Part shown: positions 1 to 64,000 of the stretch, one piece after another
How the letters are laid out: every line of letters starts with the position of its first letter
How positions within the stretch are numbered: the first letter of the stretch is position 1
Assembly (NCBI GenBank): GCA_037305845.1
Contig: CP147778.1
Coordinates: 1,728,001 to 1,792,000, forward strand
Length of the DNA stretch: 64,000 nucleotides
Reading direction: 5' to 3'
Source: Candidatus Freyarchaeum deiterrae
Lineage (GTDB): Archaea; Asgardarchaeota; Jordiarchaeia; Jordiarchaeales; Jordiarchaeaceae
Program-made: the position numbers and the translations under genes
The notes under the pieces: generated by a model
What the model was told of the DNA's origin: nothing
Databases searched by the model: none
Seen by the model: the letters and a program-made list of their open reading frames with translations, nothing else

Positions 1-757
1 TTGGAAAAATAGTTGTTTGTGGGAGCTGGAATAGGTTCTGCTTAAAATAAGTTCCTAAAACCGTGAATATACCTGTGTAAACTGCTGCAATCCCCATTCC
101 TTTCAAGAGTCTGTTTTTAGCCTCCTCCACATCGCCCAATCCTTCAATTGTCCTATAAGCTGGGACAACCATCGGCCAAGGCAATTTTAACAGTTGCTCT
201 TTGAGTGGAAACATTAAAAACAAGCCAGCCACTCCCGCAAAAAGTCCTATTGTTATTAGAAGCTGTGGCGAAATTATAGTGTTGTACCATGACTGGCTGC
301 TAAAAAAGGATGCAAGATATGGATTAATGGGATAAAGAAATTGGTAAATGGGAGTAAGATTGGCATAAATGGGATTAACCAAGTAGAAAAGAGGATCATA
401 ATATTTTTGGCTAATTGTCTGAGAATAAATAACTATTGCTGGTAAGCTGGCAATCATACCACCGCCCACTAAAAGGGATCCCTGCGCAATACTAGTGACT
501 ACTACATTTTCAGCGGGATCATATTTACCCTTGATTGATAGAAGTATGTATCCAAACAATACAGTGCCTGCTACGAATGTGATTCCTGTCTTTAGGTTAA
601 TATAGATTGCAAGAAAGGCGTAGAGAGCACCTATACCACAACCGTAAATAACAGCTCTCTTTGTAATAGGCGACCGTTTAGAAGTCTCTGGAGCTTGTTC
701 AACTGGGATTTCTGGACTTGGTTCCGCTGGGGTCTCTTGTTTACGTTTTCTAGGCAA
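1..757 (-). CDS. OPT/YSL family oligopeptide transporter, 5' part (runs off window)
   Basis: Manual translation from TTG at 757: MPRKRKQ...SPITKRAVIYGCGIGALYAFLAIYINLKTGITF...ENVVVTSIA, then further hydrophobic segments. Matches the OPT N-terminal T.RA...G / Y..LK.G / EN...T pattern. Not in the ORF track. Confidence 0.8.
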   Translation of the reverse strand, partial: MPRKRKQETPAEPSPEIPVEQAPETSKRSPITKRAVIYGCGIGALYAFLAIYINLKTGITFVAGTVLFGYILLSIKGKYDPAENVVVTSIAQGSLLVGGGMIASLPAIVIYSQTISQKYYDPLFYLVNPIYANLTPIYQFLYPINPYLASFFSSQSWYNTIISPQLLITIGLFAGVAGLFLMFPLKEQLLKLPWPMVVPAYRTIEGLGDVEEAKNRLLKGMGIAAVYTGIFTVLGTYFKQNLFQLPQTTIFP

Positions 758-1003
758 TTAATTGTACCACGCAAAACTTTTGATAAAACTCTAGCTTTCA
801 TATGTCTTAAAAACTTTGTTCTTAATGCAAGAAATAGAATTCGTTGTTACTATAAAACTTGACGAATAACACCTTAGAAAACATCGAAGTAAAAGCGCAA
901 AATAAAAATAAATCTTGAAAATATAAGGTTTAAAAATAATGAGAAAGACTTTTTAATAAAAAACAACAACAATATTTCCACCAGAACTTGGAATTAAATT
1001 AAT

Positions 1004-1139
1004 GGGCCCATAGCTCAGCTTGGTTTAGAGCGTTCGACCGTAACCGGATTGATTGCGGGACGAAGCTGATAACCGAAAGACCTCAAGGGATTCTCCGAAA
1101 GGGTCGAAGCCGCGGGTCCGAATCCCGTTGGGCCCACCA
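1004..1139 (+). tRNA. tRNA-Ile(GAT) with two non-canonical introns (30/31: 1037-1064; 45/46: 1080-1108), CCA encoded
   Basis: Acceptor GGGCCCA/TGGGCCC and D stem GCTC/GAGC. Removing the two inserts gives anticodon arm TTCGG-CTGATAA-CCGAA. Both junctions form bulge-helix-bulge-like motifs. Confidence 0.9.
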
Positions 1140-1307
1140 TCCCAAAAATCTCCTGATTCTAATCCGCCTTTAAGATTATTTTAATGTGAAAATTTCGTGT
1201 GAATAGAAGAATTTTTTTAGAATACAGAAATTATCGATAGATTTAAATTAAGCTCTCTACATAAAATCCTTAACTCTATTATAGTAGCGGGAAGAGTGGC
1301 GCTAGTT

Positions 1308-1446
1308 AGCGGGATAGATGAACTCTCTATTGAGGGCTCACGTCCAAGGTAGATTAGCTCTTCGTAAAGAAGAGAAAGCCCACCCAGGAGATCCCGCAGG
1401 GCTCATAACCCTGAGATCGGTTGTTCAAATCAACCTCCCGCTACCA
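1308..1446 (+). tRNA. initiator tRNA-Met(CAT) with two introns (10/11: 1318-1347; 15/16: 1353-1383), CCA encoded
   Basis: A1-U72 acceptor AGCGGGA/TCCCGCT and anticodon arm CAGGG-CTCATAA-CCCTG with three G-C pairs. The spliced 5' end AGCGGGATAG+GGTAG+CCAGGAGATCC restores the D stem GGGT/ATCC. Confidence 0.88.
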
Positions 1447-1540
1447 TTATTCTAATTTTTCAAATTCTATGATTTCAAGAAAATTCGGCCACTAATCTCT
1501 TTATCACAAGTATCTAATAACTAAAAAGAGGAATAGTTTG

Positions 1541-2380
1541 TTACTCTGTTTTTACTCCTACGAATCGCCAGAGGGGGCATATCCATTTTAGGTATGTGTG
1601 TTTTGCGTAGAGTTCGACTAGTCCTGGGAGGTTTTTTGCTATTTTTTGTTTTATTTTTCCCGCGGGGTCTTGTGGTAGCGGGTTGTGGAAGGATTTTAGT
1701 TTTAGGCTTAGTTCTATTGAGTAGAGTTTTATTCCTTCGTTTTTGAATACACTGATCATTTTTGGGAATGTGGGTTGGAATGGTACGAAAGTTTTGCTGG
1801 CTCTCCCTGTTGCTCTTACGTATATGTCTGCTAGTTTTCGGGGTAGGAGTGATTCGAAGGGCAGGGCGTAGTGTCCGTCTCTTAGAACTATTAGGGGTGC
1901 TATTCTGTTGGGGCATGTCACGTACACTAGTCCACCGGGTTTGATTACTCTGCTTATTTCTTTAACGCATTTTTTTGCATCTTCAACGTGTTCCATTACA
2001 TCGTTTAAAGATACTATATCAAAAGTTTTGTTTTTGAAAGGCAGATCCAGTCCGCTGGCTCTTAGGAGGTATACTTTTTGGTTATTATCTTGTGCCCATG
2101 ACCGGGCTATTAGTGGGTACATTTTTTCTATGTCCATGCCCACTTGTTGTGTTCCGCTTTTGGAGAATGCTATTGATATTCCTCCCGAACCGCATCCAAG
2201 GTCTAGAAATCTTTTGCCTCTCAGATTTGTGAAATGTTTTAGGAGGTCTACTATTTCCTGTCCTCTTTCGATGCCTTTGAAGGTGTATTCTGTGTAGGGT
2301 GCGTATAGTAAGTGCGTTTGGGGAAGGAATGGGCCCACAAATTCGTCCCACAGTTCTCTGGTGGTTTTTTTACTAGACAT
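1541..2380 (-). CDS. class I SAM-dependent methyltransferase (tandem paralog 1)
   Basis: LDLGCGSGG SAM motif, LPFxxxxFD, DVMEHV. Confidence 0.85.
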   Translation of the reverse strand: MSSKKTTRELWDEFVGPFLPQTHLLYAPYTEYTFKGIERGQEIVDLLKHFTNLRGKRFLDLGCGSGGISIAFSKSGTQQVGMDIEKMYPLIARSWAQDNNQKVYLLRASGLDLPFKNKTFDIVSLNDVMEHVEDAKKCVKEISRVIKPGGLVYVTCPNRIAPLIVLRDGHYALPFESLLPRKLADIYVRATGRASKTFVPFQPTFPKMISVFKNEGIKLYSIELSLKLKSFHNPLPQDPAGKIKQKIAKNLPGLVELYAKHTYLKWICPLWRFVGVKTE

Positions 2381-2549
2381 TTTTTTCCTCGCCTGAAGGT
2401 AGTACCACTTTACGTTAAAACGACTGACTTTAAAGTTTTCCTTATTCTACATGTTTCAGTGATAAAATTAGTTAATAATACAAATTTGGGAATAAATGAG
2501 TAGATTGAGAGTGTTTACATCCTTTTTCCGGCTTTTGTAATTTTAGCTA

Positions 2550-3365
2550 TTATTGGGAGTCCTTATTTTTCTTTCCAATGAATATCCAGAAGGGGCTTAT
2601 CCATTTCAAGTATAAGTGTTTGCTGTAAAAATTTATGAGGCCGGGGAACTTTTCATATAGCGAAGATTTTTTAAATTCGTTGATCTTGTTTTCGAGTTCA
2701 AATGAGTAGAGTTTTATTCCTGCTTTTTTGAACATTTTAATCAGTTTTGAGTATGTTGGTAAGAATATTACCTCTGTTTTTTCTCCTCTGTTAGTTGCTC
2801 TTACGTATATGTCTGCTAGTTTTCTTGGTAGTAACACTATTAGTGGTAAGAAGTAATGGCTGTCTTCCCATATGTGTCTGGGCGACATCTTGTTTGGACA
2901 AGTTATGTAAAGCATTCCGTCTTTTTGGAGTAAGCGAGATACTTCTTTTACAAGATTCTCTGGTCTTTCTAGATGTTCGATGACGTCGCTACAGATTATC
3001 ACATCAAATGATTTATCTTTGAAGGGCATCTCTTCTCCGCTTGCGAGCATCTGGTTAAGTTTTACTCCATTTTCTTCCGCCCATTTTTGTGAAACAGTAG
3101 TATACTTCTGTCCTGTGTCGAAATTGACCGTTTCTATACCGTTTTTGGCAAATGCGATGGATATTCCTCCAGAGCCTGAGCCCACGTCTAGAACACGCTT
3201 TCCTTTTAACTGTTTGAACTTTTTGAGCGTGTCAATTAGCCATTGCCCTCTCTCTATTCCCATGAAAGTATATTTTAAGTATAGCTCGTAGAGCCTATAT
3301 GACCCCAGAACCCTTGGTGCTATGAGTTCTTTCCAGAGTTCTTGGGCTGTCTTTTTATGAGCCAT
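2550..3365 (-). CDS. class I SAM-dependent methyltransferase (tandem paralog 2)
   Basis: LDVGSGSGG, MPFKDKSFD, DVIEHL; colinear with the neighbouring paralog. Confidence 0.85.
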   Translation of the reverse strand: MAHKKTAQELWKELIAPRVLGSYRLYELYLKYTFMGIERGQWLIDTLKKFKQLKGKRVLDVGSGSGGISIAFAKNGIETVNFDTGQKYTTVSQKWAEENGVKLNQMLASGEEMPFKDKSFDVIICSDVIEHLERPENLVKEVSRLLQKDGMLYITCPNKMSPRHIWEDSHYFLPLIVLLPRKLADIYVRATNRGEKTEVIFLPTYSKLIKMFKKAGIKLYSFELENKINEFKKSSLYEKFPGLINFYSKHLYLKWISPFWIFIGKKNKDSQ

Positions 3366-3496
3366 AATAACTCCTCATCTGAAAGTATTTCGAATTAAAG
3401 CTCAGAAGCTAATAAATTTTTGGTATTAAAAAAAGGCTTGGTGTCGATATTTGAAGCTCATAGACTTTTCGTTTTCTTGGTATTACTACTTGTTTT

Positions 3497-5047
3497 TTAA
3501 CCGTATAGACTTTGGTTTCGATAATTTTCGGGTTGGTCGCTTTTATTCGAAGTTTGTTGGGAAAGTGATAATCCTTTTTCTAGGGCTGTTTCAAGGGAGC
3601 CGAATTCTCTCTTTATCTGCTCTTCTACTGGTGCACATAGTTTTATAGCTTGGCTCATATGTGTGCGCTCTATGAGTGGGCTTTCAACTTCCAGTGTGAG
3701 GTCTCCCGCCATTCTTATGACTCCTCCAAGGTCTCTGAGTCTAAGAGTTAAAGCGTCCTTTTTACCATCAATTGTTTGCGCTCTCCTTTTTGCTTCCTGA
3801 ATTAGTTCTTGTATTGCTTCTCTCGCTACATGCGGGATTCGGCCGTCTGCGGCAACCTCTTGTGCGACAAACTGAGCAATTCTAGCTCTGTTTTCGGGGG
3901 TGTCAAGCATTGTTGAATTCAATAATACCTCGTATCCGTTACCCTGAATTCTGGATCGAAGGGCTGAAAGCACTAACATTAGGTCGTTTATCATTACCGC
4001 CCCAACAAAAATAAAATCACAGGGGACGGAATCAACTCTAACGCTTGAGCCGCTGCTCTGCGGGTTTCTCCCACTGATACCCAATTTTTTATCTTGCATA
4101 GCTGTTAGAAGGAATGTTTGTAGATGTCTTAACTGGGGTAATTCATCAATATACAAGACCCCTTCATGCGCCTCGTGAATTAATCCCGGTACAACTCTAG
4201 TATACGGCGGTGTACCAAGTTCCGGATGATTACCATATGGGTCATGTTTTACATCACCTAAGAGTTCTGTTTCGCTGGCACCAGTTGCTTGTAGAAACGT
4301 TTTCCTCTTTAAGGGAACAAGAACTTTACTAGGCCTGCTCCTTTCCATCTCTCTAAGTTCCTCGAGAGCGGTTTGATTCAAAATTCGCACCGAAGGTTTC
4401 AACGGGTCGGAATCTATCTGCTCATAAACTGTAACCTCTTGCTTTCCATTTACTCTCTTAATGTACGGCACGATTCTGTTTGTCTTATTTTGTCTCTTGG
4501 ACGAATTGAACATTTCAGTCTCAAACAAGTCTCGAAAGGGTGATGTTGCTTTTATATCATCATAAACTTCTTTTCCTTCGCCACATCCTTTACATCTCTT
4601 CTCAGAAGAAGGGCTCAATGTACCGCATTTTTTGCATTTAAACCCAAGCTTTATAGCTACTTCAGGAGGAATCTTATCCGGTTGAACAAGTTCCCCGATA
4701 TCTCTCCCTCTATCCGTCTCCCCGTCTACTCTTGTTTCTACAAATGGTCTCTCCGGATTCTTGGGATTATCCACAATGCATATTTCTTCTTTGGGCGGGG
4801 GAAGCAAAAACGCCATCGCCTGAGCTATCATAGACTTTCCGACACCCGGATGACCAACCAGCAGTAGGTGTCTCCTTTGCCGTACAGCTAGTTTAGCCAT
4901 TTTAACCGCATGATCCTGCCCTATTACCCTGTCCAGAGGATTTTGAGGTATTGCAATGTCCTCAGTAGTTTCAAGTTCTTCTATAAAGAACCCTAAAACC
5001 GGATTTAATAAGGAGTTATGAGTATCTGTCAATTCACGGCACCTCAA
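3497..5047 (-). CDS. LonB-type AAA+ ATPase with a Zn-ribbon insert and no protease domain
   Basis: LDRVIGQDHA, Walker A GHPGVGKS, LLGDVKHDPY, HEAHEGVLYIDE, LTLRLRDLGG. Ends before any Ser-Lys Lon_C domain. CKKC/CKGC insert. Confidence 0.85.
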   Translation of the reverse strand: MRCRELTDTHNSLLNPVLGFFIEELETTEDIAIPQNPLDRVIGQDHAVKMAKLAVRQRRHLLLVGHPGVGKSMIAQAMAFLLPPPKEEICIVDNPKNPERPFVETRVDGETDRGRDIGELVQPDKIPPEVAIKLGFKCKKCGTLSPSSEKRCKGCGEGKEVYDDIKATSPFRDLFETEMFNSSKRQNKTNRIVPYIKRVNGKQEVTVYEQIDSDPLKPSVRILNQTALEELREMERSRPSKVLVPLKRKTFLQATGASETELLGDVKHDPYGNHPELGTPPYTRVVPGLIHEAHEGVLYIDELPQLRHLQTFLLTAMQDKKLGISGRNPQSSGSSVRVDSVPCDFIFVGAVMINDLMLVLSALRSRIQGNGYEVLLNSTMLDTPENRARIAQFVAQEVAADGRIPHVAREAIQELIQEAKRRAQTIDGKKDALTLRLRDLGGVIRMAGDLTLEVESPLIERTHMSQAIKLCAPVEEQIKREFGSLETALEKGLSLSQQTSNKSDQPENYRNQSLYG

Positions 5048-5134
5048 CTAGGTAACAAAAAAATCAATTCTAAGATAGATAAAGTCAAGTATTCTCCTTG
5101 TGATATAGAAAGAGTCAATTATCTTTTATTATGC

Positions 5135-5731
5135 TCAAATTGATACTTGAGACACTTGGTAATAAGTTACTTCACCATGCCTATTAACGACGGCCATTTG
5201 GAGCTTCTTTCTAGTTGAAACAGCCATTTTTGTAACTCTATCCAAGTCATCTAAACCTATGGGGGCGCCTTCTCTTACAATGTAAATGAGGCTTTTTGAA
5301 GTATCTGTTCCGAGTTTCGCGCCTCTGGGGTATAGTCTGAAGTCTATGTTTCCCCCGTATCCCGCCCTGACGATATATCCTCGTGATCTTAAATCTCTAT
5401 AAACCAGATACTTTAACCAAAGGTCGGGGTTTGTCTTCATAAAAATCTTGGTAAGGGTCTGAAAATTTAAACTTTCATTATTATCGTTAAATACTTCTAA
5501 TCTGTTCCTTTCTACGAGAAGTAGGGCTTCCTCTGAAGATAATTTTAGTGTTCCTTCTTCCTGGATTTCTCCATAAAAGCCTTTTTCATAAACTTTCTGT
5601 GCATCCTCAGAATTGACTATTACGGTATCCTCTATAAGGTGAGCTGTGGACTTTTCTTCAACTTCCTCCTCCTCTCCTTCTTCTACTTCTTCTTCCTCTT
5701 CTATTTCATTTTTTTCATTCATTAACTCCAC
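5135..5731 (-). CDS. endA: tRNA-splicing endonuclease subunit, probably the structural (non-catalytic) subunit
   Basis: LSSEEALLL, KYLVYRDLRSRGY, DFRLY, G.VTYY. The usual KFG motif and catalytic His are not seen. Confidence 0.8.
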   Translation of the reverse strand: MELMNEKNEIEEEEEVEEGEEEEVEEKSTAHLIEDTVIVNSEDAQKVYEKGFYGEIQEEGTLKLSSEEALLLVERNRLEVFNDNNESLNFQTLTKIFMKTNPDLWLKYLVYRDLRSRGYIVRAGYGGNIDFRLYPRGAKLGTDTSKSLIYIVREGAPIGLDDLDRVTKMAVSTRKKLQMAVVNRHGEVTYYQVSQVSI

Positions 5732-5749
5732 CAGACTTTTATTATATAG

Positions 5750-6295
5750 ATGCTAGTAATTTTGTGTCTACTGATTCCTTATTGGTGTACACGTATGGTG
5801 TATGATAAATTAGAGGATACGCTTAAAAAATTTCTGAATAAGCCTAGGAAGATTGTATTACTGGGTGTTGGAAGCGAATTTCATGGTGACGATTACGTTG
5901 GAGTGGAAATCTGTAAAAGGTTAAAAAGCAAAATCTCTAAAAAAGTCTCTATTATTGATGCTGGCGTTTCTCCAGAAAATTTTGCGGGCAAATTACGCAA
6001 AATTAATCCCTCGCATATAATTATATTTGATGCCGCTGATATGAATTTGGAACCGGGAACAGTGAAATTAATCAATTCATCCGAAATTGGAGGGCTGTCT
6101 ATTTCAACCCATCATCTCCCTCTAAGTTTATTCATAGAATATCTTGAAAAAACCATAAACTCCTCTGTAATCCTTATTGGTGTTCAGCCTAAATCCATCG
6201 AGTTTAGCGAATCACTATCTCCTGAACTAGAAAAAGCTGTACAAAAACTCTCTAGTATTCTTGAAAAGGTTCTGGGTGAAATTTTCACAAACTAA
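5750..6295 (+). CDS. hycI: hydrogenase maturation protease (HycI-like); true start probably ~5795
   Basis: LGVGSEFHGDDYVG, PEN, DAADM, STHHLPL. Confidence 0.85.
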   Translation: MLVILCLLIPYWCTRMVYDKLEDTLKKFLNKPRKIVLLGVGSEFHGDDYVGVEICKRLKSKISKKVSIIDAGVSPENFAGKLRKINPSHIIIFDAADMNLEPGTVKLINSSEIGGLSISTHHLPLSLFIEYLEKTINSSVILIGVQPKSIEFSESLSPELEKAVQKLSSILEKVLGEIFTN

Positions 6296-6364
6296 TATAA
6301 AAAAGATAGTACTAAATGTCTTAGCATTACCCAGTTTATTAATTAGAAATAAAAACTATTAAGA

Positions 6365-6937
6365 TTGGAGGCTCAACCATTGGAAAGTATTCGAGCTTTC
6401 ATCGCGGTAGAAATTAAGGATAATACTTTAATTCAAAAAATTCTTGATATTCAAAAAGAATTTTCGCAAACAAGCGCAAACCTTAAACTTGTGGAACCAG
6501 AAAACATCCACTTTTCACTCAGATTTCTTGGCAATATTAGCTCAGCAATGGTCGATAAAATTTACGAAGCCATGAAAAGTGTTAAATTTAGCCCTTTCGA
6601 ATTAGAACTCTACGGTGTAGGTTGCTTTCCCAGTTTATCTAGAATAAACAATGTTTGGATTGGAACTAGAAAAGGTAAAGAAGAGATCACCCGAATATAT
6701 GACGAGTTAGAAGAGCAAATTATAAAGCTCAAATTTAAACCCGAGGGGAGAGGGTACACTCCACATGCAACTATTGCAAGAGTGAAAAGCGCTTACAACA
6801 AGGATAAGTTGGCTAAAATAATTTCCAAATTTTCATCTTTAGAAATCGGCTCGATGACAGTAAACACTGTGCAATTAAAGGAAAGTAAATTAACACCAAA
6901 AGGACCAATATATAGTACCTTGAGAAGCGCACCTTGA
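6365..6937 (+). CDS. thpR: RNA 2',3'-cyclic phosphodiesterase (2H family, 2'-5' RNA ligase)
   Basis: RAFIAVE and two HxS/T motifs (HFSL, HATI). Confidence 0.9.
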   Translation: MEAQPLESIRAFIAVEIKDNTLIQKILDIQKEFSQTSANLKLVEPENIHFSLRFLGNISSAMVDKIYEAMKSVKFSPFELELYGVGCFPSLSRINNVWIGTRKGKEEITRIYDELEEQIIKLKFKPEGRGYTPHATIARVKSAYNKDKLAKIISKFSSLEIGSMTVNTVQLKESKLTPKGPIYSTLRSAP

Positions 6938-6987
6938 AAAATTTAGAACTTTTCGATTTAAAATATTTATTTTTTGGGGATTGAACT

Positions 6988-8394
6988 TTGGATCTCAGGA
7001 TGCTGTGTGAAGAGGTATCCCAGAAAATCACTCCTTCTGAAGAAGATAAAAGGAAAGTCCAGAATTTATCCAAAGATCTTATTAGACGAATAGAGGAGGA
7101 AGCAGCTAAACTAAAGATCAATGTTAACCCCGCACTTGTGGGTTCGATTGCAAAGGACACCTGGATAAAAACAAATCCCGAAATCGACATCTTTATTGTC
7201 TTCCCAAGATCCTACACCAAAGAAGAAATCGGAGAACTGGGATTAAAAATTGCAAGAAAAATAACCGGAGATAAAGGCAAAGAACAATACGCCGAACACC
7301 CTTATTTACGAGCCGAAGTAGAAGGTTTCCAAGTAGACTTTGTCCCCAGCTTTGAAATCAGCAACGCTACGGAACGCATCTCCGCCGTTGACAGGACACC
7401 ACTTCATACATCATACATCAAAAAAAATCTCGACGAATCTTTGAAAAAAGAAGTTAGGCTTTTGAAACAATTCCTAATGGGAATAAACGCTTACGGCGCC
7501 GAAATCAAAGTCGGAGGATTCTCCGGCTACCTATGCGAACTCTTGCTGGTTAAATACCCCTCCTTCCAGAATCTCCTCGAAGCCTGCATCAAATGGAAAT
7601 CACGACACATAATCGATATAGAACACCATTACGCTGAAGAAAAAGAAATCCAAAAAATTTTTTCGGAACCTCTCGTTGTAATAGATCCAGTAGATCCTAA
7701 GAGAAACGTTTCAGCAGCATTAACTAATCAAAAAATCGGAGAATTCAAAGCAGCAGCGAAAGCATTCCTTGAAGCACCCAGTGAAAACTTTTTCTTCCCA
7801 AGACAAATTACTCCCTTCAAACCTGAAGAACTTCAAAACCTTATTCAAACAAAAGGAACAGACACCTTATTCCTCGTATTCGAAACACCAAACATACCCC
7901 CTGACACCTTATGGGGGCAACTATACAAATCTCAGGATGCTATTAAAAACTTTTTAGAATCCGAAGATTTCAAGATAACTAACGAGGGAGTTTGGTCCCA
8001 AGAAGAAAAAACCATTTTAGTGTTCGAATTTGAGAGCGCAATAATTTCTAAAACATACAGGCACTTGGGCCCTCCTACTGGAAGTGTGGGGCAAAAACCT
8101 TTCATAAAAAAATACATTAAATCGGAAAAGAGCATATCCGGCCCGAGAATAGAAGATGGAAGATGGGTAGTTGAACTCCCACGTAAATACACCAAAGCTG
8201 ATAAACTGGTGGATTATGAAATACGTAACAAATTAAACAGTCTGGGTCTCGGAAAATACATCGCAAATAAAATCTCGGAACATTTCGACCTCTTTCTAAA
8301 CGTGGAAATCTCCAATATCTACAGTAAAAACCCTGATTTCGCTAAATTTCTAACAAAATATTATTCAGGGAAGCCCAGTTGGCTGCCAACCTGA
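6988..8394 (+). CDS. cca: CCA tRNA nucleotidyltransferase (class I)
   Basis: GSIAKDTW..EIDIF, YAEHPY, SAVDRTPLH, GGFSGYLCELL, IDPVDPKRNV. Confidence 0.95.
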   Translation: MDLRMLCEEVSQKITPSEEDKRKVQNLSKDLIRRIEEEAAKLKINVNPALVGSIAKDTWIKTNPEIDIFIVFPRSYTKEEIGELGLKIARKITGDKGKEQYAEHPYLRAEVEGFQVDFVPSFEISNATERISAVDRTPLHTSYIKKNLDESLKKEVRLLKQFLMGINAYGAEIKVGGFSGYLCELLLVKYPSFQNLLEACIKWKSRHIIDIEHHYAEEKEIQKIFSEPLVVIDPVDPKRNVSAALTNQKIGEFKAAAKAFLEAPSENFFFPRQITPFKPEELQNLIQTKGTDTLFLVFETPNIPPDTLWGQLYKSQDAIKNFLESEDFKITNEGVWSQEEKTILVFEFESAIISKTYRHLGPPTGSVGQKPFIKKYIKSEKSISGPRIEDGRWVVELPRKYTKADKLVDYEIRNKLNSLGLGKYIANKISEHFDLFLNVEISNIYSKNPDFAKFLTKYYSGKPSWLPT

Positions 8395-8550
8395 AACATC
8401 TTCAACACTCTTGACCAAATCCAGAATCCATAAAAATAGTTCATAAAATAATAGAAAAAAATGAAAAATTTAATTTTTCTCAGCAGCAACCGATCAAGGT
8501 AACCTCAAAAGTACTCGCCTTTTACTAAACTCGGAATCGCAGTAAATACT

Positions 8551-8889
8551 CTAAATAACCGAAGAGGGTCTCACCAACAATAACGGCTCGGAGTCAACTT
8601 TGAAGCCAAACCTTTCGTACCAAGGAATAAGCGAGTCGAAGGTCCTTACACGAATACTTCTCATTGAGTGATCCTCAACTATTCTTTGAAGCATCGAACT
8701 TCCGATACCTTCTCCTCTGTAACTGCGGTCAACATTAATGACCTTTATCTCAGCGCTATCATCCTTCTGGTAAACGACTCCGTATCCAATAACTCCGATT
8801 CCATAGATATCGTAAACAAGGTACTCGTATTTTCGGTACTCGCCGGTCTGCTCGATCTCGCAAAGTATCTCTGGAGGCACTGAAGTCAC
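8551..8889 (-). CDS. GNAT family N-acetyltransferase
   Basis: V...YRGEGIGS acetyl-CoA motif and WYERFGF. Confidence 0.8.
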   Translation of the reverse strand: MTSVPPEILCEIEQTGEYRKYEYLVYDIYGIGVIGYGVVYQKDDSAEIKVINVDRSYRGEGIGSSMLQRIVEDHSMRSIRVRTFDSLIPWYERFGFKVDSEPLLLVRPSSVI

Positions 8890-9319
8890 TGAAATTCCTC
8901 CGATGCACTAGATATAGATGTAGTTCAAGAACCAACCGCGGTATTAAAATTTTTTCGGAACTCCCTCAACCATAAATGAAACAACTATTTTTAAAACAAT
9001 ATAAAATCTCCAAATTTTACTAACCGCGGTAATATCATAAAAAGTACCCAATTCCCCTCTATGCGCTCCAATTCTAACACTACTTGAACAGAAATCAAAT
9101 GAGTAAAACATAAATCTAGATTCTTAATAATGTCTAAAGCACACAAAAATTTAGCAAATTAAGGTAATAATTGATTTGAACATCCTTCTAGGATTTAGAT
9201 ACAATATAATGAATTTTAGAACTCTAAGAACATTTATAAATGGTATTACGTTTCTCAAGCATCTTAGAAGGCGTTATCGCTTAGATTACTAAGATACTCA
9301 ACGCTTTTGAGGTGTTAGT

Positions 9320-11521
9320 ATGCCGAAATTTAAGCAAACAGAAGAAATCCTAAAGATAATGAAAGACAAGGAAAACATAAGAAACGCAGGAATCATCGCC
9401 CACGTTGACCACGGCAAAACCACCCTGTCTGATTCTCTGCTAGCAGAGGCAGGTATGCTCTCCCCCAGCGTAGCGGGAGAAGCAAGAGCTTTAGACTACT
9501 TAGAAGAAGAGCAAAAAAGAGGAATAACGATAAAAGCCGCAAACATCTCCCTCCTCCACGAGGAAGAAGGAAAGGAATACGTCATTAATTTGATTGATAC
9601 CCCGGGACATGTTGACTTTACCGGTAATGTTACGCGTGCTCTTCGTGCCATTGATGGTGCTAATGTTGTGGTGGATGCTGTTGAGGAGGTTATGGTCCAA
9701 ACTGAGACTGTGACTAGGCAGGCGCTAGGTGAGCGGGTTAGGCCTGTGCTTTTCATTAATAAGATTGATCGTTTGATTCGTGAGCTTAAGTTGGATGCTC
9801 CTGCTGTTCAGGAGAAGCTCAACCGAATAATAAGAGACTTCAATGGACTGATAAACACTTACGGTGAACCGGAATTTAAGGATAAGTGGAAGGTTAATCC
9901 TGCTGAGGGTACTGTTTCTTTTGGCTCCGCGCTTCACGGTTGGGGTTTTACGCTTGCTCAGATGCAGGAGCAGGGTTTGAAGTTCAGTGATATTGTTGCT
10001 TACTATAATGAGGATCGCTATGAAGAGTTAAAGAAGATACTTCCAGTTCACGGTGCTATACTTGACATGATTATAAACCATTTACCTAATCCTCTGGAAG
10101 CGCAGCCATATCGTATTCCAAAGATTTGGTTAGGTGATCCAGAAAGCGAAATTGGAAAGGCTATGAAAGCGTGTGACGAGAATGCGCCAACAGTTATCTG
10201 TCTAAATAAGGTGGTGGTTGACCCTCATGCGGGTATTGTTTCCACGGGAAGGGTCTTCTCGGGTACTATAAGTGAAGGTGACAATGTTTACTGTGTGACG
10301 GGAAAGAAGGGTTACCGTGTGCAGCAAATGAGTATTTACATGGGTGCTCGGCGGGAGATCGTAGATGCAATCCCTGCGGGTAACATAGCAGCCTTACTAG
10401 GTTTGGATGTTGCTCGAGCAGGTGAAACGGTTTGTAGTGAATCCGTTAAAGCTGAGGTTGTTCCCTTTGAAAAAATTAAGTATGTTTCGGAGCCAGTCAT
10501 CACAATTGCTGTTGAACCCAAACATCCCAAAGACTTGCCTAAACTCATTGATTTAATGCAGAAACTTTCTATTCAAGACCCAAACCTGGTAACTACAATC
10601 AACCAAGAAACTGGAGAATACCTATTGTCTGGTATGGGTGAGCTTCATCTCGAAATTTCGGTGAAAGAAATACAGAATGCTGTAGATGTGACAACTTCGC
10701 AGCCTATAGTGGTTTACCGTGAAACGATAACTGGAGTTGGTGGGCCCGTACTGGGTAAGAGCCCTAACAAGCATAGTAGGGTTTGGATAGTTGTGGAACC
10801 ACTTAACGAGGAGACCATCAAACTAATGGTTGATGGTGAAATATCCGAGTATCAAGACGCCTCCTCTAGAACTAAACTTCTAAGGGAAAAGGGGGGTTGG
10901 GATGCTAAGGATGCGAGAAACGTTTGGGCGTTGGACGAGCATGTAAACATTGTCGTGGATCAAACTAAGGGTGTTCAGTATATGCGAGAGGTTAAGGATA
11001 CTATGATAGCTGGAGTTAGATGGGCGACTGAGTCCGGTCCTTTGGCAGAGGAACCGATAAGAGGAATAAGAATTAACGTAACTGATTGCACGTTACACGA
11101 AGACCCCATTCACAGGGGGCCGGCTCAAGTAATGCCTATGACTAGAAGAGCAATCTGGGGCGCGTTTCTGAGCGCTGAACCAACACTTCTAGAACCAATT
11201 TACAAAATTCAAGCAAACATACCTCCAGATTACATAGGCACAGTTTCCGGTATTCTGTCACAAAGGCGAGGACATGTAATAGATGTACAACAGAAGGGAA
11301 CGCTAGCCTACATAACGGGTGAAATTCCAGTTAGAGAAACATTCGGATTAGCCAGTGACATGCGTGCAAAAACATCTGGAAGAGCCTTCTGGCAAACACA
11401 GTTCACGAAATGGGAAGCTTTACCAAAAAGCCTATCTAAAGAGGTAATCGCTGAAATACGCAAGAGAAAGGGACTAAAACCAGAACCACCTGTAGCGTCA
11501 GAATACATTGATACAATTTAA
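9320..11521 (+). CDS. fusA: translation elongation factor 2 (canonical HRG diphthamide loop)
   Basis: AHVDHGKTT, RGITI, DTPGH, NKID, GMGELHL, LHEDPIHRGPAQ. Confidence 0.97.
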   Translation: MPKFKQTEEILKIMKDKENIRNAGIIAHVDHGKTTLSDSLLAEAGMLSPSVAGEARALDYLEEEQKRGITIKAANISLLHEEEGKEYVINLIDTPGHVDFTGNVTRALRAIDGANVVVDAVEEVMVQTETVTRQALGERVRPVLFINKIDRLIRELKLDAPAVQEKLNRIIRDFNGLINTYGEPEFKDKWKVNPAEGTVSFGSALHGWGFTLAQMQEQGLKFSDIVAYYNEDRYEELKKILPVHGAILDMIINHLPNPLEAQPYRIPKIWLGDPESEIGKAMKACDENAPTVICLNKVVVDPHAGIVSTGRVFSGTISEGDNVYCVTGKKGYRVQQMSIYMGARREIVDAIPAGNIAALLGLDVARAGETVCSESVKAEVVPFEKIKYVSEPVITIAVEPKHPKDLPKLIDLMQKLSIQDPNLVTTINQETGEYLLSGMGELHLEISVKEIQNAVDVTTSQPIVVYRETITGVGGPVLGKSPNKHSRVWIVVEPLNEETIKLMVDGEISEYQDASSRTKLLREKGGWDAKDARNVWALDEHVNIVVDQTKGVQYMREVKDTMIAGVRWATESGPLAEEPIRGIRINVTDCTLHEDPIHRGPAQVMPMTRRAIWGAFLSAEPTLLEPIYKIQANIPPDYIGTVSGILSQRRGHVIDVQQKGTLAYITGEIPVRETFGLASDMRAKTSGRAFWQTQFTKWEALPKSLSKEVIAEIRKRKGLKPEPPVASEYIDTI

Positions 11522-11555
11522 ACTTATTTTTCTATTGACGTAAAGAATCCCAAAA

Positions 11556-11580
11556 TCCCCTGAATATGGGGACTTTTTTT
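11556..11580 (+). terminator. hairpin plus T-tract after EF-2
   Basis: TCCCC-TGAATAT-GGGGA followed by CT7. Confidence 0.5.
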
Positions 11581-11626
11581 ATTTAACCAAAAAAAATTTA
11601 TTGAACCGAGATTAAAGCAACAGTAA

Positions 11627-11754
11627 GCGGCTGTAGTCCAGAAGTAGGTTAACTACTGGGCAGCCTGGTCTAGGACCTTGGCCTCCCAAGCCAGAAACGC
11701 GGGTTCAAAAAAAATGGGAAATCCCCTTTTCTGAAACTCCCGCCAGCCGCACCA
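11627..11754 (+). tRNA. tRNA-Gly(CCC) with two introns (15/16: 11642-11663; 59/60: 11710-11737), CCA encoded
   Basis: Acceptor GCGGCTG/CAGCCGC and anticodon arm TTGGC-CTCCCAA-GCCAG. BHB central helices GTCC/GGGC and TTCA/TGAA. Confidence 0.92.
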
Positions 11755-11841
11755 AACAAGCAAACAATCAACCAACTCCTTTGCGATTTTTTGTTTGCGT
11801 TTTTGGAATATTTTTTAATATTTAAAACGTATATTAAACTA

Positions 11842-11910
11842 CGTGCAAACGATGATATATCTGACCCCTCTGACCACCCGTGATGAGGAAACTTGAATTA
11901 TACATGTTTT
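11842..11910 (+). ncRNA. diverged C/D box sRNA paralog (terminal D box degenerate)
   Basis: TTTTAATA at 11813-11820, then GATGATA-TATCTGACCCCT-CTGA-CCACCC-GTGATGA-GGAAACTTGAAT. Homologous to the minus-strand copy but lacks a final CTGA. Confidence 0.5.
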
Positions 11911-12044
11911 TCGGGAAAGTTTCTATTCTTAATTGTCATTTAGAATTATTCTAAAAATTTTGTTATAATATTTGGATGGATATGAAGAAAAGGAAGTTAC
12001 ATTAATTCAGCTTGATTATTCTTTATCTCTTAAAGCAATAAGAA

Positions 12045-12114
12045 ACACAAGCTCAGCACTCAAGATCAACATCATTCCGATGGTCAGTGGGGTCAGATTT
12101 ATCATCGCTTGTGT
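12045..12114 (-). ncRNA. C/D box sRNA (2'-O-methylation guide)
   Basis: ACACAAGC-GATGATA(C)-AATCTGACCCCA-CTGA(D')-CCATCGGA-ATGATGT(C')-TGATCTTGAGTG-CTGA(D)-GCTTGTGT. Two 12-nt guides, a perfect 8-bp terminal stem, and TTTTAATA about 25 nt upstream. Confidence 0.85.
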
Positions 12115-12430
12115 GTAATTTTATATATCCCTTTACATATTAAAATTTCTCTAAATTTTTATTGAAACTCTTAGTAGTAGTTCAAGAGCAACAAAGAAAT
12201 CATTATAAAAAAGATTCACCACAAACCATAAAAGAAAGCCCCCAGAAAAAACACTACCCCCACTACTAATTCCCGACAAATGAACCAGTATTGAGTTTGT
12301 ACTTTAAATTTATTTTAATAAATTTTCTTTTATTTTTTATTATTTGTTGATTACCCTCAGGTTTAAGTATTGTTTTTTGGGGGTTTTTTTATAATAATTT
12401 TCAGATACTGTTAGGCTGGGGCGATATTTA

Positions 12431-13441
12431 ATGAGATTGTCTGTTGGTAAGGTTCCTAATGATTTGTTAAAGAAGCTTGTATTTCCCTATGGTGGTATTA
12501 ATTGTGGTAGGGTGATTTGTGGCCCTGCTGTGGGTCAGGATGCGGCTGTAATTGATTTTGGTAAAAAATTGTTGATTGTGAGCACGGATCCTATTACTGG
12601 TACTCGTAGCCGGATGGGGTGGTATGCTATACATGTGAATGCGAATGATGTGGCAGTGAGGGGAGCTGCTCCGCTATATTTCACTTCTACGATTTTGTTA
12701 CCTGATGGGACGGACACCGATTTTTTGGAGGAGGTTTGTAAAGATGTGGATGAGGCTGCGAGAGAGATTGGTGTTTGTGTTGTTGGCGGTCATACTGAGG
12801 TTGTTCCCTACTTGGAGAATCCCTTGTTATGCGGCACCATGTTTGGGGAAACTACTATGGAGAAGTTGGTGTTGACGAGTGGCGCCCATGATGGTGATAT
12901 TATAATTTTGACAAAACACGTGGGTTTGGAAGGTGCCTCTATTCTTGCCACTGATCGCTTTAAGGATTTGAATAAGATTTTGGATGAAAAACTTTTATTG
13001 AGTGCGCAGTCTTTTTCTGCCAGTCTTAGCGTTGTAAAGGAGGCTTTGGCGGTTAATAATACTGGGGTCGTAACCTCCATGCACGATCCAACAGAGGGTG
13101 GTTTGCTGGGCGGTTTAGTGGAGCTTGCAGACGCCTCAGATGTGGGTTTTAGAGTTGATGAAAATTTGATTCCCATTGCGAGAGAGACTTTGGAGATATG
13201 TTCCACTTTAGGGGTAGACCCCTTACGTTTAATTTCTAGTGGGGTTTTGTTGGTGACTGTTAAACCTGGAGGTGAGACTAAGGCTTTGGAGGCTACTAAA
13301 TCTCTTGGAATTAGCTCTAATATAATTGGTCGAGTTACATCCAGTGAAAGGATACTGGTACGCGATGGGGGAGAAGAGGTTAACGTGGGTTCATCCACCA
13401 AGGAACAATTGTGGGACGCTCTCAGAGCTAAACTAGGTTAA
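12431..13441 (+). CDS. AIR synthase / HypE-like family protein
   Basis: GQDAAVI, STDPIT, NANDVA, GGHTE, MHDPTEGG, SSG.LL. Confidence 0.85.
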   Translation: MRLSVGKVPNDLLKKLVFPYGGINCGRVICGPAVGQDAAVIDFGKKLLIVSTDPITGTRSRMGWYAIHVNANDVAVRGAAPLYFTSTILLPDGTDTDFLEEVCKDVDEAAREIGVCVVGGHTEVVPYLENPLLCGTMFGETTMEKLVLTSGAHDGDIIILTKHVGLEGASILATDRFKDLNKILDEKLLLSAQSFSASLSVVKEALAVNNTGVVTSMHDPTEGGLLGGLVELADASDVGFRVDENLIPIARETLEICSTLGVDPLRLISSGVLLVTVKPGGETKALEATKSLGISSNIIGRVTSSERILVRDGGEEVNVGSSTKEQLWDALRAKLG

Positions 13442-13533
13442 CTATTATCTTATTTTTTTAAAAATACTTTTCAATATTTTTTACAATTAATTCTGCTTTC
13501 CCAGCTGCATTTTCCAAGAAAGAAAAAAATATT

Positions 13534-14919
13534 TTAGCTATGATTATCCCCATTTTTGGGTTCTGGAATTTCGGTGAATTTTTGATAAATTTTGAGGGTT
13601 AATGGGTCCCACATCCATTTCTGGTTTTTGTCGTTGAACATTTCTGTGATGCTTTCTGGAAAACTTTTTGTTTGAATCGTATAATTAGAGAATTGAATAT
13701 CTGGGTATTTTCTTTCTAGTATTTTTTTGATTTTTGTTTTTGATCCTAAGGGGAGTTTGATTTGAATAACGGTTTGTTTTGTTTTTTTGTTATAGTCAGT
13801 TAGTTCATAAACCGTGGTTTGTGGGAGTTTCAAGAATGCAACTGGGAGTTCTTGGATATTTTTCTTAAGTATGAGAAGTAGGTTTTCTTTTAGCCCAGTT
13901 CTTTCTGAGAGTTGTGCGATTGGAGTGAAATATTTTTCGTTGTATAAAATTTTTTTGCATAATGATACCTTTGATTCACTGGTATTCAGAGCTTTTGCGA
14001 TATCTCGTTGTTCCTTTCTGAAGTTCTCTGTTAAATGGGATAGAATTTTCAAATCTGTTTTTTTAATTTTTCTCTTTTTGTTGGTACTATCGCTTTCTTT
14101 AACGGGCAGGCTTAATTTCTCCTGTTCTTCCAGTTGTAGCTCCCAGTGAGACCAGTTTATGTTCCAGCTTTTACTATTCTGATCATAAAAAGTGAAATTA
14201 ATATTGTTGGTCACGAATGATTCTTCAAATATCTGCTGATTCTGCAGATATCTGGTAATTATTTTTTCGCCTTCTTTTACATTGGACTTTGGTAGTAACA
14301 TTTCCCACAATCTTGTGCTGTTACACCAACCATTATTCTTTTGGGACGATGTTAGATACTGACTATTTATCTCTCTTTCACTGTCTTTGGTAATCACTAC
14401 CAGCGGTACGAGTTCCAATTTCTCGTAATTTGGAACTGCTACTGTTTTATAAACTTCTCCGGTAGTGAGTTGATTGTATCTTTTTTGAACTGTACCCCAA
14501 CTTAGTTTGGTTATAGAGCAGATGCCTTCCAATGTTATTAGAGGATTTTGATTAATTGCTTCAAGTATTTTAACATCACTAGATTTTAATCTTATAGTAA
14601 AACTTTGAAGCCCGTTTTTAAAAATCTCAAAAAATCTTCCCGCTTCAATGTTTAAATCATTCAATTTAGCTGTTTTCAACTCTTCTAGGAAATAATTCAA
14701 AAATTGTTTTTCTAATACACCATCGAAAGTTGCCAGTTGATTTAATAAAGTTGTATAGTCATCAAATGCCCCTGCTTCATTTATTACAGATACAAGTTTC
14801 GGAAATTTTTCTATAATAGTATCAACTGTTTCCTTCTCTTTCCTCGCTTTTCTTGTTCTATACTCTTTTTCTGCTGCTACGGACTTATAATTTGGTTTTC
14901 CTTGTACGATCATAGTCAT
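13534..14919 (-). CDS. putative regulator with two Lrp/AsnC-like winged HTH modules
   Basis: DVKILEAINQNP..TLEGICSITKLSWGTVQKRYNQL and DLKILSHLTEN..EQRDIAKALNTSESKVS. Confidence 0.6.
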   Translation of the reverse strand: MTMIVQGKPNYKSVAAEKEYRTRKARKEKETVDTIIEKFPKLVSVINEAGAFDDYTTLLNQLATFDGVLEKQFLNYFLEELKTAKLNDLNIEAGRFFEIFKNGLQSFTIRLKSSDVKILEAINQNPLITLEGICSITKLSWGTVQKRYNQLTTGEVYKTVAVPNYEKLELVPLVVITKDSEREINSQYLTSSQKNNGWCNSTRLWEMLLPKSNVKEGEKIITRYLQNQQIFEESFVTNNINFTFYDQNSKSWNINWSHWELQLEEQEKLSLPVKESDSTNKKRKIKKTDLKILSHLTENFRKEQRDIAKALNTSESKVSLCKKILYNEKYFTPIAQLSERTGLKENLLLILKKNIQELPVAFLKLPQTTVYELTDYNKKTKQTVIQIKLPLGSKTKIKKILERKYPDIQFSNYTIQTKSFPESITEMFNDKNQKWMWDPLTLKIYQKFTEIPEPKNGDNHS

Positions 14920-15015
14920 CTCATAAAATTCTTATAGAATAGTATTTATTCTCCACGAAAAAGATATTTTTAATACAGGAATTAGAAAAGATAGTTGGGT
15001 ATTTTAGAGTTCTGG

Positions 15016-15318
15016 TTATTTTGCTGTTTTTCTTTTCAAAATAATTAGTCTTAATTTTTTCTCATCGATCCGAAATACGTTTTTAATAATTGAAATTACC
15101 GATATTGGAATATAGATATTCCCTCTCTCATCTTTCGTCAGTCTCTGAAGGAGTTCTTCGGATTTATTTGTCTTTGCTAGAATAGCCTGTATTCTACCAC
15201 TTTTCTTATCAATGACTAAATCTACTATCTGCCCCACTTTCCTCCCGAATTCATTTACTATCTCTCTATTAATGATACTGTGTAGTAGCTCTTTAGACAA
15301 TGCCACACCCCGTTTCAT
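15016..15318 (-). CDS. PRC-barrel domain protein
   Basis: IINREIVNEFGRKVGQIVDLVIDKKSGRI pattern. Confidence 0.8.
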   Translation of the reverse strand: MKRGVALSKELLHSIINREIVNEFGRKVGQIVDLVIDKKSGRIQAILAKTNKSEELLQRLTKDERGNIYIPISVISIIKNVFRIDEKKLRLIILKRKTAK

Positions 15319-15518
15319 TTATGATTAAAAAGATAGTGGCATACCTTTTTAATAAAATTTTGTGAAGTGAAGCAAAATTTGGTTTCAGGGAAACCTACAA
15401 TAATATAATTTAGTACTGGTTCAAAAATTGGGAATCTGCAGCATCCACTTTTCTCTCTTCATTGATTTATTTAATTGGGAAATGTTTAATTTCATATTAA
15501 ATAATCATTTAATGACGT

Positions 15519-16112
15519 TTGATTTTACATATTCTTGAGGATATGGTCTTGGAAGAATTTCGGATCGTTCTTGTACCAATAGGTGAAATCGATAAAAATC
15601 TACTTAAGAAACTACAGGATGAACTCAGCCTTATATTCCATCCTTTAAAAGTCACGATTTCAGAACCAATCTTGATACCTAAAGGCGCCTATAATTCTAA
15701 TAGGGGACAGTATAATTCTTCACCTTTTTTAGAGGCTTTGAGAAAACTTGTGGTTGATGAACACTCAAAATTCCTAGGTATAACCTCAGTTGATCTATTC
15801 ACACACGGTTTAAACTTCATATTCGGCCATGCGATTTTGGACGGTGGTGTTTGCATAATATCTACTCACAGACTTGAACCTGAATTCTATGAACAACTTT
15901 ATAATGAAAAAATTTTTGTTGAGCGTTCTATCAAAGAAGCGGTTCACGAGTTAGGACACATCTTCTCTCTTCAGCACTGCCAAAATCCGCGCTGTGTAAT
16001 GTGTTTTTCAAATCACATATTAGATACCGACCGAAAACGAAAAAATTTTTGCGAGAAGTGTCAATCCCAAATTATGAAAAACATTGATTTCATAAGGAAA
16101 GCCAACAATTAG
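15519..16112 (+). CDS. amzA: archaemetzincin Zn metalloprotease
   Basis: RGQY, LNFIFG, HELGHIFSLQHC, CVMCFSN, FCEKC. Confidence 0.9.
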   Translation: MILHILEDMVLEEFRIVLVPIGEIDKNLLKKLQDELSLIFHPLKVTISEPILIPKGAYNSNRGQYNSSPFLEALRKLVVDEHSKFLGITSVDLFTHGLNFIFGHAILDGGVCIISTHRLEPEFYEQLYNEKIFVERSIKEAVHELGHIFSLQHCQNPRCVMCFSNHILDTDRKRKNFCEKCQSQIMKNIDFIRKANN

Positions 16113-16316
16113 ATAACTGATTAAACTAATTATTCCGCTAGATCTCCTTGAAGAGCATTTGATTTTGTCTTCTTTTAAAAGCTTTTTAAAGTTTAAAGCT
16201 GCTTAATGAATATTTGTTTAATGCTTAATTACGTCCAAAAAATTATAATAATTTTATCAAGGGCAAAACTAAAAAATAGGCGCTTGCAATACATTTTAGT
16301 ACTGAGCACAAAATTT

Positions 16317-16389
16317 GGGCGTATGGTCCAGTGGTTATGACACTGCGTTCACATCGCAGTAATCCGCGGTTCGAATCCGCGTACGCCCA
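16317..16389 (+). tRNA. tRNA-Val(CAC), intronless, CCA not encoded
   Basis: GGGCGTA/TACGCCC acceptor, CTGCG-TTCACAT-CGCAG anticodon arm, TTCGAAT T loop. Confidence 0.95.
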
Positions 16390-16517
16390 CATAACATTTT
16401 TTCTGAGAAATCTTTCATCTATTAAAAACTAAATTAGCTTCAGTTCTTTGAGTTTGTTACTATTAAATTTTGTTTTCCAAACTTGGTTTAAGACTTAACA
16501 AAACAGGGAGTAGTAAG

Positions 16518-16793
16518 TTATGGCAAATCTTGTTGTCCGAGTCCAGTTAAGTACCACTGGTGCGGCTTTTCTTGGGTTTTATCTACTATGCCCTCTTTTT
16601 TCATACTTCTGAGTTGTTGCCGTACTCTTGCGTATGACATGTTCAAGTTCTCTGCTATTTCACTAACAGTTTTTGATTTTTGTCTAATTTGCTTCAGTAT
16701 TTGAGTCCTAGTTTCTATTCCTGGTGTAACATTCTTCTTTTTTCTTAAAACCGCCTTAGCCTCATGTAACCTTTTTTTCCAAATCGGCGACAT
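16518..16793 (-). CDS. small ArsR-like winged-HTH protein
   Basis: TRTQILKQI..KTVSEIAENLNMSYARVRQQLRSMKKEGIV, W.LTG.GQ. Confidence 0.75.
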   Translation of the reverse strand: MSPIWKKRLHEAKAVLRKKKNVTPGIETRTQILKQIRQKSKTVSEIAENLNMSYARVRQQLRSMKKEGIVDKTQEKPHQWYLTGLGQQDLP

Positions 16794-16890
16794 TTTTACC
16801 CTCTAACTAATTTTTCAGGGGATTCTATCTAAATTTTTCTATTTTAAAATTAAAATTTTTAGTTTAAACTTTCTGTTATAGTTAAGAATA

Positions 16891-19800
16891 CTAGAAGAAC
16901 TCGCTCAGTTTAGCTTGTTTGGCTTTTTCTTCCTCGAATATTAACCCGATATTTTGCTTTAGCAGTTTTAATCTCTGCTTTATGTATGGCGCCAGATCAT
17001 ATTTCTCCGAAATTTCTATTGCGAAGGGAAGGTATTTTTCTATTCCTGCTTGGTGGACTGTTAAGATAATTTTTCCTCCGCAAGAAGGGCATTTACCCTG
17101 AAGGGGTGGGCGTCTATACTTTTTATTACAATTTAAACATCTAATTCTTTGAGTAGAAAACGCTTTTAGGTTACCCGCAATGTCGCGAATGAAATGCTTT
17201 TGAATTATCCTAGTAGCCACCGACTTTGGGTCTGACGCCCGTATTTTGGTTGATAATTCTAACTGCGCCTGAACCTTCTCCATCATGGTTCCTAGTTCCT
17301 TATACTTTGATCTTGGAGGGCCTTGAAAGATATTTTTTGTTGGATGAGTAAATTTGAAGTTTTCATATTGCTCTGGTGTGTCTAGACGGTGTGCAACGAT
17401 GTCCATTGACTTCTCAATTTTTTTGGGATCCTCGTACTGTAAAGTTTTTTCGTAAAATTCTAAAGGATAATGATCCATTACGTCCATATTGTGTGACTCA
17501 CTATCAACTTCTTGAGGGTCCAAACGCACCGCTATAACTAGAGGGATATCCATCATTCCCCCTCTTTTTTTAGGCAAGAAAAATTTGGAGAAGTTTAACA
17601 ACGGATCCAAGGCAAGCATTACCGCGTCTTCGTCTCCGTCACAGTTTCTTCTTTTTGCAGCATGCCAGTATGGATGGGCGTAGCAAACTTGGGCTTTGGT
17701 AAAACCAATAACACGCCCAACAATACCGACCGAGGTGTGCGGTGCGAGACCTACTATAAGATGCCCAACAAGATCCTCCCTACTTTTTACCTGGTAGTAA
17801 GATGGTAGTACATAAAATTTTGTTAGCAGCTCATCAATAAAGTTAGCTAATGCGACGAGGTAATCGCCGCAATTCTCTGAAACTATTATGTCCTGAGGTT
17901 TCAACTCTACTATTTGTTCCTCGTTTTCTAGCGGATTGCCTTTATAATCTCGATTGTAACCTAGTTCGTGCAGCTTCTCTACGGGGACCGCTATCTCACC
18001 GGGCTTGAAGTGAGTAATTGGAGCATCGGTGGCATCAAATCTCAAGGTGCCATCTTTATACACGTATAAATCATGTTTAGCTCGTAGAATACCCTTCTCT
18101 AAAGGCTCTGGAACTTTGGACTCACTTATAAGTCCCTGAACCCCTTTCACCTCTTTGATAGTTTCTACTCCTACTCTTTGTAAGGCATTTTGAAATTCCT
18201 CTTTCAAGTTTATTTCTCTACCTTCATATGGGTGCATTTTTCCCCCACATTTAGGACAAGTTGTTGCCTCCGAAGAAAAATCACACTGTAAACAAGTGTT
18301 CACTGTTAAAGTTCGCTTTTTACAAGAAGGACAAAAATTACTGAATGTTACAGATTCACAGTCTGGGCATCTCCTTTTGGCAATTTCAACAGATATCACT
18401 CCTCTCTCTGCAGCTTTGACTATGTTTCTTGTGCTACCTCCCTCTAATCCAACGGGAAATAAAACATGCACCGGAGGAGAAAGCTTCCTTTCTTTAGCTT
18501 TTTCCGGTCTTCCCATCCTGGCACCAATATAAATTGGGGCCTTTTCTCGTATAGGTATATCCGTAAGCGATTTCACTACGTCAAGTCCACTCATTCCCTC
18601 ACCAAATTGATATAATGCGAGTTTTTGTACTTCCTTACCTTTTGATAGGCATCTCAATAGAATGGGAGCGTGTTCAGAGATTATGATTTTGTTATTTTCA
18701 AATCTATGCGGAACGCCAAGTCGTTCTAGAATTTCTTTTACGTTCTGTGGGACTTCGGCAGTAATCTCATCTTGCTCACTTGCATCAACTTTATCTAACC
18801 ACTTTTTAAGTTCCATAGCTTCATCCGCGTGTATATCATGCCAATAATACGTATATTCTGGGTGAAGGGGCAGGTTTAAAGCCTCACTAATATTTAGAGC
18901 CTCTTTCGCAGTAGGTACAAAATAGAAATAATCCTCGATAATACGTTTCAGACGTTCTTGGTTAACCCCCATAAAACTAGAAGCTCGCTGCATATCCTCC
19001 CCAAATTTTTCATTAATCTTTTTCCTAAATTCTTGAATCCACCATTCCACACAATAACCTGAGGGAATTAGGGGATGATTATTTTCCAGAAATTCTCCAA
19101 AAGCTATAAGAAGGTCTCCTAGAAACAAAATTTTGTCTACTTTATTAACAACTTCTAAAGCTTCTTCTATAGTATTGACTCTTCTCACAGAGCCATCCAA
19201 CGTCTTCACAATGGGGCCTTCAATACTGTCCACAGGGAGGACTATCGCACCCTTGCCCGGTCTTTCTGTACGAATATGCGTTCCAGAAACCAAGAATTCA
19301 TCTAAAATAACCATAGTAGCAGGATTAATACCAACTGCTGAAAGACCTGTATCTCTGGAACGCCCATATCTAGGCCGGAAACTACCAATAGCAGACGGTT
19401 CTCCAAAAACCGGGCGTCCAGCAATAACATCTGCGAGATAAGTTGCACTAGGCTTTACTTCAAACTTCTCTTTTTCCTCTTTAGATTCTGACAACCATTC
19501 CCATCCTTCGAATCCAATACGATCAACAATTTTTCTAAGTTTTGAAGACTTACCAATTAAGCCGTCATTGAGAACGAGAATAGCTCCTCCTCTCAATTGA
19601 TTTGTTTCAATTCTTGGAAGATTTCTATGCCCTGAAACTTCTATCTTATCCGTAGGCTCACCCGTCACCTCAACAGGAAGATTTTTCATAACCATTCTTA
19701 TCTTGTCTGGGGTTGAAGGGTACTGCAGATGCGCCACTCTATGCCCGTATAAATCAATCTCTTCAACAAAGCGTTCTATTTCCAAATCTGTAGGTTTATA

Positions 19801-20322
19801 CCGGTCCAAGTGAAGAAGTCTTCTAACGAAATCAGCCACAAGAACCGTTTTAGCTTGCTCAGTCCCCCCAGCGGATCTTATAGGCCCTGCGAAGTAAACT
19901 GCGAGATACTCCGTATTATCAGAATTCTTTTTAATCTTAACATCCGCTATTCCTTCAATGGGAGCTGCGGTAACCCCTTGGGTCAATAAAGCTAATGCCA
20001 AACGAATGGCTTTATCAGCAACTTCTTTTTCATCATTTAAATCTCCAAATTTTCCATAGACTGTCTCTTCCGCAATCTTAAAAGCTACTTCATCTCTAGT
20101 CATTTTTACGCTTAGTTCACGGATGCGATCAGCTACACCCTTAAACCCAATCAGTCCTTCAACTCTAGCTGCTACATCTCTTGCAGTCAAGATCTCAGGT
20201 TCGATAGAAGGATCAAATCCTCTACTACGCGCTTCACTTGCTAACTTGTACAAATTCTCAAAGTTACTTTCTATTGTCTTAAAGTATTCTTGCATCTCTT
20301 TACTAGCATTCGGCATCAGCAC
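16891..20322 (-). CDS. polC: DNA polymerase D large subunit DP2 (no intein)
   Basis: AGPIRSAGGT, RMGRPEKA, catalytic KRRNCDGDED, multiple CxxC, C-terminal PIP-like QAKLSEFF. Confidence 0.97.
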   Translation of the reverse strand: MLMPNASKEMQEYFKTIESNFENLYKLASEARSRGFDPSIEPEILTARDVAARVEGLIGFKGVADRIRELSVKMTRDEVAFKIAEETVYGKFGDLNDEKEVADKAIRLALALLTQGVTAAPIEGIADVKIKKNSDNTEYLAVYFAGPIRSAGGTEQAKTVLVADFVRRLLHLDRYKPTDLEIERFVEEIDLYGHRVAHLQYPSTPDKIRMVMKNLPVEVTGEPTDKIEVSGHRNLPRIETNQLRGGAILVLNDGLIGKSSKLRKIVDRIGFEGWEWLSESKEEKEKFEVKPSATYLADVIAGRPVFGEPSAIGSFRPRYGRSRDTGLSAVGINPATMVILDEFLVSGTHIRTERPGKGAIVLPVDSIEGPIVKTLDGSVRRVNTIEEALEVVNKVDKILFLGDLLIAFGEFLENNHPLIPSGYCVEWWIQEFRKKINEKFGEDMQRASSFMGVNQERLKRIIEDYFYFVPTAKEALNISEALNLPLHPEYTYYWHDIHADEAMELKKWLDKVDASEQDEITAEVPQNVKEILERLGVPHRFENNKIIISEHAPILLRCLSKGKEVQKLALYQFGEGMSGLDVVKSLTDIPIREKAPIYIGARMGRPEKAKERKLSPPVHVLFPVGLEGGSTRNIVKAAERGVISVEIAKRRCPDCESVTFSNFCPSCKKRTLTVNTCLQCDFSSEATTCPKCGGKMHPYEGREINLKEEFQNALQRVGVETIKEVKGVQGLISESKVPEPLEKGILRAKHDLYVYKDGTLRFDATDAPITHFKPGEIAVPVEKLHELGYNRDYKGNPLENEEQIVELKPQDIIVSENCGDYLVALANFIDELLTKFYVLPSYYQVKSREDLVGHLIVGLAPHTSVGIVGRVIGFTKAQVCYAHPYWHAAKRRNCDGDEDAVMLALDPLLNFSKFFLPKKRGGMMDIPLVIAVRLDPQEVDSESHNMDVMDHYPLEFYEKTLQYEDPKKIEKSMDIVAHRLDTPEQYENFKFTHPTKNIFQGPPRSKYKELGTMMEKVQAQLELSTKIRASDPKSVATRIIQKHFIRDIAGNLKAFSTQRIRCLNCNKKYRRPPLQGKCPSCGGKIILTVHQAGIEKYLPFAIEISEKYDLAPYIKQRLKLLKQNIGLIFEEEKAKQAKLSEFF

Positions 20323-20671
20323 ATCTCCAACCTAAATAAAACAGCATCCTAGTATTTATAAAATTTTTACGATAAAATATAGCTTCTCTTTCTAATAAAA
20401 GACCTAAACCAGTATTCTCACAGGAGTGTCTATTAAGACGCTATGAAAAGCTTTATGTATCCTTTTTAATATCTGTATTGCTCCCAATAACCAAATTAAA
20501 AAAAGAAAGAAAGATTACTTAGTTAAATAAAACTAAAATAAGCTACAAGAATGGTTCCTTGAATTAGAATAGGCACGTTAAATTTCCCAGTTTATTGAAA
20601 AACTTTTTAAATATTGAATCAATATCCAAATTAAACTCCTAAATCCACTTCCAAAAATGGAGGATCTGATT

Positions 20672-21394
20672 ATGGGTAGACGGTTGATTGTTCAGAGACG
20701 CGGCAGAGGTGGTTCAAATTACCGAAATCCAGGCTTTAAACGGAGAGGTGAGGTTAAACTCCGTTCCACTAACGCTGATGACGTAACTTATGGCACAATT
20801 AAAGAATTAGTACACGAATCCGGAAGGGGCGCCCCACTTGCTAGAGTAAAGTTTGAAGATGGCAAGGAACAATGGGCTCTTATACCCGAGGGTTCCTTTA
20901 TAGGGCAAAGAATCGAATACGGTTCAAAAGCAGGTATAAAACTTGGTAACACTCTTCCTCTGCGACAAATTCCCGAAGGTACTCCTGTCTTTAACTTGGA
21001 AGGAGTTCCGGGCGATGGAGGAAAATTTGTTCGCTCTTCGGGGACATACGCCACAATCCTAACCCACAGTGCAGATAAGACAATGATTCGATTTCCGTCA
21101 AGCAAAGTAAGAGCGTTCAACCCTAATTGTAGAGCCACTATTGGAGTAGTCTCTGGAGGAGGCCGCACTGATAAACCATTCATGAAAGCAGGTAACGTAT
21201 TTCATCTCACAAAAGCAAAAAGCTGGCATTGGCCCCACGTACGTGGTGTAGCCATGAACGCAGCATCACACCCTCACGGTGGAGGAAGCCACCAGCATGT
21301 TGGAGGACCATCATCCGTTCCCAGAACCGCTCCCCCTGGCCAAAAAGTTGGCCTTATAGCTCCACGCAGAACTGGACGTAGGCAGCGGAAGTAA
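20672..21394 (+). CDS. rpl2: 50S ribosomal protein uL2
   Basis: QRRGRG, WPHVRGVAMN..HPHGGG, PPGQKVGLIAPRRTG; GGAGG upstream of ATG 20672. Confidence 0.97.
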   Translation: MGRRLIVQRRGRGGSNYRNPGFKRRGEVKLRSTNADDVTYGTIKELVHESGRGAPLARVKFEDGKEQWALIPEGSFIGQRIEYGSKAGIKLGNTLPLRQIPEGTPVFNLEGVPGDGGKFVRSSGTYATILTHSADKTMIRFPSSKVRAFNPNCRATIGVVSGGGRTDKPFMKAGNVFHLTKAKSWHWPHVRGVAMNAASHPHGGGSHQHVGGPSSVPRTAPPGQKVGLIAPRRTGRRQRK

Positions 21395-21517
21395 GTAGTT
21401 GAATGGTTTCTAAGAAGGATTGCAAATATTGTTGATTAACCATAAAAAATTTGAGGAAATTTATTATTATGATGATTTTGTTTCCATAGAATCTATTTGT
21501 TCAGGAGGCTAAACAAG

Positions 21518-22528
21518 TTGGGTCATAGAAAGACACATGCACCAAAGAGAGGAAGTTTAGCGTTCTTACCCAGAGGAAGAGCCTCTAGCCCCGCAGGACG
21601 CATTAGAACATGGCCTGAGTACGCCAAATCACCAACCATACTAGGCATCCCAGCATACAAAGCTGGAATGACACACATCCTACTAGTTGAAGATCAACCA
21701 CACAGTCCCTTTTTTGGACAGGAAAGAGTATTTCCTGTAACTATACTCGATGCTCCCCCCATAATAGTTTTTGGAGTAAGAGCTTACAATTTAACTCCAT
21801 ACGGTCTAAGTACTCTAACAGAAGTTTGGGCACCAGAACTGTCAAACGATCTTAAGCGAAAATTCACTCTCCCCCATAATTATGACTATGAGAAAGCTTT
21901 AAACCGCTTGGAGGAACAAAAAGGCAAAATATCCGAAATCCGTGCCTTAATACACACTCAACCGAGGCTAACAAGCGTACCTAAGAAAAAACCAGACGTC
22001 ATTGAACTTAAAATCGGTGGGGGTTCAATAGAGGAACAGATAAACTACAGCAAGCAAATTCTAGGTAAACAAATCAGAATTGGTGAAATCTTCAAAGATG
22101 GGCAGTATGCTGATGTTATTGCAGTAAGTAAGGGAAAAGGTTTTCAAGGACCAGTTAAAAGATGGGGAGTACGTATGCTCCAGAACAAATCTCGAAAAAC
22201 GGTGAGAGGAGTAGGCGCCATCGGACCATGGAGGCCAGCCAGAGTACTCTACACTGTTCCTCGAGCAGGACAAATGGGTTATCATCAGCGTACAGAATAC
22301 AATAAAAGAATTTTAAAAATAGGTGAGAGAGGAGAAGAGGTTTCCCCCCATGGAGGATTTATCCGTTATGGCATAGTTCGAGGAGATTACCTCCTAATAC
22401 AAGGTTCAGTTCCCGGACCCTCAAAACGTCTCATAACTCTTCGATATCCACTACGCCCACCAACCAGTATACCCGAAAAACCACCCCTAATTTCTTATAT
22501 AAGCATCGAATCTAAACAAGGAGATTAA
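21518..22528 (+). CDS. rpl3: 50S ribosomal protein uL3
   Basis: PKRGSLAFLPR, YKAGMTH, KGKGFQGPVKRWG, GQMGYHQRTEYNK; AGGAGG before TTG 21518. Confidence 0.97.
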   Translation: MGHRKTHAPKRGSLAFLPRGRASSPAGRIRTWPEYAKSPTILGIPAYKAGMTHILLVEDQPHSPFFGQERVFPVTILDAPPIIVFGVRAYNLTPYGLSTLTEVWAPELSNDLKRKFTLPHNYDYEKALNRLEEQKGKISEIRALIHTQPRLTSVPKKKPDVIELKIGGGSIEEQINYSKQILGKQIRIGEIFKDGQYADVIAVSKGKGFQGPVKRWGVRMLQNKSRKTVRGVGAIGPWRPARVLYTVPRAGQMGYHQRTEYNKRILKIGERGEEVSPHGGFIRYGIVRGDYLLIQGSVPGPSKRLITLRYPLRPPTSIPEKPPLISYISIESKQGD

Positions 22529-22542
22529 AGGAAGCGAAGCAA

Positions 22543-23331
22543 TTGGCTAAAAAAGTTAACGTGTATGGAATTAACGGTGAACCATTACGTTCTATTAAAC
22601 TGCCAGACGTATTCGATACACCCTACCGACCAGATATAATTAAAAGAGCAGTCCTATCTTCGAGATTCGCAAGGATTCAGCCGTACGGCGTAGATAAAAT
22701 GGCGGGTAAGCATACAACCGCCGAGTCTCGAGGACCCGGAATGGGTATTTCTAGAACTCCCCGAGTAAAGGGATCACAATACCCCGCGGCTATGCGTGGA
22801 GGACTAGTAACTATGGCTGTGGGGGGCAGAAGAGCGCATCCCCCAAAACCAGAGAAGGTTTGGTCCGAAAAAATCAACAAAAAAGAACGAAGAATAGCGA
22901 TTCGTTCAGCTATAGCTGCAACTGCTAACCCCGAATTGGTTAAAGGAAGAGGCCACGTAATCGAGAATGTAAAAGAACTGCCCTTAATAGTGTCTGACGA
23001 ATTTCAAGCTATTAGTGCATCTTCCGCAACCAGAGATCTCTTCGTAACGTTAGGTGTTTGGTCTGATATTCAGAGAGCCAAAGAAGGTAAAAAAATCAGA
23101 GCGGGAAAAGGAAAAACACGTGGTAGAAAGTACAAGAAACCAAAAAGCGTACTCATAGTAATAAATGAAGATCAAGGGATAGTGAAAGCCTCGAGAAATC
23201 AAGCAGGCTTAGACATAGTAAACATAAGGAACCTAAACGCTGAATTATTAGCACCAGGGACCAATCCCGGAAGGCTAACTATATGGACTGAATCCGCTGT
23301 TAAACAACTCGAAAACCTGTTCACAGTGTAG
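22543..23331 (+). CDS. rpl4: 50S ribosomal protein uL4
   Basis: RPDII, TTAES.G.G, GGRRAHPP, IRAGKGK.RGR, LAPGT.PGRL. Confidence 0.97.
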   Translation: MAKKVNVYGINGEPLRSIKLPDVFDTPYRPDIIKRAVLSSRFARIQPYGVDKMAGKHTTAESRGPGMGISRTPRVKGSQYPAAMRGGLVTMAVGGRRAHPPKPEKVWSEKINKKERRIAIRSAIAATANPELVKGRGHVIENVKELPLIVSDEFQAISASSATRDLFVTLGVWSDIQRAKEGKKIRAGKGKTRGRKYKKPKSVLIVINEDQGIVKASRNQAGLDIVNIRNLNAELLAPGTNPGRLTIWTESAVKQLENLFTV

Positions 23332-23544
23332 AAGCCCATTTGAATTTGATTTGACTATTTCATTTTTTCATTAATAATATACATTTTCTCGTTTTTATTT
23401 TATCTCCTTATTATTGGTCACGTTATCAAAATAAGTAGACCCTCATGTGACGTGTAGTACTTATTATCAGGACTGCTTGTGTAGCAGGAAATCACCAAAA
23501 AATTATCTAAAAATCAAATGTATTCAAAAAAAGAAATTGGGTTG

Positions 23545-25122
23545 TTACGATGAGCTATTACTCCTATTATGATTTCTGTCGGAAGCTAGCATGCGATTAA
23601 CAGCATTAATAAGAGCTTGCACACTTGCACTAACTATATCTTCATTTGCCGCTCTTGCTGTGTATAATTTATCTTTGCTGTCTTTTATCTTAACCGTAAC
23701 AAAACCCAATGCTTCGGTACCGCCTGTTATAGCCTCCAAATTATACTCAACTAAAGACATCTCTCCGAATGCTTTTACCGCCTTCTGTAAGGCGTTGTAA
23801 GCTGCATCCACTGGCCCTACTCCTAGATCGGAAACAAGTTTTTCTTCTTCTCCTACTTGTATGCGAACGGTTGCTGTGGGGGTAATATTTAATCCGGTGA
23901 CTACCATAAATTCTTTTAGTTTTAGATATTGTTCTTTTTCAGATACTCTGCCAATGATATCATCTGCTACAGCTTCTAAATCTAAGTCGGTAACGTTTTT
24001 TCCTTTATCCCCCAGTTGTTTAATCTTTTCCATTATTTCTCCTAACTGTTCATCTGTATAGATATAGCCGTAACTATCCAGCTTAGCTTTCAGAGAATGT
24101 CTTCCGGTATGTTTTCCAATTACTATAGATGAAAGGGCGATGTCTTGGTCGCTTCTATTTATTCCTATTGTTTCTGGCGTGATCGGTTCATAAGTTTGAG
24201 GGTTTACTAGTACCGCGTGTGCGTGAATGCCGCTTTTATGGCGGAAAGCATTCTCTCCAACAATTGCTTTATTAGGTGGAATTTTTATACCGCTTAAATT
24301 TTCAATAAGCTTTGAAGTTTCAAAAATGTGCTTAGTTTTAATGTTTGTTTTAATTCCATACAGAGCAATTAGTGACATGACAGTTTCTTCTAAAGAAGCA
24401 TTGCCAGCTCTTTCCCCTATGCCATTAACAGTTACGTGAACCTGTTTAGCTCCCATCTCTACAGCAGCTAAGGCGTTAGCTACCGATAAGCCAAAATCGT
24501 CATGAGTGTGCACCGATATTATTGTATCGCTCTTTACAACTCCCATTAACTCCTTTACAAGATACGCGTAAGCTCGGGGTGTAGTGCACCCTACTGTGTC
24601 TGGTATATTAATTACATCAGCGCCAGCTTTAACAACCTCTCCATTAATCTCTTTTAGGAAGTTCAAATCGCTTCTGGTAGCATCTTCCGAGGAGAATTCA
24701 ACTTTTAATCCGTGTTCCTTAGCATACCTAACCGATTCAACAGCACTATTCAACACTTGTTCCCGAGTCATTTTCAGTTTTTCTTTCATATGCAAATCCG
24801 ATGTAGCTATAAAAATATGAACTCGATTAACACCACAATCAATAGCTAAATCTATCTCTTTCTGGTTAGTCCTAGCCAGCGCACAAATTTCTGAATTTAA
24901 CCCTAGCTTGGCTATTTCACGAATAGCTTCTTCTTCGCCTTTAGAAACCGGGGGCATTCCTGCTTCAATAACATCTACACCCAGTTTTGCGAGTTGTTCC
25001 GCGATGGCTTTTTTCTCATTCACAGTAAAAGAAATCCCAGGAGTCTGTTCACCATCACGCATAGTGGTGTCAAAAATGAATACTTCTTTTGGTAGATTTA
25101 ATTCCGAAGATACATCACTCAT
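23545..25122 (-). CDS. leuA: 2-isopropylmalate synthase (LeuA/CimA family) with regulatory domain
   Basis: FDTTMRDGEQ, PDTVG, HTHDDFG, GIGERAGN, GVGPVDA; citramalate synthase not excluded. Confidence 0.85.
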   Translation of the reverse strand: MSDVSSELNLPKEVFIFDTTMRDGEQTPGISFTVNEKKAIAEQLAKLGVDVIEAGMPPVSKGEEEAIREIAKLGLNSEICALARTNQKEIDLAIDCGVNRVHIFIATSDLHMKEKLKMTREQVLNSAVESVRYAKEHGLKVEFSSEDATRSDLNFLKEINGEVVKAGADVINIPDTVGCTTPRAYAYLVKELMGVVKSDTIISVHTHDDFGLSVANALAAVEMGAKQVHVTVNGIGERAGNASLEETVMSLIALYGIKTNIKTKHIFETSKLIENLSGIKIPPNKAIVGENAFRHKSGIHAHAVLVNPQTYEPITPETIGINRSDQDIALSSIVIGKHTGRHSLKAKLDSYGYIYTDEQLGEIMEKIKQLGDKGKNVTDLDLEAVADDIIGRVSEKEQYLKLKEFMVVTGLNITPTATVRIQVGEEEKLVSDLGVGPVDAAYNALQKAVKAFGEMSLVEYNLEAITGGTEALGFVTVKIKDSKDKLYTARAANEDIVSASVQALINAVNRMLASDRNHNRSNSSS

Positions 25123-25396
25123 AAATTGGCTGACAAAGAAAATCAGGCCTCCTCATAAGTTAGCCTCCATAAAATCTTGATTATAATCCATAACAAACTA
25201 CTCCAATTTAACTATTACGCGCAATAAATTTTGACTATAAACCTAAATTCAGGTGAAATATAATACACGTAGCACACTGCAAGATAGAGTTACACTAATA
25301 CCATATATCTTTTACCTGATAATTTTCAATTAAAATTAAGTAGAGGGAGGTTATCCTCCCCGTGGATCCTTTAGTAGTGTCTATGTTCTTCCGAAA

Positions 25397-25900
25397 TCAA
25401 AGCATTTTTAGTTGTAGTCCTTCTTCAACTGTTTCTTTTTGTACATTTTTGAATCCAAGATTATCTACAAATTGTAGAACTGTGTTTGGTACGAATTTAT
25501 TCTCCCTTATGCTGTCGGTATACACTTTACGCGCTACCATCTTGCCGATGTATGTAAGTAACACTGGAACGCCTTTATTCTCTTTGTTTCCTGCTGTTAT
25601 CAGCCCCGCTTTTTTTAGTCTCTTCAGATTCCACCTAGCTGTTGATTTAGGCATTTCAAATTTTTCTGCTATTTCTTCAGCGAGTCTTGTGAAAACTGTA
25701 GTATCCTCTAGGTTAGAAATGTACATCAAGATTTCTTTTTGTTTTTTTGTCAATGCAATAGAAGCTAGTTTCTCAATGCCTTCCCTTAGTAAGGAAAATT
25801 CCTTCAGAAAATTCTTTTTCAGGGAACTCAAAAGAAAACTCTTGTTCTCTTTATTTCCATCTTTCAAAAACAGATTTATACTCTCAATAAGAGAGTCCAT
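25397..25900 (-). CDS. winged-HTH transcriptional regulator
   Basis: LTKKQKEIL...LAEEIAEKFEMPKSTARWNLKRLKKAGLI...LTYIG. Confidence 0.75.
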   Translation of the reverse strand: MDSLIESINLFLKDGNKENKSFLLSSLKKNFLKEFSLLREGIEKLASIALTKKQKEILMYISNLEDTTVFTRLAEEIAEKFEMPKSTARWNLKRLKKAGLITAGNKENKGVPVLLTYIGKMVARKVYTDSIRENKFVPNTVLQFVDNLGFKNVQKETVEEGLQLKML

Positions 25901-26466
25901 TTTGTTTAATAGTTCGAAGATATCCGTTTCAGCGAATTTCGTTAACCCTCCAACTATGGAGGAAATAACACCCCTGCAATCTTTTCACCTCACGTATTAT
26001 CAATCAATGAAAGGGTGCCTGAATATAATAATATAAGGAAAGAATCAAGAATAGTATATATATTTTATGCTATTTTACCGCTTTGCATCTTTATTTTTTA
26101 ACATGATTAAAGCAACTTTTCTTGTTGAAAATATGAATATTTCATTTTTGGTTTACTCACCCAAGTATTACTAATTTTTTTAAATGAAACTCAAAACAGT
26201 AATGGTAATAACCAATAACCTAAGAGGCCTTTACAACACTCGAATTGGCGCTATTACCTTCCAAAGTAGCTGTCCACGAGGAATCTATATAAATATTTAA
26301 AAAAATTTATATATCCCTATCAGAATATTCTACTATAATATTTTAGAGTATTCTATCAAAAAAATTTTAGTAACCTAAGTGAAAGGCATACAACACCATC
26401 TTGGCTGTTAAAAAACATAGGCTTTATATTGTGTTCTGAAAAATAGAGAGGAGGACGTAGATATAA

Positions 26467-26757
26467 ATGAAACCAAAGAATTTGCTCGTATTTACGCAGA
26501 AGAATTGCCCAAACTGTCCAGCAATGAAAGAAATTGTTTTTGAGGTTGGCAGAAAATTAAGCATCCCAGTTAAGTTGGTTGATATCTCTGACCATTTGCC
26601 AGAACAGCTGGAGTTCGATTTACTACAAAACCAAATTTACATTTCGTCAACTCCTTCTGTAATATTGGTAAATGAAGATGACTCTATGAACGAATTAGTG
26701 TTGGGAGAAATTGTCCACTATGATGAATTGGAGAGGCGAATATTAAACGAGGAGTGA
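26467..26757 (+). CDS. thioredoxin/NrdH-like redoxin
   Basis: CPNC active site, STP cis-Pro motif; overlaps the nrdD start. Confidence 0.85.
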   Translation: MKPKNLLVFTQKNCPNCPAMKEIVFEVGRKLSIPVKLVDISDHLPEQLEFDLLQNQIYISSTPSVILVNEDDSMNELVLGEIVHYDELERRILNEE

Positions 26758-29144
26758 TTTTTATGTCTAACTCTAGTCATTCATCAAGAAAAGGGGAAGA
26801 GGTTCCGTTTGAATCCCAAAGTAATGGGGATTTTATCCATTCTTTAATACCACCTGTGAGAACTTCGAGAGGAATGATTGAGGACTTTGATGTATCAAAA
26901 ATAATTCAAAGTCTCGTTAAAGAAACTGGAATCGAAAAGGAAAGGGCGGCTGAAGTAGCAAAAAGAGTTGTACAGCGTATTATCTCTTCGAATATTCAGT
27001 GGCTGTCAAGCCCTATGATACGGGAGATGGCCTGCTCAGTATTAGCTGAAATGGGTATGATCGAAGCGAGAAAACTGTACACAAGAATCGGAGTGCCAAT
27101 GTACGACTTGAACGAAATGATAGTTAATCCACTCAAACATACGTGGAATGCAAACCTGCAAATAAATCCGGAAACAGTCGCAAAAATAGTTTACGATCGA
27201 GTTATGACCGAGCATACCTATCTAACACTTCCAGGAGATTTAGAAGTTGAAGTTCCTACTGGTAAAACTTTAAGATTCAAAACTAACCTAGCAGATGCTC
27301 ATCTGCTGGGGGACTACTATCATAAGGATAGGGAGTATACAAGTATAAGGGACTACTGTGCTTCTTGGGATCCAAGATTATTCATGATTTTAGGATTAGA
27401 GCCGGACGGGTTACAAGGTGCTCACTCATCAAGCGCTTATCCCGCTAAACACTTGATAGTTTTTACAAATCATGCTGCGATATGGCTCGCCTCATGGCAA
27501 AGTAATATGTCCGGGGGGCAAGGATTCCACAATTGGATGGAATCAATTGCATGGTATCTGAGAGGATTAAAACAGGAAGAACTCACAAGCGCAGCTCAAA
27601 GCTTAGTATCCAGTATGAATCCCACCACGTTAAATATTAACAATGAACTATACGCCAAATTCGCTCAGATTCCAAAGCAGATAATAGACTCCATAGTCGC
27701 TTACACCATGAAAAGCTTCCATGAGAAAGAAGTCGAACAAGCTTCCCAACACACGCCTTTCATTGCCACTCAACAATATGTTGCCCGCGGCGGTCAGGTA
27801 CCTTTCACCTCCATTGATATTGGCCCCGGTATTAAAAAAGAATTCATGGATGAGCCAGTAATTATGCCTGGTGGAAAAACTAGTGAACGCTATGTTTACG
27901 GAGATTTCACCGAAGAGATTAAAAATTACTTTATAACACTAATGAAAACAATGTATAACGGTGACAGGCATGGTAAACTTTTCAATTATCCTAAGGTTAA
28001 CATAGAACTTCGCGAGGAGTGGATGAAACCAGAATTCGAGGAAGCTTACCTGTGGGCTGCAAAGTTAACCTCAAAGTACGGTCTTCCCTATTTTGTCAAC
28101 TACCTTAACTGGAGAAGAAAAATCATTGGTGGATGTGTGTCCTGCTGCTCTCACACTTGGGCTGCAGACACTCCAGAACAAAAGGAAGAGTATCTCTCGG
28201 GAAATGCGGTATATGGCGCCATTCAAATGGATACTCCAAATCCTGTTGCTAGCGCAGCAAGGACAGTTGGACAGGATGAGAGCAAATTTTTCGAAGACTT
28301 TACACAAATAATAAATAATGTAATTATACCAAGCCTTCTCAACCGATATAAAATTATTAACAGAATTAAAAAATTGGGATTAGCCCCGCTTTACAATGTT
28401 AAACGCCCAAATGGAAGGGATATGATTGTCCCCGAAGAGCGGAAGCTTCTCATAGGAACCATAGGTTTTGCTGAAATGACCGAGATAGCGGTTGGCTATC
28501 CGCTTTGGCATGAAGAAGGCATGAAGTTCGCACTAAAGGTTATTAAACATATGAAGTCATTAGCTGATGAGTGGTCAGAAGAAACTGGTCTTTCAATACA
28601 AGTAACTAGAACACCCGCGGAGTCAGCTGCTGGCAGACTTGCCAAAATAATGTATGAAAGATATCCCGAAGTCCGTCCATTCCTTAGAGGCAGTTATCCA
28701 AATGTTTATCTAACAAACTCGGTTCACCAGCCGGTGGATGCTGATATACCTTTATCAGAAAGAATAAAGAAAGAGGCAATGTTCGCCCCATCTCTCGGGG
28801 GAGGTTTCCTTCAACATATCTTTCTAGACGATACTTATCCCGACCCAGAAGCCCTTTGGAAATTCATTCAGAAAATAGCTAGAAACACTCTCACCGCTTA
28901 TTTTGATTTCACAATCGATATGTGGAATTGTAGCGACTGCCACAGTCAAGGAAGAATGGATTGGAAACAGAACCAATTCAGTTCTATAGAAGAACTTCTT
29001 AACTTTAAATGTCCAAAATGTGGAAGCCCTAACGCAGAGATTCTTTCAAGGATAACAGGATACCTTCAAGGACTCAAAGGAACTTGGAATGATCCCAAGA
29101 AACAAGAGTTTCTAGAACGTAGGAGATATAATCTAAATATTTAA
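26754..29144 (+). CDS. nrdD: class III anaerobic ribonucleoside-triphosphate reductase with ATP cone
   Basis: N-terminal ATP cone, SGGQG, TPAES, YLTNS, CxxC..CPKC, glycyl radical motif RITGY. Confidence 0.92.
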   Translation: MIFMSNSSHSSRKGEEVPFESQSNGDFIHSLIPPVRTSRGMIEDFDVSKIIQSLVKETGIEKERAAEVAKRVVQRIISSNIQWLSSPMIREMACSVLAEMGMIEARKLYTRIGVPMYDLNEMIVNPLKHTWNANLQINPETVAKIVYDRVMTEHTYLTLPGDLEVEVPTGKTLRFKTNLADAHLLGDYYHKDREYTSIRDYCASWDPRLFMILGLEPDGLQGAHSSSAYPAKHLIVFTNHAAIWLASWQSNMSGGQGFHNWMESIAWYLRGLKQEELTSAAQSLVSSMNPTTLNINNELYAKFAQIPKQIIDSIVAYTMKSFHEKEVEQASQHTPFIATQQYVARGGQVPFTSIDIGPGIKKEFMDEPVIMPGGKTSERYVYGDFTEEIKNYFITLMKTMYNGDRHGKLFNYPKVNIELREEWMKPEFEEAYLWAAKLTSKYGLPYFVNYLNWRRKIIGGCVSCCSHTWAADTPEQKEEYLSGNAVYGAIQMDTPNPVASAARTVGQDESKFFEDFTQIINNVIIPSLLNRYKIINRIKKLGLAPLYNVKRPNGRDMIVPEERKLLIGTIGFAEMTEIAVGYPLWHEEGMKFALKVIKHMKSLADEWSEETGLSIQVTRTPAESAAGRLAKIMYERYPEVRPFLRGSYPNVYLTNSVHQPVDADIPLSERIKKEAMFAPSLGGGFLQHIFLDDTYPDPEALWKFIQKIARNTLTAYFDFTIDMWNCSDCHSQGRMDWKQNQFSSIEELLNFKCPKCGSPNAEILSRITGYLQGLKGTWNDPKKQEFLERRRYNLNI

Positions 29145-29222
29145 CACATTTCCATTCTTTTTTTAATTTTAAAACCATCCAAATAGTTTAATAAAATCTT
29201 TTGGAATTTCTTTTCTGAACCT

Positions 29223-30233
29223 TTAATACGAGGTTATTTTTTGCTGAGTATTATTGGAGGGCTCGGGTTTCGCTTCTATTCCCAACCTTGCCTTAATTTC
29301 TTCTGCCAGCCGCGGTGCACTACCCGGACGAGCATTATCCGTTATAACCAATTTCGGCTTACACTTTTTCACATATTCAATTAACTGATTAAAATCCGAG
29401 TGCCCACTAAATGAAACAACATATTCCTTTGGTCCTGTTTTTTTACATGGTATTTTAAATTGCCAGCCTGTTAAATGTATATAGGTAGAATTTTCAAATA
29501 CTCTTGGTCTAACTGAGGGGTGATAAAAACCGATGTATTGTTGAGATTTCAGGATTTTTCTTCCCATTTCACTTTGTGAGGAGTAAAACTCACCCAGAGG
29601 AATGTTATATTTCTCGTAAATTTTTGAAACCGAATAGACTTTGGGTGGATTAATGAAGGATGTTTCTATTTTCGCTTCGTGAAGTAAGCTCATTGCTTCT
29701 TGTAGCTTTCCATAGAACCCAAATATGATAACTGAGCTTTTATTTTCCAGCTCAGCCCGGACTAGACTAATTAGTTCGTCTTTAACCCGACTAAATGGCG
29801 GTCTAATACACGAGGGATGACCATAAGTAGCATCCAGAACTAGAATATCACACTCTGTTGCTTGTATTTTTTCATATATGAAATCGCTGCTATAAAAGTA
29901 CTTGTCTCCCTTTAGTGTTTCCACCAAAACTTGAGCTGCTCCAAGTATATGTTCAGATGGAAAGAGGGTTATAGTGTCCTCTTCGTAGCTAAAGGGTGTC
30001 TTATAGTTGGGTGTAATTATCTGAGGTGGATACAATCCTTTCATAACTTCCAGTAAATCCTTGGTTGCGGAGGTTACACAAATCAGATCGGAATCTCTTA
30101 TACTCTCTTCTATTCCCAAAAGGTGATCAGAATGAACATGTGTTATCACTCTTATTTTATGCCCCGGAAAATATCCATCGCAAGCAACTTTATCTAGGAA
30201 TATTGCCCCCGACTTTTTTATAGTTACGCTCAT
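29223..30233 (-). CDS. metallo-beta-lactamase/beta-CASP nuclease (SNM1-like)
   Basis: THVHSDH, HILGAAQ, LDATYG, SGHSD. Confidence 0.85.
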   Translation of the reverse strand: MSVTIKKSGAIFLDKVACDGYFPGHKIRVITHVHSDHLLGIEESIRDSDLICVTSATKDLLEVMKGLYPPQIITPNYKTPFSYEEDTITLFPSEHILGAAQVLVETLKGDKYFYSSDFIYEKIQATECDILVLDATYGHPSCIRPPFSRVKDELISLVRAELENKSSVIIFGFYGKLQEAMSLLHEAKIETSFINPPKVYSVSKIYEKYNIPLGEFYSSQSEMGRKILKSQQYIGFYHPSVRPRVFENSTYIHLTGWQFKIPCKKTGPKEYVVSFSGHSDFNQLIEYVKKCKPKLVITDNARPGSAPRLAEEIKARLGIEAKPEPSNNTQQKITSY

Positions 30234-30368
30234 AAAGCCAACCCCGGATTTAGGGCATAGTTTTAAATACAGATATTCGGTGGGAATTTAAAAACTTGTT
30301 ATGATTAATAAATTGTAGGATAGAAAGTTTATCCTAGGTCAAAGCTTGCTCTACTGATAATTATTCTT

Positions 30369-31088
30369 GTGAAAGAATCGGAATTAGTTTTGGTGTTTAA
30401 AATGTCAAATAAGTTATTCAATGAGGCTATTTCTAGGGGGGATTTTATCGAGGCGTACAGGATAGCAAAGTTTGTTTTACGAGATGAAAGGCGAGCTTGG
30501 GATCTTTATACTAGCGCTTTGGATTCTATTGGAAGTTTAATATACACCGCAGTGGACTTGAAGAGAAGCGGTAATTATGAGGAAGCTGTCAGACTTTTTT
30601 TGCGTTGCGCTGAATTTTTCGAAGGAGAAAAGGATTATGGCCGGGCTAGCGGATTTTTCTTAGAAGTTGGAGACTGCTTCTCAGAAACAAATAATCCGAA
30701 GAAGGCGAGGGATAGTTTTATGCGGGGGTATGAGCTCGCCGTCCTAGACTGGAGAATTTTTGACCCTACCAAAAAAATAGCATCTCTTAGCGTGTTGCTT
30801 TCCCTACTAGTTACATTGTTAAATGGAGAATTAAATGAGGCAAAGAACATCTTTAAAATAGTTAGATCCTCCCTAGAGGAGAGAGAACGTCGGAAGTTGC
30901 GTAGACAGGACTACTATAAAATAGCTAAATATGTTTATAATTCTCTTCTTAAAGAGAATACTCTAAACCTTAAGGATCTCGAAAACATGCTAGCAAAGCA
31001 GGAAAAAACAGATTTTCTAACTTTTCTGAAAGATTTATCTAAAGCATATTTTACTGTTAAGAGATTTTTGGAAAAGTTTCTAAATTGA
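30369..31088 (+). CDS. TPR/SNAP-like alpha-helical repeat protein
   Basis: GNYEEAVRLFLRCAEFF..EKDYGRASGFFLEVGDCF...NPKKARDSF helical-repeat pattern. Confidence 0.5.
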   Translation: MKESELVLVFKMSNKLFNEAISRGDFIEAYRIAKFVLRDERRAWDLYTSALDSIGSLIYTAVDLKRSGNYEEAVRLFLRCAEFFEGEKDYGRASGFFLEVGDCFSETNNPKKARDSFMRGYELAVLDWRIFDPTKKIASLSVLLSLLVTLLNGELNEAKNIFKIVRSSLEERERRKLRRQDYYKIAKYVYNSLLKENTLNLKDLENMLAKQEKTDFLTFLKDLSKAYFTVKRFLEKFLN

Positions 31089-31132
31089 CATAATAATATT
31101 CATGTGTAGGAAAATTATGCAAAATATAATTT

Positions 31133-33178
31133 GTGAATAACCCGGAATTTACGAACATTTTTTGTTTTATAGAGCTTGTTATTAGGTGGAAATTTTTGGA
31201 AACTGGTAAAAAAAGAATATTTGAAGTTGTAAAGCATGACGGACCTGGAAGAATAGGTAAAATCGATTTAATAAATAAAAAAATTGCAACCCCTTTACTT
31301 ATTCACGCTCATTTTCATCACATAAATTACAATTTCGAAAAAATTGAGATTTTGAATGTTATGCCTGATTCTTTAGAAGAACAATTTCATGATAATGTTT
31401 TTTTAACAAACTCTGCTAATCCTTTAATCTACCCTAATTTAGATCAAAATTTAGAAGATCAATTGAGGTTACACCCAAACGTTTTAACTGTTCCATGTGG
31501 CTCTTTTATAGAACTGGAAAAGAAAACTACTCAGAGTTTTTTTGACAATTTAATAAAAAATGCTATTTACTTTAGAGAAAAGGTTGGAAAAAGCCATCTC
31601 GCTGTTCCGGTTTTCTATTCAAAGTATTCTGACTTGTGCGATAATCAGATCAATAATCTTTCTCAAATCGGTTTTGACGTATATGCTCTGAAGAATCTAG
31701 GTGAGATTATAGGAAATCCTCGTCAACTAGTAGAATTTATTGTAAAGGTAAGGGAAAGAATTCAACCCGATTCCTTACTATATGTTCCAGGTTTAATTCA
31801 TCCTGCTTATTACCCTCATTTGATTTATTCTGGTGTGGATATTTTCGATACAACCCTCATGATACTGGAAGCAAGGAGGGGTAGCTTATTACTGGAAGAT
31901 AGATCAAAAAAAATCGGGGAATTAGTTGAGCTTCCTTGCAACTGTCAGGTTTGTGAATCTTACAGCGTATCTGAATTGATGGAAATGCCCCCCAGTGAAC
32001 GTTTTAATAAACTTCTGCAGCATAACATTCTCTTCGCGGCTTCCGTTTTAAAAAGAGTAAGATTAGACATAAGAGAAGGTTTTTTGCGAGAGAGAGTAGA
32101 GCTATCATCACATTACTCGCCTACACTAGCGGCGTATCTTCGAATTTTGGATAAGAATAATTTTGATTATCTTGAGGAGTACACTCCAATTGCCAAAAAA
32201 GGAGTTGCATACTGTATAGGACCAGAATCCTATCATCGACCAGAGATCGAGAGATTTAGAAAAAGAATTTCAGAACGCTATACTCCTATAAGCGGCATTC
32301 GAACTGTGATTATTTTACCCTGTTCCGCGAAAAAGCCTTACTCCCTCTCGCAATCTCATAGACGGTTTAGAGAAGTTATAAGGCGTGTTGGTAAAGGATT
32401 AATCCAAGAAGTTATACTCTCATCTCCACTGGGATTAGTTCCAAGGGAACTTGAACAAGTGTATCCTGCGGCTCATTATGATGTTCCTGTAACTGGTGAT
32501 TGGGACCAAGAAGAAATAGAAATAGCTTCAGTCTCTCTTTCTAAATATTTTGAAAAATTAGATAAAGAAACCGTATTAATAGCACATCTAGATGGTGGAT
32601 ACAAGCAAGCTTGTTTAAAGGCTTCTAATATATCAGGAAAAAAGGTAATATTCACCGACATAAATGGCAACGCAGCAGGAGAAAGTAGCTTATCCAGCTT
32701 GAAAAAAACCTTAGAAGAGTATGCTGACCTGTCGGGAACTAAAGAGACATCGAAAATAGACTCGTTAAGAAAAATTGTTGATTACCAATTCGGAATAGGC
32801 GCTGGAGTAAAATTGATCCCTAGCTATGCAGATGTGAAAAGAGACCGAGTGGGAAATGTAAAAATTCTGCTAGACAAACAATTAGTCGCCTCATTTAACC
32901 AAGCGTATGGTTTATTCAAATTAACTCTCAAAGGTGCTGAGAGCTTGTCCAATTTCGGATATTGGATAGAATTTGATGGGGACATAGTAAGTGGTACAAA
33001 TCTTTTCGCTCCTGGTGTTAAAGATGCAGATCCAAAGATTCGACCCGAAGACTTTGTACTTATTTATAATCGTTCAAAAGAACTAATTGCAGTGGGAACA
33101 TCCAACATGAGTGGTTTAGAGATGAGACACTCGAAAAAAGGCATCGCGGTTAAATTTACTGAGAAAAAGATGGAATAA
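31133..33178 (+). CDS. arcS: archaeosine synthase subunit ArcS (TGT-like fold plus PUA domain); start may be ~31196
   Basis: FEVVKHDGPGRIG, CNCQVC, LPCSAKKPYS.SQSH, YPAAHYDVPVTG.W, C-terminal PUA. Confidence 0.92.
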   Translation: MNNPEFTNIFCFIELVIRWKFLETGKKRIFEVVKHDGPGRIGKIDLINKKIATPLLIHAHFHHINYNFEKIEILNVMPDSLEEQFHDNVFLTNSANPLIYPNLDQNLEDQLRLHPNVLTVPCGSFIELEKKTTQSFFDNLIKNAIYFREKVGKSHLAVPVFYSKYSDLCDNQINNLSQIGFDVYALKNLGEIIGNPRQLVEFIVKVRERIQPDSLLYVPGLIHPAYYPHLIYSGVDIFDTTLMILEARRGSLLLEDRSKKIGELVELPCNCQVCESYSVSELMEMPPSERFNKLLQHNILFAASVLKRVRLDIREGFLRERVELSSHYSPTLAAYLRILDKNNFDYLEEYTPIAKKGVAYCIGPESYHRPEIERFRKRISERYTPISGIRTVIILPCSAKKPYSLSQSHRRFREVIRRVGKGLIQEVILSSPLGLVPRELEQVYPAAHYDVPVTGDWDQEEIEIASVSLSKYFEKLDKETVLIAHLDGGYKQACLKASNISGKKVIFTDINGNAAGESSLSSLKKTLEEYADLSGTKETSKIDSLRKIVDYQFGIGAGVKLIPSYADVKRDRVGNVKILLDKQLVASFNQAYGLFKLTLKGAESLSNFGYWIEFDGDIVSGTNLFAPGVKDADPKIRPEDFVLIYNRSKELIAVGTSNMSGLEMRHSKKGIAVKFTEKKME

Positions 33179-33180
33179 AA

Positions 33181-34248
33181 ATGTTTGAAGCCAATGATTC
33201 TGAATTAGTTAATAAGATAATTGAAATTCGTCGAAAAAATTTGAACAGATTTAGAAAGGATTTCAAAGAGAAACCTGTAAAATACTGGTTGGAAAAGGAC
33301 AGATTTTTGAACAAGATTGGGACTTCTTTAGTCGTTATTCTTGCCACGAGAGGTTGTAATTGGGCATTATCCAGCGGAGGGGGCTGCTCGATGTGCGGTT
33401 ACATTTATGATTCTCCCTTAACTATTCCAGATTCTGATTCTTTAATCAAACAATTTGATTTAGCGTGTAAAGCTAGCATACCGGTTAAAGACTCCTTGGC
33501 AATTAAGATTTTTACTTCGGGAAGTTTTTTTGATGAGAGGGAAGTCCCGAAATCCGCACAAGAAGCAATTCTAAAAAGAATAGTTATGGATAAACGGGTT
33601 GAAGAAGTAATTGTTGAAACAAGGCCAGAATATGTTAATAAGGAAATTTTAAAGGAATGCTGTGAGATTCTGGGAAAAATCCATTTTGAGATAGCAATTG
33701 GTCTGGAAACAAGCAATGATAATATTAGAAATAATTATATAAACAAAGGTTTTAAACTCAAAGACTTTGAGAGAGCTGTTTCCATAGCTAAGCACTCCGG
33801 AGTAGGCGTCAAATCCTACCTCCTCATAAAACCTCCATTTCTAAGGGAGAGAGAAGCCATAATAGATTCTACAAACTCTGCTATAGATTCTTTTAAAATG
33901 GGAGTTGATTCGGTGTCCTTTAACCCCTGTACAGTACACAAAGGTACTCTGGTGGAACATCTTTGGGAAATAGGCAGATACAGGCCTCCGTGGCTTTGGA
34001 GCATAATTGAAATCCTGAAAAATACCTCCGAAAAGTTAAATGACAAAATAAGAATAATCTGCAGTTTAGCTGGAATAGGAAGCGAAAAAGGCCCCCATAA
34101 CTGTGGAAAATGCGACGCGAGAATCCGTGAACTACTGAATGAATTTACATTAACTCAAAACCCCGAAGTACTATCCAATATTGAATGCGACTGTAAACAA
34201 GAATGGCTTGATTATTGCGAATCAGAGTTTATCTGGAACTATTTCTGA
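33181..34248 (+). CDS. archaeosine biosynthesis radical SAM protein RaSEA
   Basis: TRGCNW....GCSMCGY, KIFTSGSF, ETRPEY, GPHNCGKC; directly after arcS. Confidence 0.9.
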   Translation: MFEANDSELVNKIIEIRRKNLNRFRKDFKEKPVKYWLEKDRFLNKIGTSLVVILATRGCNWALSSGGGCSMCGYIYDSPLTIPDSDSLIKQFDLACKASIPVKDSLAIKIFTSGSFFDEREVPKSAQEAILKRIVMDKRVEEVIVETRPEYVNKEILKECCEILGKIHFEIAIGLETSNDNIRNNYINKGFKLKDFERAVSIAKHSGVGVKSYLLIKPPFLREREAIIDSTNSAIDSFKMGVDSVSFNPCTVHKGTLVEHLWEIGRYRPPWLWSIIEILKNTSEKLNDKIRIICSLAGIGSEKGPHNCGKCDARIRELLNEFTLTQNPEVLSNIECDCKQEWLDYCESEFIWNYF

Positions 34249-34368
34249 TAAATAAAAATAATAGTAAGTAATCTTTTAATTTTAAAAAGCATAGTACATA
34301 AGTAGATTTAACTTTTTTAAAACATAGTACTAATACAATAAATATCAACAAAGTGGAGGATTAAGAAG

Positions 34369-34905
34369 ATGAGTCCGGTAATTATGTTTCAAGATAAAAA
34401 GCCAAAAATTCATAAAGACGCGTATGTTAGCCCACAAGCAACTCTAGTAGGAGATGTCGAGGTCGGAGAATTCACAAATATCTGGCCAGGAAGCGTAATT
34501 AGGGGCGACTTTGCAAAAGTACAAATCGGCGCTTACACAAATATACAAGATGGATGCGTAGTTCACGCTCATACAGCGGATACTCCAGTTATTGTTGGAA
34601 ACTTTGTCACTGTTGGAAGCAATGTGGTGATGCATGGCTGTTACTGTGGAGACGCAGTTGTGATAGGAGACGGCGTAATAATATATGAAGGCGTGACCAT
34701 CGGAGAAGGAGCTTTTGTTTCTCCAGGATCGATTTTGGTACAAAACATGGTTATTCCACCCCGATTAACTGTCTCAGGCGCGCCAGCGAAGCAAATCAGG
34801 GAACTATCAAGGGAAGACATTACAAAACAAAGGGAAAGGGCTGAAATCATCGCAAGGGTATTCTCAAAACTCCGAAGATGGATACCTTCTGAGACGGCCC
34901 TCTAG
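34369..34905 (+). CDS. gamma carbonic anhydrase-like hexapeptide repeat protein
   Basis: IRGD, TNIQDGCVVH, MHGC; left-handed beta-helix repeats. Confidence 0.85.
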   Translation: MSPVIMFQDKKPKIHKDAYVSPQATLVGDVEVGEFTNIWPGSVIRGDFAKVQIGAYTNIQDGCVVHAHTADTPVIVGNFVTVGSNVVMHGCYCGDAVVIGDGVIIYEGVTIGEGAFVSPGSILVQNMVIPPRLTVSGAPAKQIRELSREDITKQRERAEIIARVFSKLRRWIPSETAL

Positions 34906-35011
34906 GAAGCCCCTTTGGCACAAAACAAGTCTTTGTTTAGATACTCATCGTGTCTCCTGTGAAAACAATATCCAGACAGAGTGGAAATAGAATGCCATTT
35001 AAAAATTGATA

Positions 35012-35036
35012 TTTGAATTCTTTAAAAGAATTCAAA
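35012..35036. repeat. perfect 12-bp inverted repeat with 1-nt spacer
   Basis: TTTGAATTCTTT-A-AAAGAATTCAAA in the spacer upstream of the MtrA-MtrH gene. Confidence 0.7.
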
Positions 35037-35233
35037 AATTCTATTACTCCTTTTTTTAGTTAATAACTGAATTTATTTAACTTTATGATTTCACCATTAA
35101 GTAGCCTTTTAAAAATATTAAATTTCATATTTGTTAGTATATAATAAGACCTTAGTTTTGCACCCATTAGGTTAAAGATTTATTTTACATTACATAATAG
35201 TTGACAGTTGACTTACTTCAATGGAGGTTGTTC

Positions 35234-36727
35234 ATGTCTAAATGGCCTTTTATTGCGGGCGACTACTTTGTTGGAAACGAAAAATCTGCTATTGCCGTAG
35301 TTACTTGCGGATCTTACGAGTTACCAAAAGAGTTAGCTAAGCTGAGTAATAAAATAGCAATTGTTGGTTTCTGTGAAACTGAAAATGATGGAATAGCAAA
35401 GATTCTACAAAACCTAGCTTCTAACCCCTATGTTAGAATACTTATTATCTGCGGTGAAAGAGTGGTTGGTCATGAACCCGGACAAACACTCATATCGCTC
35501 TACAATAATGGGATTGATAAAAACTACAAAATCAAAGGGAGTGAGGGAACTATCCCCATTCTTCACCCAAACTATTTTCACGGAGATGATCCGAATAAAT
35601 TTGTTGAAAGATTTCAAAGACAAATCATCAATGTCTTAGACGCCAGGGGAGAAACTGACATTGAAAAAATAATCTCTTTCATCAATGAGTTTGATGAACA
35701 AAATCTCTCTCCCTTTCCTGAGGATCCTATCCTTCCTTTAAGACCCAAAGTCGAATACGATTGGGATACAGGGGTAAAGCGATTTCTAGACGAAAACAGA
35801 TTCTATTTTAATAAGGGCATACCTCTGTTAAATCCTTTAATATTTACTGGACAATTGAAAGTTTATGATATCGCAGGAATTAAGATAGGCGGGCAGAGAG
35901 GCGAGTATCCTATAATTTTGGCTGGTACCATGTTTTACAGGGGAGATAAATTAGTAAGTAATCACGATGAAGGCCTTTTTGATAAAACTAAGGCCGAGGA
36001 GCAAATTAGAAAGCAAGACGAAAACTCATTAAAGTACGAACTTCCTGCAATTGTACACATCGTAGGAGAGACTACTAAAGCTTTAACAAATTATCTTCTA
36101 TTTGTCGCGGATTCTACAGATTCACCAATAATTATCGATTCACCCATTTTAGAATCAAGAATAGAAGCGATGAGCGTAGCCAAAGATACGGGGCTAGATA
36201 GTAGAGTAATATACAACTCAGTGATTAGCGCGGATAAAAAAGAAAAAAACCTAATAAACGAAATTGGAACAATAGAATATTCCATAGTTTTACCCTTTGA
36301 TGTAAAACTAACCTCAAGGATTAGCAGACTTGAGGAAATACTGAAATTTGTCGGAGACGCAATCAAAAATCCGATCATCGATCCTGGTGTCTCTATTCTA
36401 GGAGAAGGTTCGCTAAGCGCTTTGCATGCGGCTTGGTTGCTCAAAAATTATTATGGTTACCCCGTGTGTATTGGAGTGCATAACTTACAGTCTAGAATCA
36501 CTGAAAGTAAGAAGGAATTAAAAGAACTCGATTTCTCATTTGATTATGCTCTACCTTCCTTTTATGGAATTGATATAAATCTTTACGGTCCAATAAAAAA
36601 CGCAGATAGTATATTCAGAGAGGTAGCAGCTGTTGAAGCTGCAATTGCGGATGAGAATGTAAATACCATTGGAGTTTCTCCTAAACCTCCTCATCCCTAC
36701 TATGCTGTGAACCTTGGTCGTGAATAA
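35234..36727 (+). CDS. soluble MtrA (corrinoid-binding)-MtrH (methyl-pterin methyltransferase) fusion
   Basis: N-terminal WP...GDY.VG, CETENDGI.K...N..SNP.VR, GHEPGQ (MtrA Co-ligand His). C-terminal YDIAGIKIGGQRGEYP..LAGTMFY, IYNS, LYGPI (MtrH). No TM anchor. GGAGG before ATG 35234. Confidence 0.88.
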   Translation: MSKWPFIAGDYFVGNEKSAIAVVTCGSYELPKELAKLSNKIAIVGFCETENDGIAKILQNLASNPYVRILIICGERVVGHEPGQTLISLYNNGIDKNYKIKGSEGTIPILHPNYFHGDDPNKFVERFQRQIINVLDARGETDIEKIISFINEFDEQNLSPFPEDPILPLRPKVEYDWDTGVKRFLDENRFYFNKGIPLLNPLIFTGQLKVYDIAGIKIGGQRGEYPIILAGTMFYRGDKLVSNHDEGLFDKTKAEEQIRKQDENSLKYELPAIVHIVGETTKALTNYLLFVADSTDSPIIIDSPILESRIEAMSVAKDTGLDSRVIYNSVISADKKEKNLINEIGTIEYSIVLPFDVKLTSRISRLEEILKFVGDAIKNPIIDPGVSILGEGSLSALHAAWLLKNYYGYPVCIGVHNLQSRITESKKELKELDFSFDYALPSFYGIDINLYGPIKNADSIFREVAAVEAAIADENVNTIGVSPKPPHPYYAVNLGRE

Positions 36728-36729
36728 AA

Positions 36730-38004
36730 ATGAGTTTTTACGGTCCATATTTGATTCGAACTAGAAGCATAGATGTTGCATGGAGAAGCTGTATCAACAC
36801 AATTATTGAGAAGGGAATAAAACAAACAACTGAAGATAAAAGGCAAGAGACCAAAGAAACATTTTGTGCAACAATCCACATAAGTGATTGGCAAAGCGGG
36901 AAACTTGTTCCAACAAATTATATTGGACTAAGTGAGGATCTAATTCTCGAAAATTATATTCCACAGTACCTTAGTTCCGAAAGAGGAGAACACATATACA
37001 GCTATGGATGGGCAATGCGTAAAAGGTTCATGTTTAATCAATTAGACTACATCAAAGATCAGTTAAGCAGTGGAAAGAGTGTGGCATTCGCCCAATTCTG
37101 GAACCCCGCAACAGACATCACAAGCACAAATCCACCCTGTATAAATATAGTTCTTTTTCATAAGATAAATTCTAAAATTCACTCAACCATATACCTTAGA
37201 AGCAATGATATGGCAAGAGCCTACCCAGACGATGTTGCAGGTGTTTACACTGTATTTTTAACTGAGGTTTCGAGCAGATTTGGTGGAAAAAAGGCTATGG
37301 GCACCATAACTACAATCTCTGGATCTGCACACGTATATGAAACTTCTATCAACGAAATTAAACAAAGCTCTTTCGGCTCAATATCCGCTTCCAACTCTAA
37401 TCCAAAAATTAATGAAGAAAATTTGGCTGGACCGGTACTCTTCCGGTCGCACAATTTAAAAGGCCTTTTACACGAATTAGAGGTCAAGTTTCCTAAATAC
37501 TCCAAGCCTCAGGGAAAACAAAATTACTATCTATATTTCGGTTTCAAATTGGAAGAAATAAATCTAGAGTTAAAAGAATTTGAGAATCAAGCGGAAAAAA
37601 TTGTACATGGCGCAGAAAATCTCGGAAAAGCTCTAAGGTTCTATAAAGCTAAAACGGACGATGGAGAACCAGTAACAATTGATCAAATAGAATTGGCTAA
37701 AAGAAAATTAGAGGAATCAAATCAAAGCAGGAGAATAATTATTACGCCTAATAATCCTTGGATAAAAGGGTACGACCTAAATCCTTTAATTATACAATTT
37801 TTGTTAAGGCAAGGTCGCCTATTTACTTCCGTGCTTTTCGCAGATTACTCGATAAAACATATCCTGTCGGGAATTTACTTAATTAAGGCAATTCAAAATG
37901 AAATGCTGAATGGAAATAAATACAGTTTGGGGCCTATGGCGTTTTTCTTCATGCCCGCGAATAATGGCTCTGAAACTGTAGACTTCTCAGACATACTTAG
38001 TTAA
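36730..38004 (+). CDS. two-domain thymidylate-synthase-fold protein (catalytic N-domain plus degenerate C-domain)
   Basis: YSYG, FNQLDYI, WNP..D...PPC(137), LRSND(157-160), SAHVY. The second domain has DQIE...L.....SRRIII..NP and IQFLLR but no Cys or RSxD. Confidence 0.85.
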   Translation: MSFYGPYLIRTRSIDVAWRSCINTIIEKGIKQTTEDKRQETKETFCATIHISDWQSGKLVPTNYIGLSEDLILENYIPQYLSSERGEHIYSYGWAMRKRFMFNQLDYIKDQLSSGKSVAFAQFWNPATDITSTNPPCINIVLFHKINSKIHSTIYLRSNDMARAYPDDVAGVYTVFLTEVSSRFGGKKAMGTITTISGSAHVYETSINEIKQSSFGSISASNSNPKINEENLAGPVLFRSHNLKGLLHELEVKFPKYSKPQGKQNYYLYFGFKLEEINLELKEFENQAEKIVHGAENLGKALRFYKAKTDDGEPVTIDQIELAKRKLEESNQSRRIIITPNNPWIKGYDLNPLIIQFLLRQGRLFTSVLFADYSIKHILSGIYLIKAIQNEMLNGNKYSLGPMAFFFMPANNGSETVDFSDILS

Positions 38005-38293
38005 CATGAGAAATGTTCAAAACTCAATTAGTAAAGCATCGGTCCGCATAAGCGTAAAAAATTTACCTACTAAAAACTATATTTTTGGATACTGCCTAAT
38101 AGCGTCCAACTATGGAAAGTGTTGTTGCTTAAGATATATTTAAAAAATGTTAATGTGTGGTGGATACACATATAAGACATCTTTAATAAAAGATATAAAT
38201 TGTGTAATAGATACATTATTATCATAGTGTGTGAAATTGGTTTAAGCGTTAAAGAAACTTGTTGATGTATTAAGAAATAGGAGGTAGAAGTAC

Positions 38294-39025
38294 ATGTTTG
38301 CAGCTCCTGGATTAGGCTACGACCGAGCCATCACGATTTTTTCACCCGACGGTCGTCTCTTTCAAGTTGAGTATGCAATAGAGGCTGTACGTCGAGGTAC
38401 CACCGCTATAGGTGTGAGGTGTAAGGACGGCGTAGTGCTTGCGGTAGAAAAACGTGTGTTAGCTCTCCAGGATCCCGAGAGCGTAGAGAAAATATTTGTC
38501 ATTGATGCGCACATAGGAACCGCAATCGCCGGACTGACGGCTGACGCGCGTGTTCTGGTAAATCAAGCTAGAGTTCAGGCTCAGGTTAATCGTCTTACAT
38601 ATGATGAGCCTATTAATGTTGAAAGTTTAACTAGGTATATTGGTGACACTAAACAGATGTACACTCAACATGCAGGTGTTAGGCCTTTTGGTGTTTCTTT
38701 CCTAATAGCTGGCGTAGACGAACTAGGCCCTAAACTATTTATGACCGATCCTTCTGGAACTTACTGGTCTTATTGGGCAGCTGCTATAGGTAGTGGGTCT
38801 CAGGCTGCTAAGGAAGTTTTAGAGAAGGAGTATAAGCAGATTATGGGTCTTGAGGAGTCTATTAAACTTTCTCTAAAGGCTTTGAATCAGGTATTAGAAT
38901 CTGAACTTGATCCTTCAAAAGTGGAAGTTGCAGTGGTAGACGTTACATCAAAGATTTTTAAGAGACTGTCTTCTAGTGAGGTTCAAGGTTATATCGATGA
39001 GATTAGAAAGTCTCGTAGTACTTAG
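38294..39025 (+). CDS. psmA: proteasome alpha subunit
   Basis: YDRAITIFSPDGRLFQVEYA, RPFGVS. Confidence 0.97.
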   Translation: MFAAPGLGYDRAITIFSPDGRLFQVEYAIEAVRRGTTAIGVRCKDGVVLAVEKRVLALQDPESVEKIFVIDAHIGTAIAGLTADARVLVNQARVQAQVNRLTYDEPINVESLTRYIGDTKQMYTQHAGVRPFGVSFLIAGVDELGPKLFMTDPSGTYWSYWAAAIGSGSQAAKEVLEKEYKQIMGLEESIKLSLKALNQVLESELDPSKVEVAVVDVTSKIFKRLSSSEVQGYIDEIRKSRST

Positions 39026-39027
39026 GA

Positions 39028-39756
39028 ATGATAGTTATGTCTATGCGCGGCGATAAGTGGGTTGATTTAGGTGACACTGTAGTAGCTCGTTTAGAGACCC
39101 ACGGTGAAAAATTTGAGATTCTTGTCAATCCCAATAAGGCATGGGAGTATCGCCGCGGTCAAAATATTGACCTATCTGAGATACTAAAAAGTTATGACAT
39201 CTTTGATGATGCACATAAAGGTCTTAAAGCAACAGAGGGAAAACTGCTAGAAGCCTTTGAAACAACAGACATAAATAAAATTGCTCCGATTATACTAAAA
39301 AAGGGATTTATACAACTCACTACGGAACAGCGTAGGGAGATGACTAATAACAAAAGAATGCAGATAATTAACATTCTTGCCCGTAATTGTATTAATCCTC
39401 AGACAGGCCTTCCTCATCCCCCAGCAAGAATCGAACGAGCTATGGAAGAGGCGAAGGTTTCAATCGACTTATGGAGAAGCCCCGAGGAGCAAGCAAAAGA
39501 TGTATTAAAAATGATTCAGCCAATAATACCAATAAGAATGGAACTCTTAAAACTGGCTGTAAAATTTCCACCGGACTATTCCGGTAAGGGATATAGCATC
39601 GTGGAACGTTTTGGAACCGTAACTAAGGACGAATGGCAGAAAGACGGTTCCTGGATTGCTATGATGGAAATTCCTGCCGGGCTTAGGGGTAAGCTCATAG
39701 AAGCGTTAAATAACCAAACTAAGGGAAAGGCAGAAGTAAAATTCATTAAAGATTGA
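39028..39756 (+). CDS. ribosome maturation factor SBDS
   Basis: GEKFEILV, QLTTEQRR, PHPPARIERAM; superoperon context. Confidence 0.95.
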   Translation: MIVMSMRGDKWVDLGDTVVARLETHGEKFEILVNPNKAWEYRRGQNIDLSEILKSYDIFDDAHKGLKATEGKLLEAFETTDINKIAPIILKKGFIQLTTEQRREMTNNKRMQIINILARNCINPQTGLPHPPARIERAMEEAKVSIDLWRSPEEQAKDVLKMIQPIIPIRMELLKLAVKFPPDYSGKGYSIVERFGTVTKDEWQKDGSWIAMMEIPAGLRGKLIEALNNQTKGKAEVKFIKD

Positions 39757-40448
39757 AAGGTGGTTTATCTTTGTCATTACATTTTAAAAATAGGAAAATA
39801 GTAGTACCCGGGGAGTTACTTGCCGAGGGCGCATATAAACCCGGCGAGGGAGCCTTCAGAGAAGGTAACTATATTTACTCCTCCGTAGTGGGCTTGGCGG
39901 AGGCTAAAGGTAAAATTGTAGAAGTTGTTGCTTTTGAGGGCGCATATATTCCAAAAGTTGGTGATGTAGTTATAGGAAAAGTTGAGGACGTAAAGATGAC
40001 TTCATGGCGAATTGATATACATTCACCATACCAAGCCACAATGCATCCGGTAAACGTTTTTGAACGACGTATGGATACTATGAAAGACGACCTCCGCCGA
40101 TACTTCGACGTGAAAGACACACTGGTTGCTAAAATAATGTCCTTTGACCGAACAAAGACTCCTGTGCTTACCGTAAGAGAGCGTGGTCTCGGTAAACTTC
40201 AAGGCGGATATCTGGTAGAAATGCTACCAACTAAAATCCCGCGTTTGATCGGTCGTAAGGGTTCAATGATAAATATGATTAAAAAAGAAACTAGATGTCA
40301 GATTACTATCGGCCAGAACGGGATAATTTGGGTCTCTGGCAAGAGTTTCGAAGAAGAAGAGCGAGTTATTAAAGCTATAAGACAGATTGAACGAGAGGCT
40401 CATACTCCTGGTTTAACTGATAGGATTAGAGATTTAATTCATAAGTAA
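39753..40448 (+). CDS. rrp4: exosome RNA-binding subunit Rrp4
   Basis: VVPGE, YIPKVGDVVIG, PRLIGRKGSM, GQNG.IW. Confidence 0.95.
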   Translation: MKGGLSLSLHFKNRKIVVPGELLAEGAYKPGEGAFREGNYIYSSVVGLAEAKGKIVEVVAFEGAYIPKVGDVVIGKVEDVKMTSWRIDIHSPYQATMHPVNVFERRMDTMKDDLRRYFDVKDTLVAKIMSFDRTKTPVLTVRERGLGKLQGGYLVEMLPTKIPRLIGRKGSMINMIKKETRCQITIGQNGIIWVSGKSFEEEERVIKAIRQIEREAHTPGLTDRIRDLIHK

Positions 40449-40470
40449 ATTTTGTTAGGTGAGTGAGTAA

Positions 40471-41247
40471 ATGGAAGAACCTCATATTTCCTCCCAAATT
40501 AAACTAATAGCTGAAGATAATTTGAGACTTGACAAAAGAAAATTAGATGAACTTCGACCAATTAAGTTGGAAGTTGGAGTTCTCTCAAGAGCTGATGGCT
40601 CTGCGTATATCGAACAAGGAAGAAGTAAGATTCTTGCAGCGGTTTACGGTCCGCGTGAACTACACCCTCGCCATCTTGCACAACCTGACGAGGCTTTACT
40701 GCAATGTATTTATAGAATGGCTACCTTCTCTGTGGAAGAGAGGAAAAGCCCAGCGCCATCACGTAGAGAAACAGAACTTTCTAAGGTCATAACCGAATCT
40801 CTCGCCCCCGCGGTTTTTCTAAAATATTATCCGAGATCGTCCATAGATGTTTATATACAAGTAATCCAAGCCGATGGGGGAACCAGATGTTCAAGTATAA
40901 CAGCCGCTTCCTTAGCCTTAGCAGATGCCGGTATCCCATTACGTGATTTAGTAGCGGCTTGTGCCGCAGGCAAGATAGATGGAAAAGTAGCTCTCGATTT
41001 GAGTGACATTGAGGATAAAAGCGGGGAAGCAGACTTACCTGTTGCTATAATGCCAAGAAAAAATTTGATTACACTAATACAGATGGACGGGTTTTTGACC
41101 AAGCAAGAATTTGTCGAAGCCTACGAACTAGCTGTAAAGGGTTGTCAAAAAATTTACGACATGCAAAGAGAAGTTCTCATACAAAAGTATATTAGTATTC
41201 AAGAGGAGTTCTCAGAAGAAGAAAACGAACCAGATAATGGAGGTTAA
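40471..41247 (+). CDS. rrp41: exosome subunit Rrp41
   Basis: [26 protein letters not shown]. Confidence 0.95.
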
Positions 41248-41250
41248 AAA

Positions 41251-42069
41251 ATGCCTCACAGTCTTATTACGGAAATTGAATCAAAGTACATAAGATCACT
41301 TATGGGTAGAGAAAGCAGAGTTGATGGCCGCGGATTGAAGGAGATGCGTCCAATCACGATTGAATACGGAATAGTAGAGAAGGCTTGTGGGTCAGCCAGA
41401 GTAACTATAGGTAGCACAAAGGTTATTGTTGGAGTGAGCGCAGAGGTTGGAACACCCTTCCCTGACACCCCTAACGCGGGGGTTGTGACATGCACCGCAG
41501 AATGTTCACCGATGGCGTCTCCCTACTTTGAACCAGGCCCACCCAATGAAGACTCTATCGAATTAGCAAGAGTTGTTGATAGAGGCATAAGGGAATCTAA
41601 AATGGTAGACGTAGATAAACTCTGCATAATCCCTAATGAAAAAGTGTGGATTCTCTTCGTAGATATTTATGTTATTGACCACGGAGGAAATCTATTCGAC
41701 GCCTCCTCTCTAGCAGCTGTCAGCGCTTTACTTACAACTAAAATTCCAAAAATTGAAGTAGAGGATGGAAAGGTAAAAAAACTTAATGAAAAAACACCCC
41801 TTCCAGTGAAAGACATACCAATTTCCTTAACTTTCGCAAAGATAGATGAACAACTATGTGTAGATCCTATATTAGAAGAAGAAAACGTTATGGACGCTAG
41901 AATTACTATAGTTTACGATCAGGGTGGCAACATTGTAGCTATGCAAAAAGGAGAACGAGGGGCATTAACTACCTCGGATCTTTACAAAGCTGTAGACTTG
42001 GCGGAAAATATGTCAAAAGAAATTAGAGAAAAATATATTTCCCCCATTTTGAAAAAGGAGGCCTCCTAA
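41251..42069 (+). CDS. rrp42: exosome subunit Rrp42
   Basis: [37 protein letters not shown]. Confidence 0.95.
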
Positions 42070-42356
42070 TGCCGAGAACTAAAAAGGTTGGAATTGCAGG
42101 CAGATTCGGAGTAAGATACGGAACAAAGGTAAGAAAGAGAGTAAAAACAATTTTAGAAGATATGAACAAGTCACATAAATGCCCACGATGCGATACCAAA
42201 GCTGTTAAGCGAGTATCTGCTGGTATTTGGTCTTGCAAAAAATGTGGATACACCTTCACAGGTGGCGCTTATCTTCCTGTTACTCCTTTAGGTAAAGAAA
42301 AAGGAAGAGCAATAGAAACAATCACTTATGGTTCGGAAAAAGAACCCAAAAAGTAG
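42069..42356 (+). CDS. rpl37ae: ribosomal protein eL43 (L37Ae)
   Basis: [24 protein letters not shown]. Confidence 0.95.
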
Positions 42357-42561
42357 TCTAAATATGTACAATCTCAATATCGAGATTAAGGCTCTTCCTA
42401 ATTCTTACCTGGGGAGCACGGACATATACCATAAAATAAGACAAGACTTCCTTAGTCGCAAATACAATATAGTTTGATATTTTCATAATCAAAATTACTC
42501 AGCATTCGTAGTAAAATTATGTACAGGCATCTTGGCTAAAGATACTTGGAGAAGAACCTAA

Positions 42562-42807
42562 ATGAAAACCAAGGCAAAGGGGGTTATAGAAACTATTTTT
42601 TCTTCAAACCTGTCAGAAGTTGCTTCTAAATCTCTTTTGCCTGAAATTATTTCTGGACCTAGTGAACGGTATAGAGTTAAATTAAAAAGAGATGGAGACA
42701 TTATAAGTTTAGAAATTGAGGCTGAAGATACGGTTGCTCTCAGAGCAGCATTAAACTCGTATCTCCGATGGCTAAAAATAATTCATGACATTAATGAACT
42801 TATTTAG
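42562..42807 (+). CDS. pcc1: KEOPS subunit Pcc1
   Basis: IEAEDTVALRAALNSYLRW; conserved position before pfdB. Confidence 0.85.
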   Translation: MKTKAKGVIETIFSSNLSEVASKSLLPEIISGPSERYRVKLKRDGDIISLEIEAEDTVALRAALNSYLRWLKIIHDINELI

Positions 42808-42818
42808 GAGGAGATTTA

Positions 42819-43187
42819 TTGTCTGGAAGCGAACTACCCCCCCAGGTGCAGCATCAAATTTCAATGCTGCAGCAACTGCAACAAAAGATGGAAATAATTA
42901 TCACTCAAAGAAATCAATCCGAAATTCAGCTTAAAGAAACAGAACAAGCTCTAAGTGAACTTGAAAAAATAGAACAAGGAAACGATGTATACAAAATGGT
43001 CGGAACATTGCTAATAAAGGCCAAACCAGAAAAAATTAAGGAAGAACTTAAAGACAGAAAGGAAACTCTTGAGTTAAGAGTAAAAACTCTACAAAGACAG
43101 GAAGAACGTTCAAAAAAACAACTAGAAGAAATGCGCGCAAAAGTGCAAGAAACACTTCAGCAAAGGGATATAAGCCCGGCGGGCTAA
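42819..43187 (+). CDS. pfdB: prefoldin beta subunit
   Basis: LPPQVQ, coiled coils, VYKMVG.LL. Confidence 0.93.
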   Translation: MSGSELPPQVQHQISMLQQLQQKMEIIITQRNQSEIQLKETEQALSELEKIEQGNDVYKMVGTLLIKAKPEKIKEELKDRKETLELRVKTLQRQEERSKKQLEEMRAKVQETLQQRDISPAG

Positions 43188-43188
43188 A

Positions 43189-43491
43189 ATGAGCGACGAA
43201 AAAAAAGTGGATCCAAAAGATTTACCGATAGAAGTACTTGAAGAATTATGCGTTTTTGCCGAGAGTGAGATAAGAAAATATATTTATTCAAAATGCCCCC
43301 GGAAGGATATTACTCAATTGGAAATTATAGTGAAGATTGGAGTAGAAAAAACAACAAATTTATCCATCGAAGTAAATCTCGAAACTGCTTCTTTATCCGA
43401 GGAAGATAATAAAACTTTAGCAGAAGAAGCAGTGAGAATTACGATGAATGCTGTTGATGAAAAATTATCAGGGTTATCACGTTGGTCCTGA
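43189..43491 (+). CDS. DUF3194-like conserved archaeal protein
   Basis: AE..IRKYIYSK......I..LEI.V pattern; typical position after pfdB. Confidence 0.65.
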   Translation: MSDEKKVDPKDLPIEVLEELCVFAESEIRKYIYSKCPRKDITQLEIIVKIGVEKTTNLSIEVNLETASLSEEDNKTLAEEAVRITMNAVDEKLSGLSRWS

Positions 43492-44480
43492 ATATATTTG
43501 AGGCCTTCTTTAAGAGTCATCCCAAAAAAATTTTGATTCTTTGTCATCAAAATGCAGATCCTGATGCGTTATGTAGTGCTTACGCTATCAAAAATCTAAT
43601 TGCAAGCCTTTTTCCCAGAATTGAGTCACTTATAGGCTCTGATGATTTAAGCAAAATTTCAAACGGTATCTTGGAATATCTTCAGATATCTATCGCTAAA
43701 GAATTCAACATTGAACTATTTGACGCCTTCATAATAGTTGATACCAATAATGTTGAACAGTTGGGGTGCTACCGATTGGTTTCAACTCTTTCAAAACCGA
43801 TAATGTTTGTTGATCACCACACGCCTCAACTTTCTACCACCCAAATCACCAAATATACGTTGATCGATGAAACATCATCCTCAACCGCAGAAATAGTATA
43901 CAATCTTTTTAAGGAAGCTGGTGTTAAGCCGAGCCCTGATACTGCGATGGCCTTGCTCATTGGAATAACCTATGACAGTAAACATTTTCTTCTAGCCAAT
44001 GCTTCAACTTTCAAAACCACTACGGATCTTATCGACGCGGGGGCTGATTATACTTCTGCAATTGAAAGACTTCGTACTCCGATGCCTAGATCCGAGAGAA
44101 TAGCGAGGTTAAAAGCTATTAACCGAGCAGAAATAAACGATGTCAAAAATTGGATAATCGTTGTCTCTAATGTGAGTGCCTACGAAGCTAGTGCCTGCCG
44201 AGCGCTGATCGAAACAGGAGCAGACATAGCAATTGTAGGCGCTAAAAAAAAGAACGCTATGAGAATAAGTGCTCGAGCCACACAAAACATCCATAAAAAA
44301 ACTGGTATTCATTTAGGAAAACTAATGGAAGAATTAGGCGCCTTAGTTGAGGGTATGGGAGGAGGGCATTCAACTGCAGCGGGATTTAATGGAAAGGATA
44401 ATTACGCTAAAGCCATTAAACATTTACTGAAACTAATCGAAAAACAACTAGAAAACGCACCACCAGCTCCGAGAGATTAA
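43482..44480 (+). CDS. DHH/DHHA1 phosphoesterase
   Basis: HQNADPDA, VDHH, GGGHSTAAG. Confidence 0.9.
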   Translation: MVLNIFEAFFKSHPKKILILCHQNADPDALCSAYAIKNLIASLFPRIESLIGSDDLSKISNGILEYLQISIAKEFNIELFDAFIIVDTNNVEQLGCYRLVSTLSKPIMFVDHHTPQLSTTQITKYTLIDETSSSTAEIVYNLFKEAGVKPSPDTAMALLIGITYDSKHFLLANASTFKTTTDLIDAGADYTSAIERLRTPMPRSERIARLKAINRAEINDVKNWIIVVSNVSAYEASACRALIETGADIAIVGAKKKNAMRISARATQNIHKKTGIHLGKLMEELGALVEGMGGGHSTAAGFNGKDNYAKAIKHLLKLIEKQLENAPPAPRD

Positions 44481-44730
44481 AGGAGGGGCAACATTTCAAA
44501 TAAATATTAGCTCTAAAAATCATGCCAATAAAATTATGTCGGTCATCTTTTTAGTCGAAGGTAAATATTAATCTCCGGCAAACATAATTAAATATTCTAC
44601 ACTTATTTTTTATTTCTAAATTTGAATAAACTAGAAAAACGCCTTCTATAGAAAATAATGTTCTCAAGGATGAGTTTTCCAACCCTGTAAATACCTCGCA
44701 CAAAGTCTAGCACTAGTATAAATTAAACTG

Positions 44731-45456
44731 TCACAGTATTAATCCAAACAATGGTGGTGAGAATAAGTTTCCAAGTGTTAGACCAAATAACAGTAGTATT
44801 CCCTGAATAATGCATATAATTCCTAATGGGATTGCTATTACTGGGAAAGTCAGAATCCATGCTATTGTTTTAAATATAGTTTCAATAAACTTGAAAAGTA
44901 AGTAAGTAACAATGAGAGTAACTGCAAAGATTAGAATTAGCCATTGGATCTCTACTGTGCTGAAGACTTTCCATACTATGACGGTAATGCCTGTGCTTAC
45001 AAGCAGCGCTAGAAGAGCTGCCCAAGGAAACATTTTGATTGGTTTCATTACGAGGCCAAATCCCACAAATAATAGAATACCCCAGGTGTAGACTGCGTTA
45101 ATCCAGAAATAGTACTTGTACTGAAAGATTAACCCTAGTAAATATCCCGCAAATCCGTAAACACTTTGAACTCCGCTAATCGCCGCCAAATACGTCATTA
45201 AAAAGCTTTGAAATATACTTCCTCCTGTTATCCATATCTGGACAGCCGAGATTATGCATAAAGCCCCTATAATGATGCCTAAGTAAATTATCGCTTTAAT
45301 TAAAAGTTGCATTCTATTTCCTACAGTTGCGAAGGCTCTCTCGAGAAGCCTGCCCGCGGAAGAAATTCCTGCGAGAATTAATAATAATGGGACTAGCTTG
45401 ACTAGTAGTGGTATATCGACTACAAACTGGTACCCGAATTGGAGAGGAATTACCAT
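44731..45456 (-). CDS. multi-pass membrane protein, function unknown
   Basis: About 7 hydrophobic segments; GAGGGAG upstream. Confidence 0.65.
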   Translation of the reverse strand: MVIPLQFGYQFVVDIPLLVKLVPLLLILAGISSAGRLLERAFATVGNRMQLLIKAIIYLGIIIGALCIISAVQIWITGGSIFQSFLMTYLAAISGVQSVYGFAGYLLGLIFQYKYYFWINAVYTWGILLFVGFGLVMKPIKMFPWAALLALLVSTGITVIVWKVFSTVEIQWLILIFAVTLIVTYLLFKFIETIFKTIAWILTFPVIAIPLGIICIIQGILLLFGLTLGNLFSPPLFGLIL

Positions 45457-45720
45457 TTTACTCCCTCGACCTTGGTGGTCTAACTAGATAAGTGCTAACA
45501 TGATAAAAAAGGATTTTGTATGGTGCAAAAAAAGCTAATAAGGCTTAAGCCAAAAATTTCTTGATTATATTACTCGATGAATGTAAATAATATATTTTAC
45601 ATATTATACGTAAAATTTTATATTATAGACAAAATTATAATAATATAAAATTATTGGTTTATTTTTTCAAAATATTGAAGTATATGGAAATTAAAAAGTG
45701 GAATGTAACTTGGTTTTAAG

Positions 45721-46335
45721 GTGTTTTTATTGACTAAGGTAGAATTCATTGCTCTTAGTTGGGACGAAGTCTACGACTTATTATTAAAGCTGGCAAAAAA
45801 AATTGTTGACCAAAATTTTAAGCCGGATTTAATAGTGGGTATCGCTCGTGGAGGATGGGTTGTTGCGCGTATACTATCCGATCTATTAGACATAAGGAAG
45901 ATTGGAAGCATTCGAGTAGAATTTTATGAAGATGTTCTCTTAACACGGGTGCGTCCTCTTATAACTCAAGAAATTTCGGTAGAGGTTGGAGGGAAGAAGG
46001 TATTACTTTGTGATGATGTGGCGGATACTGGTAAGAGTCTTGAAGTTGCTGCAGATTATCTTAAGAAAAAGGGTGTCTCTGATATGAAGATTTCCACTAT
46101 ACATTTGAAACCAAAATCTTTAGTCTGTCCAAACTATTATGTTTCAGAAACCGATGCATGGATTATTTATCCCTGGGAGGTTTTCGAATCAATTAAGAGC
46201 ATCGCTAGAAAATTAGAACAAAAAGGTAAAACTTCAGAGGAAATTAAAAAGGAGCTTATACAGACTGGAATCCAACCTAAGTATATTAATTACTTTATGG
46301 ATTGGATCAAGGTAATCGAAAGATTTCAGGTTTAA
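45721..46335 (+). CDS. purine phosphoribosyltransferase (Gpt/Hpt-like)
   Basis: GIARGG, LLCDDVADTGKS, WIIYPWE. Confidence 0.9.
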   Translation: MFLLTKVEFIALSWDEVYDLLLKLAKKIVDQNFKPDLIVGIARGGWVVARILSDLLDIRKIGSIRVEFYEDVLLTRVRPLITQEISVEVGGKKVLLCDDVADTGKSLEVAADYLKKKGVSDMKISTIHLKPKSLVCPNYYVSETDAWIIYPWEVFESIKSIARKLEQKGKTSEEIKKELIQTGIQPKYINYFMDWIKVIERFQV

Positions 46336-46369
46336 TGCGTATCTCAATTAATAGAAGGAGTAATTCTAA

Positions 46370-46951
46370 ATGATAATCAAAACTGTTGAGGAGGGACGCC
46401 ATTTCATAGCTGTTTTCGGCCTGGAAACATCAAGAATTGATTTACCCCTTCTTCTTAATGATATAAGTGAGTTAAGTAGAGAAACCGGTGTAACCATACA
46501 ACTTTTTGATTCTTCTCTACTTGCTTCTTGGGAGCATCTTTTTTTTGGGGCTTTGAATGCTCTGAGAGCTTTTAGTCATTGTAAAAATATTTCAAATAAC
46601 TTGTCTGTTGAATGCTTACTCTACACTTCCGGTCAAAGACAGATTAGCGTAGCGGTAAAGAATTTTGGAGTGAAGCCTGACAGTAGAAACATTGGAGTTA
46701 TCCTAATAGGTAACGCGCAGGGTCTTCTTCATGAGGTTCATAAAAAAGTATTGTTAATAACCAAAGGCCTGGAAAATGATACTGTTTTGTTAATCAATGA
46801 CAGGGAAAAATTTGATAGTATTCGTAGTTTTTTCCGAATCACAGAGACCGAGTTAAGCACAATTTGTGATTTGGATGAATGGAGTTCCTGTGTTGAAGCG
46901 TTAATTAAATACTGTATTGAGAGATCCTCATTACTAATTTTGCAGAAATGA
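46370..46951 (+). CDS. cgi121: KEOPS subunit Cgi121
   Basis: EHL, NISNNLSVE.LLY.SGQRQI..A...FG. Confidence 0.88.
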   Translation: MIIKTVEEGRHFIAVFGLETSRIDLPLLLNDISELSRETGVTIQLFDSSLLASWEHLFFGALNALRAFSHCKNISNNLSVECLLYTSGQRQISVAVKNFGVKPDSRNIGVILIGNAQGLLHEVHKKVLLITKGLENDTVLLINDREKFDSIRSFFRITETELSTICDLDEWSSCVEALIKYCIERSSLLILQK

Positions 46952-46993
46952 TTGTTCAGGATGGCTTCGTATTGAAGTAAAAGCATGGATACT

Positions 46994-47629
46994 CTATTTT
47001 TTAATTGCTATTAGTTTTTCTATAGATTGGCGACTTGTTTGACCCTCGCGGAGAATAATGGGTGGTTTTCGAGTTAGATCAATAATTGTGGAAGGTTGAT
47101 CACTGGAAGTTTCCCCACCGTCTATTATCATATCTATATTTCTTCCAATTTGTTCTTGAACTTGTTGTGCGTTCATTGCTGAAGGTTCGCCTGAAATGTT
47201 GGCGCTTGTTCCTACTAAAACACCATCGAGACACCCAGCCAATAATTGTGGGACCTTGTGAGAAGGTAGTCTAATAGCTATATTGTCTCTGTTTCCTGTG
47301 ACGATTCTGGGTATTTTAATGCGGGTTTTTAGAACCAGAGTTAATGTACCTGGCCAAAAGCTCTTCGAAAGTAAATCGGCCTCTGGAGTAAATTCTGCTA
47401 TTCTTCTGGCAACACTTTCATCCGACACAAGTATTGGCAGCCCTAGTTCTACTTTTCTCTTTTTTACTTTCAATAAATTTTCTACCGCATTGATGTTAAA
47501 TGGATCAGCTCCCAAACCGTAAACCGTGTCAGTTGGATATGCCACTAATTTTCCTTTTCTGAGCAATTTTCCTGCTTCTTTTATGATCTCCATATCTGGG
47601 TTTTCTGGTTCTATCCTCACTTTTCTCAA
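46994..47629 (-). CDS. L-threonylcarbamoyladenylate synthase (TsaC/Sua5 catalytic domain)
   Basis: YPTDTVYGL, K.R, FWPG.LT, TSANISG, STIID, LREG. Confidence 0.92.
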   Translation of the reverse strand: MRKVRIEPENPDMEIIKEAGKLLRKGKLVAYPTDTVYGLGADPFNINAVENLLKVKKRKVELGLPILVSDESVARRIAEFTPEADLLSKSFWPGTLTLVLKTRIKIPRIVTGNRDNIAIRLPSHKVPQLLAGCLDGVLVGTSANISGEPSAMNAQQVQEQIGRNIDMIIDGGETSSDQPSTIIDLTRKPPIILREGQTSRQSIEKLIAIKK

Positions 47630-47716
47630 TCTCTGTACCAGCTCCTATATCTCAATTAAAAGGAAACTGTAATAAGTCACTTTTTACTAACGAAAATTAA
47701 ACTCTTTATTCCCTTT

Positions 47717-48757
47717 TTGAGGTTTGTGAAGTTGGAGGCTGTAATACTTGCTGCGGGTAAAGGTGAACGGATGGGCGCTCTTTCCAAGTTTATCCCTAAG
47801 CCAATTATTCCCATAGCCAACCGTCCTATAATTGAACACTTAATTCTGGCGTATAAAAAAGCTGGTATTTCAGACTTTATAATTGTAATTGGGCACCTCG
47901 GAAATCAGATAAGAAATCAATTGAGAGATGGATCTCATCTGGGAGTATCAATAAGGTACAAGCGTTCCCAAAACTATGAATTAGGACCCATACATTCCCT
48001 ACTCGCAGCTGAGAATGAAATTTCTACAAATGAATTTTTTGTGAGTCCCGCTGATTTCATAGTAGATCCGAGGGCGATTCAAACTATAAAGAAAAGTCAC
48101 TCAAGAAAGGGCGTAACAGTGGCTGCGGATATGAGCTCCAGCTCTAAATCTGGAACTACCCTATACACTTGCCCAAAAGACCAGAAATTTGGTCGAGTCT
48201 CTGGTTTTTGTGAACCGGTTTTAAAGGGGGGGGCGCCACACCTATGTGTAAGTCTTCTAATATGCAACACTTCGATTTTTCAGTACATTTATGAGGCGCT
48301 CGGAAATGGATCAAACATACTTTTGGATGCTTTAAATCTTCTTATTCAGCAAGGCCAATTGGTATGTTTTATCGATGTCTCTAAAAATTTTTGGTTCGAT
48401 GTGGACACTGTCTCAGATTTACTTCAAGCAAACGAATTTATGCTTAAAAGAAGACTCATACCTCAAAATAATTTCTATGTTAAAGACTCTAAACAAGTGG
48501 GAGGCCCACTAAAGAAGGAATTTAAAATTGATTTGGATAAAACTTCTACCATTAGTGGACCTGCTGTCCTCGGACTCAACTGCCATATTAGCCCTGGATG
48601 TAGAGTGGGTCCTTTTGTATCTCTTGCTTGCAAGAGTGAGATTGCTTCCGGGGCAACTGTTCAGAATTCACTGCTTTTCGGTAATGCAGTGGTAGAAGAA
48701 AATAATCACCTCTCCAAGGCGGTATTATTTAAAAACCTATTATTAAAATCTGCATAA
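47717..48757 (+). CDS. sugar/polyol-phosphate nucleotidyltransferase with C-terminal beta-helix
   Basis: ILAAGKGERM, PKP, WFDVDT, hexapeptide tail. Confidence 0.8.
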   Translation: MRFVKLEAVILAAGKGERMGALSKFIPKPIIPIANRPIIEHLILAYKKAGISDFIIVIGHLGNQIRNQLRDGSHLGVSIRYKRSQNYELGPIHSLLAAENEISTNEFFVSPADFIVDPRAIQTIKKSHSRKGVTVAADMSSSSKSGTTLYTCPKDQKFGRVSGFCEPVLKGGAPHLCVSLLICNTSIFQYIYEALGNGSNILLDALNLLIQQGQLVCFIDVSKNFWFDVDTVSDLLQANEFMLKRRLIPQNNFYVKDSKQVGGPLKKEFKIDLDKTSTISGPAVLGLNCHISPGCRVGPFVSLACKSEIASGATVQNSLLFGNAVVEENNHLSKAVLFKNLLLKSA

Positions 48758-48771
48758 AGTGGGGACGTATA

Positions 48772-49389
48772 TTGCCTTCTAATTACAGAATTAAACGCAT
48801 CTTTAAACCTGTAATTATTAAAATGGCTAAGAGTTTTGCACGTGCGGGTTTTACCCCCAATCAAGTTACTATTCTTGGACTAGTTTTCTCTCTATTTGCG
48901 TTTTTTGCTATTTCATTTGATATCCCAGTTCTTTACGGAATTTTAGTATTTGTTGCGGGCCTATTAGATGGGGTAGACGGAGCTTTGGCTAAAATTACAG
49001 GTTCAGCCTCTCCAAAAGGGGGGTTTTTAGATTCTCTAACAGACAGATACTCTGACTTTATCCTAATCTTTGGATTCTTATTCTGGAAGGGCCATTCAAA
49101 CTTTTACTTTTCAATTCCATTCAACTGGTGGGTGGTAATGTCTCTGGCAGGATTCATAATGGTAAGTTACACTCGGTCTAAAGGAGAATTCTACGACTTG
49201 GACTTGGATCGAGGGATAGCAGGTAGATCAGAAAGATTATTTATATTATTTATGTTTTCTATTCTCTATCTGTACGATATCGATTTTCCAGTTTACGGGT
49301 TGATTGCTGCAGGGATACTCGCAAATTTAACAGCAATTTACCGTATTGCAATAGCTCTCAAAAATTTACGCAGAAATCAGAATATATGA
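48772..49389 (+). CDS. CDP-alcohol phosphatidyltransferase
   Basis: TPNQVT, DGVDGALAK...GGFLDSLTDRYSD, SY.R, R.ER. Confidence 0.9.
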   Translation: MPSNYRIKRIFKPVIIKMAKSFARAGFTPNQVTILGLVFSLFAFFAISFDIPVLYGILVFVAGLLDGVDGALAKITGSASPKGGFLDSLTDRYSDFILIFGFLFWKGHSNFYFSIPFNWWVVMSLAGFIMVSYTRSKGEFYDLDLDRGIAGRSERLFILFMFSILYLYDIDFPVYGLIAAGILANLTAIYRIAIALKNLRRNQNI

Positions 49390-49507
49390 AATTGATTTTT
49401 AGCAATTTTCGACAAAAAATAATAAAATTAAAATTCTAGCTAAAATAGATTAGAAGAATGGCTTAAAAATACTCTGTTTGACTGACCAGCTTTATGGAGA
49501 TTTTATT

Positions 49508-50020
49508 ATGATCTCAGAAATTATTTTTAACGAACTTATTCGCTTCGGTGTTGATTTCGTTGTCTCGGTACCCAGTAATCTTTTTAAAAATCTCTTAATT
49601 ATGCTAGAAAAGGCGCCAGAAATACTACACGTGCCCGTAACCCGAGAAGAGGAGGGTGTAGGAGTAGCTGCTGGAGCATATCTAGGGGGCAAAACACCCG
49701 CTCTAATCATACAAAACAGTGGGCTAGGTAACTCAATTAATGCTCTTGCATCTCTCAACAAGGTTTTCAAAATTCCACTTCTTATTCTAGTAGCTCAGAG
49801 AGGAGGCAAGGCAGAGACGATTCCCGCACAGATACCTATGGGAGAAGCTACCCCCCGACTGCTGGACGCTATAGATATTCCACACTACACACCCAAAAGC
49901 GTAGAGCAGATCCCTAAAGCTTTTCAAAGAGCAAAAAAATCATTTCAAACACATGAGATTCCGGTAGCAGTATTAATTGAAATGGAATTGATGAAGGATG
50001 AAGAGAATAGAAGCTATTAA
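49508..50020 (+). CDS. comD: sulfopyruvate decarboxylase alpha subunit
   Basis: SVP, TREEEGVG..AGAYL.G, QNSGLGNSINAL.SL, Q.PMG. Confidence 0.88.
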   Translation: MISEIIFNELIRFGVDFVVSVPSNLFKNLLIMLEKAPEILHVPVTREEEGVGVAAGAYLGGKTPALIIQNSGLGNSINALASLNKVFKIPLLILVAQRGGKAETIPAQIPMGEATPRLLDAIDIPHYTPKSVEQIPKAFQRAKKSFQTHEIPVAVLIEMELMKDEENRSY

Positions 50021-50558
50021 AATTATAATTGATGAACTAGAAAATGAACTAGTAGTATGCAATCTCGGTTTTCCATCAAGAGAACTTTACAGCATTAAAG
50101 ATAGACCTGAAAACTTCTATATGCTAGGCTCTATGGGCTTGGCTTCCTCCATTGGGTTAGGTCTCAGCTTGTCTAATACAAAACATGTTGTAGTTATGGA
50201 CGGAGATGGATCAATTCTAATGAACCTAGGCTCTATGGCAACAATAGCCAATCATTCCCCCAAAAATCTGACAATAATCATATTTGATAACCAATCCTAC
50301 GGTTCAACAGGAGGACAACCGAGTTACACTGCAGGTAAAACAGATTTAGCAGCCATAGCAACTGGTGCAGGAATTGAAAAAGTTTTAATTGTTGCCTCTC
50401 CACAAAAACTTAGAACAGCTTACAAAAACTCCAAAAAAGAATTAACCGTAATAGTAACAAAAGTCGAAAAAGAAAATGCTGATGTACCAGTAATAGGAAT
50501 CTCTCCTGAGGAGATAAAAAACAGATTTCTAAATGCAGCTAAAAAATCGATAACGTAA
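49998..50558 (+). CDS. comE: sulfopyruvate decarboxylase beta subunit
   Basis: CNLGFPSRELY, FYMLGSMG, TPP motif DGDGS..MN...DN, YGSTGGQ. Confidence 0.9.
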   Translation: MKRIEAIKIIIDELENELVVCNLGFPSRELYSIKDRPENFYMLGSMGLASSIGLGLSLSNTKHVVVMDGDGSILMNLGSMATIANHSPKNLTIIIFDNQSYGSTGGQPSYTAGKTDLAAIATGAGIEKVLIVASPQKLRTAYKNSKKELTVIVTKVEKENADVPVIGISPEEIKNRFLNAAKKSIT

Positions 50559-50910
50559 AACGTTGAATACCCAGTAGAGAAAATTGAACAGAAAGATACG
50601 CGATAAATGTTGGAATGCGTATCCAACAAGATATTCCTAATCCTGTGCCGCAGACGTATATATTCGATATGAGTTCTCTCCTTACGGCCTGTTAAGGCCT
50701 CTCCGGGCCTGAAGCCATAGTTCAGCGTGTGATTCCGATACCCCCTATCAAAGGATAGATTATAAGCCAACTTTTGGAAGAAAAATCTCCAAAATACTAA
50801 ATTAAACTCCTTAGCAAAAACATTAATCCGATTATCCGTTTGAGAATAAGTAATATTAAAAAAGGGTGTCAACTAAAGTCAAAGAGTTCATCATAACATT
50901 AAAATGATGG

Positions 50911-51771
50911 GTGACAAGATTGACCAAGTACGTAGACCAAATTTTTAGACTATCCGAAGTTGAAAGAACAGAAAAACCCAGAAACGAGGGAATAACTGTA
51001 ATCATAGACACTGGACAAGGGTTAAACGCAACTAGAGATCTACTTGAATCCGCCTCAAACTACATTGACTATTGTAAGATGGGGTGGGCAACTTGGATAA
51101 TAATGCCTAAAAACATTATAAAAAAGAAACTAAAACTTTACCATGATCATAACATACAAACCTTGAGTGGAGGATCTGCATTTGAAGCTGCTGTACTCAC
51201 TGGGAAACTAGAAGAGTTTCTGGAAACCCTCCAGACCTTGGGATTCACAGCCATCGAAATCTCCACGGGTATCATCGATATTCCCCCTAAAGAAAAATCA
51301 AAACTAATAAAGAATACCAAAAAAATGGGATTTCGAACCATAATGACCGAAGTAGGTAGAAAAAATAAAGAGGAAGATGCCAAGCTCGAAATAGCTGATC
51401 GGATCCAACAAATTAAATCCGATCTAGAAGCGGGCGCCGACTTTGTAACCATTGAATCCCGGGAGAGTGGAATCGGAATAGGCCCCTATGACGAAGAAGG
51501 TAAAGTAAAAGAACCATTCGTAGAAAAAATAGCTAACCAAATAATCACCAAAAAAACAATTTGGGAGGCCCCCCTTAAATCCCAGCAAGTATGGCTCATC
51601 ACCCGATTCGGGCCGAATACCAATCTAGGAAACATAAAACCCACTGAAGTCATCCCTCTAGAAACAATCCGCCTGGGACTAAGAGGCGATACCATGACCA
51701 AATTCCTGGGCCGAAAGATAAGTGATAAATCCGCTAAAACAAGAAAAATAACCACAAAAACCAAACCATGA
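50911..51771 (+). CDS. comA: phosphosulfolactate synthase
   Basis: KPR..GIT..ID, YID..K.GW.T, EVG.K, ESRESG, WEAP.K.QQ, NLGNI, LE..R.GLRGDT. Confidence 0.93.
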   Translation: MTRLTKYVDQIFRLSEVERTEKPRNEGITVIIDTGQGLNATRDLLESASNYIDYCKMGWATWIIMPKNIIKKKLKLYHDHNIQTLSGGSAFEAAVLTGKLEEFLETLQTLGFTAIEISTGIIDIPPKEKSKLIKNTKKMGFRTIMTEVGRKNKEEDAKLEIADRIQQIKSDLEAGADFVTIESRESGIGIGPYDEEGKVKEPFVEKIANQIITKKTIWEAPLKSQQVWLITRFGPNTNLGNIKPTEVIPLETIRLGLRGDTMTKFLGRKISDKSAKTRKITTKTKP

Positions 51772-52454
51772 AAGACATTAAAATTAAAGTTAACCTAGCT
51801 TTCGGGGAACAGGGGGCTCTAAAAGCTAGCCAAAAAAACCACATTATAGTGTTAGTAGACACCTTAAGAGCCAGCACCACCATTACCACCGCACTGGATA
51901 ACGGCGCCAAAAAAATAATAACAACCACAACAGTGGAAGAAGCAAAAAAAATAGCCAAACTAATTAGAAAAAATATCATACTCGCAGGAGAACGGCATGG
52001 ATTCAAAATCAAAAATTTCCAACTAGGAAACAGCCCTCTCGAATTTACTCCTCAAAGAGTAAAAGGTAAAACCATAATACTCACTACGACGAACCTCACC
52101 CGAGTAGCGAATAGTACCCAAAACGCATCCAACGTTCTAATTGGCTGCCTCATAAACGCCAAATCAGTGGCCCAAAAAGCAGAAAAAACAGCTCGAAAAA
52201 AAGGGAATTCCATCACAATAATACACGTTGGACGGTTAGATCAACACGCTCCAGAAGACTACATCACAGCTCAAACAATAAAAAACTATATTCTAAACCA
52301 GCCCTTACCACAAAACACCGCACAAAAAATCTTCAAATCACCAAATGCTCAATACCTGATTCAAATAGGATATCAAAAAGACGTAGAATATTGCAGCCGG
52401 ATAAACACCACAACCACAGTACCAATTTACAAAAACCAATCCATTCAAAAATAG
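51768..52454 (+). CDS. comB: 2-phosphosulfolactate phosphatase
   Basis: VDTLRASTTI, GERHG, GNSP, TTTN, ED. Confidence 0.92.
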   Translation: MKDIKIKVNLAFGEQGALKASQKNHIIVLVDTLRASTTITTALDNGAKKIITTTTVEEAKKIAKLIRKNIILAGERHGFKIKNFQLGNSPLEFTPQRVKGKTIILTTTNLTRVANSTQNASNVLIGCLINAKSVAQKAEKTARKKGNSITIIHVGRLDQHAPEDYITAQTIKNYILNQPLPQNTAQKIFKSPNAQYLIQIGYQKDVEYCSRINTTTTVPIYKNQSIQK

Positions 52455-52554
52455 CAAAAACAAATTATTGAAATTTGCCAGAAAGTAGTTGAAACTCTAT
52501 TTACAAACTGTTAGAAAATTGCCACAATTCAATGAACATATATCTCAGCCATTT

Positions 52555-53256
52555 TCATTCTCGAATCCAGACAACTTTTCGAGCATCATCCTTTTTGCCC
52601 TTAAGATAAAAAACCCTCAAACCGTACTCCCACGCCAACTGCTGTAGAGCTACTGCACTAATGCGTGTACCATCAGTTACATCCATAATAATCTCTTTTC
52701 TTCCGATCTCTCTCTCAACAATATTCTTAGTCACTTCGTACATCCTCTTAAAATCGTACATAGCATACTCTGGAACCCAAATAATCTCCGCGTTATCTGG
52801 TTTACCCCCGACTCTGGTCCGCATCTCATTCTCCGCGATAAAAACATAAAGATCTGGATCAATCCCTGACTGTTCTCTTAAACGGCGCCCCACTTCCCTC
52901 ACCAACAATGGCTCACTATCTAAACTGCTCAAACACAAAACAGGTGCACTTACATTCAAGTATCTACGTACAGCTTGTACCATACTCGGAATAATCTCCG
53001 CATACTTACTCTTCCACTCCCGATACCGGTTTATAAGACCACTATTCTCTAAAGCCTGCAAATTAAAATACAGCTTGGCATCACTAATATTATCCACGCT
53101 CACTCCCAGCTCTTTCGCCAAAGCATCCCTAAGTTCATATCCTGTCTTAGGTCCCTCTAACAGCTCTTTCAAAATTATCCGGCGTGCTTCAACACCACCA
53201 ATAGCCCGCTCGACAATCATCAGTGAATCGCTCAAATTCAACACATCCAGCAACAA
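52555..53256 (-). CDS. PadR-like wHTH regulator with C-terminal CARF-like domain
   Basis: ILKELLEGPKTGYEL..LYFNLQALE..GLI (wHTH); IIMDVTDGTRISAVAL resembles the CARF D.TGG.K/R motif. Confidence 0.6.
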   Translation of the reverse strand: MLLDVLNLSDSLMIVERAIGGVEARRIILKELLEGPKTGYELRDALAKELGVSVDNISDAKLYFNLQALENSGLINRYREWKSKYAEIIPSMVQAVRRYLNVSAPVLCLSSLDSEPLLVREVGRRLREQSGIDPDLYVFIAENEMRTRVGGKPDNAEIIWVPEYAMYDFKRMYEVTKNIVEREIGRKEIIMDVTDGTRISAVALQQLAWEYGLRVFYLKGKKDDARKVVWIRE

Positions 53257-53814
53257 TCTATCCGTTAATAATTATATAATAACAGTTATTCTTCTAACCA
53301 CCAACTACTCAGAAATTAAACCAACCTACCAAATATAACAACACGGTTTTTCTAAATGATGGTATTATATGGAACATGTTTCAAATGGTATAGAAAACAA
53401 TAATTGTCAAGATAAATTGTCCCAAACAAAATAATAAATTTAACCCCAAAGAAACAGGGAGATTTAGAATATTTTGTTCTAAGCTTGAAATAAGGCGTTC
53501 ATAAAATCTATTTTTTCTTTTTTTAAAAATTCTAAAAATAGGGTACACCTTGAAAAATTTTAGAAAACAGGTCGCTTTCTCATACGGAGAACAATTTGGG
53601 AACATCAACTTTATGGATGATATCGATGATAAAGATTAGGTAAAAAAAACATTTAAAAGTCCTAAAATCAATAATATAATCAAACGAAAATTTAATTTTT
53701 GTAATTAATACAAAACACAACCAACAACAAAAAACCTACCAAAAAATATACAAACAAAAATAAATAATAAAAACAAAAAATTTATAAAAACAATTAAAAA
53801 ATGAGGTAAAAAAT

Positions 53815-54969
53815 ATGGCAATAGGACCACCCGAAGAAGAACTTGTTGCTGCAAAACCCCTTGTACTAGACAACGGAACAGGACTAACCAAAAACGGATA
53901 CGCTGGCGAAGACCAACCGAGATCAGTATGGCCAACCTGCATAGGATACCCAAAATACACATCAATCATGACCGACGTTGAACACTACACCCGAGAATAC
54001 TACATCGGAGAAGAAGCCCTAAACCTAAGAGGTGTACTAAGATTAGTATACCCCGTAGAACACGGAACCGTAAACGACTGGGACGCCATGGAAAAAATAT
54101 GGCACTACACTTTCTTTAACGACCTACGAGTTGACCCAGCCGAACACCCAGTATTACTCACAGAAGCACCATTAAACCCACGCAAAAACCGAGAAAAAAT
54201 GGCAGAAATCATGTACGAAACCTTCAACGTACCCGCAATGTACGTAGCCATGCAAGCAGTGCTCTCATTATACGCCTCCGGAAGAACCACTGGTCTCGTA
54301 ATAGACTCCGGTGACGGTGTAACCCACATTGTACCCATATACGAAGGATTCGCACTCACCCATGCCATCACAAGAATTGACCTAGCAGGGAGAGACCTTA
54401 CTGAGTACCTCCGTCGACTACTGAGACAGAGAGGATACTCACTAGTGTCAAGTGCAGAACGAGAAATAGTTCGTGACATAAAAGAAAAACTGTGCTACGT
54501 TGCACTAGACCCCGAAAAAGAACTAAAATTAGCGGAGAAAGTCGCGGGCATGGAGAAGACCTACATGCTACCCGACGGTGAAACCATCACAATATCCAGT
54601 GAAAGGTTCTTGGCGCCTGAAGTGTTCTTTAACCCAGGAGTAGTAGGTCTAGATGCTATGCCTCTTGACGAGGTAATAGTAGATTGCGTCAAGAAATGTG
54701 ACGTTGACCTACGTCGTGACCTTTACGGAAACATAGTCCTCAGCGGCGGCAGCACAATGTTCCCAGGACTAAAAGAACGACTCCACAAAGAAATCAGCGA
54801 ACTAGTACCCGAAAACATTGAAATCAAAATAATTGCACCCCCAGAACGAATGTACAGTGTCTGGATCGGCGGGTCAATTTTGTCTTCTTTGAAGACTTTC
54901 CAGAAGATGTGGGTCACTAGGAAGGAGTATCAGGAGCAAGGTTCTTCTGCTATTCACCGATGCTTCTAA
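53815..54969 (+). CDS. actin (Lokiactin-type, eukaryote-like)
   Basis: [96 protein letters not shown]-terminal HRCF. Confidence 0.97.
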
Positions 54970-55483
54970 AAAGCTTACACTTATTCTCCTTTCTCCTTTC
55001 TCCTTTTTTTCATTTTTTTTATCTTATCTGTTTTTAGGAGTAATTCAATATTTTTTGATTGGGTTATAGGGTTGTTATAAACCGTTAACATGTTCATGCA
55101 GATTTAAGCAGATGTGTCCTTTTTGCTGTGTTTTTATAATATGGGCATGTTGAAAGGTATGGTGGGTATTTTCCCCGTATCCTTTCTGATAATACGAAAT
55201 TTTAAATATTAATTGGAAGAGAAAAGTATGCACTTGGTTGCAAGGGAAAAGGGAGTTAATTTATTAAAAAATTATATGTGGCGTGCTAGTTTCGTATTTC
55301 TTTTCTCCTCCCCATTTTTCTTATCCGCCCTTCCCTCCCCCTCCTCCTCCCTTTTCCTTCTACTTTTAGTTTTCTTATTTTGAATTGATCATTTTTATAC
55401 TTTCTATTTAGTTTTCTAGTGGTTTTTTTGGTTTATAATCATTATAATTATTTTGATAAAAACAGTTTACGAGCTTTTGGGTG

Positions 55484-56674
55484 TTATTTCTTGATGAAGA
55501 GTTTCATGAATTGTTCTCCTTCCAAAAGGCCTAGTGAACCTCTTTTGGCTGATGATTCGTCGTATTTACTTACTTCGTCACCTTTTTCTTTGTTAGAGTA
55601 GATTGCTACAGGTACTGGGTCGTTACTGTGGGTTTTGATTTTTATTGGAGTGGGGTGGTCTGGTAGTATTGCAATCTTGTAATCGTTGCTTAGATTGCCT
55701 ATTTTGTTTAAGATTTTTCCTACGATTTTTTCGTCTATGTTTTCTATGGCTTTGATTTTGTTTTCAATGTCTCCCGCGTGGCTTGCCTCGTCTGGGGCTT
55801 CAACGTGAATGTAGACGAAGTCTCCGTCTTCTAGAGATTTTAGAGCACATTCTGCTTTTCCCGTATAGTTTGTTTCATAGTATCCAGTGGCTCCTGGGAC
55901 TTGTATGACTTTAAGTCCTATTAGCAAACCTATTCCTTTTATCAGATCTACCGCGGAAATTATAGCTCCTTTAACTCCAAACTTTTCCTCGAAACTCTGC
56001 AAATTGGGTTTTTTACCCTGCCCCCATGGCCATATAGAATTTGCAGGGGCTTTTCCATCTCGGATTCTCTTTATGTTAATTGGATGGTTCTTTAGAATTT
56101 CTTGGGACTTTCTTATAAGTTCTAACAGGATTTCGCTTCCCTTCCCTCTTGGAAGATAGGGGTCAATGATTTTATCAGTGATATCGTGTGGTGGGGTGCA
56201 TTCCGTTTTTTCGGTTCTGTTGTTTATTATCACTAAAATATGCCTATAACTTACTCCGTTGTAGAATTTAATCGAATGACTTGCCAGTTTTATATTCATG
56301 GTTTCGATAAGTTTCTTGGCTTCCTCGCTGCTTATGTGTCCAGCACTGTAATCCTCCATCCTTCCGTCTTTAAGTGTTATTAGATTACAACGGAAGGCAT
56401 TTTCGTTCTCCTCAAGTTTTATTCCTAGAGAAATTGCTTCTATGGGGCCCCTTCCTGTATAGTATTTTAGTGGGTCGTAACCTAAGACTGATAGGTTTGC
56501 TACATCAGACCCTGGTTGCATTTTGTCCGGCACTGTTCTTAATGTTCCGTTTCTCCCCTTTAGAGCAATAAAATCCATATTTGGCTTATTGGCGACCTGT
56601 AGGGGGGTTTTGCCATTTAGTTCTTCTAAAGGATAGTCTGCCATTCCGTCTCCAACAATTACAATGTACTTCAT
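55484..56674 (-). CDS. apgM: cofactor-independent phosphoglycerate mutase (ApgM)
   Basis: GDGMAD, KTPL, GSDVAN, GRGP.EA, HVEAPDEASH, DHPTP. Confidence 0.92.
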   Translation of the reverse strand: MKYIVIVGDGMADYPLEELNGKTPLQVANKPNMDFIALKGRNGTLRTVPDKMQPGSDVANLSVLGYDPLKYYTGRGPIEAISLGIKLEENENAFRCNLITLKDGRMEDYSAGHISSEEAKKLIETMNIKLASHSIKFYNGVSYRHILVIINNRTEKTECTPPHDITDKIIDPYLPRGKGSEILLELIRKSQEILKNHPINIKRIRDGKAPANSIWPWGQGKKPNLQSFEEKFGVKGAIISAVDLIKGIGLLIGLKVIQVPGATGYYETNYTGKAECALKSLEDGDFVYIHVEAPDEASHAGDIENKIKAIENIDEKIVGKILNKIGNLSNDYKIAILPDHPTPIKIKTHSNDPVPVAIYSNKEKGDEVSKYDESSAKRGSLGLLEGEQFMKLFIKK

Positions 56675-56918
56675 AGAGTGTGCACCAATATTCTAAATTT
56701 GTATTTCCACTTAGTTTAATAGAAAAATTTAAGCGGGCTTCGTTTCTGTTCACATTATTGTGAACTTTAGCACTAAGTTTATTTAAAATTGATTCAGAAT
56801 GTTCAACTAACTCCAAATATGTCCTCATGAAATTTTTCATTTCAAATAATTCCGAAAAATTAAACTAATCTTGTAAAAGAAATAGTTTAGATTCTTTTAT
56901 TTTCACATAGGAGGGATT

Positions 56919-57413
56919 TTGTTGCCTCTTCAAATTGGTGTTATTGGAAGTGACGGCGATATAGACGAAAAGGTAAGAATCTTGGCAGAGAATTTGGGTC
57001 GAATGATTGCTGTTCAAGGAATGATTCTTGTTTGTGGAGGGCACTCTGGAGTAATGGAAGCTGCAGCTAGTGGTGCAAAGGAGGAAGGTGGCACTACAGT
57101 TGGTATTATACCTGAGGTGGATAAAAGGGGAGCTAATCAATTTTGCGATATTGTGATTGCTACTGGTATCGGTAGGGCGAGAAATCTGGTGGTGGTAAAT
57201 TCGAGTGATGTGGTTGTTGCGATATCTGGAGGTTCTGGTACGCTCTCTGAGATTGCGTTAGCTCTTGCAGAGAACAAGATGGTTATTGTGTTAAAGGGAT
57301 CTGGGGGAGTGTCTGATTTGGTCGCAGGTAAAATGATAGGTAATTGCAAGGTTATAGAGGCAGAGTCTCCTGAAGAAGTGATCGAAATGATTTTGAATCA
57401 TGGAAAATTCTGA
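56919..57413 (+). CDS. LOG/TIGR00725 family protein
   Basis: CGG.SGVMEA, GIG.ARN, GGSGTLSE. Confidence 0.88.
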   Translation: MLPLQIGVIGSDGDIDEKVRILAENLGRMIAVQGMILVCGGHSGVMEAAASGAKEEGGTTVGIIPEVDKRGANQFCDIVIATGIGRARNLVVVNSSDVVVAISGGSGTLSEIALALAENKMVIVLKGSGGVSDLVAGKMIGNCKVIEAESPEEVIEMILNHGKF

Positions 57414-57429
57414 AATCTGTGATGTGTTT

Positions 57430-58140
57430 TTATCTGAATCCTCTTTGAATGAATATATTTGTTGTTAGCAGTCCTAGGCTAAATGCTAATACGAAAAGTA
57501 GTAAGGAAGCTAGAGCATAGATGGAAGGATGTTTTGTTTCCCCTATCTTTGCCGAGGAATACGATGCCATTATACTAACAATTCCAAGTGCGATTAACGT
57601 TGGCCAATAAACACCTATTTCGAAGCCAGTCATTGTTGTCGGTAGATACTGATACTGAAGAAAGTTTGATGATATGGAAAACAGTGGCGCTAGGGAACTG
57701 ATTAGCCCGAGAATAGCTGAGGTGGCTACTGAGAGTATCTTTATTTTGAATAATTGGGCATTGAGTTGATTTTTTCGCTCCTCTACTAACTGTTGATCTT
57801 CTCTTATCTCCCATATGGTTCTCTCAAGCATTCTTCCTGCTTCTTGGGAGTTTTTAGTTAAAGCCTTCTTAACTAACCATAAAATCCTTCTGACTTGTAT
57901 ACTATCACTTAACTCATCAAAGAAGTTCCAAGCCTCTTCTAGAGAAGATTTCCCTACACTAATCTCATTTACTATGGACATTAACTTTTGTTTTATGGGT
58001 CCCGAATAATTTATTGCAGCTATTCTCAAAGAGGTTTCAGGACTTTTTCCCTTCTTCAATTCTTCGCTAAGAAAAGTTAGAAAAGCCAAAATCTCTTGAA
58101 ATATATTTTCATTTTCAAGTTCCAAATTTATTACTTCCAC
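57430..58140 (-). CDS. T2SS F-family (TadB/TadC-like) membrane platform protein
   Basis: FL..EL..GKSPE, G.SLEEAW, C-terminal TM helices; in operon with the secretion ATPase. Confidence 0.7.
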   Translation of the reverse strand: MEVINLELENENIFQEILAFLTFLSEELKKGKSPETSLRIAAINYSGPIKQKLMSIVNEISVGKSSLEEAWNFFDELSDSIQVRRILWLVKKALTKNSQEAGRMLERTIWEIREDQQLVEERKNQLNAQLFKIKILSVATSAILGLISSLAPLFSISSNFLQYQYLPTTMTGFEIGVYWPTLIALGIVSIMASYSSAKIGETKHPSIYALASLLLFVLAFSLGLLTTNIFIQRGFR

Positions 58141-58214
58141 TTCTTTCTTTGCTAATATTTTATTTGTTCTTTTGCATTTAACTTCTAATTCTTATAGGGA
58201 ATTATCATGACTTC

Positions 58215-59126
58215 TTAGTCTTTGGAACTATTGTAAGCATGTTTTGGTTTGGATTTTTCTAACAAGTTAGTTTTGCTCTGTGTAGCGAATTTTTCGAGAA
58301 TTACTAGAATCATAATTTGTATAGGTATCAATATTAAAATCAGTGGATTGGCACCCATGCCTCTTAACAATAGTCCTAAAGATACGACTATAGGTATGAA
58401 AAAACCTATGCCCATGACAATTAGCAAGCGGCCTTCCAACTCTAACGTATGCTTTTGATATTCATTTCTAACTTCACGTTGTGCTATTTTTATTGTTCTA
58501 TCAACTAGATTTTCTGATATCTCCGAGGATTTTAGTATGGCAGGAATGTGTATTTTTAATGTTTCTGATGGTTGGTTTATGGCGAAATTTATCAGCAGTT
58601 TCTCTGGTTTTTCACCCGAGTTAACTTGATTTGCCAAACTCTTAAATTCTGTAGAAATAATGGGATAGTCCGCGTTTGCTACCAAGAGAATAAAATCAAA
58701 AATCGAACCTGTGGAAGATAATATAAAGAGTAGTTCTTCAAGAATGAAATCGGCGTACCTAGCTATTGTCCAACGGTTTTTATTATATTTTTTTGGTAAA
58801 TAAGTGATTGCAAAATTGCTTGCTAAAACAAACATTGCGATTGAGAGCATCGCGCCCACTAATATGTTAAACATGATACCAATAATTAAAGTTAAAAACG
58901 CTATAGTGAGACCAAAGCCTAACGATCCGGCGGCCACTTCCTCCGCTGTGATTTGTCCTTCTTTAAAGAAGTATTCTGTAGAAATTATTAATTCCCTAGA
59001 AATCATTCGTTTGCCAATTCTTCTCAGCGTTTTATTTTTTCCAAAGATTTTAGATATTCTTTCTATGAAACTTGATTCTTTAGCTTTTTTATTTCTTCTA
59101 TGATTATTTGTCTTACCTCTCTCCAA
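58215..59126 (-). CDS. T2SS F-family (TadB/TadC-like) membrane platform protein
   Basis: TM pair, YPIISTEF......SG..PE, C-terminal TM pair. Confidence 0.7.
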   Translation of the reverse strand: MERGKTNNHRRNKKAKESSFIERISKIFGKNKTLRRIGKRMISRELIISTEYFFKEGQITAEEVAAGSLGFGLTIAFLTLIIGIMFNILVGAMLSIAMFVLASNFAITYLPKKYNKNRWTIARYADFILEELLFILSSTGSIFDFILLVANADYPIISTEFKSLANQVNSGEKPEKLLINFAINQPSETLKIHIPAILKSSEISENLVDRTIKIAQREVRNEYQKHTLELEGRLLIVMGIGFFIPIVVSLGLLLRGMGANPLILILIPIQIMILVILEKFATQSKTNLLEKSKPKHAYNSSKD

Positions 59127-61321
59127 TTAATCACTTCCTTCTCCATCTCTTGCTCTGAGAGCAACGCATAAAGATGATGAAAAATGAGAATGTTCCTTGG
59201 TAAATCGAAAATTTGTTCTTCAGCCATGGCTGAAAATATTTTTTTGTATGTTTCCAATTCATCTAGAAATGATTTCTCATCGATATGCTCTAACATTTTT
59301 ATTTTTTCTAGTGTTGGTGTGTTGAACAATTCCGAAGAAGCTATTAACTCCTTAACTTTAGGTTCCCAGGTGAAAACTTCTATTATAACTTCTTGAGAAA
59401 GAACACTTTGGATGTCCTTAAACATCTCTTTCTTTTTAAAATCAATCTCACATACACGCACCACTCTTCTTTTCCTTTTAAAATGGGATTTCATACGATT
59501 AATCTGAACTATAATAGATAAATCTCGTAAGCATGCTGGGGAAACCTCGTGATGGACAACCCATCGTAGAATCATATCCTCAACTGACGCCCCGTGGCAT
59601 GTTTGAAGTCCAGATATTCCTGAAGAAAGGGCATGAAACATAGCTTGGCTGTCCTGCGCAGTTTGTATTTCTCCTAAGAATACCCAGTCCGGAGAGCGAT
59701 GAAGTAGACGCGTGATCTCTTTGCTTTTGTTACGTCCTTTACTTTCATCTCCTTCAAATGGTTCAACTTTAAAACGGGTTTGATGCTTTCCATATTCTGT
59801 TTGAGGGATACTCTCAATCACATCTTCCAAGTAAATTTTTCTCCAATCCTGCGGAGTTAAGATGTCTAGAGCATTAATTAAGGTTGTTTTCCCTGCTCCT
59901 GATTCCCCAACTACCGTGATATTCATTCTTCGCAAGAGACAAAAAAGTAGATATGCCGCTGTTTGTACATCCAAAGTTTCGTTAGATATAAGTTCTGGAA
60001 GTGTGTAAGGATTCTTTCTAAGCTTTCTACAGTCCAGTTGCACTCCTTCGGCTGCCAAGGGTGCACTATCTATAGAAATCCGTATATGAAAACTGTCTGT
60101 AATTATTTCTGTTTTAAGGGAAGGTTTTGATTCATCGAGCTGCATATCACTTTCTGCTCTTACACGCGTTATTATTCTCTCAATATCTCGTTCTGTTAAC
60201 GATACTGATGTTCTACACCTCCCCCATTTTCTGTGATCCAAGTAAATATTTGTGCTTTCTTTATCCAAATAAAACTCTTCTACACTTGAATCCAGAAGAA
60301 AAGGCGCGACGGTACCCATACCAATACTTTCGTAGCAAGATATTTCAGATATTTTTTCAGAAGAATCAGCAGGTATTTCGGGATACTTGTTACGTAAAAA
60401 GTTTAATGCTTCACTTTTTCTTATTTTTATCAGTTCATCTATCCTAAAAAAATCTTTTTTATTAGTAAGAATTTGGCTGGCTCCCAGTTCATTTATGACT
60501 TCTTTAAGAAAATTTTTTCCAGAAGTATTTATATCCGACTCCTCAACATAATAAAAACGTTCGGTTGAATTTTTATCTAAATATACTGTAATAACGTACG
60601 GCCCAGCTTCATATGTGTCTATTAAAATTCTATCCTCTGCTTCAGCCTCCTCACTCACACTCGGCTCGTCTCTTTGAATACAAGAAAGTAAATAATTGTA
60701 TAAAACGTTTCTTGGTTTGTTCTTAATGCTAGGTTTTAAATTATTATACTGTTCTATAATCTTTGTTTCCTCTAAGGGTTCTCTAAGGGTTTCAATTACA
60801 GAGGTGAATTTGTCGTAGCATTGGACACAAAGACTGCTTTCTTTATCAAATGATTCATTGCAAGTACCTTTCTCTTTCAGCTCCAAGTACGCTCTTACTG
60901 GATCTTGATAGATAAGGCCAGCCTTACTATCGCTCCCAAATATCGTGTCCAAATATTCTTTTCTCTCACTTTCACAGACACTGGCCTTAGGGCAATTTGC
61001 AATAACCAATTTCCTAACTTTGAGTTTCTTTTTTAAAATCTTAGAAATCGCTTTTGCGGTCTCTAATAAATATTCTGTTTGAATTTTGTTGAAACTATTA
61101 ATTGTAGTGGGTGAATAAAATACCATTTCGTCAACATTATCTTCTTTTTCTAGGTTGTTTAGGCACTCTGACATGCAAGCGGAACTGCTTCTTGGATCCG
61201 CTTCGTTTTTATTTTTACAGTGCTTACCACATTTAAATGTTAGCTTGTAGAAAACTTTATTTTCTTTCTTTTCAAAGTCACGCTGAATTTTCGTACAATT
61301 TTTTAGTGTAGTTTTCAACAT
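59063..61321 (-). CDS. type II/IV secretion (TadA/CpaF/FlaI-like) ATPase with Cys-rich N-terminus
   Basis: GESGAGKTT, LEDVIE, LHRSPDWVFLGE, TCHG, RRV...EI. Confidence 0.88.
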   Translation of the reverse strand: MLKTTLKNCTKIQRDFEKKENKVFYKLTFKCGKHCKNKNEADPRSSSACMSECLNNLEKEDNVDEMVFYSPTTINSFNKIQTEYLLETAKAISKILKKKLKVRKLVIANCPKASVCESERKEYLDTIFGSDSKAGLIYQDPVRAYLELKEKGTCNESFDKESSLCVQCYDKFTSVIETLREPLEETKIIEQYNNLKPSIKNKPRNVLYNYLLSCIQRDEPSVSEEAEAEDRILIDTYEAGPYVITVYLDKNSTERFYYVEESDINTSGKNFLKEVINELGASQILTNKKDFFRIDELIKIRKSEALNFLRNKYPEIPADSSEKISEISCYESIGMGTVAPFLLDSSVEEFYLDKESTNIYLDHRKWGRCRTSVSLTERDIERIITRVRAESDMQLDESKPSLKTEIITDSFHIRISIDSAPLAAEGVQLDCRKLRKNPYTLPELISNETLDVQTAAYLLFCLLRRMNITVVGESGAGKTTLINALDILTPQDWRKIYLEDVIESIPQTEYGKHQTRFKVEPFEGDESKGRNKSKEITRLLHRSPDWVFLGEIQTAQDSQAMFHALSSGISGLQTCHGASVEDMILRWVVHHEVSPACLRDLSIIVQINRMKSHFKRKRRVVRVCEIDFKKKEMFKDIQSVLSQEVIIEVFTWEPKVKELIASSELFNTPTLEKIKMLEHIDEKSFLDELETYKKIFSAMAEEQIFDLPRNILIFHHLYALLSEQEMEKEVINWREVRQIIIEEIKKLKNQVS

Positions 61322-61513
61322 ATAATTCCCTTAAAAATTTTAAAAGTACAGTATTTAAGCACCGCTCTATCTATTGCCTTTTTTTATGGGATAAATTTCA
61401 GATATAAAAATTAGAAATTATTGTGGGGTTTAAATACCAGCTTATCTCAAAAAAATAGAAGATAAATTTGAAATTTACTAAACACATGAAAAAAGATTTA
61501 AAGGGGTAGCAAA

Positions 61514-61720
61514 ATGACTAGGAAGATTCTGGATTTCATCCTTAAAATGTTCAAGGATGACAAAGGTTCACCACTGGTTGAAGAAGGAATTTTAATTGGT
61601 CTCGCAATTCTTAGTGTAACTATACTAGTAGGGATAATTTTGAGTATACTTGGTTGGACAGGGAACTCTATATCAAATATTTTCAACTACTTGAATCGCA
61701 TCGCTAACGGGTTTTTTTAG
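61514..61720 (+). CDS. Flp-like small type IV pilin with class III signal peptide
   Basis: DDKG/SPLVEE with Glu at +5, then a ~25-aa hydrophobic helix; 68 aa; divergent from the ATPase operon. Confidence 0.8.
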   Translation: MTRKILDFILKMFKDDKGSPLVEEGILIGLAILSVTILVGIILSILGWTGNSISNIFNYLNRIANGFF

Positions 61721-62045
61721 ATGGTCATTAATAGCACCATATACAAGATCCAAAACCAAGAATATGGATATGATGGAGTACTATTTGAATAAAACAAGTA
61801 TAGGTCGTCTCTGTCAAGAACTATCAGTTTGATTAAGTAAATGGTTTTAAATTAATCCTAGTATTGAAAATCAAATAATAATTAACTCAAGATTATTCCA
61901 CAAAAAGGGAGAGATATACTGACCGTAGCAAAAATAAAAATAATCTATAGCTGGTTTTCCTAAACAATATTAGATTTCCAAGATTGAATGGTTAAATTAA
62001 ACTAAAAGTAAAAATTATTTTGTTCTCGAACTAAGATAAATTTTA

Positions 62046-62195
62046 TGGTGCTCCGGCCGGGAAATTCGGATTGACACCAAGTGTTAATCATTCGAACCCG
62101 GGTCGAGGAGGCGAATGGACAGGCGATTCATTTGAATCGTCTAAAGCCCCTTATGCTTAGCCATATCTTGTTTGGCCGGGCTACACCACCGGAGC
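62046..62195 (-). tRNA. tRNA-Glu(TTC) with three introns (21/22: 62157-62171; 34/35: 62115-62143; 59/60: 62063-62090), CCA encoded
   Basis: Acceptor GCTCCGG/CCGGAGC; BHB central helices GGCC/GGCT, GGGC/GTCC, TTCG/CGAA; spliced anticodon arm AGGGG-CTTTCGC-CTCCT. Confidence 0.88.
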
Positions 62196-62511
62196 TCTTT
62201 ATCAGACTTGTAAAAAACACTTTAGGTATTAAATTTTTCTATTTTAATTGTCAATCTACTTAACTTGTCATGCCCCATAAAAACAGTTATCTCCCAATTG
62301 TGTTTTCGGATTTAATTATAGGTCTTTATATCTGAATTTCCAATTATAGTTTTTGTTTAATACTTTCGGTTAACTCTCTTTCTCCAATATCCGTGTATGT
62401 TGAAAAGGTAATTTTTTATTTTTAATCTAGTTAAAAGTATTTTTAAAAATATTTTTTTTATTAATTAAAAATTAATATATTAAAAGTAATTAAAAATATG
62501 GTGATTTATTT

Positions 62512-63522
62512 ATGAGCCATCAAGACAACGATAAACTGCTTTGCCCTGAATGTTCAAGCACGCTAGTGTTGCACTCTGGTGAATTTGTGTGTAGCAACTG
62601 TGGTTTAGTTGTTTCTAAGCAATATTTAGCCCCAGTTTTCAAGATTAATCAAGAAAATCTATCAACTAGCCAATACAAACACTATGTAGCATTAGGAAAA
62701 AGAATGCACATAGTTGATGGAATGGGTAGTTACATTGATTTTCAGCGCACACCATTCTTTTATGATGGTCAAGGCACCCCACTTTCTTCGGACAGACAAG
62801 CTCTATATAGAAAACTGAAATTTAGATATAGTCTACGTTTAAGAATAGATAAAAAAGAATCGGATTATCGCGCGTTAAAATCATTAAATCATGTTGCTTC
62901 TATGTTAGAAATTTCGGATTCTATAAGAGATAGAGCTGCATATATCTATCAAAAAGCTGTCAAAAAAATTGATAAAAAAATCTCAAACCACATAGTTCTG
63001 ATCGCTGCTTGTCTTTTTTTTGCAATTAGAGAATATAAAGAATTAGCACCAGTAACAATACAGGAAGTCACACAGAACTTTAAAAAACTAGGCCATAGAA
63101 TAAATGTCAAAAAAGTAATAAGAACAGCTCTTGAATTAAGATCCTTATTTATCCAAGAACATCCAAAAATCAGAAAGAGCGAAGAGTACTTACACAGGAT
63201 AATATCTGACGTTGTATCTTCACCAATTGTTGAACGCCGTCTAAAAGAAAGAGAACTCACTACAGAAGATTACAGAAATTTATTAACACAAAAAAGTTAT
63301 TCTATTTTAACTAAAATTGACAGTATTAATCGTGGTGGAAGAAATCCCTACATTTTTGCAGTGTCCACAGTTTATTCTGCCGATCGTATACTATTTAAGA
63401 AATTAGCTAAGAAACCAATTTTAACGCAAAAAATCTTGGCCAAAATAACTAAAGTTGCAGAGTACAGCATTAGGGATCATTACACAAGTGTACTGAAACC
63501 GATGATAATACTTGGTAAATAA
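62512..63522 (+). CDS. divergent TFIIB/TFB family paralog
   Basis: CPEC...GEFVCSNCGLV Zn ribbon; cyclin repeats ending GRNP...TQK.LA....V.EYSIR. Confidence 0.8.
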   Translation: MSHQDNDKLLCPECSSTLVLHSGEFVCSNCGLVVSKQYLAPVFKINQENLSTSQYKHYVALGKRMHIVDGMGSYIDFQRTPFFYDGQGTPLSSDRQALYRKLKFRYSLRLRIDKKESDYRALKSLNHVASMLEISDSIRDRAAYIYQKAVKKIDKKISNHIVLIAACLFFAIREYKELAPVTIQEVTQNFKKLGHRINVKKVIRTALELRSLFIQEHPKIRKSEEYLHRIISDVVSSPIVERRLKERELTTEDYRNLLTQKSYSILTKIDSINRGGRNPYIFAVSTVYSADRILFKKLAKKPILTQKILAKITKVAEYSIRDHYTSVLKPMIILGK

Positions 63523-63599
63523 TTATAAACCAAAGTATCAAGGTGCAGAATTTTTTAACATAAAGAAAATCTTATCAAACAAATTTAATGTCATATTTT

Positions 63600-64000
63600 T
63601 TATTTTAATCTAATCGTCTCTAGATTTTGAGGCGCTCTGGTTTCTATCTTAAACACCTTATGAGCTGTACTCGCCAGATTAATACATTTTGAATTTTCAC
63701 CATGACAAGCAATTATTCTTTCGGGTTTAGGAGATAGCTTTCTAAGATAATCTAGTAGCTGCCTCCTATCGCTGTGGCCTGAGAAACCATCCACCGCGTT
63801 AATGTCCATTCTTACATTGACCATTTCTGTTTTTCCCTCCTTAGTTTTCATAGGTATCTCCTTCCAACCCTTCTGCACCCTACGTCCGAGTGTTCCTTCC
63901 ACTTGGTAAGAAACGAATAACAGAGTATTTTTGGGATTGGACGCCATTAATTGGAAGTATTCCACACTTGGTCCGCCACTCAACATACCGGAAGTCGCCA
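63600..64000 (-). CDS. beta-CASP ribonuclease aCPSF1/FttA, 3' end (partial)
   Basis: [38 protein letters not shown]. Confidence 0.92.

What the first reader, a model, noticed from the sequence alone, without database searches (positions are those of the whole stretch)
35234..38004. Candidate new system: corrinoid-dependent pyrimidine C5-methylation (MtrA-MtrH fusion plus thymidylate-synthase-fold enzyme)
Seen: two genes 2 nt apart, flanked by ~290-330 bp spacers, with no other mtr subunits in the window. Gene 1 fuses a corrinoid-binding MtrA domain to MtrH. Gene 2 has an intact TS catalytic core. Established: MtrH moves a methyl from methyl-H4MPT onto the MtrA cobamide, and TS-fold enzymes activate C5 through a Cys-C6 adduct. 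Inference: the activated C5 could take CH3 directly from methyl-cob(III)amide, bypassing the methylene/hydride chemistry of ThyA and ThyX. This would link archaeal C1 metabolism to a B12-type nucleotide methylation route that I do not recognise as described.
Basis: partly seen in the sequence, partly recalled or inferred. Interest (0 to 1): 0.92.

Follow-up and report, generated by a model that had tools for sequence, protein, structure and literature searches.

The report
B12 methyl carrier paired with thymidylate synthase
In this Asgard archaeon and four related families, the only recognisable thymine-making enzyme is an odd single-chain thymidylate synthase that always follows, and is predicted to bind, a vitamin-B12-type methyl-carrier protein, which points to an untested third way of making a DNA base.

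Summary
Gene 1 (35234-36727, +) is a soluble MtrA-MtrH fusion. Gene 2 (36730-38004, +) is a thymidylate-synthase (TS)-fold protein that starts 2 nt after gene 1's stop.

- Gene 2 is a tandem TS fold. The N-half has the catalytic Cys but lacks the Arg-Arg phosphate clamp. The Cys-less C-half keeps that clamp, so the chain looks like a pseudo-dimer with one active site.
- All 21 aligned relatives have Asp where ThyA has the uracil-reading Asn177.
- In a 151-genome Asgard sample, the tandem TS occurs in 18 genomes of five families. Each time it lies directly behind a full MtrA-MtrH fusion, and that fusion occurs nowhere else in the sample.
- These five families show no ThyX and no other ThyA. The own genome also lacks thymidine kinase, DHFR, MtrE and any second MtrA. 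It has Dcd, dUTPase, Mer, Mch and three RamA-type activases.
- The cobalt ligand His and its Glu partner, and the MtrH Asp and Asn, are invariant.
- The co-fold scores ipSAE 0.91 against 0.00 for the best control.

I read the pair as a two-protein thymidylate synthase, most likely relaying methyl from CH3-H4MPT through cobamide to pyrimidine C5. The chemistry is untested. The MtrAH fusion is published, but I found no paper linking it to TS. Earlier notes of this scan report the same pair on other genomes.

The parts
35223..35227 (+). Shine-Dalgarno-like GGAGG, 6 nt before the ATG of gene 1
   Evidence: Read directly from the sequence. It supports 35234, rather than the upstream TTG at 35201, as the start.
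35234..36727 (+). Gene 1: soluble MtrA-MtrH fusion, 497 aa
   Evidence: ORF. Pfam MtrA plus MtrH. PDB sequence matches to MtrH 8z9u (4.9e-41), MtgA 6sj8 (5.7e-38) and MtrA 5l8x (1e-28).
35237..35731 (+). MtrA corrinoid-binding domain (aa 2-166), with no transmembrane tail
   Evidence: PF04208 scores 123.8 bits. In the alignment to M. jannaschii MtrA, H80 (35471-35473) falls on the axial ligand His84 and E50 (35381-35383) on Glu54 (residue roles from PMC4915002). Both are invariant in 14 fusions.
35732..35857 (+). Linker of about 42 residues between the MtrA and MtrH domains
   Evidence: It lies between the two Pfam envelopes and is poorly conserved in alignment A3. That it acts as a flexible tether is inferred.
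35858..36676 (+). MtrH pterin-binding methyltransferase domain (aa 209-481)
   Evidence: PF02007 scores 192.3 bits. D302 and N417 align with the two residues replaced by Ala in deposited MtgA variants (6sjo, 6sjp), and both are invariant. Residues 212-345 and 484-487 form the predicted interface with gene 2.
36730..38004 (+). Gene 2: tandem (pseudo-dimeric) TS-fold protein, 424 aa
   Evidence: ORF. PF00303 and TIGR03283 hits. AlphaFold model with pLDDT 89.9 and pTM 0.92. It is the only PF00303 hit in the genome.
36730..37368 (+). Catalytic TS domain (aa 1-213): C137, R157, S158, D160, D168, H201, Y203
   Evidence: PDB fold matches: AfhB 9iqu (Z 21.9, 200 aa, rmsd 2.3), MilA 5b6e (Z 20.1) and L. 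casei TS (Z 18.9). Catalytic residues are invariant in 21 sequences. D168 (37231-37233) sits at the E. coli N177 position. The R126/R127 motif is absent.
37369..37446 (+). Inter-domain linker (aa 214-239) with invariant G234 and P235; the main predicted docking element for MtrH
   Evidence: Interface residues 214-226, 231 and 234-239. Conservation.
37447..38001 (+). Second, non-catalytic TS-fold domain (aa 240-424) with invariant S333-R334-R335 and no Cys
   Evidence: This half alone hits TS models, and equivalent halves of relatives do too (TIGR03283 at 1.8e-4, 7e-7 in a relative). Folded alone it gives pLDDT 88 and matches TS structures at Z 15-16.4 over 177-179 residues. The SRR motif (37726-37734) aligns with E. 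coli S125-R126-R127.

Best explanation
The two genes encode one enzyme system, a 1:1 complex that serves as this lineage's thymidylate synthase.

**Proposed steps**
1. The MtrH domain of gene 1 takes the methyl group of N5-methyl-H4MPT, made by Mer in the Wood-Ljungdahl methyl branch.
2. It transfers that methyl to the cob(I)amide held, His-on, by the tethered MtrA domain.
3. The MtrA domain swings to the single active site of the tandem TS protein, which is docked on MtrH through its inter-domain linker.
4. There Cys137 has added to C6 of the bound pyrimidine nucleotide, and the resulting C5 nucleophile takes CH3 from methyl-cob(III)amide.
5. Loss of the C5 proton and elimination of Cys give the 5-methyl product, cob(I)amide and H4MPT. 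No dihydropterin is formed.

**Architecture.** The phosphate clamp (R334/R335) comes from the Cys-less second TS domain of the same chain. One chain therefore replaces the usual homodimer.

**Acceptor.** It is most likely dUMP, because Dcd and dUTPase are present. The invariant Asp168 leaves dCMP open.

**What is shown.** Gene structure, domain identities, residue conservation, strict co-occurrence, absence of other TS genes, and a confident co-fold.

**What is inferred.** That the two proteins act together (about 0.8), and that the methyl passes through cobalt to C5 (about 0.45).
For: 1. **Linkage.** In 151 sampled Asgard genomes the tandem TS is found in 18. All 18 have a full-length MtrA-MtrH fusion directly upstream on the same strand. 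That fusion occurs in no other sampled genome.
   - The five families share the pair but not its flanks.
   - The genes are 2 nt apart here and overlap by 4 nt in L004.
2. **Necessity.**
   - ThyX is found in 0 of 19 other genomes of these five families, but in most families that lack a TS.
   - Gene 2 is the only PF00303 hit in a 100%-complete, single-contig genome.
   - No thymidine kinase is found.
   - Dcd and dUTPase are present to supply dUMP.
3. **A competent methyl relay.**
   - H80 and E50 match the His84/Glu54 cobalt-ligand pair of MtrA and are invariant (PMC4915002).
   - MtrH D302 and N417 are invariant and align with the residues mutated in MtgA structures.
   - Mer and Mch are present, as are three RamA-type corrinoid activases.
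4. **No other acceptor is in sight.** MtrE is absent, and gene 1 is the only MtrA-family domain in the genome. The paper that described the fusion states that the fate of its methyl group is uncertain (PMC11291895).
5. **Predicted binding.** ipSAE is 0.91 against 0.00 for the best of three controls. The mark was reached by 58 of 80 solved complexes and 2 of 110 mismatched pairs. The runs agree in at least 97% of contacts, and the partner's pLDDT is at least 90.
   - The sequence searches of the PDB with each protein listed no chain that combines MtrH and TS.
   - The interface uses the TS inter-domain linker, and no catalytic residue of either protein is among the listed interface residues.
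6. **Wider association.**
   - His-bearing MtrA+DUF4346 proteins sit next to TS, Dcd and thymidylate kinase genes. One contig is bacterial by its flanking genes, two archaeal. This held in 3 of 3 look-ups.
   - The nearest relatives of gene 2's TS domain are mostly MtrA-TS-DUF4346 fusions.
7. **Housekeeping context.** The neighbours are archaeosine, proteasome, exosome and ribosome genes, not the MttB/MtbC/RamA methylotrophy clusters.
8. **Precedents.**
   - Core methionine synthases are predicted to take methyl directly from MtrA or CoFeSP (PMC7857596).
   - A TS-fold enzyme is already known that works with a non-folate cofactor: AfhB with flavin, the top fold match.
Against: - **No biochemistry exists.**
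- **D160 stays invariant.** From my own knowledge, this residue (ThyA Asp169) is the side chain that hydrogen-bonds the pterin ring in ThyA. Its invariance is what classical methylene-pterin chemistry would predict.
- **Asp168 does not fit dUMP.** It replaces the Asn that reads uracil. From knowledge of L. casei N229D and T4 dCMP hydroxymethylase, this change favours cytosine.
- **The co-fold is incomplete for the mechanism.** It docks TS on the MtrH domain and says nothing about whether the MtrA corrin can reach Cys137.
- **The TS-fused MtrA-like domains I examined lack the cobalt ligands.** They have lost His84 and Glu54. An MtrA fold next to TS therefore does not by itself prove cobalt chemistry.
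- **CobS is not found.** The cobamide would have to be imported.
- **The chemistry would be new.** To my knowledge, methyl transfer from methylcobamide to a carbon nucleophile is known only in a few B12-dependent radical-SAM-family enzymes.
- **Relatedness.** The five families are kin, so 18 of 18 overstates the number of independent events.
Confidence: 0.45

Rival explanations
1. The chemistry is classical ThyA chemistry in an unusual scaffold. The tandem TS uses methylene-H4MPT as both C1 donor and hydride donor and releases H2MPT. The attached MtrAH is not in the chemical path to C5. It might hold or channel the pterin, tie dTMP synthesis to the methyl-H4MPT pool, or regulate the enzyme.
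For: - The pterin-contacting Asp (D160, equal to E. coli D169) and the rest of the ThyA catalytic set are invariant.
- Short methanogen-type TS enzymes without any MtrA partner exist in another Asgard family, f7.
- Mch and Mer show that methylene-H4MPT is available.
- The co-fold interface is with the pterin-binding MtrH domain, not with MtrA.
- MtrA-like domains fused to TS in other lineages lack the cobalt ligands.
Against: - It gives no role to an MtrA domain whose cobalt ligand pair is invariant, or to the invariant catalytic residues of a methyl-level pterin:corrinoid transferase.
- It does not explain why the only MtrA domain in the genome is reserved for this pair.
- It does not explain why the fusion and the tandem TS never occur apart.
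Confidence: 0.25
2. The acceptor is a cytosine nucleotide. The complex methylates dCMP (or CMP or dCTP) at C5. Thymidylate then arises by deamination of 5-methyl-dCMP, or the product serves some other purpose such as a modified base. This concerns the acceptor and can be combined with either methyl-donor chemistry.
For: - Asp at the N177 position is invariant in all 21 tandem TS sequences. The short Asgard TS, the ThyA-like TS of family f9, the TS encoded beside MtrA+DUF4346 genes (L036, L038) and the MtrA-TS fusions all keep Asn.
- The best fold matches of the catalytic domain are cytosine-nucleotide enzymes: AfhB with dCMP (Z 21.9) and MilA with CMP (Z about 20), against TS at Z 18.9.
- PDB holds L. 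casei N229D with dCMP bound (1njc, listed).
Against: - These genomes have no other TS or ThyX and no thymidine kinase was found in the own genome, so dTMP must come from this enzyme.
- Dcd plus dUTPase supply dUMP.
- The one CDA-fold deaminase of the own genome is TadA-like. It was not found in any other f1, f2, f10 or f16 genome sampled; only one f13 genome gave a weak, partial match. No conserved deaminase for 5-methyl-dCMP is therefore apparent.
- The Z-score differences are small and may only reflect the compact size of AfhB and MilA.
Confidence: 0.15
3. This is the published reading. The MtrAH fusion is a soluble methyl-H4MPT:coenzyme M (or reverse) methyltransferase of methylotrophic energy metabolism, and its position next to an ordinary thymidylate synthase is inherited gene order without functional meaning.
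For: - PMC11291895 and PMC9723677 propose CoM as a possible acceptor.
- Freyarchaeia are reported to encode CoM biosynthesis.
- The genome has several further MtrH paralogues and RamA activases for methylotrophy.
Against: - MtrE, the proposed site of CoM methylation in the Mtr complex (PMC4915002), is absent.
- The fusion occurs only where the tandem TS occurs, and always adjacent to it, while the flanking genes differ.
- The co-fold scores 0.91 against 0.00.
- The neighbourhood is housekeeping. The methylotrophy MtrH paralogues lie elsewhere, one of them about 3 kb from a RamA gene.
- The TS partner is not ordinary: it is a tandem fold with Asp168.
Confidence: 0.07

Closest known systems
Short archaeal (methanogen-type) thymidylate synthase, NCBIfam TIGR03283, within the ThyA superfamily PF00303
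   Same: It shares the TS fold, the catalytic Cys in a P-C motif, the R-S-x-D motif, and Tyr and His-x-Tyr at the nucleotide site. It also lacks the folate-binding Trp80/Trp83 region of bacterial ThyA.
   Different: - It scores below the equivalog cut-off (114.9 against 174.55 bits).
- It is a tandem duplication in one chain rather than a homodimer.
- The Arg-Arg clamp has moved to the Cys-less second domain.
- Asp replaces Asn177.
- It is obligately paired with MtrAH.
MtrA and MtrH of the methanogen N5-methyl-H4MPT:coenzyme M methyltransferase complex (PDB 5L8X, 5LAA, 8Q3V, 9QTP, 8Z9U)
   Same: It has the same two folds. The His84/Glu54 cobalt-ligand pair and the MtrH catalytic Asp and Asn are conserved.
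   Different: - The two are fused into one soluble chain with no membrane anchor.
- MtrB to MtrG are not in the window, and MtrE is not in the genome.
- It scores below the mtrA and mtrH equivalog cut-offs.
- The predicted partner is a TS-fold protein, not MtrE and CoM.
Cobalamin-dependent methionine synthase MetH, and three-component corrinoid methyltransferase systems such as MtaABC and MtgA-MtgC (PDB 6SJ8)
   Same: The logic is the same: a pterin-binding TIM barrel loads methyl onto Co(I) of a mobile Rossmann-type corrinoid domain, which carries it to an acceptor-activating module. RamA-type reactivation is available. This comparison rests on established knowledge of those systems.
   Different: The acceptor module would be a TS fold that activates a carbon (C5 of a pyrimidine) rather than a zinc-activated thiol. 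The corrinoid domain is of the MtrA type, not the MetH/MtaC type.
Core methionine synthases MesA, MesB and MesC (Price et al. 2021, PMC7857596)
   Same: These are anabolic methyl acceptors predicted to take methyl directly from a central-metabolism corrinoid protein (MtrA or CoFeSP), bypassing a separate methyl-pterin step.
   Different: The acceptor is homocysteine, and the enzyme has a MetE-like fold. That link is itself a prediction. The paper does not mention thymidylate.
TS-fold enzymes that act on cytosine nucleotides: T4 dCMP hydroxymethylase, MilA (PDB 5B6E) and the flavin-dependent dCMP hydroxylase AfhB (PDB 9IQU)
   Same: These are the best fold matches of the catalytic domain (Z 20-22). 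T4 dCMP hydroxymethylase has Asp at the Asn177 position (from my own knowledge). AfhB shows that the fold can work with a non-folate cofactor.
   Different: Sequence identity is only 16-18%. They are homodimers, and none has a corrinoid partner. They make hydroxymethyl or hydroxy products for antibiotics or phage DNA, not a housekeeping dTMP supply.
Flavin-dependent thymidylate synthase ThyX (PF02511)
   Same: It fills the same genomic niche. Among the Asgard families, ThyX is not found in the families that carry the pair and is common where no TS-fold gene is present. Like the proposed relay, it avoids making a dihydropterin.
   Different: The fold is unrelated and there is no catalytic Cys. 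It uses methylene-folate with FADH2 as reductant.

Membership tests
ThyA superfamily (Pfam PF00303) | Score above the Pfam gathering threshold, and a TS fold | tested here: met
   41.9 bits against a cut-off of 24.3. The model matches TS structures at Z 18-22 over about 200 residues.
ThyA superfamily (Pfam PF00303) | Catalytic Cys146, with Arg166, Ser167, Asp169, Tyr94, His207 and Tyr209 (E. coli numbering) | tested here: met
   C137, R157, S158, D160, Y92, H201 and Y203 align with the E. coli residues and are invariant in 21 tandem TS sequences.
ThyA superfamily (Pfam PF00303) | Asn177, which reads uracil O4 and N3-H | tested here: not met
   Asp168 is at this position in all 21 tandem TS sequences. 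Short Asgard TS and the other TS forms compared (f9 ThyA-like, L036, L038, MtrA-TS fusions) keep Asn.
ThyA superfamily (Pfam PF00303) | Obligate homodimer in which Arg126' and Arg127' of the other subunit bind the nucleotide phosphate | tested here: not met
   The catalytic domain lacks the S-R-R motif. A second TS-fold domain in the same chain carries invariant S333-R334-R335 but no Cys. The geometry in the model could not be measured with these tools.
Methanogen-type thymidylate synthase (NCBIfam TIGR03283, equivalog) | Score above the curated equivalog cut-off | tested here: not met
   114.9 bits against a cut-off of 174.55.
MtrA (Pfam PF04208; NCBIfam TIGR01111) | Family score; axial ligand His84 with Glu54 behind it | tested here: met
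   PF04208 scores 123.8 bits against 25. H80 and E50 align with His84 and Glu54 of solved MtrA and are invariant. TIGR01111 scores only 121.2 against 249.15, so the equivalog is not met.
MtrA (Pfam PF04208; NCBIfam TIGR01111) | C-terminal membrane anchor and membership of the MtrA-H complex | tested here: not met
   The domain ends at about aa 166 and runs on into MtrH. MtrE is absent from the genome. Cobamide binding itself cannot be tested with these tools.
MtrH / MtgA methyl-pterin:corrinoid methyltransferases (Pfam PF02007) | Family score; conserved active-site Asp and Asn of the pterin-binding TIM barrel | tested here: met
   PF02007 scores 192.3 bits against 22.8. D302 and N417 align with the residues replaced in MtgA variants 6sjo and 6sjp and are invariant. 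The TIGR01114 equivalog cut-off is not reached (185.4 against 271.4).
Corrinoid-dependent methyltransferase systems (MT1, corrinoid protein, MT2) | A methyl donor module, a corrinoid carrier, an acceptor-activating module and a reductive activase | tested here: inconclusive
   The donor module (MtrH), the carrier (MtrA) and RamA-type activases are present. The TS protein as MT2 is supported only by linkage and by the co-fold. Methyl transfer was not tested.

The most novel reading that the evidence does not exclude
This is a third mechanistic class of thymidylate synthase, beside ThyA and ThyX. It would be a cobamide-dependent enzyme that installs an intact methyl group from methyl-H4MPT on C5 of a pyrimidine nucleotide through methyl-cob(III)amide. 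It would use a single-chain pseudo-dimeric TS fold as the acceptor module, need no hydride transfer and release no dihydropterin. Variants using MtrA+DUF4346 proteins would extend it to ultra-small bacteria and archaea.
Probability: 0.4. Interest if true: 0.95.

Novelty: new variant of a known kind. Interest (0 to 1): 0.85.

Why it matters
Thymidylate synthesis is one of the best-studied reactions in biology. It is a major drug target, and only two enzyme classes are known.

- **New enzymology.** A B12-dependent route would be a new kind of C-C bond-forming methyl transfer from cobalamin.
- **An orphan explained.** It would account for the MtrA-MtrH fusion of Asgard archaea, whose methyl acceptor the literature calls unknown.
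- **Metabolic link.** It would tie DNA precursor supply in these relatives of eukaryotes directly to the Wood-Ljungdahl methyl branch and to cobamide availability. The own genome lacks CobS, which implies dependence on neighbours for B12.
- **Value even if the chemistry is classical.** The single-chain TS with one active site, and its obligate pterin-binding partner, would still be a new architecture for a textbook enzyme.
- **Testability.** The genes are small and soluble, and a labelled-methyl assay gives a yes-or-no answer.

Tried and rejected
- **Deaminase partner for a dCMP route.** The only CDA-fold deaminase in the own genome is TadA-like. It was not found in the other f1, f2, f10 or f16 genomes, and only one f13 genome gave a weak, partial match. 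Its best relatives are in an unrelated family at 76% identity. I dropped it as a conserved partner.
- **Second Dcd-like gene as a 5-methyl-dCTP deaminase.** It is an ordinary archaeal dUTPase (171.5 bits against a cut-off of 130). Dropped.
- **Profile comparison of the two halves of gene 2.** hhalign gave only E 0.02-0.06, though in the expected register. The homology was settled by TS family models on the C-half and by folding it alone.
- **MtrA-TS-DUF4346 fusions as a Rosetta stone for cobalt chemistry.** This is weakened because the TS-fused forms I examined lack His84 and Glu54. Only the stand-alone MtrA+DUF4346 neighbours keep them.
- **Expression.** No RNA holder was listed for the stretch, so no reads were laid.
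- **Literature.** I found no paper with MtrA, MtrH and thymidylate synthase together and none mentioning DUF4346. The searches on corrinoid or methylcobalamin with thymidylate synthase surfaced one relevant paper. It says that ThyA biochemistry in methanogens is little known.
- **Model geometry.** Distances such as R334/R335 to C137, or corrin to C137, could not be measured because model coordinates are not exposed to the script box.

Full report
**Observation**

The window carries two co-directional ORFs at the reported place.
- Gene 1 runs 35234-36727 (497 aa from an ATG preceded by GGAGG at 35223-35227).
- Gene 2 runs 36730-38004 (424 aa).
- Gene 1's TAA ends at 36727 and gene 2's ATG is at 36730, so 2 nt separate them.
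- The flanking spacers are 328 and 289 nt.

Pfam finds MtrA (aa 2-166, 7.5e-36) and MtrH (aa 209-481, 1.4e-56) in gene 1, and Thymidylat_synt in gene 2. NCBIfam's best model for gene 2 is the methanogen-type TS, TIGR03283, but below its cut-off.

**Organism and published background**

Homologues carry names from Freyarchaeota, Jordarchaeia, Njordarchaeota and Atabeyarchaeia. The assembly is one contig of 3.58 Mb rated 100% complete.

The MtrA-MtrH fusion of these Asgard lineages is already in print.
- Valentin-Alvarado et al. 2024 (PMC11291895) show its phylogeny and AlphaFold model. They suggest CoM as a possible acceptor but say the fate of the methyl group is uncertain.
- Sun et al. 2021 (PMC9723677) propose a two-subunit H4MPT:CoM methyltransferase.
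- Neither paper mentions thymidylate. I found no paper that links MtrA and MtrH with thymidylate synthase.

**Gene 2 is not an ordinary ThyA**

Aligned with E. coli ThyA and other Asgard TS forms and with 20 relatives, the N-half keeps these residues:

| Gene 2 | E. coli ThyA |
|---|---|
| C137 | C146 |
| R157 | R166 |
| S158 | S167 |
| D160 | D169 |
| Y92 | Y94 |
| H201 | H207 |
| Y203 | Y209 |

Two things differ.
- **Specificity residue.** The Asn177 position is Asp168 in all 21 tandem sequences. Short Asgard TS, the 337-aa ThyA-like form of family f9, the TS encoded beside MtrA+DUF4346 genes (L036, L038) and the MtrA-TS fusions keep Asn.
- **Phosphate clamp.** The N-half lacks the S-R-R motif (E. 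coli R126/R127), which in ThyA reaches into the partner subunit's active site.

The C-half (aa about 240-424) has invariant S333-R334-R335 in exactly that motif, but no Cys and no R-S-x-D. Three lines identify it as a TS fold:
- On its own it hits only TS family models consistently (TIGR03283 at 1.8e-4 here, 7e-7 in a relative).
- Folded alone it gives pLDDT 88.
- It matches TS structures at Z 15-16.4 over 177-179 residues.

The full model is confident (pLDDT 89.9, pTM 0.92). Gene 2 is therefore a tandem duplication that mimics the TS homodimer in one chain and has a single complete active site. I could not measure distances in the model, so the clamp geometry is inferred from homology.

**Gene 1 looks catalytically competent**
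- The MtrA domain aligns with solved MtrA. H80 falls on the axial ligand His84 and E50 on Glu54 (roles from PMC4915002). Both are invariant in 14 fusions.
- The MtrH domain matches MtrH 8z9u and the methylcorrinoid:tetrahydrofolate methyltransferase MtgA.
- The two residues changed to Ala in the deposited MtgA variants align with invariant D302 and N417.
- There is no membrane anchor.

**Linkage**

I sampled 151 Asgard genomes.
- The tandem TS was found in 18 genomes of five families: f1 (own), f2, f10, f13 and f16. Family f13 includes the two complete Atabeyarchaeia genomes.
- A search with gene 1 found full-length fusions in those same 18 genomes only. Each lies immediately upstream of the TS on the same strand, separated by a gap of up to about 80 nt or a 4-nt overlap. 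One, G020, has a truncated match and a gap of about 360 nt.
- All other hits were MtrH-only paralogues.
- The two genomes of these families that lack the pair lack both genes, and they are 69% and 83% complete.
- Flanking genes differ between families, so the adjacency is kept while the surroundings change.
- The families are related, so these are not 18 independent events.

**Is it the cell's thymidylate synthase?**
- ThyX is found in 0 of 19 other genomes of the five families, and in most families that have no TS-fold gene.
- Gene 2 is the only PF00303 hit in the own genome, and ThyX is absent there.
- Thymidine kinase and DHFR are not found.
- A dCTP deaminase and an archaeal dUTPase are present, both above their cut-offs, so dUMP is made.
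- Mer (421 bits against 348.7) and Mch are present, so both methylene- and methyl-H4MPT are available.
- Three RamA-type corrinoid activases are present.
- MtrE is absent, and gene 1 holds the only MtrA-family domain in the genome.
- CobS is not found, so the cobamide is probably imported.

**Predicted complex**

Co-folding the two proteins with their alignments gave ipSAE 0.91-0.92 in three runs, against 0.00 for the best of three controls.
- The mark was reached by 58 of 80 solved complexes and 2 of 110 mismatched pairs.
- The runs agree in at least 97% of contacts, and the partner's pLDDT is at least 90.
- This supports binding but does not show it.
- The sequence searches of the PDB with each protein listed no chain that combines MtrH and TS, so recall of a solved complex is unlikely.
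- The interface joins the MtrH barrel (residues 212-345 and 484-487) to the first strand and helix of the TS and, above all, to its inter-domain linker (214-239).
- No catalytic residue of either protein is among the listed interface residues. The MtrA domain is not in the interface.
- This fits a scaffold in which the tethered corrinoid domain moves between two open active sites, as in MetH. It does not prove that arrangement.

**Wider pattern**
- Two other Asgard families have MtrA-TS-DUF4346 fusions in one chain.
- Such fusions are numerous, and some sources name them from Patescibacteria and Nealsonbacteria.
- Most of the nearest relatives of gene 2's TS domain, in a library of 1.84 billion representatives, have the length and layout of such fusions. 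Those I checked with Pfam do carry these domains.
- The tandem family itself is only about four clusters at 50% identity.
- The TS-fused MtrA-like domains I examined have lost His84 and Glu54.
- Stand-alone MtrA+DUF4346 proteins keep both residues. In 3 of 3 look-ups they sit beside TS, dCTP deaminase and, in the bacterial one, thymidylate kinase genes. One contig is bacterial by its flanking genes and two are archaeal.
- One 877-aa protein joins MtrA-like, DUF4346 and a tandem TS.

An MtrA-fold partner of archaeal-type TS is therefore a broad theme. Whether all of these partners use cobalt is open.

**Most likely mechanism**

The parts form a complete corrinoid methyl relay: a methyl-pterin:Co(I) transferase, a His-on carrier and activases. 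The relay's only missing element is an acceptor. The only protein that always accompanies it, and is predicted to bind it, activates C5 of a pyrimidine through a Cys adduct.

I therefore favour this route: methyl-H4MPT, then methyl-cob(III)amide, then C5, giving the methylated nucleotide and H4MPT without a dihydropterin.
- That the two proteins work together in dTMP synthesis: about 0.8.
- That the methyl passes through cobalt to C5: about 0.45.

The main rival (0.25) is classical methylene and hydride chemistry with MtrAH as an accessory. It is favoured by the invariant D160, but it leaves the conserved cobalt ligands without a role.

The base is uncertain. Asp168 argues for cytosine. Dcd plus dUTPase, and the lack of a conserved deaminase, argue for dUMP.

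The published CoM reading (0.07) is weakened by the absence of MtrE and by the strict coupling to TS.

**Comparison and novelty**
- The components belong to known superfamilies, but both fail the equivalog cut-offs of their named families.
- Gene 2 also fails two defining ThyA features: Asn177 and the homodimeric clamp.
- The system resembles MetH-type modular corrinoid methyltransferases, with a TS fold in the acceptor position.
- I found no description of it in the searchable literature.
- Earlier notes of this scan report the same pair on other Asgard genomes, and MtrA-like neighbours of ThyA in DPANN and CPR organisms. I re-derived the main points independently here.

Noticed in passing
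L026:48-1385 (+) and L027:649-2082 (-); proteins P0083-P0121: One-chain MtrA-like + thymidylate synthase + PterinBD-DUF4346 fusions occur in two other Asgard families. Many metagenomic proteins have the same layout, some named from Patescibacteria/Nealsonbacteria. In those I examined, the MtrA-like domain has lost the cobalt ligand His84 and Glu54, and the TS keeps Asn177 and the Arg-Arg motif.
   Followed up: partly
L036:3436-6660, L038:4001-7097, and a third contig held without DNA: Stand-alone MtrA+DUF4346 proteins that keep His84 and Glu54 lie next to a 257-284 aa TS and a dCTP deaminase. In the bacterial contig a thymidylate kinase and a DeoC-like gene follow. One contig is bacterial and two are archaeal, judged by their flanking genes. 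No MtrH is nearby, so the methyl source and the role of DUF4346 are unknown.
   Followed up: partly
Protein P0224 (877 aa, from the representative library): A single chain joins an MtrA-like domain (without His), DUF4346 and a divergent tandem TS that matches residues 7-375 of gene 2. Its TS has Asn at the 177 site.
   Followed up: partly
window 31133-34248 (+): An ArcS-like protein (TGT + DUF5591 + TGT_C2 + PUA, 681 aa) is followed, with overlapping stop and start, by a 355-aa ORF. Relatives of that ORF carry a Radical_SAM hit in L004. This looks like the archaeosine ArcS/RaSEA pair. It travels with the MtrAH-TS pair in Frey- and Jordarchaeia but not in Njord- or Atabeyarchaeia.
   Followed up: no
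G000:C1:3058307-3058738 (L030:1351-1785, -): The only CDA-fold deaminase of the genome (144 aa, TadA-like) was not found in the five same-genus genomes. It is 69-76% identical to proteins of an unrelated Asgard family (f12). This suggests recent transfer, or a foreign stretch in the assembly.
   Followed up: partly
G000 whole genome: CobS (cobamide synthase) is not found, although the genome has a Wood-Ljungdahl pathway, several MtrH paralogues and three RamA-type activases. The organism probably depends on imported cobamides.
   Followed up: no
window 38294-41247 (+): Directly downstream lies the conserved archaeal block of proteasome alpha, an SBDS-like protein, Rrp4 and an RNase PH subunit. 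This places the pair in a housekeeping neighbourhood. The family names come from the syntenic Jordarchaeum locus L007.
   Followed up: no

What the first reader, a model, noticed from the sequence alone, without database searches (positions are those of the whole stretch)
37138..37338. TS-fold enzyme has Asp at the base-specificity position, predicting a cytosine substrate
Seen: C137...R157-S-N-D160-MARAYP-D-D168. The spacing matches E. coli ThyA exactly (C146, R166, N177: +20 and +11), so the Asn177 position holds Asp168. H201-V-Y203 matches the deoxyribose-binding His/Tyr. Established: Asn selects dUMP, while Asp selects dCMP/CMP as in T4 dCMP hydroxymethylase. Inference: the product may be 5-methyl-dCMP. 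It could be deaminated to dTMP (a cytosine-first thymidylate route) or used as a modified DNA precursor in a cellular genome.
Basis: partly seen in the sequence, partly recalled or inferred. Interest (0 to 1): 0.8.

Follow-up and report, generated by a model that had tools for sequence, protein, structure and literature searches.

The report
Asp-bearing thymidylate synthase with corrinoid partner
The only thymidylate-synthase-type gene of this Asgard archaeon carries an invariant Asp where all ordinary enzymes have the uracil-selecting Asn, is a single-chain "dimer" with one working site, and always sits next to (and is predicted to bind) a vitamin-B12-type methyl carrier, which suggests an undescribed way of making the T of DNA.

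Summary
Window 37138-37338 reads C137...R157-S-N-D160...D168...H201-V-Y203 and aligns without gaps onto solved thymidylate synthases, with D168 on the base-selecting Asn. The Asp is not a private change. All 36 family members (down to 39% identity) have it. Of 146 other archaeal-type TS relatives, 142 have Asn.

The gene (36730-38004, 424 aa) encodes two TS folds in one chain. The N-domain keeps Cys, RSxD and H-x-Y but lacks the Arg-Arg pair. The C-domain has lost Cys and RSxD but keeps S-R-R. This implies one active site.

In all 15 genomes that have the gene, a corrinoid-type MtrA-MtrH fusion with its His ligand intact lies immediately upstream. A complex model passes (0.91 against 0.00 for controls).

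These genomes lack ThyX and any other ThyA. This genome also lacks thymidine kinase. So this enzyme is most likely the cells' thymidylate-forming enzyme.

The cytosine-first reading is only partly supported. The Asp argues for dCMP. However, dCTP deaminase and dUTPase are retained, dCMP-deaminase-fold genes are missing from most carriers, and the published methylomes show only motif methylation.

Earlier notes from this scan on the same window raised the pseudo-dimer and corrinoid ideas. I tested them here.

The parts
35201..36727 (+). MtrA-MtrH fusion gene (corrinoid-binding domain plus methyl-pterin:corrinoid methyltransferase barrel). The true start is probably the ATG at 35234.
   Evidence: PF04208 MtrA 124 bits (residues 13-177) and PF02007 MtrH 192 bits (residues 220-492). 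Orthologues begin at FMSKWPF. The gene lies immediately upstream on the same strand in every locus examined.
35471..35473 (+). His91 of the MtrA domain, equivalent to the cobalt-ligating His84 of MtrA. Glu61 (35381-35383) is equivalent to Glu54.
   Evidence: Alignment to 5laa/5l8x. Roles of His84 and Glu54 are from PMC4915002. The GHEPGQ motif and E61 are invariant in 10 orthologues.
36730..38004 (+). Two-domain TS-fold gene (424 aa plus stop). It starts 2 nt after the MtrAH stop codon.
   Evidence: ORF list. 34 full-length homologues have the same architecture. AF2 pLDDT 88.9, pTM 0.91.
36730..37374 (+). N-terminal catalytic TS domain (residues 1-215). It lacks the Arg-Arg pair: it reads K-S-V where TS has S-R-R.
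   Evidence: TIGR03283 114.9 bits, below its cut-off of 174.55. Profile alignment to PDB TS puts 'kevalaqfwnP' against 'SRRMIISSWNP'. VIA-align Z 18-22 over residues 4-224.
37138..37140 (+). Cys137, the catalytic nucleophile (P-P-C motif).
   Evidence: Invariant. Aligned to the TS catalytic Cys.
37198..37209 (+). R157-S158-N159-D160, the RSxD motif (phosphate-binding Arg and pterin-binding Asp in TS).
   Evidence: R157, S158 and D160 are invariant. Aligned to RSGD/RSAD of solved TSs.
37228..37233 (+). D167-D168. D168 sits at the Asn177 base-specificity position. Residue 167 is always Asp or Glu in the family.
37330..37338 (+). H201-V-Y203, the deoxyribose 3'-OH binding pair.
   Evidence: Invariant. 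Aligned to 'AHIY' of TS.
37435..38001 (+). C-terminal degenerate TS-fold domain (about residues 236-424). Catalytic Cys, RSxD and H-x-Y are all lost.
   Evidence: Folded alone, pLDDT is 89.3. All top Foldseek hits have the TS fold, E about 1e-7, TM 0.6. Profile against the PDB hits only TS, best E = 1e-4. hhalign lines up N-P-L with P-P-C, and F-A-D-Y-S with L-R-S-N-D.
37726..37734 (+). S333-R334-R335, the retained Arg-Arg pair. In TS dimers this pair reaches into the partner subunit's active site.
   Evidence: Invariant, within a domain that has only 15 invariant positions. Aligned to 'SRRIVV' of solved TSs.
37786..37788 (+). Leu353, occupying the position of the catalytic Cys in the dead C-domain (N-P-L).
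   Evidence: hhalign register. Family alignment.

Best explanation
The gene encodes the only thymidylate-forming enzyme of a group of Asgard archaea: Freyarchaeia/Jordarchaeia, Atabeyarchaeia, Sifarchaeia, Njordarchaeales and LC30.

It is a single-chain pseudo-heterodimer of two TS folds with one active site. The N-domain supplies Cys137, R157, D160, D168 and H201/Y203. The dead C-domain supplies the R334-R335 phosphate clamp that a partner subunit provides in ordinary TS (inferred from TS dimer architecture).

It works as a complex with the co-transcribed MtrA-MtrH protein. My preferred mechanism has these steps:
1. MtrH loads a methyl group from methyl-H4MPT or methyl-H4folate onto the cobamide of the tethered MtrA domain.
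2. Cys137 adds to C6 of the pyrimidine deoxynucleotide.
3. The C5 carbanion takes the methyl from CH3-Co(III).
4. Beta-elimination releases the 5-methyl product. No dihydropterin is formed.

Within this frame I put the substrate at dUMP about 0.5 and dCMP about 0.35. With dUMP, Asp168 would be protonated (helped by the always-acidic residue 167) or would act as a base.

Shown by direct analysis or search here: the sequence anatomy, the phyletic pattern and the gene linkage. Predicted by models: the fold and the MtrAH complex. Inferred: the one-site geometry, the methyl-cobamide donor and the base.
For: **Sole candidate for making dTMP.**
- The closed 3.58 Mb genome has one PF00303 hit (this gene) and no ThyX, thymidine kinase or FolA-type DHFR. 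It does have thymidylate kinase.
- Among 41 related genomes, all 15 with this gene lack ThyX. The other genomes have ThyX or an Asn-type TS.

**Single-site pseudo-dimer.**
- The N-domain lacks the RR pair. The C-domain keeps an invariant S-R-R but has lost Cys, RSxD and HxY.
- Both domains have a TS fold.
- The whole-chain pTM is 0.91.

**Link to MtrAH.**
- The full-length fusion occurs in exactly the genomes that have the TS. It is always adjacent and co-directional, while the outer flanks vary.
- The gap between the two genes is 2 nt.
- The corrinoid ligand His and its Glu partner are invariant.
- The complex model scores ipSAE 0.91 against a best control of 0.00. That mark was reached by 58 of 80 solved complexes and 2 of 110 mismatched pairs. 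The runs share at least 74% of contacts, and the partner pLDDT is at least 87. I know of no solved TS-MtrH complex, so the score is unlikely to be recalled from a known structure.
- MtrA-like domains are also fused to Asn-type archaeal TS in DPANN and CPR proteins.
- The genome has at least 15 B12-binding-domain ORFs.
- The published description of this MtrAH fusion leaves its methyl acceptor 'uncertain' (PMC11291895).

**dUMP as substrate.**
- dCTP deaminase and dUTPase are retained in the carrier families.
- A CDA-fold deaminase is absent from most carriers.
Against: - Asp at this position goes with cytosine in every characterised TS-fold enzyme. Asn-to-Asp swaps switch specificity (established knowledge). 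So direct use of dUMP would be unprecedented.
- D160, the pterin-binding Asp of classical TS, is invariant. This fits direct use of methylene-pterin and needs no corrinoid.
- The modelled interface involves the side of the MtrH barrel and TS residues 7-24, 50-53 and 214-257. It does not include the catalytic pocket. The model therefore says nothing about methyl hand-over.
- The MtrA-like domains fused to TS in DPANN/CPR mostly lack the His ligand: His in 3 of 101 rows, one of which is this window's own MtrAH.
- The genome lacks CobS and CbiB. An essential cobamide-dependent step would therefore rest on imported cobamide.
- No TS-fold enzyme is known to accept a methyl group from a corrinoid.
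- I could not inspect model coordinates. The reach of R334/R335 into the N-domain site is inferred, not measured.
- The carrier lineages may form one clade, so the complementarity with ThyX may reflect few independent events.
Confidence: 0.5

Rival explanations
1. Cytosine-first thymidylate route. Asp168 makes the enzyme a dCMP C5-methylase. The 5-methyl-dCMP is then deaminated to dTMP. The deamination could be done by an unrecognised deaminase, or by the enzyme itself on the 5,6-dihydro intermediate using the D/E167-D168 pair. Alternatively it could happen at the triphosphate level, with the retained dCTP deaminase acting on 5-methyl-dCTP. MtrAH may still be the C1 donor.
For: - The Asp is invariant in 36 of 36 family members, against Asn in 142 of 146 relatives.
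- The family is one clade on a long stem: SH-aLRT 99, length 0.98, quick tree.
- The best structural neighbours act on dCMP or CMP: 9iqu Z 21.9, 9iqc 21.6, MilA 19.4-20.2, against TS at 18.9 or less.
- Established knowledge: T4 dCMP hydroxymethylase D179, and N229D turns L. casei TS into a dCMP methylase.
- An always-acidic residue at position 167 is family-specific.
Against: - No PF00383 deaminase was found in families f1 (0/5), f2 (0/5), f10 (0/1) or f13 (0/2, both closed genomes). The one in this genome is absent from its own genus.
- dCTP deaminase and dUTPase are retained. They would then make dUMP with no consumer.
- I did not search for a dedicated dCTP pyrophosphatase to supply dCMP.
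- A 5-methyl-dCTP pool should leave non-motif 5mC in DNA. Published PacBio and Nanopore methylomes report only motifs.
Confidence: 0.35
2. A classical archaeal thymidylate synthase that takes methylene-H4MPT or methylene-H4folate directly and oxidises it. MtrAH is a neighbour for C1-pool or regulatory reasons, or acts only as a pterin-holding scaffold. The corrinoid plays no part in the methylation.
For: - The RSxD motif with D160 (the pterin-binding Asp in TS) is invariant.
- The closest sequence family is the archaeal TS equivalog TIGR03283.
- Asn-type TS genomes of family f7 also have an MtrAH fusion, but about 20 kb away rather than adjacent.
- The modelled interface does not include the catalytic pocket.
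Against: - Co-occurrence and adjacency are strict across five families although the flanks vary.
- The corrinoid ligands in the partner are invariant.
- The complex prediction is strong.
- No FolA-type DHFR is present to recycle a dihydropterin. I did not search for dihydromethanopterin reductases.
- This reading does not explain the Asp.
Confidence: 0.25
3. Not a thymidylate enzyme at all. The pair modifies a cytosine nucleotide for another purpose, such as a cofactor, a secondary metabolite or a minor DNA/RNA precursor. dTMP would then come from an unrecognised enzyme or from uptake.
For: - Known Asp-type TS-fold enzymes (MilA, phage enzymes) serve such roles (established knowledge; for fold likeness).
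- The mtr genes were reported as weakly expressed in situ.
Against: - No ThyX, second ThyA or thymidine kinase is present in a closed genome, yet thymidylate kinase is present.
- The gene's distribution is perfectly complementary to ThyX and Asn-type TS among the 41 genomes.
- The gene is chromosomal, with housekeeping flanks.
Confidence: 0.1

Closest known systems
Archaeal-type thymidylate synthase (ThyA, TIGR03283; e.g. the Methanocaldococcus MJ0757 type)
   Same: Same compact TS fold of about 200 aa. Same P-C nucleophile, RSxD and H-x-Y motifs. Closest family by sequence (E = 3e-33). Apparently the same cellular role, as the only TS gene in the genome.
   Different: Asp instead of Asn at the base-selecting position. 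Scores below the family cut-off (114.9 against 174.55). The Arg-Arg pair has moved to a fused, catalytically dead second TS domain, so the enzyme is not a homodimer of equal subunits. Has an obligate MtrA-MtrH neighbour.
Cytosine-specific TS-fold enzymes: T4 dCMP hydroxymethylase (1b5e), CMP hydroxymethylase MilA (5jnh), phage HY126 dCMP hydroxylase AfhB (9iqu)
   Same: Asp at the specificity position (T4 D179, established knowledge). These are the best structural matches of the N-domain (Z 19.4-21.9). AfhB shows that a TS fold can pair with a non-folate co-substrate (PDB titles 9iqu and 9iqc; the paper is not in the library).
   Different: Those enzymes are phage or antibiotic-pathway enzymes that coexist with a normal TS. 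This one is chromosomal, conserved across five archaeal families and the only TS homologue. It is a fused pseudo-dimer linked to a corrinoid protein.
Three-module corrinoid methyltransferase systems (MtrA/MtrH of the Mtr complex; MtaABC; MetH; corrinoid-dependent 'core' methionine synthases, PMC7857596)
   Same: An MtrH-type methyl-pterin:corrinoid methyltransferase and a His-on MtrA corrinoid domain are present with their ligands intact. A third protein is genetically coupled and is predicted to bind.
   Different: The acceptor-side module would be a TS-fold enzyme that forms a C-C bond on a pyrimidine, not a thiol methyltransferase. No membrane Mtr subunits are present. MtrA and MtrH are one chain.
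MtrA-like-TS-DUF4346 fusion proteins of DPANN archaea and CPR bacteria (e.g. P0037, annotated 'thymidylate synthase', Woesearchaeota)
   Same: An archaeal-type TS domain physically joined to an MtrA-fold domain. After the family itself, these are the nearest sequence relatives.
   Different: Asn at the specificity position. A single TS domain. The MtrA-like domain mostly lacks the cobalt-ligating His. No MtrH gene lies nearby in the one locus examined.

Membership tests
Thymidylate synthase ThyA (PF00303 / TIGR03283) | TS alpha/beta fold | tested here: met
   Foldseek E about 1e-11 to TS chains. VIA-align Z 18-22 over residues 4-224.
Thymidylate synthase ThyA (PF00303 / TIGR03283) | Catalytic Cys, RSxD motif and His/Tyr deoxyribose pair | tested here: met
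   C137, R157-S-N-D160 and H201/Y203 are invariant and aligned to the TS residues.
Thymidylate synthase ThyA (PF00303 / TIGR03283) | Asn at the uracil-selecting position (E. coli N177) | tested here: not met
   Asp168 in 36 of 36 family members.
Thymidylate synthase ThyA (PF00303 / TIGR03283) | Score above the curated equivalog cut-off | tested here: not met
   TIGR03283 scores 114.9 bits against a cut-off of 174.55. The Pfam domain cut-off is passed (41.9 against 24.3).
Thymidylate synthase ThyA (PF00303 / TIGR03283) | Homodimer in which each subunit gives an Arg-Arg pair to the other's site | tested here: not met
   The catalytic domain has no RR. The pair is present only in the fused dead domain. 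The geometry was not measured.
Thymidylate synthase ThyA (PF00303 / TIGR03283) | Converts dUMP to dTMP with methylene-pterin | not testable with these tools
   Needs an enzyme assay. Genome context fits a thymidylate role.
dCMP/CMP hydroxymethylase or methylase (T4 gp42, MilA type) | Asp at the specificity position | tested here: met
   D168.
dCMP/CMP hydroxymethylase or methylase (T4 gp42, MilA type) | Accessory enzyme that coexists with a separate thymidylate synthase, in a phage or biosynthetic-cluster context | tested here: not met
   It is the only TS homologue in a closed genome. The flanks are housekeeping genes. It is conserved in five archaeal families.
dCMP/CMP hydroxymethylase or methylase (T4 gp42, MilA type) | Acts on a cytosine nucleotide | not testable with these tools
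   Needs a substrate panel.
Corrinoid-dependent methyltransferase system (MT1 + corrinoid protein + MT2) | Corrinoid protein with an intact cobalt ligand | tested here: met
   H91 equals His84 and E61 equals Glu54. Both are invariant in 10 orthologues.
Corrinoid-dependent methyltransferase system (MT1 + corrinoid protein + MT2) | Methyl-pterin:corrinoid methyltransferase (MtrH/MeTr barrel) | tested here: met
   PF02007 scores 192 bits over residues 220-492.
Corrinoid-dependent methyltransferase system (MT1 + corrinoid protein + MT2) | Acceptor-side methyltransferase associated with the corrinoid protein | tested here: inconclusive
   Strict adjacency and co-occurrence. The complex model scores 0.91 against 0.00. 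Methyl transfer to a TS-fold enzyme is unprecedented and untested.

The most novel reading that the evidence does not exclude
This would be a third mechanistic class of thymidylate synthesis. A TS-fold enzyme would take an intact methyl group from a protein-bound methyl-cobamide (MtrA), which MtrH loads from methyl-H4MPT or methyl-H4folate. The pyrimidine is methylated without methylene-pterin, without hydride transfer and without dihydropterin or flavin. The invariant Asp168 would then be an adaptation to this chemistry, or would mark a dCMP-first route to dTMP. It would also identify the unknown methyl acceptor of the Asgard MtrAH fusion.
Probability: 0.3. Interest if true: 0.9.

Novelty: new variant of a known kind. 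Interest (0 to 1): 0.8.

Why it matters
Only two ways of making thymidylate are known, ThyA and ThyX. How archaea that use H4MPT supply and recycle the C1 carrier for this step is poorly understood.

Here the sole TS-type enzyme of several Asgard lineages breaks the most reliable rule for base selectivity in the family. It has turned the homodimer into a one-site fused pseudo-dimer. It is locked genetically, and by prediction physically, to a B12-type methyl carrier whose acceptor the genome's describers called uncertain.

Either outcome of the substrate test would be informative. If the substrate is dUMP, the Asn/Asp rule has an exception. If it is dCMP, cells have a cytosine-first route to thymine.

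If the corrinoid is the donor, this is a new enzyme mechanism in central DNA-precursor metabolism, in the archaeal group closest to eukaryotes. The finding also corrects the automatic annotations 'thymidylate synthase' and 'tetrahydromethanopterin S-methyltransferase', which could otherwise be read as ordinary TS and as a remnant of methanogenesis.

Tried and rejected
- **Private change or sequencing error.** Rejected: the Asp is present in all 36 homologues.
- **dCMP deaminase partner.** The only CDA-fold gene of this genome (L020) is TadA/FCY1-like. It was found in 0 of 40 relatives at E <= 1e-10. PF00383 is absent from most carrier genomes.
- **Thymidine salvage.** No thymidine kinase was found.
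- **A conserved third gene in the module.** The flanks differ between lineages: M24 peptidase, VTT, EMG1, LeuA, aminotransferase, NIF3 and proteasome alpha.
- **Stand-alone forms of the Asp-type N-domain.** A word-index search found only fragments of the fused family.
- **Internal duplication by profile-profile comparison.** hhalign gave the homologous register but only 1.2% probability. The TS origin of the C-domain therefore rests on the PDB profile search and on its fold.
- **Generalising the corrinoid idea from the MtrA-TS-DUF4346 fusions.** Weakened: their MtrA-like domains mostly lack the His ligand, and the one locus examined has no MtrH nearby.
- **Literature.** No paper in the library links thymidylate synthase with MtrA/MtrH, or mentions DUF4346 or AfhB. 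The Asgard thymidylate study (PMC9931769) does not cover these lineages or this architecture.
- **Tree labels.** In one search some residue labels were wrong because my pattern caught an earlier R-x-x-D. I use only the clade result from that call (all 35 family rows on one side of a branch, SH-aLRT 99, quick tree). The careful tree search did not finish.
Full report
**What is at the coordinates.**

The finding lies inside one ORF, window 36730-38004 (+), 424 aa.

The protein matches Pfam Thymidylat_synt (E = 9e-11) over residues 88-212. It matches the archaeal TS equivalog TIGR03283 over residues 8-209 (E = 3e-33), but at 114.9 bits it is below that model's cut-off of 174.55.

A family profile aligned to solved TS chains runs without gaps from the P-P-C nucleophile through RSxD to the specificity position.

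**Is the Asp real and conserved?**

The organism is an Asgard archaeon of the Freyarchaeia/Jordarchaeia group, judging from source names and record titles. Its genome is a closed 3.58 Mb chromosome.

Thirty-four full-length homologues share the 390-430 aa architecture. In a 15-sequence alignment reaching 39% identity, C137, R157, S158, D160, D168, H201 and Y203 are all invariant.

An exhaustive profile search of 1.8 billion representatives found only four clusters of this family. Scores then drop sharply from 1e-89 to 1e-26 for the next relatives.

All 36 family members collected read RS[NT]D-x-[AG]-R-A-x-x-[DE]-D. Of the other 146 relatives, 142 read ...N, one has Asp (P0087) and three were not resolved by my pattern. 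Stand-alone archaeal TSs from related Asgard genomes read RSNDMxGAWPAN.

In a quick maximum-likelihood tree, all 35 family rows lie on one side of a long branch nested among Asn-type sequences (SH-aLRT 99, length 0.98). The Asp is therefore an old, fixed, family-defining change. So is the always-acidic residue before it.

**A one-site pseudo-dimer.**

The N-domain lacks the Arg-Arg pair that ordinary TS subunits donate to each other's active site. It reads K-S-V where TS has S-R-R.

The C-terminal half was invisible to Pfam, but its family profile hits only TS chains in the PDB. The best hit has E = 1e-4, on the stretch DQI...SRRIvvTpNNP. Folded alone, it gives a confident model (pLDDT 89.3) whose Foldseek hits all have the TS fold (E about 1e-7, TM about 0.6).

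In the homologous register, this C-domain has Leu353 in place of the Cys and has lost RSxD. S333-R334-R335 nevertheless remain invariant in a domain with only 15 invariant positions. The whole chain folds with pTM 0.91.

From TS dimer architecture (established knowledge) I infer that the dead domain lends its Arg pair to the single catalytic site. I could not measure this because model coordinates are not exposed.

**The partner.**

The upstream gene (35201 or 35234 to 36727) ends 2 nt before the TS start codon. It fuses an MtrA domain (124 bits) to an MtrH barrel (192 bits).

Its His91 and Glu61 align with His84 and Glu54 of MtrA, the cobalt ligand and its hydrogen-bond partner. Both are invariant in ten orthologues.

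A full-length MtrAH of this type occurs in exactly the genomes that carry the two-domain TS. It is always immediately upstream on the same strand. The outer neighbours differ from lineage to lineage.

A complex model of the two proteins scored ipSAE 0.91, against 0.00 for the best of three controls.
- That mark was reached by 58 of 80 solved complexes and by 2 of 110 mismatched pairs.
- The three runs share at least 74% of contacts, and the partner's pLDDT is at least 87.
- My own alignments were used, so these calibration counts hold only roughly.
- The interface joins the side of the MtrH barrel to TS residues 7-24, 50-53 and 214-257. It does not include the catalytic pocket.
- This geometry fits a scaffold on which the tethered MtrA domain could swing between two sites, but it does not show that.

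The paper describing these genomes noted this 'phylogenetically distinct' MtrAH fusion. It left the fate of the methyl group 'uncertain' and does not mention thymidylate synthase (PMC11291895).

**Metabolic context.**

The closed genome has one TS-fold gene (this one). It has no ThyX, no thymidine kinase and no FolA-type DHFR, but it does have thymidylate kinase.

Among 41 related genomes, the 15 carriers of the two-domain TS all lack ThyX. The other genomes have ThyX or an Asn-type TS, apart from a few incomplete ones. The enzyme is therefore the only visible source of thymidylate.

Carriers keep a dCTP deaminase (142 bits against a cut-off of 92.8) and an archaeal dUTPase (171 bits against 130). 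Together these form the standard dUMP supply.

A dCMP-deaminase-fold gene is a different matter. The one in this genome is TadA/FCY1-like and absent from its own genus. The Pfam family was not found in four of the five carrier families, including two closed Atabeyarchaeia genomes.

Published long-read methylomes of these very genomes report five m4C motifs and one possible GATm5C motif for Freyarchaeia. They do not report global 5mC (PMC11529989).

The genome lacks CobS and CbiB but has at least 15 B12-binding-domain ORFs. It therefore uses cobamides heavily and must import them.

**Weighing the substrate.**

For cytosine:
- All characterised TS-fold enzymes with Asp here act on dCMP or CMP.
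- Single Asn/Asp swaps invert specificity (established knowledge).
- The N-domain's best structural neighbours are a phage dCMP hydroxylase (9iqu, Z 21.9, rmsd 2.4 over 200 residues) and MilA (Z up to 20.2). TS chains score 18.9 or less.

For uracil:
- The dUMP supply is retained across five families.
- No deaminase is visible to turn 5-methyl-dCMP into dTMP.
- No sign of a 5-methyl-dC pool appears in the DNA.

I put dUMP at about 0.5 and dCMP at about 0.35. Its downstream route through a dCMP deaminase, and its idea of modified DNA, are not supported.

**Weighing the donor.**

For a methyl-cobamide donor:
- Obligate linkage to the partner, with intact corrinoid ligands.
- The predicted complex.
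- No FolA-type DHFR.
- A recurrent fusion of MtrA-like domains to archaeal-type TS in DPANN and CPR proteins.
- 9iqu/9iqc as a precedent for a TS fold using a non-folate co-substrate.

Against it:
- The pterin-binding Asp160 is invariant.
- The DPANN/CPR MtrA-like domains mostly lack the His ligand, and the one locus examined has no MtrH nearby.
- No TS-fold enzyme is known to accept a methyl group from a corrinoid.

I put the corrinoid-donor mechanism at about 0.3-0.4.

**Comparison and novelty.**

The enzyme works like, and descends from, archaeal ThyA. It fails three membership features: the Asn, the equivalog cut-off and the symmetric homodimer. It shares the Asp with phage and antibiotic-pathway cytosine enzymes but not their accessory context.

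No paper in the library connects TS with MtrA/MtrH. The Asgard thymidylate survey does not include these lineages.

Earlier first-reader notes of this scan on the same window proposed the pseudo-dimer and the corrinoid system. I reached and tested these points with tools here. Those notes are not independent evidence.

I class the finding as a new variant of a known kind, with a substantial chance of being a new mechanism.

Noticed in passing
L038:6001-7479 (P0037) and about 100 further proteins: Proteins of about 480 aa in DPANN archaea (Woesearchaeota) and CPR bacteria (Kerfeldbacteria) fuse an MtrA-like domain, an Asn-type archaeal TS domain and DUF4346 (PF14251). The cobalt-ligating His of MtrA is mostly replaced by Ser, Ala or Thr. 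The one locus examined has no MtrH nearby. Their function and cofactor are unknown.
   Followed up: partly
whole genome G000: The closed genome has no CobS or CbiB homologue. It does have at least 15 ORFs with a B12-binding domain, including a run of four ORFs of about 550 aa at 3150814-3156467. This points to heavy cobamide use that depends on uptake.
   Followed up: partly
L020:1351-1785 (genome 3058307-3058735, minus strand): A 144-aa TadA/FCY1-like CDA-fold deaminase is the only PF00383 gene in this genome. It is absent from all 40 relatives searched, including the same genus, so it is probably a recent acquisition.
   Followed up: partly
window 35201-35236: The mechanical ORF for MtrAH starts at a TTG at 35201. 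Orthologues align only from F-M-S-K-W-P-F onward, so the ATG at 35234 is the likelier start.
   Followed up: partly
relatives G001-G040: Across these Asgard genomes, ThyX carriers mostly have a CDA-fold (dCMP deaminase type) gene and only a dUTPase-level DCD-family hit. Carriers of ThyA-type enzymes (Asn or Asp) have a dCTP deaminase scoring above its cut-off. This suggests two alternative, coupled dUMP-supply and TS modules.
   Followed up: no
G035:C26:26767-27354 and 46663-48255; G025:C77:35909-36502 and 15260-16861: Genomes of family f7 have a stand-alone Asn-type TS. They also carry a more distant MtrA-MtrH fusion (about 545 aa, 39% identity) on the same contig, but about 20 kb away rather than adjacent.
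   Followed up: no
P0087 (244 aa): This is the only relative outside the fused family with Asp at the specificity position (RSNDMLEAWACD). Its source and context were not examined.
   Followed up: no
L018:938-1936 (G027), also G017 and G037: Family f9 genomes carry a 332-aa TS-like protein with an Asn and a long N-terminal insertion, in addition to ThyX. It is a possible second, non-canonical TS-fold enzyme.
   Followed up: no

Follow-up and report, generated by a model that had tools for sequence, protein, structure and literature searches.

A single-chain thymidylate synthase-like protein with two predicted enzyme folds, encoded directly after an MtrA-MtrH fusion gene in an Asgard archaeon

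We analyzed a 64,000-nucleotide stretch of DNA (the window; positions 1,728,001 to 1,792,000 of the forward strand of contig CP147778.1, assembly GCA_037305845.1) from the closed, 100%-complete, single-contig 3.58 Mb genome of Candidatus Freyarchaeum deiterrae. An intact open reading frame of 424 codons, starting with ATG and ending with a stop codon at 38002-38004, encodes a protein of the thymidylate synthase (TS) family, and it is preceded by a gene for a corrinoid methyltransferase-like fusion of MtrA and MtrH. The features of the two genes are collected in the table. The Pfam TS model PF00303 matched only residues 88-212 of the TS-like protein, with 41.9 bits against a gathering threshold of 24.3. 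The NCBI archaeal TS model TIGR03283 covered residues 8-209 and gave a second weak stretch in the C-terminal half (E 1.7e-4), but the score of 114.9 bits was below the equivalog cut-off of 174.55.

Features of the TS-like gene and its upstream partner (positions are those of the window)
Coordinates	Strand	Feature	Residues	Supporting observations
35201..36727	+	MtrA-MtrH fusion gene: corrinoid-binding MtrA domain (His91 in GHEPGQ) and pterin-binding MtrH barrel	508 aa	PF04208 E 5e-36 and PF02007 E 1.5e-56; stop codon 2 nt before the TS start
36730..38004	+	TS-like open reading frame	424 aa	
36730..37374	+	N-half, predicted catalytic TS fold: Cys137, R157-S158-N159-D160, D168 at the Asn177 position, H201-x-Y203; Arg-Arg pair missing (S117-V118)	1-215	PF00303 E 9e-11; TIGR03283 E 3e-28; Z 19-22 to TS-family structures over residues 4-224; 47 invariant columns
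37138..37140	+	Codon of the putative nucleophile Cys137	137	+20 residues before R157 and +31 before D168, the same spacing as E. coli C146, R166 and N177
37375..37434	+	Inter-domain linker, ending in invariant G234-P235	about 216-235	pLDDT 65-80; two invariant columns
37435..38004	+	C-half, degenerate predicted TS fold: D310, Q319, S333-R334-R335, TPNNP, N351-P352, Q356-x-L358-x-R360; Cys, RSxD and HxY lacking	236-424	Folded alone, pLDDT 92; Z 12.3-15.7 to seven TS-family chains; 10 invariant columns, all in 301-362
37726..37734	+	Codons of S333-R334-R335, matching the phosphate-binding Arg pair that homodimeric TS donates in trans	333-335	Invariant in 24/24 and 14/14 sequences; aligns with E. 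coli S125-R126-R127

To examine the TS motifs, we aligned 24 relatives that were 38-86% identical. The invariant residues included C137, R157, S158, D160, H201 and Y203 in the N-half and S333, R334 and R335 in the C-half. The spacing of C137, R157 and D168 agreed with E. coli both when E. coli ThyA was added to the alignment and in HMMER alignments to solved TS chains. The S117-V118 position of the N-half was placed opposite R126/R127 by an ungapped register from W124 (E. coli W133), and no Arg/Lys pair was conserved there in any relative. On the other hand, the C-half segment IDQ..K..SRRIIITPNNP aligned with the TS motif DQ...SRRxIxSxWNP, which covers E. coli residues 108-134 and so R126/R127. 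A profile built from 14 C-halves hit only TS chains in the PDB (best E 6.5e-4). The C-half positions matching Cys146, R166/S167/D169 and H207/Y209 were Leu/Ile, variable and absent, respectively. SRR was invariant in 14 of 14 C-halves that were otherwise only 25-40% identical between classes, indicating that the pattern is more than chance. The observation in the original prediction, that the N-half keeps the catalytic motifs without the Arg-Arg pair while the C-half keeps only the latter, is confirmed together with its residue numbers.

We then asked whether both halves adopt a TS fold, since failure of the C-half to do so had been named beforehand as grounds for rejecting the idea. The full-length AlphaFold model was confident (pLDDT 90.2, pTM 0.92), and about 200 residues of the N-half were aligned with TS-family structures. 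The C-half was folded alone from its own alignment and compared with 48,161 representative chains without Foldseek pre-filtering. The top seven chains were all TS-family enzymes, with 173-183 of 197 residues aligned, while the next, unrelated fold scored Z 5.7. Direct sequence similarity between the halves was marginal, since BLASTP found nothing and hhalign gave only E 0.011, although in the right register. The evidence that the C-half is a strongly diverged TS copy therefore rests on the fold match plus the SRR motif, and either duplication then fusion or fusion of two paralogues remains possible as the order of events.

In E. coli TS, R126 and R127 sit on a loop that contacts the dUMP bound in the opposite protomer (PMC5981203). 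The reciprocal loss in the Asgard protein is real and conserved, and one composite active site is the economical reading. No single-chain TS dimer exists in the PDB to align to, and that R334/R335 reach the Cys137 site is an inference supported by the high pTM and the exact reciprocity of the losses. Conservation fits this reading, since all 10 invariant C-half residues lie around the RR loop and neighbouring strands. We considered whether the C-half might be only a structural or regulatory appendage, with phosphate binding relying on N-half residues alone. The RR loop has the lowest confidence in the C-half (pLDDT about 77), which would allow this. However, SRR is invariant across highly diverged sequences and is kept as [ST]RR in a second lineage, the N-half has lost exactly the residues that the C-half keeps, and the pTM indicates a confident compact two-domain packing, making this alternative very unlikely.

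To determine the distribution of the protein, we searched 400 Asgard genomes and found the full two-domain form in 18, belonging to five GTDB families. Named records place these in Jordarchaeia/Freyarchaeia, Atabeyarchaeia (two complete chromosomes) and Sifarchaeia. Other Asgard groups have a roughly 210-aa single-domain archaeal TS, a roughly 340-aa canonical TS, or ThyX. The single-domain forms keep RR, Cys, RSND, Asn177 and HxY together. A C-half profile search of 1.84 billion representative proteins returned only 27 hits. Among these was a second, rare and distant two-domain lineage, represented by only two Logan sequences (P0042 and P0043), with the same reciprocal pattern. The search for stand-alone C-half-like proteins, which might represent a split heterodimer stage, gave among these hits only short, probably truncated sequences (P0037-P0041). 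In a maximum-likelihood tree of 54 TS domains, the Asgard N-halves formed a clade (100/99) that joined the P0042/P0043 N-halves at 97/94, consistent with a single origin of the architecture.

The closed genome contained one PF00303 hit, which was this gene, and no ThyX. ThyX was absent from all genomes of the five families that carry the two-domain form, but common elsewhere in the phylum. Searches of the genome also found no thymidine kinase and no DHFR, whereas a dCTP deaminase, by which dUMP can be made, was present. The protein is therefore very likely the organism's route to dTMP.

The Asn177 position of canonical TS, which recognizes uracil, is an invariant Asp168 in the Asgard two-domain proteins, while single-domain Asgard TS has Asn. 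The Asn-to-Asp change switches canonical TS to dCMP, and dCMP hydroxymethylase has Asp there. In addition, the best structural matches of the N-half were a dCMP hydroxylase (9iqu, Z 22.1) and the CMP hydroxymethylase MilA (Z 20.6), against about 19 for TS, although Z differences of 2-3 may reflect chain length. These findings led us to consider that the protein modifies C5 of a cytosine nucleotide as a dCMP or CMP methylase or hydroxymethylase, in which case dTMP would arise by deamination of 5-methyl-dCMP or the product would serve another purpose. The only cytidine-deaminase-fold protein in the genome was a 144-aa TadA-like deaminase with a ComEB score of 27 bits, so that no clear dCMP deaminase was found, and the protein is the only TS-family gene. 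Furthermore, P0042 has Asn and P0043 has Asp at this position, and thus the two may be interchangeable here. The genome context and this variation lean towards dUMP; a dCMP substrate is unlikely but cannot be dismissed.

The MtrA part of the upstream gene aligned with the cobalamin-binding MtrA structure 5l8x (E 1e-29) with the GH of the motif in register; this His is the cobalt ligand of MtrA, and GHEPGQ was conserved in 8/8 Asgard fusions. The MtrH part scored 192 bits against a Pfam threshold of 22.8 and matched MtrH (8z9u) and the methylcorrinoid:tetrahydrofolate methyltransferase MtgA (6sj8), but fell below the TIGR01114 equivalog cut-off (185 against 271). The fusion gene lay immediately upstream on the same strand in 18/18 two-domain loci, at 38-79% TS identity. 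A search of the same 400 genomes with the fusion protein (E ≤ 1e-60) found it in exactly those 18 genomes and no others. We also looked for a conserved third gene and rejected it, since the flanks differed by class: gamma-carbonic-anhydrase-like and PsmA; M24 peptidase and DUF1616; Nep1 and an aminotransferase; NIF3. The lineages sharing the gene pair are related, and co-occurrence is thus partly inheritance. This novel MtrAH fusion has been described in Atabeyarchaeia, Freyarchaeia and other Asgard archaea, with an H4MPT methyl branch, weak mtr expression and an uncertain fate of the methyl group, and without mention of thymidylate (PMC11291895, PMC9723677). Our literature searches found no paper that links TS with MtrA or MtrH, describes a TS pseudodimer or mentions DUF4346.

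The C-half profile search surfaced a further link, namely proteins in which an MtrA-like domain, a complete archaeal TS and a DUF4346 domain are fused (for example P0046). This is a large family of at least 355 clusters, with records labelled Micrarchaeia, Aenigmatarchaeota and Woesearchaeota and annotated only as thymidylate synthase or DUF4346 protein. It ties the MtrA fold to archaeal TS a second time. However, the MtrA-like domain of these DPANN fusions has CGxDLxK[ST]G in place of the His motif and the organisms are not known for corrinoid metabolism, so corrinoid binding there is doubtful and the link does not prove corrinoid use. A sister relation of these TS domains to the two-domain clade was recovered (43/74, and 88 in a quick tree) but remains unresolved.

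Taken together, the interpretation in the original prediction, of a fused pair of TS copies with one composite site and a dead half that may dock the corrinoid protein, is partly supported. The implied link to a corrinoid protein is strongly supported at the gene level. On the other hand, the docking idea gains no support, since residues 363-424, which hold the dead RSxD/HxY part and would form much of the dead pocket, have no invariant column. One live and one dead site would suit a 1:1 complex with MtrAH, and the gene coupling is strict. Docking is not excluded, but we regard it as improbable.

With reasonable confidence, we propose that the protein is a single-chain pseudo-heterodimer of the ThyA family. 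In this view, the N-half carries the pyrimidine-nucleotide site, and the C-half is a catalytically dead copy whose main retained job is to supply the R334-R335 phosphate clamp that a homodimeric TS receives from its partner subunit, so that the protein would not need to homodimerise. It would work as a fixed two-gene module with MtrAH and most likely makes the dTMP of these lineages, in which it is the only TS candidate. The analysis itself established the two TS folds by modelling, the reciprocal motifs and their conservation, the sole-TS status, and the strict gene and phyletic coupling; what we infer is that the arginines complete the N-half site, that the substrate is dUMP and the product dTMP, and how the C1 unit arrives, catalysis itself included.

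Our preferred but unproven mechanism, which remains tentative, is that the MtrH domain moves the methyl of CH3-H4MPT to the Co(I) corrinoid on the MtrA domain, and that the Cys137-activated C5 carbanion of the nucleotide (dUMP, or dCMP given Asp168) takes it from CH3-Co(III). This would be a third kind of thymidylate synthesis, redox-neutral and without need of a dihydropterin reductase, and would identify the long-sought methyl acceptor of the non-methanogenic Asgard MtrAH. The gene pairing, the missing DHFR, the available CH3-H4MPT and three RACo-type corrinoid activators in the genome make this route attractive. However, the genome lacks CbiC and CobS, so corrinoids would have to be scavenged, mtr expression is reported to be weak (PMC11291895), and D160, the equivalent of the pterin-contacting Asp169, is still invariant, which fits ordinary methylene-pterin chemistry.

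Ordinary ThyA chemistry in an unusual scaffold is about as likely, though also only a possibility. Here 5,10-methylene-H4MPT would be both methylene donor and reductant, and MtrAH would be adjacent only because both handle H4MPT-bound C1 units or because MtrH hands over or recycles the pterin. In agreement with this, D160, the Y90/Y92 region and the whole dUMP site are conserved as in folate-dependent TS, single-domain archaeal TS without MtrAH exists in other Asgard groups, and the TS cofactor in H4MPT organisms is simply unknown (PMC9012536). This reading does not explain why MtrAH and the two-domain TS occur in exactly the same 18 genomes as an adjacent pair with changing flanks, nor why MtrA-like domains are fused to TS elsewhere. 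The folate-wall residues W80/W83 and the C-terminal lid are absent, and no DHFR was found, in a search that did not extend to dihydromethanopterin reductase.

TS is one of the best-studied enzymes and a major drug target, and its obligate symmetric dimer with shared sites and half-the-sites reactivity has been debated for decades. A natural single-chain version with one composite site, as inferred here, would show that evolution fixed the one-site solution and gives a clean system for studying it. Because the protein is the only TS candidate in three Asgard classes, its chemistry bears on how these relatives of eukaryotes make DNA. Its pairing with MtrAH joins two questions, namely which C1 donor H4MPT-using archaea use for dTMP and what the Asgard MtrAH does. 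Database records currently call the protein plain "thymidylate synthase" and cite MtrAH as a methanogenesis-like marker, and both labels may mislead metabolic reconstructions.

Compared with homodimeric ThyA, especially the short archaeal type (TIGR03283), the protein has the same predicted fold in both halves, the same Cys, RSxD, HxY and Arg-Arg motifs with the same spacing, and no C-terminal folate lid, as in archaeal TS. It differs in having two non-equivalent halves in one chain with, by inference, only one complete site, in the replacement of Asn177 by Asp and of Leu172 by Arg163, and in the obligate pairing with an MtrA-MtrH gene. The inferred arrangement mirrors the engineered E. coli wild type/R126E-R127E heterodimer, in which one subunit supplies the arginines and the other the pocket and which has a single working site that binds dUMP with normal affinity, TS being half-the-sites reactive anyway (PMC5981203). 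Complementation between L. casei R178F and C198A subunits is reported to be similar. Those are laboratory mixtures of two chains, while here the arrangement is natural, covalently linked and fixed by reciprocal loss in at least three Asgard classes. The DPANN fusions likewise tie an archaeal-type TS to an MtrA-fold domain, but their TS domain has RR, Cys, Asn177 and HxY and is presumably homodimeric, and they have DUF4346 instead of MtrH. The dCMP hydroxymethylase, the dCMP hydroxylase AfhB and MilA resemble the N-half in structure (Z 20-22), and T4 dCMP hydroxymethylase has Asp at the base-specificity position, but those enzymes are homo-oligomers from phages or antibiotic pathways, while this protein is the only TS-family enzyme of a cellular genome. 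Finally, the partner gene shares with corrinoid methyltransferase systems (MtrA/MtrH of methanogens, MtgA, MtaABC) both the pterin:corrinoid methyltransferase barrel and the corrinoid-binding domain with its His ligand, but no MtrB-G or MtrE is present, the published methyl acceptor is unknown (PMC11291895), and a TS-fold protein as the second methyltransferase has no precedent that we could find.

In the window that holds the two-domain TS gene, the archaeosine synthase ArcS is followed by its radical-SAM partner RaSEA, an ordinary tRNA-modification pair, and then by a gamma-carbonic-anhydrase-like hexapeptide protein. A conserved archaeal cluster lies downstream, but only the closest relatives share it as a neighbour of the TS gene. 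Elsewhere in the genome we identified three RACo/RamA-type corrinoid reductive activators, while it has no CbiC or CobS, so the organism appears to depend on scavenged corrinoids. Two genomes of the same genus (G120 and G121) showed a second match to the two-domain TS profile.

Coordinates of features in the window, in the organism's own genome (contig C1) and in two contigs encoding DPANN fusion proteins (L049 and L050)
Feature	Location	Coordinates	Size
ArcS and RaSEA	window	31133-34248	681 aa and 355 aa
Gamma-carbonic-anhydrase-like hexapeptide protein	window	34369-34905	
Asp168 codon	window	37231-37233	
Proteasome alpha, SBDS, Rrp4, Rrp41, Rrp42	window	38294-42069	
RACo/RamA-type activators	C1	3105499, 878907, 963568	642-644 aa
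MtrA-like-TS-DUF4346 gene	L050	6938-8413	
MtrA-like-TS-DUF4346 gene	L049	1556-2920	
Upstream ORF	L050	6434-6937	166-167 aa (both ORFs)
Upstream ORF	L049	1023-1523	

Fusion proteins with an MtrA-like domain, a complete archaeal TS and a DUF4346 domain (e.g., the protein P0046) form a large family of at least 355 clusters in DPANN archaea (Micrarchaeia, Aenigmatarchaeota and Woesearchaeota). Database records annotate them only as thymidylate synthase or DUF4346 protein, and our literature search found no paper that mentions DUF4346. The MtrA-like domain lacks the His ligand motif. In two contigs, a conserved ORF with an N-terminal hydrophobic stretch and no family match lies directly upstream of the fusion gene, and the two copies are 55% identical.

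We noted that the base-specificity position of TS (E. coli Asn177) is an invariant Asp (Asp168) in all the Asgard two-domain proteins, and that Leu172 is replaced by the invariant Arg163. A second, rare and very divergent two-domain TS lineage, represented by P0042 and P0043 from Logan assemblies, has the same reciprocal RR/Cys loss, while one of its members has Asn and the other Asp at the Asn177 position.
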